DNA of 20,000 nucleotides from the NCBI GenBank assembly GCA_027923505.1, contig BROI01000001.1:2974719-2994718 (forward strand), in the 5' to 3' direction. The notes under the pieces are model-generated. The model saw only the letters and a program-made list of their open reading frames with translations. It ran no database searches and was not told the DNA's origin. The stretch comes from Mayamaea pseudoterrestris (Eukaryota). A program made the position numbers and the translations under genes. The stretch's first letter is position 1, and every line of letters starts with the position of its first letter. Positions 1 through 20,000 of this stretch are shown piece after piece.

Positions 1-214
1 TCTTGTCGCCATCCTTGCCTTCGCCTGGAAAGTGCTCAAGCTTGCCGTCAGCGTCGGCCTGCGGAAACACCTTGCCCTCGTGCAACACCTCCTCGGAAAG
101 GTCGCCAACGCTCGCCTCGTCGTCGTCGGCACTTCCATGCGCTTTGAAAGGATTGTCCATGCCGAGGGCGGCGGCGTCCTCGACGAAAATCATCTTTTCT
201 TGATTCTCCGACAT
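1..214 (-). CDS. 5' portion of an unidentified protein with acidic N-terminus (runs off window)
   Basis: Hand translation from ATG at 214 (context accATG) gives MSENQEKMIFVEDAAALGMDNPFKAHGSADDDEASVGDLSEEVLHEGKVFPQADADGKLEHFPGEGKDGDK..., with no stop to the window edge and many G/C-ending codons. An initiator-like TCACTT (265-270, - strand) and an AT-rich TATA-like stretch (~301-310) lie upstream. Not in the ORF track because it has no stop. No recognisable domain in 71 codons. Confidence 0.65.
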   Translation of the reverse strand, partial: MSENQEKMIFVEDAAALGMDNPFKAHGSADDDEASVGDLSEEVLHEGKVFPQADADGKLEHFPGEGKDGDK

Positions 215-417
215 GGTCAGAGTGAGTCTCCAGGTCAAGTCCTATTCGAATACCTTGGCGGAGAAAGTGAATTGACGAAAGTATTTGCATGTGTGAGTCA
301 ATATGTATATCATGGCGCAGCACAACGCATCTGCTCGAGCCAATTCGTCATGTTCGTGGCGCGAGAACGACACCAAGACAAGTCTCATCCATTCCCTCTC
401 GTGTCCTCGGGTGACTT

Positions 418-477
418 TCGTGACGCAAGCCTCTCGGTCACGAGACGTTATCGGCTGCAAGGTTCTCGATAACGTCT
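418..477. repeat. Two adjacent inverted repeats upstream of the left-edge gene
   Basis: tcgtgac (418-424)/gtcacga (437-443), and a perfect 11-bp pair agacgttatcg (443-453)/cgataacgtct (467-477) with a 13-nt spacer. Confidence 0.7.
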
Positions 478-1397
478 TCATGGTCGTCCCATGGCACATT
501 TACTCGACCGCAAACCGTCACTTACCTCCTGGATTGGATTAATGGACGACTACTCCAGCAGCGATGACATGGTCACCATAGTCGGAGGGATATCGTCGCT
601 GATTTTCCCAAGGTTTGGTCCGTTTTTGGGCAGTTATCCAGGCCTAAGTGATAGCCAATTGGCGGCAGACGGGGGTCTCTCACACGTTCCACAATTTAAC
701 CGGAAGGGGTATGTTACGGTTTATTTGGAACGCAAAGGAGTCCGGAGAAATTTTCCTTCACAAGACTGCACGCGCGCCCTTGCCGGCGATCGACGTTGGG
801 GCGGAGTCGTCATTACCGGATAGACACGTCCACGCTGCGCGGCATCTTTTCTGCATCGCTGTTTTGACGAATCGATTGATCAAGCCGCAAGCGAAACACA
901 TCATCATGCATGTCGTCTAAAGTATCGACTACTTGTGAATCGGATAGTACATTGCATGATTGCAAGCCCATCAAGTGCTTTAGCCAGAATGAGTTCTTCT
1001 GATTGCCTGGCAACTTGGACACATTGACGCTAACCAAATGTCCCGCATTCTGTATGACGCAGTTCTGCCTCGTCCAGCTACGATATTCCGATCATAGATA
1101 TGCCTCGAGCTAAAGGCACTCTCGACTTTCATCTCGAGGAGCGATGTGAAACTTCTGCCGTACTATAGAGTATAATGAACATTATTGTATACTGTATATA
1201 CTGTACTGCTCGGTGGAAGGGACCGGAGAGCTAAAACTATCTACCTTGGAGCGAAGACGCCGTCCAATCGCAGTACAGCGCCAGATTAACCTTTAAAGGA
1301 AAAATTACAGTTGCTGCTGCTTCATAAATGCGGCTATACTTTCGTCGCTTGTCGCACCTCGTTTCGTAAAACTACTAGCTATCAGTAAGTACAGTGA

Positions 1398-1985
1398 TTA
1401 CGTTTCCTTCTGTAGCTTGCTCAATATATCATGGACCAAATTCTTCATGACTGGTTGGCCTCGACTCGTCTTTTGTTGTAAAAGTTCTGTTCGCTTTTTA
1501 CGATGAGCCAGTGCGCGATGCCGCTCCTGTTCCTGCTTCTTTTGTTCCTTCTTGATGCGATCGGCATCTGCCTGCTTCTGTTCAGCTTTTGTTTTGGTGG
1601 ATTCCTTGGCATGCTTCTTTGATGTGTCCTTTGTTACATTTGAAACGTTCGCTTCCTGGTCTACCTCCTTGTTGCTGTTATCTGCCTTGTTGTCCTCTTG
1701 TTCGTTGTTGTCTTCTGCTGCTGCTGCCGCCACGACACGTCGTCTCTTGGCTCCAGTCCCTGGTTCATAGCCATGCTTTTGCATGACCTTTTTATACTGT
1801 CGAAGCTCCTTGGACGTATGTAGACGCTTCTTTTCCTTGCGCTTGCGAAATTCCTGGAGCGCCTTGACGGGGCCAGTCGTTTTGGTGGCGGAACTGCCTG
1901 TCAGCAGCGACGGCATTCTGCGGCGATGGTTGCTGGTGCTATCATTATTCCTGTTAGATGTTGTTGGACGTCGATTGTCGGACAT
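1398..1985 (-). CDS. Fyv7/TAP26 (CCDC59)-like rRNA-processing protein, 195 aa
   Basis: Lys/Glu/Arg-rich charged protein ending KKRTELLQQKTSRGQPVMKNLVHDILSKLQKET, matching the family C-terminal T-x-x-GQP-x-M...(I/L)L-x-K(I/L) motif. First in-frame ATG at 1985. Confidence 0.75.
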   Translation of the reverse strand: MSDNRRPTTSNRNNDSTSNHRRRMPSLLTGSSATKTTGPVKALQEFRKRKEKKRLHTSKELRQYKKVMQKHGYEPGTGAKRRRVVAAAAAEDNNEQEDNKADNSNKEVDQEANVSNVTKDTSKKHAKESTKTKAEQKQADADRIKKEQKKQEQERHRALAHRKKRTELLQQKTSRGQPVMKNLVHDILSKLQKET

Positions 1986-2311
1986 GGTTACTATTTTCTC
2001 GTTAACGCCGACTGTCAGTTCCAACCACAGACAATCTGACGAGCAAAGAAATTGGAGGAGTGATGACTGCGAGAAAGCAGCGCTGATTGATCATGGTCAA
2101 GTCGAGGTTCGCAAAGCGTGACTGGTGACGAACGAAATTGGCGCGAACGGACGACGGACAGACGCTGTCGAGGAACGTGACGGCGAACGTTTCGATTTAT
2201 TGCGCGCAGTGATAAGAGCAGCATCTAGCATCTACAAACCCATCTGCACCTCTATTGAACTTGTCTTGCCTTCGAGACTTGACTTGGAAACGTTTTTTAA
2301 CAAGCAGCATC

Positions 2312-4708
2312 ATGACGGCATCGAGTCCACTGTTCATTCTTTACGGCTCGGCGACTGGCAATGCGGAACACATTGCCAAGGATCTTGCCTCGCAAGTTCC
2401 CGGATCAATTTGCTGTCCGATGGACGACTTTAAGAAGAAAGCCATGCCTACTTGGGAGACGAAACCTGCAGATGGAAGCAAGCATGCTGTATTGTTTCTC
2501 ACGTCTACTACCGGAAATGGCGATGCACCTGAAAATGCAAGTCGCTTCGTTCGATTCTTGAAGCGCAAGACATCATCGCCAACTACATTTGAGAATTGCG
2601 TCTATGCTGTACTGGCACTGGGAGACTCCAACTATGACAAATTTTGTCAGGCAGGAAAGGACGTAGATCGACGTGCTCACGAGTTGGGAGGAACGCGCGT
2701 TCGGCCATTGGCTTGCGCCGACGAAGGAACTGGGTTGGAGGATGTCGTTGAGCCATGGACGCATTCGATCCTGCAGGACATTTCAAATGCCCGACTGGGA
2801 CGCAATATTGTTAATGAGGAAGGCATCAAAGAAATTACGAATGAGGTAAAGGAGAAGGAGGAAGAATTGAAACTTGCGAATGGCGATGTTAAAAAAGTAT
2901 CGACTGAGAAAGCTGCTCCTCCGACTTTGCCCGATGCCAGCGCTGCACCTGTTACTCCCGACGCATCAGCAGGAGTCGCGATTGTACGATCAATACTGAA
3001 ACTAGACAACATTGACTCTCCTTTGGAGCCAGTCGACCCCAAACTTTTGCCTCCTCTCACAAGTAAGCTGAGCTCGTGCCAACTGGTCCACCATCAGAAT
3101 GGCGATGATGAATTGGTTACGCATCGAGACCGCAGTGCATCTTTGGCCGAGACCATGTCGTCTGGCAGCAGTGTCACGTTGCATTACAATCTACAAAAGC
3201 CGTTTGCGTCGCGCGTACTAAAGGCCCGCTACTTGACAAAAACTCCTGTGGAGGCAGCTCAGCAAGCGGCCAGCCTGTCGGTTACTGATAATGATGCGCT
3301 CTATAACCAAGCTCTAGAAATTTACGATCAGTCATTTCCATTGGCATCGGAAGATGGAAACGAGAATGACCCATTGCTTAGCAGAAACGGCAAGCGCGTC
3401 TTGGAACTTACCTTGAGCCTCCCCGATGATTACACACTTGAATACGCTCCCGGTGATTCACTCGGACTTTGCGTGGAAAATCCACCAACATCCGTTGCCT
3501 TTGTGTTGGCGATGCTAAACAAGCACCATGGCATTACAGGTGACCAGCTCTTGTCGGTGGATGGCGATTCTCCGCAACCAATTGAACAAGTTCTGAGAGC
3601 AACAGTTGATTTGAGCTCGCCCATTAAAAGTAAACGTCTCTTGTCGTCACTGGCGCAGTTTGCCACGTGCACAGATGAAGCCATAGCGCTGCAGTGGCTG
3701 GCGTGCAAGCTATCTAAAGGACAGGAGGCATTTGATGAGTATGTTGACAAGCAAAAGCTTACCATTGTGGATTTATTGCGAGCGTTTCCGTCGTGTCAAA
3801 GCATAACAATTGAAGGGCTGCTGGGTATGCTGCCGGGCATTCCGCCTCGGTACTACTCTGTTACGAGTAGCCCATTGGCTCATCACCGTAATTTGTGTTT
3901 GACGATTGCCTTTTCCGTGGTTGACTACTTGACGCCGTCACTTGTGCTGAATGGGCGAGAAATTGGCCATAGGCGTGTCCATGGTGTCGCAACAAGCTAT
4001 ATGGAGGCATTGTGCGCCAAGCTTGTGTGCGGGCTTGCCGGCTCCGAGCAAACGGCGTTACGCATCTTTCCCAAGCCTACAGTCGATTTCCGCATGCCGA
4101 GTGACCTATCGATTCCGTTAATCCTCATTGGCCCGGGAACAGGTGTCGCTCCCTTCATGGGCTTTTTGGAGCATCGCGAGGCACTAGTCTCGCAGTCTGA
4201 AAGCAAGGAAGTTGCCCACACCGTCGTCGAGGGTACTTGGCGCGGAGGAATGGAACTGGACGAGAATGAAGTACCCGTTGGTGAACAGGATGCAAGTGGG
4301 TTGAATGTGGCTGTTGACTTTCGAGCCATGCAGCAGACTGGCTCGGTGGATCTTTTCTTTGGGTGCCGCCATAAGGATCACGACTGGTTGTATCATGATG
4401 AAATGCTAGCCTATAAGGAGACCGGTGTTGTTTCTGAGTTGCACATTGCATTTTCGCGTGACGACGATCGTCAGTACGTGCAACATATCATGAAGTCGGG
4501 CTTTTGTCGCGCTCGCATTGCCGACCTAATCATGAATCAAGGCGCATGTGTATACTTGTGCGGCGATGGCAATCAAATGGCAAAAGATGTGCAAGCTACG
4601 ATTGTCGAAATACTTGGTACAGAGATAAATGAAGGTGTTGATGCGGCAACAAGCTATCTGGAGACGATGAAAAGGGACCAACGCTTTGTGATGGATATCT
4701 GGAGTTAG
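2312..4708 (+). CDS. MTRR: Methionine synthase reductase (FMN/FAD/NADPH diflavin oxidoreductase), 798 aa
   Basis: Flavodoxin motifs YGSATGNAEHIA, TSTTGNGDAPENA, LGDSNYDKFC and MTRR-typical ADEGTGLEDVVEPW; FAD motif RYYSVTSS; NADPH domain IGPGTGVAPFMGFLEHR, FFGCRH, YVQH, YLCGD; C-terminal DIWS. No N-terminal membrane anchor, which argues against cytochrome P450 reductase. First ATG at 2312. Confidence 0.85.
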   Translation: MTASSPLFILYGSATGNAEHIAKDLASQVPGSICCPMDDFKKKAMPTWETKPADGSKHAVLFLTSTTGNGDAPENASRFVRFLKRKTSSPTTFENCVYAVLALGDSNYDKFCQAGKDVDRRAHELGGTRVRPLACADEGTGLEDVVEPWTHSILQDISNARLGRNIVNEEGIKEITNEVKEKEEELKLANGDVKKVSTEKAAPPTLPDASAAPVTPDASAGVAIVRSILKLDNIDSPLEPVDPKLLPPLTSKLSSCQLVHHQNGDDELVTHRDRSASLAETMSSGSSVTLHYNLQKPFASRVLKARYLTKTPVEAAQQAASLSVTDNDALYNQALEIYDQSFPLASEDGNENDPLLSRNGKRVLELTLSLPDDYTLEYAPGDSLGLCVENPPTSVAFVLAMLNKHHGITGDQLLSVDGDSPQPIEQVLRATVDLSSPIKSKRLLSSLAQFATCTDEAIALQWLACKLSKGQEAFDEYVDKQKLTIVDLLRAFPSCQSITIEGLLGMLPGIPPRYYSVTSSPLAHHRNLCLTIAFSVVDYLTPSLVLNGREIGHRRVHGVATSYMEALCAKLVCGLAGSEQTALRIFPKPTVDFRMPSDLSIPLILIGPGTGVAPFMGFLEHREALVSQSESKEVAHTVVEGTWRGGMELDENEVPVGEQDASGLNVAVDFRAMQQTGSVDLFFGCRHKDHDWLYHDEMLAYKETGVVSELHIAFSRDDDRQYVQHIMKSGFCRARIADLIMNQGACVYLCGDGNQMAKDVQATIVEILGTEINEGVDAATSYLETMKRDQRFVMDIWS

Positions 4709-4829
4709 ACTGCAGTTTCGTCGACGTATACGTAACCATAATGATGATTTAAAGCTTTGCTAGTACTCGCATTGCCATAATAGTTTTGCACTCCGTTTTC
4801 GCCTGTCTCAAGTTCTTCATTGTCATTAG

Positions 4830-5480
4830 CTATGTATTCTGTTGTCGTCTGACTTCCTCGAGCTGCTGATGATAACGAGCATCGACGAGTTCCCACAATT
4901 TGTTGAGAAAAAGAAGTCGCATGATCATGTACAGGATTCCCATGCCAAACATGGCAAAGGCCGATCCCCTCAAAATGTCAGCGAATGCAATCTGCGCAAA
5001 GCTGGGAGTGTCCGGATAATTATGGCCAAGCGTGGCGTACGATTCTTCAAGTCCGATGACGCCAATGAATGAGTACTGGAAACCGCGATAGAACCAGTTC
5101 TTGTAGGCTTCATTATTCGCTGGTGATAGAAAGTCGGGAAGTATCTTGATGTTCCACTCGGCGGCCATGAGAATGATGCAAAATAGAATTACGTATGATC
5201 GCAGAATCATTTGTACTATAATGCCAGGGACAATGACCCAAAGTCCAACCTGCGACAGAATGAAGCATAACGTGATCAATGTCGAAATGATTCGGATAAG
5301 AATGAAAGTCTGCAAGAGACAAGATCTTTGCGGCCGAAGTGGCGTAGGCGTCGGCACTGGCAAAGGTTCATGCTGTTGGTGCTGGCGTTGCTGTCCGCCG
5401 TTAGCATCAATAAGATTTTCCTCATCGCCGGCCTCGTCACCACGCGTTGCAGGAACCAGTCTTGTCCTCTCTGTTGTCAT
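4830..5480 (-). CDS. COPI-associated / TVP15-like small Golgi membrane protein, 216 aa
   Basis: Hydrophilic N-terminus, then 3-4 hydrophobic helices with RSYVILFCIILMAAEW and NWFYRGFQYSFIGVIG (the family's ...E and RGxxYxFxG pattern). Confidence 0.65.
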   Translation of the reverse strand: MTTERTRLVPATRGDEAGDEENLIDANGGQQRQHQQHEPLPVPTPTPLRPQRSCLLQTFILIRIISTLITLCFILSQVGLWVIVPGIIVQMILRSYVILFCIILMAAEWNIKILPDFLSPANNEAYKNWFYRGFQYSFIGVIGLEESYATLGHNYPDTPSFAQIAFADILRGSAFAMFGMGILYMIMRLLFLNKLWELVDARYHQQLEEVRRQQNT

Positions 5481-5729
5481 TTGAGACTGCTTTGGTGGAG
5501 ATTGTTAACCAAAAAATGTAGAGAGTTGCGAAGGTTGCATGCGATTTTGGAACTTATCGATCAACGAAGAATGTGTGTGACATTTGTCGCAATGGTAAAA
5601 GTGCAATTGAAACGGATGCAGCGCCTCGTAAAGCACTCTTAGCTACGTCGTAATAGTGTGGATTGTATACATAGATGTTACATTTTGCAAAAGCCTTGGC
5701 CTTTACAGTTTATACGACCCGTAGCTACC

Positions 5730-7279
5730 CTAGAACTGAACGTTCCACACGGTGGGATAACCAGCTGCAGTCAACGCATCATGCACGCGCTTGCCATGAT
5801 CCGCTCCTTGCAGTTCAACAACCACTTTAACTTGCACTTGGTCGACGTTCGTAAACAACCAACTTCTTTCGTGAAAGATGTCTGTAATTGATGCACCCTG
5901 CTCGCACAGCAAGTTGCAAAGCTTCGAAATTCCTCCTGGTCTATCCGAAACGGTGGACGAAAAGTTGACGAGACGTTTATCAGCCGCCAAACCACGGTCC
6001 AGGATGCGACCGAGGACTGTTGTGTCAATGTTTCCTCCACATAACGGCACCACGATATTCTTTCCCTTTAAATCCGCCCGATCCAACGCGCCACCAGGAA
6101 GCAATGCCGCCAAGCCGGCCGCGCCTCCCCCTTCGACGACAATCTTTTCATTCTCAATCAACCTTAACACCGCTAGCGAAACCTGCTGTTCCGATGCTAA
6201 TACACATTCATCAACGTAGTGACGAGCAACTTCGAACGCATGTGGCCCAACCTCTGGTACTGCCAATCCATCGGCAATAGTTGAAACAACATCAATCTTG
6301 ACAGGCCTGCCGGCCCGCAGCGCCGCTGTATAGGATGCGGCAAACTCTGGTTCCACTCCTATGACTTGAGTATCAGGTTTAAGCGTCTTGATTGCGCATG
6401 AAACTCCTGCAATCAATCCAGCGCCTCCAACAGGCACGATAACGGCATCGACGCAAGGAACATCCTCAATGATCTCCATTCCAATCGTTCCAGCGCCTGC
6501 TAAAATGGCAGGATCATCGTAGCCATTCACATAATCAAGCCCTTCCTTGGCGGCAAGTTGTTCCGCAAATTCTTTTGCTTCGCCGATATGAGCCCCATGT
6601 ATAATGATTCTAGCACCGAATCTCTGTTGAGAAAAAGCAAAGTGATGTGAATCATCCGCAATGGTCAGATTCGATTCGAGAGAGTCACAAATAAGCCACC
6701 AATTTGCACATAAATACTTACACGACATTTCTCAATTTTGGCCATGGGCGCAACCGTGGGCATGACGACGGTGCACGGAACGCCCAAATTTTTGCCGTGG
6801 TATGACAATCCGAGTGCATGATTTCCTGCCGACGCTGCAATCACTCCATTCAAGTGATTGCCTCGCTCTCGTCTCAACTGCAGTATCGCATTCCGAGCAC
6901 CCCGCTCCTTAAAAGATCCCGTAAATTGTCTGAATTCGGGTTTGAAAAAGATATTGGCACCGACGAGTTCGGAAATGAATGGGCTCAGTTCTGCTGTTGT
7001 TCGTTTCACTCCGCCCCGAATGGCAACTTCGGCGCGCGAAATGTCAGCAAAGGAAATGGGAAGATCCGTCAAATCCTTGTTGGATCTTGTTAATGGCGGT
7101 GGCGACGCAGGCGATGCTAAATCACTGTCATTTTCGTTTTCTGAATCTGAAGAAGTGGCAAAGTAACGCTGATGATGGCGCGTCGCAGAATAAATTGGTC
7201 GGCCGTGCGTCGCTGCGATGCTGACACAACATCGTGTTGCAGAACGAGATCTGGTATTCGTAACAAGGCTTGCAAACAT
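5730..7279 (-). CDS. PLP-dependent threonine/serine dehydratase (ammonia-lyase) with a single C-terminal ACT domain; exons 7279-6722 and 6623-5730, 483 aa
   Basis: PLP-lysine motif FKPEFRQFTGSFKERGA, AASAGNHA, GAGTIGME, VPVGGAGLIAG, LCGGNID and ACT motif SDRPGGISKL. Two ORFs are joined in frame by a GT-AG intron (KIEKCR|RFGARII). The Arg/Ser/Thr-rich, acid-free N-terminus resembles a mitochondrial presequence. Confidence 0.92.
6624..6721 (-). other. Spliceosomal intron (98 nt, phase 0) in the threonine dehydratase gene
   Basis: Donor GTAAGT, branch-like CTGAC, pyrimidine tract and CAACAG acceptor; removal restores the conserved reading frame. Confidence 0.9.
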
Positions 7280-7402
7280 ACCAATGGATCCTTATGGTCG
7301 GTGCAGGCCTGGATTCTATCAACAACTAAACTGAGAAGATGATCGCATCTTGCGAGGGAAATGGCCTCACTCGGCATTTCGACGGTCGTGGAACGAATGC
7401 GA

Positions 7403-7429
7403 TGACGTCAGTGTAAATGCCTTTGACGT
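7403..7429. promoter_or_regulatory. CRE-type palindrome TGACGTCA plus a second TGACGT in a divergent promoter
   Basis: TGACGTCA at 7403-7410 and TGACGT at 7424-7429 between the head-to-head dehydratase and dehydrogenase genes. TGACGT is the known core bound by bZIP/aureochrome factors; function here is inferred. Confidence 0.4.
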
Positions 7430-7452
7430 TTCAATGTACTCTTTAAACCAGT

Positions 7453-7519
7453 GTGCCAAAAATTTTGAAAATCAAAGTTTTTGGCACCACTATTTGACCC
7501 ACAGTGCCTAAAACTTTGA
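7453..7519. repeat. Three copies of 16-bp motif GTGCCWAAAAYTTTGA, two forming an inverted repeat
   Basis: gtgccaaaaattttga 7453-7468 (+), tcaaagtttttggcac 7472-7487 (reverse complement, 1 mismatch, 3-nt spacer), gtgcctaaaactttga 7504-7519 (+). Confidence 0.85.
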
Positions 7520-7678
7520 AAAATTACAGAAATTGGTAGTACTCTAAAGTGACAGTAGAACAGAAGTTCGTTTTCTTCATGGGTGCGTCATCGGCATGGA
7601 AGATACTCGAGTGCTGCTTGTGCCTGCCGAGACCTTTACTTATACTACCAAACTGGTCCAGCTCTCTCCATCATTACC

Positions 7679-9355
7679 ATGGCCAACGTGACGGTAATAG
7701 GAATTGGCGCTATGGGCGGCGGCATGGCGCGGGCGCTGTTGGATTCAAGCGTTTGCAAGACTGTCACGGGGTTTGACCAATCCGCTAGTCTGGTCCGAGC
7801 ATTCCATCAGGATTCGCAGGCTGCCAAGAAAAGTTTGGGAACAGAGCAGCCAACAAGTTTGAGGGATGCCGTCACGGCAGATACGGATGTTGTCGTTTTG
7901 GTGCTGCAGACGGAAGCTCAGTGTGATTTGGTGTGCTTTGGCGGAACGACCGAGGATGATGGAGAAGTCACATCACCATCAGATTGCCTCTTGTCACTGC
8001 TTACATCCAACCACACGAGTAATACAAAACACTCTTGCGTCATTCTATGTTCAACCGTTACGCCTTCATGGACTAAGGTTGCGGCCCAGAAATTCCGCAA
8101 GCATGAGATCCATTTTGTCGACTCACCCATGAGTGGAGGCCCTGTCCGCGCACGCGCTGGAGATTTGACCATGATGGCCAGCGGCAGTCAAGACTGCTTG
8201 GACGTAGCCATGCCCATTTTGCTTGCGCTTGGTGGCAAGGAGGAAAACGTGCACATTATCGCGGGCGGGCCAGGCATGGGGTCCACGGTCAAGGCCGTTC
8301 ATCAGCTACTCGCCGGCGTGCATATTGTTGTCGCAGCGGAAGCTTTGTCTCTTGCTGCGGCTGCAGGACTTGACGTTGAGCAAGTATACCGCATTGTAAA
8401 TGGGGCAGCAGGCTCGAGTTGGATGTTTCGCGACCGTGGCCACCGCATGATAAATAATGAAGATGTCGTCAAGAGTCAGCTGCGAATTTTCGTCAAGGAT
8501 TTGGATATCGTATACAATGAAGCCAAGCGATTGAATGCGCCTATTCCGCTCGCGAGCGCGGCATTGCAGCAGTTTATTGCGGGGGTTGGCCTTGGTTTGG
8601 GAACGGACGATGACTCGAAGCTGGTCCGAGTTTATGAAAATGTAACCGGTGTGCCAGTCCGGGGTGACGGCATTCAACCACAAACGGAAGGAAATGGCGT
8701 GGGTGACTTTTGGAAAATGGAAGATGGCACACTGGAGGAGATTGTCGAAGTTGGACTCGAACCTCGTCACAAGGCTGTCATTTCCAACGAATATGTTCGC
8801 GCCCTTCGTGTCGAGTTCCCTGCTAACGACACCACTCTGGCGCATCAACACGCGGAAGATTCACTTTATTTCTTTCTAGTTGACGGCTTGACCGTTGTCA
8901 ATCACGTCAAAGGCCAATGTCCCATGTGCGACGCGATGGAGTTTGGCGAAGTGCGCTTCGGCGCTCACAAGTCGGAACACCCGCTGGTGCACAAAATTAC
9001 TAACAAGTCCGACAAGGTCATGTTTTGTATTGACGCGGAAATTCTGGAGCAACCGCCTGTTACCTCCATTACTGGTTTGGTAGCCGATAAACATGAACTA
9101 ATCAAGACGAGGGAAAAGTGCCGTGTGTATAAACTGACACTCGAGCCTGGTGAAAGCGTCAACGTTACCTATCCTTTTTTTCATTTAACTGTTATACTGG
9201 AACCTTCAACAATTCAAAAAGAACTAGCTGGACCGCTTCAATGGAATGAAGAGACAACACTCGGTGATGTCGCGTGGAGAGAACCTATCGCTAACATGAC
9301 CAAGACAAATGTTGGAACTACCAGATACGTCGAGTACATTGCTGAATGGCGTTAA
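7679..9355 (+). CDS. Beta-hydroxyacid dehydrogenase (L-threonate dehydrogenase LtnD/YgbJ-like) fused to C-terminal tandem cupin-like domains, 558 aa
   Basis: Rossmann VIGIGAMGGGMA; DSPMSGG; catalytic-Lys segment GSTVKAVHQLLAGVHI; AAGSSWMF; IFVKDLDIV; DDS, all typical of the LtnD branch of the 3-hydroxyisobutyrate dehydrogenase family. The last ~200 aa carry EPRH..ISNEYVRALRVEFPANDTTLAHQH and a second RVYKLTLEPGES unit (cupin-like). First plausible ATG at 7679 (accATGG). Confidence 0.85.
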   Translation: MANVTVIGIGAMGGGMARALLDSSVCKTVTGFDQSASLVRAFHQDSQAAKKSLGTEQPTSLRDAVTADTDVVVLVLQTEAQCDLVCFGGTTEDDGEVTSPSDCLLSLLTSNHTSNTKHSCVILCSTVTPSWTKVAAQKFRKHEIHFVDSPMSGGPVRARAGDLTMMASGSQDCLDVAMPILLALGGKEENVHIIAGGPGMGSTVKAVHQLLAGVHIVVAAEALSLAAAAGLDVEQVYRIVNGAAGSSWMFRDRGHRMINNEDVVKSQLRIFVKDLDIVYNEAKRLNAPIPLASAALQQFIAGVGLGLGTDDDSKLVRVYENVTGVPVRGDGIQPQTEGNGVGDFWKMEDGTLEEIVEVGLEPRHKAVISNEYVRALRVEFPANDTTLAHQHAEDSLYFFLVDGLTVVNHVKGQCPMCDAMEFGEVRFGAHKSEHPLVHKITNKSDKVMFCIDAEILEQPPVTSITGLVADKHELIKTREKCRVYKLTLEPGESVNVTYPFFHLTVILEPSTIQKELAGPLQWNEETTLGDVAWREPIANMTKTNVGTTRYVEYIAEWR

Positions 9356-9399
9356 TATTAAAATAAATTGTGCATAGTGTAATACGTACATTGACAAGG

Positions 9400-11211
9400 T
9401 CATTGAAGCGATGCCGGAACAAGGTCAACAGCCTGATTGCTCCAAAGGGACTCTTGTCGACCTAGCCGCCGTAGTTGATCACTGTCATGGCTTACCCAAA
9501 GTATGCTTGTCTTTTGATCAGATGCGAGCTGTTGAAGAGTATTCTCAACACGCTGTTTTGATTCATCGTCAAGCGAGTTCGTAGACTCGTCTAGCAGCAA
9601 CACCCGTGGTTGTGACGCCACGGCAATGGCCAAATATATCCTCTGTGCCTCCCCTCCCGATAAATATTTCCATTCCGAAGCTAAAAGAGTCGTATCCAAT
9701 CCCCATTGTGTCATAAAGTGCTGTGCACTAGCTATCATGGTGTCATGCGTAGGCGTGTTTTTGTGCGACCAAGATTTCAATCCACAAATTTGCTCAATAA
9801 AGTGGCTGGGTGTACCGGGAATGTCAACTTTGTGTTGAGACACGTAGCGGACCTGTCGTCGCCACTCTTCAGGCGAAGTGAAGCTGTGTTGACTCCTTCC
9901 TTTGAAATGTACCTGACCGCCATCCTCATCTGGTGCAGTTAGCCACGCCAAAATACGCAACAGCTGACTCTTTCCTGCGCCTGATGGACCCACCAGAGCA
10001 AGCATAGCACCCTCCTCTAAACGCACCGAAAGATTCTGAAAAAGCAGTCGCGCTGATCCTCGACTGTCGCAGCTATTGTTGGAACAGGTGTCATCATCAT
10101 TCCTTTCTTTTGCTTCAAACGATTTCGACAATCCCTTGATCTCAAGAGCTGATAACGAGAGGCGATTGGATTCTTGTTTGATGTCGATATCGGTTTGTCC
10201 AAGCGCAAAGATCTCAAGGTTTGCTTTTTTTACGATAGCTTCTGCCGCCAACGCTGCGGAAACATCGGCATTGCCAGGGAGCAACGTCAGACTTTCATTG
10301 ATAGGTTCATCCAATACAGGCTTGCTAGCAGATCGCGATAAAAGTCTTGCAAGTGACACCCCCATTTTTCGGGTTCGCTCCAAGAAGTTGAGCTTTTTGG
10401 GCCGCTTCAAGAATTTGTCGACGCGAAGCATGTGACTCTTGGCGTCAAATCCAGCAGTTCGTACGATCCAGACTTCCAAAAGAATTGTTCCAAACGCCGA
10501 CATGGCGATTAGGTATAGGATAAGCATTTGGTATTTCGCCGCTTCAAATGGTGGAGTTCCTCCCAATATCTGTCCAGTCATCATTCCAGGTATCGAAATG
10601 AGTCCAATTACCGCCATGCTATTCAAGAGCGGCATGGCACCGATGCGAATCGCTTCTTTGATCAATCGACTTGAAGCTTCTTCTGGTGTGGCGCCAAATG
10701 CCAGTAACATTTCGACTTCATTGGATTGCTCCACTAGGCTGCTTAATGCCGTATTCAGTGAAAGCGCCACACCATTGATGCAGTTTCCAAGCAGCATGCC
10801 AGTGATCGGAATGACGTACTGCGGCTCCCAAACTGGTGTCGGCCGTAGTATGACTCCAAACGCCCAAGCGCATGCCAGCGCCGTATTGACGGCAAAGGCG
10901 CAAAATACTCCAGCAAGCATGCCATGAAAGTAGTAGGCCGATCGTGCCGACGCTTCCAGTGCAGCCAACGTGACCATGAAGAAGACGTAGAGAATCACCA
11001 CCCACCATCGATCATGTCCGTAGTTAAAGATTGGCGCGAGAATGGCTCCGAGGACGGAAAGTTGCACAAGAGTACGAATGACACCGACAACAATGGGACT
11101 TTCGACGGCTAGTCCCATTCGATGGGAGACGTAGGCCAGTCCAAGCAAGGGTGCAATCGAAAGTAGCAGCGATTGGTTGGATACTTGAATGAGGCCTTCT
11201 TCGGCAAACAT
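9400..11211 (-). CDS. Fused ABC transporter: UPF0014 (FetB/YbbM/STAR2/ALS3-type) permease plus FetA/STAR1-type ATPase, 603 aa
   Basis: Permease motifs IPITGMLLGN, LAFGATPEEA, GLISIPGMMTGQILGG..P.EAAKYQ. Nucleotide-binding domain with Walker A GPSGAGKS, Q-loop YVSQ, signature LSGGEAQR, Walker B LLLDE and H-loop WVSHD, all in one uninterrupted ORF. First ATG at 11211. Confidence 0.9.
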   Translation of the reverse strand: MFAEEGLIQVSNQSLLLSIAPLLGLAYVSHRMGLAVESPIVVGVIRTLVQLSVLGAILAPIFNYGHDRWWVVILYVFFMVTLAALEASARSAYYFHGMLAGVFCAFAVNTALACAWAFGVILRPTPVWEPQYVIPITGMLLGNCINGVALSLNTALSSLVEQSNEVEMLLAFGATPEEASSRLIKEAIRIGAMPLLNSMAVIGLISIPGMMTGQILGGTPPFEAAKYQMLILYLIAMSAFGTILLEVWIVRTAGFDAKSHMLRVDKFLKRPKKLNFLERTRKMGVSLARLLSRSASKPVLDEPINESLTLLPGNADVSAALAAEAIVKKANLEIFALGQTDIDIKQESNRLSLSALEIKGLSKSFEAKERNDDDTCSNNSCDSRGSARLLFQNLSVRLEEGAMLALVGPSGAGKSQLLRILAWLTAPDEDGGQVHFKGRSQHSFTSPEEWRRQVRYVSQHKVDIPGTPSHFIEQICGLKSWSHKNTPTHDTMIASAQHFMTQWGLDTTLLASEWKYLSGGEAQRIYLAIAVASQPRVLLLDESTNSLDDESKQRVENTLQQLASDQKTSILWVSHDSDQLRRLGRQESLWSNQAVDLVPASLQ

Positions 11212-11821
11212 CTTGATCGTTGATGTCGTTCTCTTAATTGACTTTTCAATGAGTTTGTGCACTGACTGTCGTTCGCGTCGTCCAAGAAAGGCTCGTCCCA
11301 AGAATTGCGATCGTAATAACCGATGGGTAAACTGCCTCGTTAACGGGTGACGCCAGTCCTCGCGAGTACCTCGTTGTACCTCGTGCTCACTCCAAATTCT
11401 GTGCCTTGAATGTTTTTTCCTCGCCTTTGAGGTCGACTACGCTTGCACAAGTTGCTTGTTTTGTGAGATGTGTCTTTGCCAAATGATCAATCTGGCGATA
11501 AAGATGCGCAAATTGTGGATGAATAAGCAAGCCGCGAGCGGAGTGATGGATGCGATAAGAGCGCATGCGGTCGCGTGCTCTTGAAGGCACATCTGGGTCA
11601 CAGAAGTGTAGAGCAGCGTCGACTGTACATCAAAGAGTGCGGTGAAAAGAATGAAACGTGTGCGTTATCCACGAGTATTCAGTCTTGGTACGACATGAAA
11701 ACACCGGGTTCGTTAGCATCCCTGACGCGTCAATCAAATTGTGCAGTGCTTTCTCGCACCATGATGCCAAGGCATCTCTACTTTTGATCAAGTCGAGCTT
11801 TCCAAACTGACCAAACATATC

Positions 11822-12973
11822 ATGAGTCAGATCTTCTTCTTTGTTTTCATCTTTTTGTGGTGCGATGTCACTTGCTTTTCTTGTCGATGCCTCGTCACGA
11901 ACGTTTCCCCTCGACAAGTAAATCCATCATTCTTCTCCGCACCATCGTCTGATAGTGAAGACTGCGACCACATACGTAACAATAGCAATAGTTCAGAGAC
12001 TTCAATGGCTCTACGAGATACCCTTCGAACTCTCGCTCAGCTTTCCTTGGTCGATTACGAGTGGCGATCCTCCATTTTTAAATCGTCGGAAGCCGATCGC
12101 TTGATGGAAAACTCCATTGCTCGTATGCGTGGACAAGATCCTGGATACGTGCGACCAATGGATGCAGCTTCTCTAGGACCACTTGGTCGTTGGGAAAAGG
12201 CAGTGGTTGAATGGTTGAGTCTTGTGATTGACGAGGAAGGCAAGCGTGCTCAAGCAATCGTCAATCAGGATGGAAACTTGGTGCGCCCCATGTTTTCCGA
12301 TACAAATAATCTTGGTCCATTGGGGCGAATTGAAAAGGCTGTTGTTGATTTGATTCATCGGATCCAGAATTCCGAAGCGGAGCGCGTCAAGGCGGGTGTT
12401 CTTCGTCCCAAGGATATGGTCAACTCGCGAGGACCACTGTCGGAAATGGAGGAGGAAGCAATGCGGATCCTTGACGAGATTAATAGATCGGAGCGATTGA
12501 GAGCGGAACAGAGCCGAGCTCGCGGTGGAGAAATTGTCAGACCTATAGATGTACCCGGACCTTTGGGTGAATTGGAGCTCAAGGTGGCTGAAGTGTTTCG
12601 GGCGGAGCAAATGCGTTCGCAGCAAAAACAATGGAACGAAGGCAAGATTGTCAGACCAAAAGACGCCAGGATTCGTGGCCCGCTTGGTGAAGCAGAGTTG
12701 CAGGCTTTTGAGGCTATTAAAGAACTGAATAACGAGGAATTGCAGCGGCTAAAATCCATCCAGCGTGTTTTGGAGCAGAACCGGCCCATGGAGACGAATC
12801 GCAACTCCCTTCTTGGAATTCTTGAGGCTGTGATTGTTGGTCTGCTGAAAGGGCCAAGGCTATTAATAAGCGTCTTTAAACGCGTCCAAGAACTCTTGCA
12901 GAGTGAGCCATTGGACTTGCCCGATACGTCGAACACACTATCAGACAAGGTCAAAAAAGACGATCAATTGTGA
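11822..12973 (+). CDS. Uncharacterised repeat protein, probably plastid-targeted, 383 aa
   Basis: Long ORF with ATG start; hydrophobic signal-like leader ending VTC-FS followed by a Ser-rich stretch (resembles bipartite targeting with Phe at +1); six imperfect RP-(x)n-GPL(G/S)-x-x-E repeats. Confidence 0.8.
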   Translation: MSQIFFFVFIFLWCDVTCFSCRCLVTNVSPRQVNPSFFSAPSSDSEDCDHIRNNSNSSETSMALRDTLRTLAQLSLVDYEWRSSIFKSSEADRLMENSIARMRGQDPGYVRPMDAASLGPLGRWEKAVVEWLSLVIDEEGKRAQAIVNQDGNLVRPMFSDTNNLGPLGRIEKAVVDLIHRIQNSEAERVKAGVLRPKDMVNSRGPLSEMEEEAMRILDEINRSERLRAEQSRARGGEIVRPIDVPGPLGELELKVAEVFRAEQMRSQQKQWNEGKIVRPKDARIRGPLGEAELQAFEAIKELNNEELQRLKSIQRVLEQNRPMETNRNSLLGILEAVIVGLLKGPRLLISVFKRVQELLQSEPLDLPDTSNTLSDKVKKDDQL

Positions 12974-13452
12974 AACAAACCATATGCGATACAAAGCAAA
13001 CGGCGCTCAAAGGAAGTTGAGTGTAAAGCCATCTCGAGGTAAAGTGGTCTCTGATATGACTCGGCCATGGATCGTTACGACATGTTGTAAAGAAATTGCA
13101 TGGCAGGTGGAACGTTTTATGTGCCATTATTTATAAGTCGCTCCAACGAGCCAGCTCCCACACGCGCTTGCTGTCCTATCGCTCCATAATAGAGTAAGGA
13201 ACACAATAATTGACTGGGATCGATTTGACGGAGTAAATAAAGGGTCCCCAACGTGACATAGCTTAACTCGACATAGTACACCGGTAGCTTGGCCGGACGA
13301 TTACTTTTGTCGTACCATGACTCGTTTCCGCACCGCAGCTGCGCCCCATGCATGCTTGTGCTCACTCATGTTAATGATCCCTCCCATACCGAACCTACCT
13401 ATCCATAGTAACATATACACATCGAATCAAACTTAAGAAGTAAAAGTGTGAT

Positions 13453-14715
13453 ATGAGTGCCGCAACACTTGGTTTGGCCGGCGGAGGCAGCGGCGCAACA
13501 TCGAGCGCCGTCAACAACCAAATGCAGCAGCATCGACAGGATTCATCGAGCAGCCCGCAAGTATTGTCTTCCTTTCATTCCGATTACATTTATCACGTAT
13601 CATTTGATACATATGGACGTCGGATGGCGACATGCAGCGGCGATCGATTCGTACGCGTCTGGGATTTAACGGATACAGGTGAATGGACAATGAGCGGACA
13701 ATATCAGGCGCATCGAGGAAGCGTCTTGTCGCTCGCTTGGGCGCATCCAGAATATGGGTGTCTTCTTGCTACGGCTGGAAGTGATCAGGAAGCTAAGATA
13801 TGGGAAGAGCGCAGTCCAATGGCTGTCGGGGCAGGAACCACTACAAGTGGAAACAATGCCGCCAGTGCCGTTTCGAGCGGTCGCTGGAATCTAAAGGCAA
13901 GCCTCGCAGAAGCTCGACGCTCAGTCACTTGCTTGGAATTTTCGCCTCGCCATTTTGGACTAAAGCTTGCCGTCGGATCTTCGGATGGATGTGTTCGAAT
14001 CTACGAAGCAGTGGATGTAAGTCTGGAGACACACTGCTGCTCGCATCGCCAATTACTCCCTTTAACCTTTAACCTATGTCAAACATTACCTCTTCGATTT
14101 GCAATCACACTAATGCGTCTCACAATGCATCTTTTACTTTCATGAATAAACCATGTACAGATCAATAATCTTGCTCAGTGGCCGCTTGCTGCGACGCTGG
14201 AGTGTTTTGCGGAAACGACAACGCACAAACTCGGGTGCACCTCTCTGTCTTGGTGCAATGGCCGCTTCGAACCTCAAACGCTCGTCGCAGGAGGCTCGCA
14301 CTGCGTCATATACCGCTACATGGAATCATCTCGGGCCTGGCAAGCGATATTAACTCTGCAAGTGCCAGTCTCTGGACCGGACCACCACCGACCCGTCCTC
14401 GATGTTGCATGGGCACCAAATGTTGGACGACGTTTCCACTACATTGCTAGTGCGGAAGGCGAGCATATCAAAGTGTTTAAGCTGTTGAGGGACATCGTTG
14501 AAGATCATGATGGTGGCGAGGGCAGTAAAGAAGTGAAGACGCTGACGCTAGATTCGACGCAAATGGTTGATGCCAGCGCGTGGCGATGCCAGTGGAACGT
14601 GACTGGCACTGTCTTGGCTTCTTCAGGTGATGCGGGTGTTGTCCAGCTGTGGAAGTCGAATAGTGAGGGCCAATTTATTTGCGTTTCCAACGTACAAAAT
14701 GCGGTCAATCCGTAG
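13453..14715 (+). CDS. SEH1: Nucleoporin/GATOR2 subunit Seh1 (WD40); exons 13453-14016 and 14161-14715, 372 aa
   Basis: HSDYIYHVSFDTYGRRMATCSGD, WAHPEYG, IWEE, FSPRHFGLKLA, DGCVRIYEAVD|INNLAQWPL, VAWAPNVGR, WNVTGTVLASSGDAGVVQLWK; these are Seh1-specific rather than Sec13 motifs. Confidence 0.93.
14017..14160 (+). other. Spliceosomal intron (144 nt, phase 0) in SEH1
   Basis: GTAAGT donor, CACTAAT branch-like site (14108-14114) and TACAG acceptor. It contains the in-frame stop ending the first ORF; splicing restores YEAVD-INNLAQW. Confidence 0.9.
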
Positions 14716-14885
14716 TGTAACGATTTACAGATGCGCGACAAAATCGATGGCTATCATTAATATTTGCTCACTTTGGAAATAATGATATTGCTGCTAAGTA
14801 TCTTAACTTTATATAAGTTTTATATGATGTCTGCTCGCATTGATGTGCGTCGTTACTTGTTGGTAAAATAAATACAAAAAACATT

Positions 14886-16523
14886 TTACTCTTTCGAGTA
14901 CGAAAATACGTTCAGAGCAGAAGCGTTCACCTTGGCCTGAATCGGACCTGCTTCCACAACTTCGCCATCAATGTCATTGTACGAACCAGGCGAAATCGGT
15001 TCTAAACGATACGCGACGCATTCAATAAACTCAACACCTGGAACATTGACATGCGTCCCAGCCTGCAATCCGAGCATCGTTTGAATCAAGCGAAACTTGC
15101 TGACTCCCGATCGAATGAAGAAAATTTGAAAAACACCGTCATCCAGGCGACTGTTTGGACTCTGGTGATTGGACATGGACGCATGCGATACGTGAGAAGC
15201 CCAGAAGAGGATAAAATCATCCTCAATCGTCTCCCAATCACTGGGCACTGGGTCTGATAGTGCCGGCATGACGATTGACTCGGTCGAAACTTCCTTCTTT
15301 GGCTTCAAAAATGAGAATCGAGCCTTGTAACGTCGCAGCCATAGAATGCGTAAAACGCCCCAGATGTCAAAGCGAACTTCTCCCAAAAAATGAATGAGCT
15401 CCGAGTCGATGTCAATATCCGCAACCATGGCCCACGTAAAGGTCAGGAAGGACGTATACGATTGATTAGAAGTGGTATAGCGGCTCAAGTCAACTTTTGA
15501 TGTTTCACCCTTGCAAATAGGGAGGATTGATTCAATGATTCCGTAACGTTCCTTTGCCTCGTGCAGCAGACTAGTGACGAACCCATTGGCCGTTCCGCAA
15601 CCAACGACACCAATTGTGAGCTGCGGCGTCGTAGCACTATCCTTCTTGTCGTCTGACATCTCGTAGAGTCCTTGCAAAACTTGATGAACCGTTCCATCTC
15701 CCCCAACAATGACAAGCGCCGAGTAATCTGACAAGCGACGTTCAGCACCTCCATACGTAATGGTGGCTTTGTCGCTCGCAAGTTGAATGGCATGATCGGC
15801 ATGCTCCAAAACGACCACGATACACTCAAGCCCAGCTTGCTCCAGCATGGGTTGTACTTGTGTCTCCGCCACGACTTGGCCGTTGCGCTTTGGCCCAGAC
15901 TTTGGATTCGCAAGAATAAGGACTTTGGAATTCTTGCTGGTAGTGGCTTTTGGCGGACGCGCCAGTTGCTGCAGCTTGGCGACCAATGCCGACGCTTCCG
16001 CCACATCTTCCGACGGCGCCAAGACAAAGGACCGATGGTGCGCCAAGCGAGGCCCGTAGTTTTTGTCGCCCTTGTCTGGTCGCTGGTAGTTGGAAGGGTT
16101 TGGTGGAGGAGACGCTGGCGACATCATTCCAAGCCTTTGGAACCATGACTTCTGCGACAGATTTTGTCGCGGATACGAGAAGAGTGTCAAGATGGCGCAG
16201 CCCTTATTGTCCGTCAGAATGTCGGAAGAAGGCTCGTTTGAAGCTCTGTCTTTGATGGCAGCTGACGTCGAAGATGATTCCTTCGCCACCTCCATCTTTG
16301 GTTCAATGACGAGCTTGGCGCCAATCATGTCCTCCAAATCAATAACATCAAGGATCTCTTTCGTTTCATCAACAATGACATGAATGATTCCTTCAGCTGC
16401 GAGATGAACCAAGTGACAGCGCTCCTCGGCGCTGGTCGCATTCTTGCGACGAGAAGAGTAGTCGTTTGGAACAAGGAGAGGGACCATGGGAAGAGAGCCT
16501 TCTGCAGAAGATGACAGCGCCAT
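14886..16523 (-). CDS. Sphingosine (long-chain base) kinase, DAG-kinase catalytic family, 545 aa
   Basis: LANPKSG, VGGDGTVHQVLQGL, GTANG, WAMVADIDIDSE..HFLGEVRF (sphingosine-kinase-specific segment), LDDG, IDGE. Confidence 0.88.
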   Translation of the reverse strand: MALSSSAEGSLPMVPLLVPNDYSSRRKNATSAEERCHLVHLAAEGIIHVIVDETKEILDVIDLEDMIGAKLVIEPKMEVAKESSSTSAAIKDRASNEPSSDILTDNKGCAILTLFSYPRQNLSQKSWFQRLGMMSPASPPPNPSNYQRPDKGDKNYGPRLAHHRSFVLAPSEDVAEASALVAKLQQLARPPKATTSKNSKVLILANPKSGPKRNGQVVAETQVQPMLEQAGLECIVVVLEHADHAIQLASDKATITYGGAERRLSDYSALVIVGGDGTVHQVLQGLYEMSDDKKDSATTPQLTIGVVGCGTANGFVTSLLHEAKERYGIIESILPICKGETSKVDLSRYTTSNQSYTSFLTFTWAMVADIDIDSELIHFLGEVRFDIWGVLRILWLRRYKARFSFLKPKKEVSTESIVMPALSDPVPSDWETIEDDFILFWASHVSHASMSNHQSPNSRLDDGVFQIFFIRSGVSKFRLIQTMLGLQAGTHVNVPGVEFIECVAYRLEPISPGSYNDIDGEVVEAGPIQAKVNASALNVFSYSKE

Positions 16524-16857
16524 GGTATTGCTAGATGGCGAACGGAGAGCAGATTAAATACTAAAACGTCGTTGCTGCTCGATCTGCAATGCTAATAGAA
16601 AGCCAAAAAAGGAGGAAGGCCAAGACTGCAGTTTGGTTGGCACGGATTTGCGAGTCGAAGAAAATGTCTTACCGGTAGCCGAACTCGGCATTGGGCGAAT
16701 TTTTGTTTGTCGGAACCGGACTGCATATCAACCATCGAGAGGTTTGTTCCCGCCGAGTTGCGCAAGTGGGAAAACTCATTTTTATGCTAACTTGGTGCGT
16801 TCACTTTGAATAGACGATTACCGGACACTGTGACCAAGCCGCTCCTTAAAAGCGAGC

Positions 16858-19061
16858 TTAGGCTTTCTTCAATTTACCCGCTACTTGCCGTCCCAAGAAC
16901 CAAACAACCAGCATTTCCAGTATCTCGAGTTGGACTAATTGAATAAGGATTTCCACGCAGCCAGAGGCAAAACCGGAACCGTAAGCTGGATGCTCCAAAC
17001 GAAACAGTTTGACACCACATTTGGCTACGGTAAAAGTTCGCAGCAGCATAACCAGTTTACCCACGAGACCTCGTCCGTACGAGCGCGGCAGTGGATCTAG
17101 AATGAAACACAGCAAGATCCAGCAGATAAGCGGCGCAAGTAAAATTAGAAAATTGCGGAGTGAGGCAACGCCCTTGTGCCATATGACTGCAACGTCTCCA
17201 GCCAACAAGACGGGCAGTATCGGTAAAATTAAAGCAACAAGCACCGGTCGTCGATAGTACAGAGCCAGTAGATTGTTTTGTGTGTAGCGCGCTTTGGGAA
17301 GCTTAGGCAATGTCGATGCGAGTCTTGTATCTTGCTTTGGCGGACAAGGAAGCATTCCAATCATGATAAGACTCAGCGCGTACACAAGCAAGACGGCCGA
17401 TAATGCAATGACTTCGTTTAGTCCAATACCTATTTGTCGGGACTGTTTTATGGAAAAGATGATCTTGCTAGCGACAGTAACGACCACCAAGGTCAAAGGA
17501 ATGAATGAAATAGCAATCAAATTCATGGCTTCAAGGCGTTCTGCTGCCCATCGCGCAGCCACGAAACGATTCAAGACCCAGTGTACTATTTGAAAGATTC
17601 TGCTGGCTGTAAAGGAGAGCATCAGTATAGTGAACATCGACAAGCCATTCGAGTCGGACGCGGCCCAGCATAACAAGACAGCCAGCAACGGAAAGCAAAA
17701 CCACTGTATGAGGTGAATGCCTGTATCCGCGTGTACGGCCAAGACAGGAAGCGCGCAGTGCAAGGCCGCAATCAAGCAATAACAACTAACGAGCCATATC
17801 GCTTGGTGTGTCAATGCGGCTTCCATGAAAGTTGCCCTCCGACCAAAGGAAGTCTGCAATGGGTGAGGGAATGCAAGTAAATCCAGTGTTACAACAACTG
17901 CATGATAAAAGCGCCCTTACCCGCAATTGCTCTCCGTGTTTTCCCAAAGCTTCATTGTAATCTAGAAAAACTCCTTTGTAAAGATCTTTAAGATTGACAA
18001 TTCTTTCCGTCGACGACCTTTGATCATGGACAACCGCTAGCTGGTGGAGAATGACTCTGACGCCATCCAACAAGTTATGACACCAAACAATAGCTTGATG
18101 ATCCATTCCCAGTGATGGTGCACGTTTCGTGGTATCGTCCTTTGGTGTTGTCATGATATCGCTGGCTAATATGGACAATGAGGCCGCATGAGTTGTTGAT
18201 GCGTCGCATGATCGAGCTGGGATCATGGCGTCTGCGATCCCTCCTGAGACTGCCACCACGGATAAATTGTAGTCATCGCTCTCGTGTTGTATTCGTTGGT
18301 GTATTTCATATAGAGAACGCTCCCATGCCAGACTGGGATGTCCGTGGGGTGTTGCCAACGTGATCATGTTGCGCACAAACGGTCGAATTGTCGGATCAAT
18401 AATGCGCGCCAGCTCTGCCGCATATCCACCCATGCTGTGCGCCACCAAGACAATTTGACGAAATTTGCACGAGTCTATCAAGTGGTGCGTCACTTGTGAA
18501 AGGTATTCTGCCTGTGACCGGACAAATTCACCATGCAATCCAGTCGGTTCTTCCTGAAAATGAACGGCAAACACATCGTATACAAAGTCGTCAATGTCAG
18601 TCGCATTCCCCGTATATTTTAAAGACAGCAACGACTTTTGTGTTTGCGTAATTTGTTGCCGGGAAAGGTTTCGTCGCGTCATTTGAACGCCATGCGCTCC
18701 AAGGCTGCGAGCCTGTTGGTAGGAGCCGCCGTGACCAGGAACGTACAAGACGGCCGTCGTGGTGGATGCGTCATTGGGCAACGAGTAGCACCATGATGAT
18801 GAGTCAATTGATAAATTCTTCTCGAGGTTGATTATCAAGTTCTGATTCCGAGAATCCCGACGATCGACAAACTTGTAGAGTTGATAGTCGCTAGGAATGG
18901 ACGTCGACTGATTTGGTAGTGGAATCGGTATGAATACTCGATGCGACCAGGTCATGTCGCATTCGTCCTGCGTATACAAGAATCTATGGTTCAAATAGGC
19001 GCCATACGCCAAAGAAAGAAAACAAATGATGGAAGGGAGCCAGCAAATGAAACGAATCCAC
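16858..19061 (-). CDS. PGAP1: GPI inositol-deacylase PGAP1/BST1, 5' end interrupted by LTR retrotransposon; exons 19061-17921 and 17853-16858
   Basis: N-terminal hydrophobic anchor WIRFICWLPSIICFLSLAYGAYL, then ECDMTW, YVPGHGGSYQQARSLG, lipase box AHSMGG, ITLATPH, SGGIAD, DHQAIVWC, and a multi-pass membrane C-terminal exon. No in-frame ATG exists upstream of the anchor before the LTR. Confidence 0.85.
17854..17920 (-). other. Spliceosomal intron (67 nt, phase 0) in PGAP1
   Basis: GTAAGG donor and TTGCAG acceptor join the catalytic ORF and the membrane ORF in frame (GEQLR|TSFGRR). Confidence 0.8.
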
Positions 19062-19272
19062 TGTTGAGCATGGATGAGAACCCAAACCGAAGCGGCAGCG
19101 GTGACGTCACGAAGACGGTCACATTTAAGTAAGCGCGGTAAGCGGCAACCGAAGGAGTGGATCGAGGACGATCACTTCTTGGAGAAAATAAGTAAAGTGG
19201 TTTTATTGACTCTGTTCTGCTTAATCATTAGTGTCGCTTCAAGGGCGCGCAAGATATATTCTAGATCCAACA
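19062..19272 (+). repeat. Putative 5' LTR (211 bp)
   Basis: Begins TGTTG (19062-19066) and ends CAACA (19268-19272). Contains palindrome GTGACGTCAC (19101-19110), AT-rich ATTTAAGTAA (19123-19132) and initiator-like TCACTT (19172-19177). The second LTR copy is not visible. Confidence 0.72.
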
Positions 19273-19286
19273 TTTTCTCCAAGAAG
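19273..19286 (+). promoter_or_regulatory. Putative self-priming primer-binding site
   Basis: TTTTCTCCAAGAAG directly after the LTR-terminal CA is the exact reverse complement of CTTCTTGGAGAAAA (19175-19188); no TGG start as tRNA-3'-end priming would require. Confidence 0.68.
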
Positions 19287-19299
19287 CGAGTGAAAAGAC

Positions 19300-20000
19300 A
19301 TGTCTTCGACGAGCAATACTCCGACGACAGGAGCGGCGTCGAGCGGTGGAGGTGCACCTCCCGCTCCGCCAGCAAGCGAAGGAAACCGACGCAACCGTCA
19401 TTATCGTCGTGGGAATCGTGCTGGGAATCGTTCCGGGAATCAAGGCAATGGTAACAGACTCAACGGACCGAGTCGTGCGCCGAGTGGAAATTTCCAAGGA
19501 AGCGAGCCGACGCTCGCTGGATTCATCTACGACTATAACGGTTCGCGCGATCCCGATGGATTCATCCGTACGACGAACGAGATCATCACTTTCGTCGGGC
19601 GCTCCTACAAGAAATATACCAAGGAGCTGCTCAAGGGCATGCGCAACGTGGAACTGGAGATTCCTGACGAGCCTGCACGTCCAACGAAGGATGCCGACAC
19701 GACGGACTCGGACTGGTCCATAATGCTCGAGGAATACAAGGCCGACAAGAAAGAGCATGTCGAGCGCGTGCGTGTATACTCCGACTTCCTCGCTGGTCTC
19801 TACGCCGTGTTGCATGGACAATGCACGGAGCGTATGAAGGATCGTGTCAAGTCGCACGCCAAGTTCCGAGACGCCGAGGAGGACACGGACGGAATTAAGT
19901 TGCTGGCGATTATCAAGGAGATCTCGCATACGTACGAAGGGCGCTGCAAACTTGTGGATCAAGTCGTGGACATTCAAGCTGAGTTGTTCGGACGTACTGG
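19300..20000 (+). CDS. gag: Gag(-Pol) polyprotein N-terminus of the LTR retrotransposon (partial, 233 codons visible)
   Basis: Hand translation: MSSTSNTPTTGAASSGGGAPPAPPASEGNRRNRHYRRGNRAGNRSGNQ...FQGSEPTLAGFIYD...FIRTTNEIITFVGRSYK...LYAVLHGQCTERMKDRVKSHAKF...DGIKLLAIIKEI. No stop. The FxG..L.G.IYD, TT.EI...VG and GQC(T/S) patterns match my recollection of diatom copia-type gag proteins. Confidence 0.8.
   Translation, partial: MSSTSNTPTTGAASSGGGAPPAPPASEGNRRNRHYRRGNRAGNRSGNQGNGNRLNGPSRAPSGNFQGSEPTLAGFIYDYNGSRDPDGFIRTTNEIITFVGRSYKKYTKELLKGMRNVELEIPDEPARPTKDADTTDSDWSIMLEEYKADKKEHVERVRVYSDFLAGLYAVLHGQCTERMKDRVKSHAKFRDAEEDTDGIKLLAIIKEISHTYEGRCKLVDQVVDIQAELFGRT

Follow-up and report, generated by a model that had tools for sequence, protein, structure and literature searches.

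The window, a 20,000 nt stretch of nuclear eukaryotic DNA, closes with the 5′ portion of a diatom LTR retrotransposon, a young and multi-copy element of the Ty1/copia type. Directly behind its 5′ LTR, the element carries a 14 nt sequence that is the perfect reverse complement of a segment inside the same LTR. The pairing of these two segments at the position of the primer binding site (PBS) is almost certainly conserved at the RNA level among related elements. We consider Tf1-like self-priming of reverse transcription to be the best reading of this arrangement and a likely one. Such an architecture had been proposed in the initial annotation, and it is now supported by the position of the LTR border, the copia order of the protein domains and conserved compensatory pairing. 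The mechanism is already known from Tf1; what is apparently new is a large clade of diatom copia elements with a self-priming architecture.

Borders and coding capacity of the element

The 5′ LTR is 211 nt long (19062..19272, + strand, as are all features of the element given below) and belongs to the TG...CA type, beginning with TGTTG and ending with CAACA. Its end at 19272, where the initial annotation had placed it, and its start were both fixed by contigs of public runs. A contig of exactly 211 letters in run X7 is identical to 19062-19272 (0 differences). Runs X2, X5 and X7 hold one contig each that diverges from the window just before 19062 into a stretch ending in CAAAGGAGTG, and one X7 contig leaves the window sequence from 19273 into unrelated DNA. 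The CAAAGGAGTG stretch translates into ...SSKYYSAQRSV and corresponds to the end of the internal region, as this peptide lies in the C-terminal part of the 1615-aa polyprotein P0005. The first 233 residues of P0005 are identical to the product of the gag-pol ORF that starts at 19300 and, after 233 codons (19300..19998), runs off the window end. The base preceding 19062 is unlike that of the 3′ copy implied by P0005, the window frame reading L where P0005 has V. In the 3′ LTR copy, 19064..19132 would encode the last 22 codons of the polyprotein, LSMDENPNRSGSGDVTKTVTFK, followed by a TAA stop, and the translation matches the C-terminus of P0005. Thus, the polyprotein ORF crosses the polypurine tract (PPT) into the 3′ LTR, and T19062 marks the exact 5′ border.

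Pfam assigned a zf-CCHC knuckle to residues 364-379 of P0005 and RVT_2 (PF07727) to residues 1106-1329 (E = 3.4e-16), and the same RVT_2 match was obtained in 8 relatives. Neither an integrase nor an RNase H was found by Pfam in P0005 or these 8 relatives, rve being without a match at E up to 5. When a profile of the alignment A1, which comprises 34 relatives of P0005, was compared with PDB sequences, only zinc knuckles and the copia capsid were matched and no integrase. The integrase was therefore sought by structure modelling in the relative L028 (L028:6274-7203), in a region that is homologous to approximately residues 586-896 of P0005 and was aligned with 25 other loci. The AlphaFold model of this region (md44d39959517) had a pLDDT of 82.3, and in a Foldseek comparison with PDB, all matches listed were retroviral integrases (best E = 3e-9). 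According to the model, the homologue of P0005 residues ~586-896 is predicted to fold as the catalytic and C-terminal domains of a retroviral integrase. Three residues that are invariant in the family alignment, D659, D716 and E754 of P0005, may constitute the DDE triad.

The domains are thus arranged as CCHC, the integrase fold (in L028) and RVT_2 at 1106-1329. This order of gag, integrase and reverse transcriptase is that of Ty1/copia, in agreement with the superfamily named in the initial annotation. Membership in the Tf1/sushi clade of Ty3/gypsy was considered and rejected, given the RVT_2-type reverse transcriptase and the location of the integrase upstream of it, which is not the gypsy order. 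A scan of virus contigs with P0005 returned no relative.

The remainder of the window, whose GC content is ~49%, contains ordinary genes, namely P450-reductase-like, ABC transporter, DAG-kinase-like and PGAP1-like genes. Other members of the 90% cluster of P0005 are named Mayamaea pseudoterrestris, a diatom.

Paired arms at the LTR border

The segments 19175..19188 (CTTCTTGGAGAAAA) and 19273..19286 (TTTTCTCCAAGAAG) are perfect 14 nt reverse complements of each other, and T19189:A19272 is a possible 15th pair. The 5′ arm, which is the proposed self-primer, directly follows a TCA at 19172..19174. The 3′ arm, which is the putative PBS, takes up the first 14 nt behind the LTR, and 13 nt separate it from the gag ATG. 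This complementarity, on which the initial annotation was built, was verified both by direct reading and by an inverted-repeat search. The search extended the arms to 18 nt (19172-19189 and 19272-19289, 94%, 82 nt apart) and returned this repeat as the sole one in 18900-19400 (seed 7). If the complement of the 14-mer is allowed to occur anywhere in the 211 nt LTR, the chance expectation is ~7e-7.

In the minimum-free-energy fold of 19174-19299 (-31.8 kcal/mol), the 15-bp helix forms the closing stem. The 82 nt between the 15 nt arms (19190..19271), representing the rest of R and U5, form the fold-back loop and contain a local hairpin at ~19231-19250 in the same fold. The whole leader folds modestly better than shuffled sequences (z = -1.88), 8 of 200 shuffles folding as well. 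The initial annotation had further pointed to a 7-bp pairing of 19234..19240 with 19283..19289 that could compete with the long helix. This pairing exists but is at chance level, since 85 of 560 shuffled loops yield a pairing of at least 7 bp, and we leave it outside the proposed mechanism; in the relatives, the competing pairing is no longer than in shuffles. Rfam gave no match in 18900-19500 at E up to 1. A scan for bacterial-type promoters and terminators, which is unsuited to a eukaryote, gave nothing relevant.

P0005 has >700 relatives of similar length with 40-60% identity, a few of which carry diatom names (Nitzschia, Fragilaria). Using the A1 alignment, we scanned JGI/ENA metagenome contigs and obtained 79 loci. 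Many of these contigs represent two LTRs collapsed into one, so that the C-terminus of pol is followed by the LTR and then by gag. In the collapsed contigs, the LTR always starts inside the codons of a near-invariant RSVL peptide, between AGGAGTG and TGTTG. As these are the PPT and the first bases of the LTR, coding sequence and cis signals of the element overlap at the PPT/LTR start.

For a survey of LTR-gag junctions, we took the window and the 28 loci in which the gag start was recognisable and preceded by at least 150 nt (n = 29). L038, L045, L071 and L078 were left out for too little upstream sequence, and L020 and L042 because their contigs have no ATG. Up to 1000 nt before each ATG were searched for the longest perfect inverted repeat whose loop measured 30-250 nt. 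In 25 of the 29 junction sequences, a perfect inverted repeat was found, with arms of 14-16 nt and 82-105 nt of loop between them. In all 25, the 3′ arm starts at or one base inside the terminal CAACA/TAACA of the LTR, and the 5′ arm lies directly after YCA. Control coding windows from the same loci (76 windows of 1000 nt) gave longest repeats of 7-12 nt, with 12 nt reached once.

The junctions outside this pattern are of several kinds. L063 retains 14 pairs, two of which are G.U. In L008, the arms are present with a 1-nt bulge. The 5′ LTR of L075 lacks its 5′ part on the contig; a matching arm is found after GCTCA in the 3′ LTR, which is followed by flanking sequence and no PBS. No signature was found in L043. 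The L063 copy (L063:283-423) is an older one, with LTRs 92.9% alike, and its G.U pairs arose from C-to-T changes in the 5′ arm, which fits pairing at the RNA level.

When all 79 loci were scanned without reference to gag, the signature was present in 37 loci and the window, with 28 distinct 5′ arms among them. The signature is lacking in L052/L053, a defective copy that has lost most of its 5′ LTR. The spacing of the arms over all these matches is 51-150 nt, and the LTRs of the signature set are 211-536 nt long. L054, the locus nearest to the window, has the arm CTTCTTGGAGTAAA and the PBS TTTACTCCAAGAAG, and differs from the window by one compensatory change, GAGTAAA/TTTACTC versus GAGAAAA/TTTTCTC. 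In the 38 rows, the 5′ arm nearly always lies directly after YCA or starts with its A; the exceptions seen are L019, which has TTA, and L028, where the arm begins one base later.

Covariation was assessed in an alignment of 26 leaders (A2), consisting of the 25 with a perfect arm of at least 14 nt and L063. RNAalifold predicted a 14-bp helix and no other, with double changes in 14 of the 14 pairs. The leaders of A2 were chosen for carrying the repeat, so the fraction of paired cells is partly circular: it was 95.1%, while shuffles gave 60.9% (0 of 500 reaching the observed value) and sliding the partner by 1-3 positions gave 44-50%. The compensatory counts and the slid controls are informative, and cells changed on both sides numbered 118 in the alignment, 34.6 in shuffles and 19-36 with the partner slid by 1-3. 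Most of the unpaired cells belong to L009 and L019, which MAFFT had shifted at the 5′ end. The complementarity is thus kept in related elements, as the initial annotation would have it, with a compensatory change at all 14 pairs. We regard conserved RNA-level pairing at the PBS position as virtually certain.

Other parts of the leader are more loosely conserved or confined to some relatives. RNAalifold found no consensus pairs for a U5 hairpin in the family, and a U5 helix drawn by eye was 64.4% paired compared with 53.6% in shuffles. Inspection by eye of the 70 nt upstream of the arm revealed no conserved TATA-like motif, nor anything conserved beyond (G)CTCA. In most relatives, a YTRGTTTA-like motif (TTGGTTTA, CTGGTTTAC, CTAGTTTAC) occurs within ~1-10 nt after the 5′ arm. 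Its counterpart in the window is GTGGTTTTA at 19197-19205, and the motif may correspond to the end of R or to the region of polyadenylation. L012, L015, L029, L034, L040 and L048 make up one subfamily with the common arm CTCTTTTTACGAAA and 180-460 nt of additional sequence separating the PBS from the gag ATG. Within this additional sequence lies a small ORF, e.g. M..QDEI..IV.QLQ.LQ.QE..LL.RL, that looks coiled-coil-like by eye.

A candidate self-priming mechanism and its alternatives

The minus-strand primer of an LTR element must sit at the U5 border. In the signature-bearing relatives, this position is invariably occupied by a sequence complementary to part of the element's own LTR. The stretch 19273-19286 contains no TGG, in keeping with the earlier statement that a TGG-type tRNA PBS is missing, and a tRNA gene scan of the window returned 0 genes. 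Because at least 28 PBS sequences each match their own LTR, neither a tRNA nor a tRNA half can be the common primer. Only 1-3 nt lie between the arm and the gag ATG in L065, L007, L032, L059 and L025 (13 nt in the window), which leaves no place for a second primer site between the LTR and gag. The missing TGG, the 28 covarying PBSs and the lack of room for a second site indirectly suggest that the element has no tRNA-complementary PBS.

We infer a transcript start in the LTR, intramolecular pairing, an RNase H cut and use of the duplex as primer, which would be connected as follows. The genomic RNA would most likely start at the conserved TCA, at ~19174/19175, so that U3 would extend from the LTR start to the base before (19062..19173). 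The assignment of the start to A19174 or C19175 derives from the conservation of YCA in the relatives, and a YCA before the arm fits the initiator consensus for a Pol II start at that A or the next base. The first 14-15 nt of the RNA would fold back over the 82 nt R/U5 loop and pair with 19273-19286, where other LTR elements bind a tRNA. By analogy with Tf1, the RNase H of the element would cut the RNA at the inner end of the duplex, near 19188-19190, and from the freed 3′-OH, minus-strand strong-stop DNA would be synthesised through U5 and R. If the progeny PBS is copied off the primer, in the manner of retroviral and Tf1 replication, each round would reset it to the 5′ arm. Such a reset would explain why pairing is near-universally perfect while the sequences drift freely between lineages. 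Should the primer be retained, the LTR border would not reveal the exact site of the cut (19188/19189); the Tf1 primer is reportedly not removed.

Covariation proves pairing, not priming, and the inverted repeat might be a conserved structure, of RNA or DNA, that serves some other purpose (e.g. packaging, dimerisation, control of gag translation or recognition of the LTR end) in an element that uses another primer. A precedent may be seen in the fungal GalEa copia elements, which have a hairpin at the PBS position whose role is described as unknown (PMC5445492). We consider such a function in place of priming improbable, because in every element the 3′ arm coincides exactly with the PBS position, starting with the first base behind the LTR, and because a gag ATG within 1-3 nt in several relatives leaves no room for another primer site. 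Furthermore, perfect pairing combined with free drift is what is expected of a PBS copied off its primer, whereas a purely structural helix should tolerate more G.U pairs and mismatches, and only L063 and L008 depart. Priming in trans, by the 5′ arm of a second RNA or by a short capped 5′ fragment annealed to the PBS of another genome, e.g. a co-packaged partner, has a similarly low probability in our estimate. The covariation fits cis and trans alike. The fairly constant distance between the arms (82-105 nt in 25 elements, 51-150 nt overall) speaks, if weakly, for cis, as it suggests a constrained loop that would be relevant only there.

Priming at 19273-19286 by a host tRNA, half-tRNA or tRNA fragment would have parallels in several copia lineages, such as the half-tRNA-Met used for Drosophila copia, Osser and Bryco (PMC6317226). 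In the diatom elements, this is very improbable in view of the missing TGG and of at least 28 PBSs that each match their own LTR and whose variation would not be followed by any set of tRNAs. Chance complementarity in an AT-rich leader, in whose favor only the low complexity of some relatives' arms can be cited, has already been refuted by the ~7e-7 expectation, by the control windows, in which no repeat exceeded 12 nt, and by shuffled and slid controls far below the observed pairing.

Relation to known elements and genomic setting

To our knowledge, Tf1 and Tf2 are the only elements for which experiments have demonstrated self-primed reverse transcription. Self-priming has also been proposed for the Tf1/sushi group of gypsy elements and for Tcn1. 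Tf1 is said to require a U5 stem-loop; its counterpart is not clearly conserved in the diatom element family. Like Tf1 and Tf2 of S. pombe, which belong to Tf1/sushi, the diatom element has no recognisable tRNA PBS, its post-LTR sequence complements the presumed start of its own RNA, and the fold-back would run across U5. It differs from them in superfamily, having RVT_2 and an integrase upstream of the reverse transcriptase. The duplex, known here from sequence alone, is 14-15 bp as against 11 in Tf1, whose RNA anneals to the PBS with its initial 11 bases and is cleaved by RNase H between bases 11 and 12 (PMC7175516).

Among copia elements, self-priming has been predicted for the plant TAR lineage, including Houba and Osr-1, and the prediction was likewise made from sequence (PMC6317226). 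The hosts of TAR are land plants. The GalEa elements of fungi resemble the diatom element as copia elements without a tRNA PBS and with a conserved structure right after the 5′ LTR, termed the Conserved Hairpin Site, in place of the PBS; GalEa and CoDi-like diatom elements are both placed on branch 1 of Copia (PMC5445492). However, the GalEa site is described as a local palindrome and hairpin downstream of the LTR for which the authors report no complement in U5 or R (PMC5445492), whereas the partner of the diatom PBS is inside the LTR, 82 nt away. The half-tRNA-primed elements Drosophila copia, Osser, Bryco and Bianca also have a PBS without the usual TGG of the tRNA 3′ end (PMC6317226). In contrast to the diatom PBS, which is variable and matches its own LTR, theirs is constant and matches an internal tRNA segment.

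The CoDi groups of diatom copia elements, including Blackbeard and Surcouf, are described with LTRs of 153-844 bp (Maumus et al., 2009; PMC2806351). Our elements are likewise diatom Ty1/copia elements with short LTRs (211-536 nt); the support for a possible CoDi grouping consists of the diatom host name and the relatives named Nitzschia and Fragilaria. In its main text, the CoDi-defining paper (PMC2806351) makes no mention of tRNA, priming or a primer binding site. A full-text literature search found no paper linking self-priming with diatom retrotransposons.

If the elements are self-primed, they would add a second, unrelated and apparently very large clade, of copia type, in one of the most abundant algal groups. 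The comparative evidence is unusually clean, with ~30 different primer/PBS pairs that are nearly all perfectly matched. It suggests a rule for annotation: the PPT AGGAGTG is followed by TGTTG, further on by YCA and 14 nt, and finally by CAACA and the complement of those 14 nt. LTR finders keyed to tRNA PBSs will miss or misjudge such elements. The clade also offers a natural experiment on the co-evolution of PBS and primer, as well as a testable system in transformable diatoms, and it raises the question of whether silencing based on tRNA fragments can act on elements of this kind.

A more far-reaching proposal is that self-priming is ancestral and universal in a large, widespread clade of diatom Ty1/copia elements. 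Taken together with GalEa, on the same deep branch of Copia, this would imply that tRNA primers were abandoned early in that branch or were never in use there. We think the proposal rather unlikely. It would fit the view of Benachenhou et al., 2013 (PMC3601003), according to which the earliest LTR retrotransposons used a 5′ hairpin for priming. If it held, the elements would escape a host defence that uses tRNA fragments against tRNA-type PBSs.

Tf1 insertions are often found in promoter regions. The PGAP1-like ORF of the window (17786-19012, minus strand) is divergent from the element, and the LTR starts 50 nt upstream of its start codon (19012-19062). The insertion site is likely a promoter region, a single case from which we draw no inference. 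Run X6 yielded two contigs with different variant sets for the flank (18737-19025). One covers 18740-19087, thus reaching into the LTR, with 17 differences, and the other ends at 19059; they may stem from two haplotypes or strains that differ in the presence of the insertion. In runs X6 and X7 (window 19062-20000), the word depth of the element contigs was ~1000-47000, compared with 3-37 for the flanking gene. In X7, the LTR contig had a depth of 3200, lower than both junction contigs (~6000-7300), a pattern that would fit RNA from heavy transcription better than DNA.
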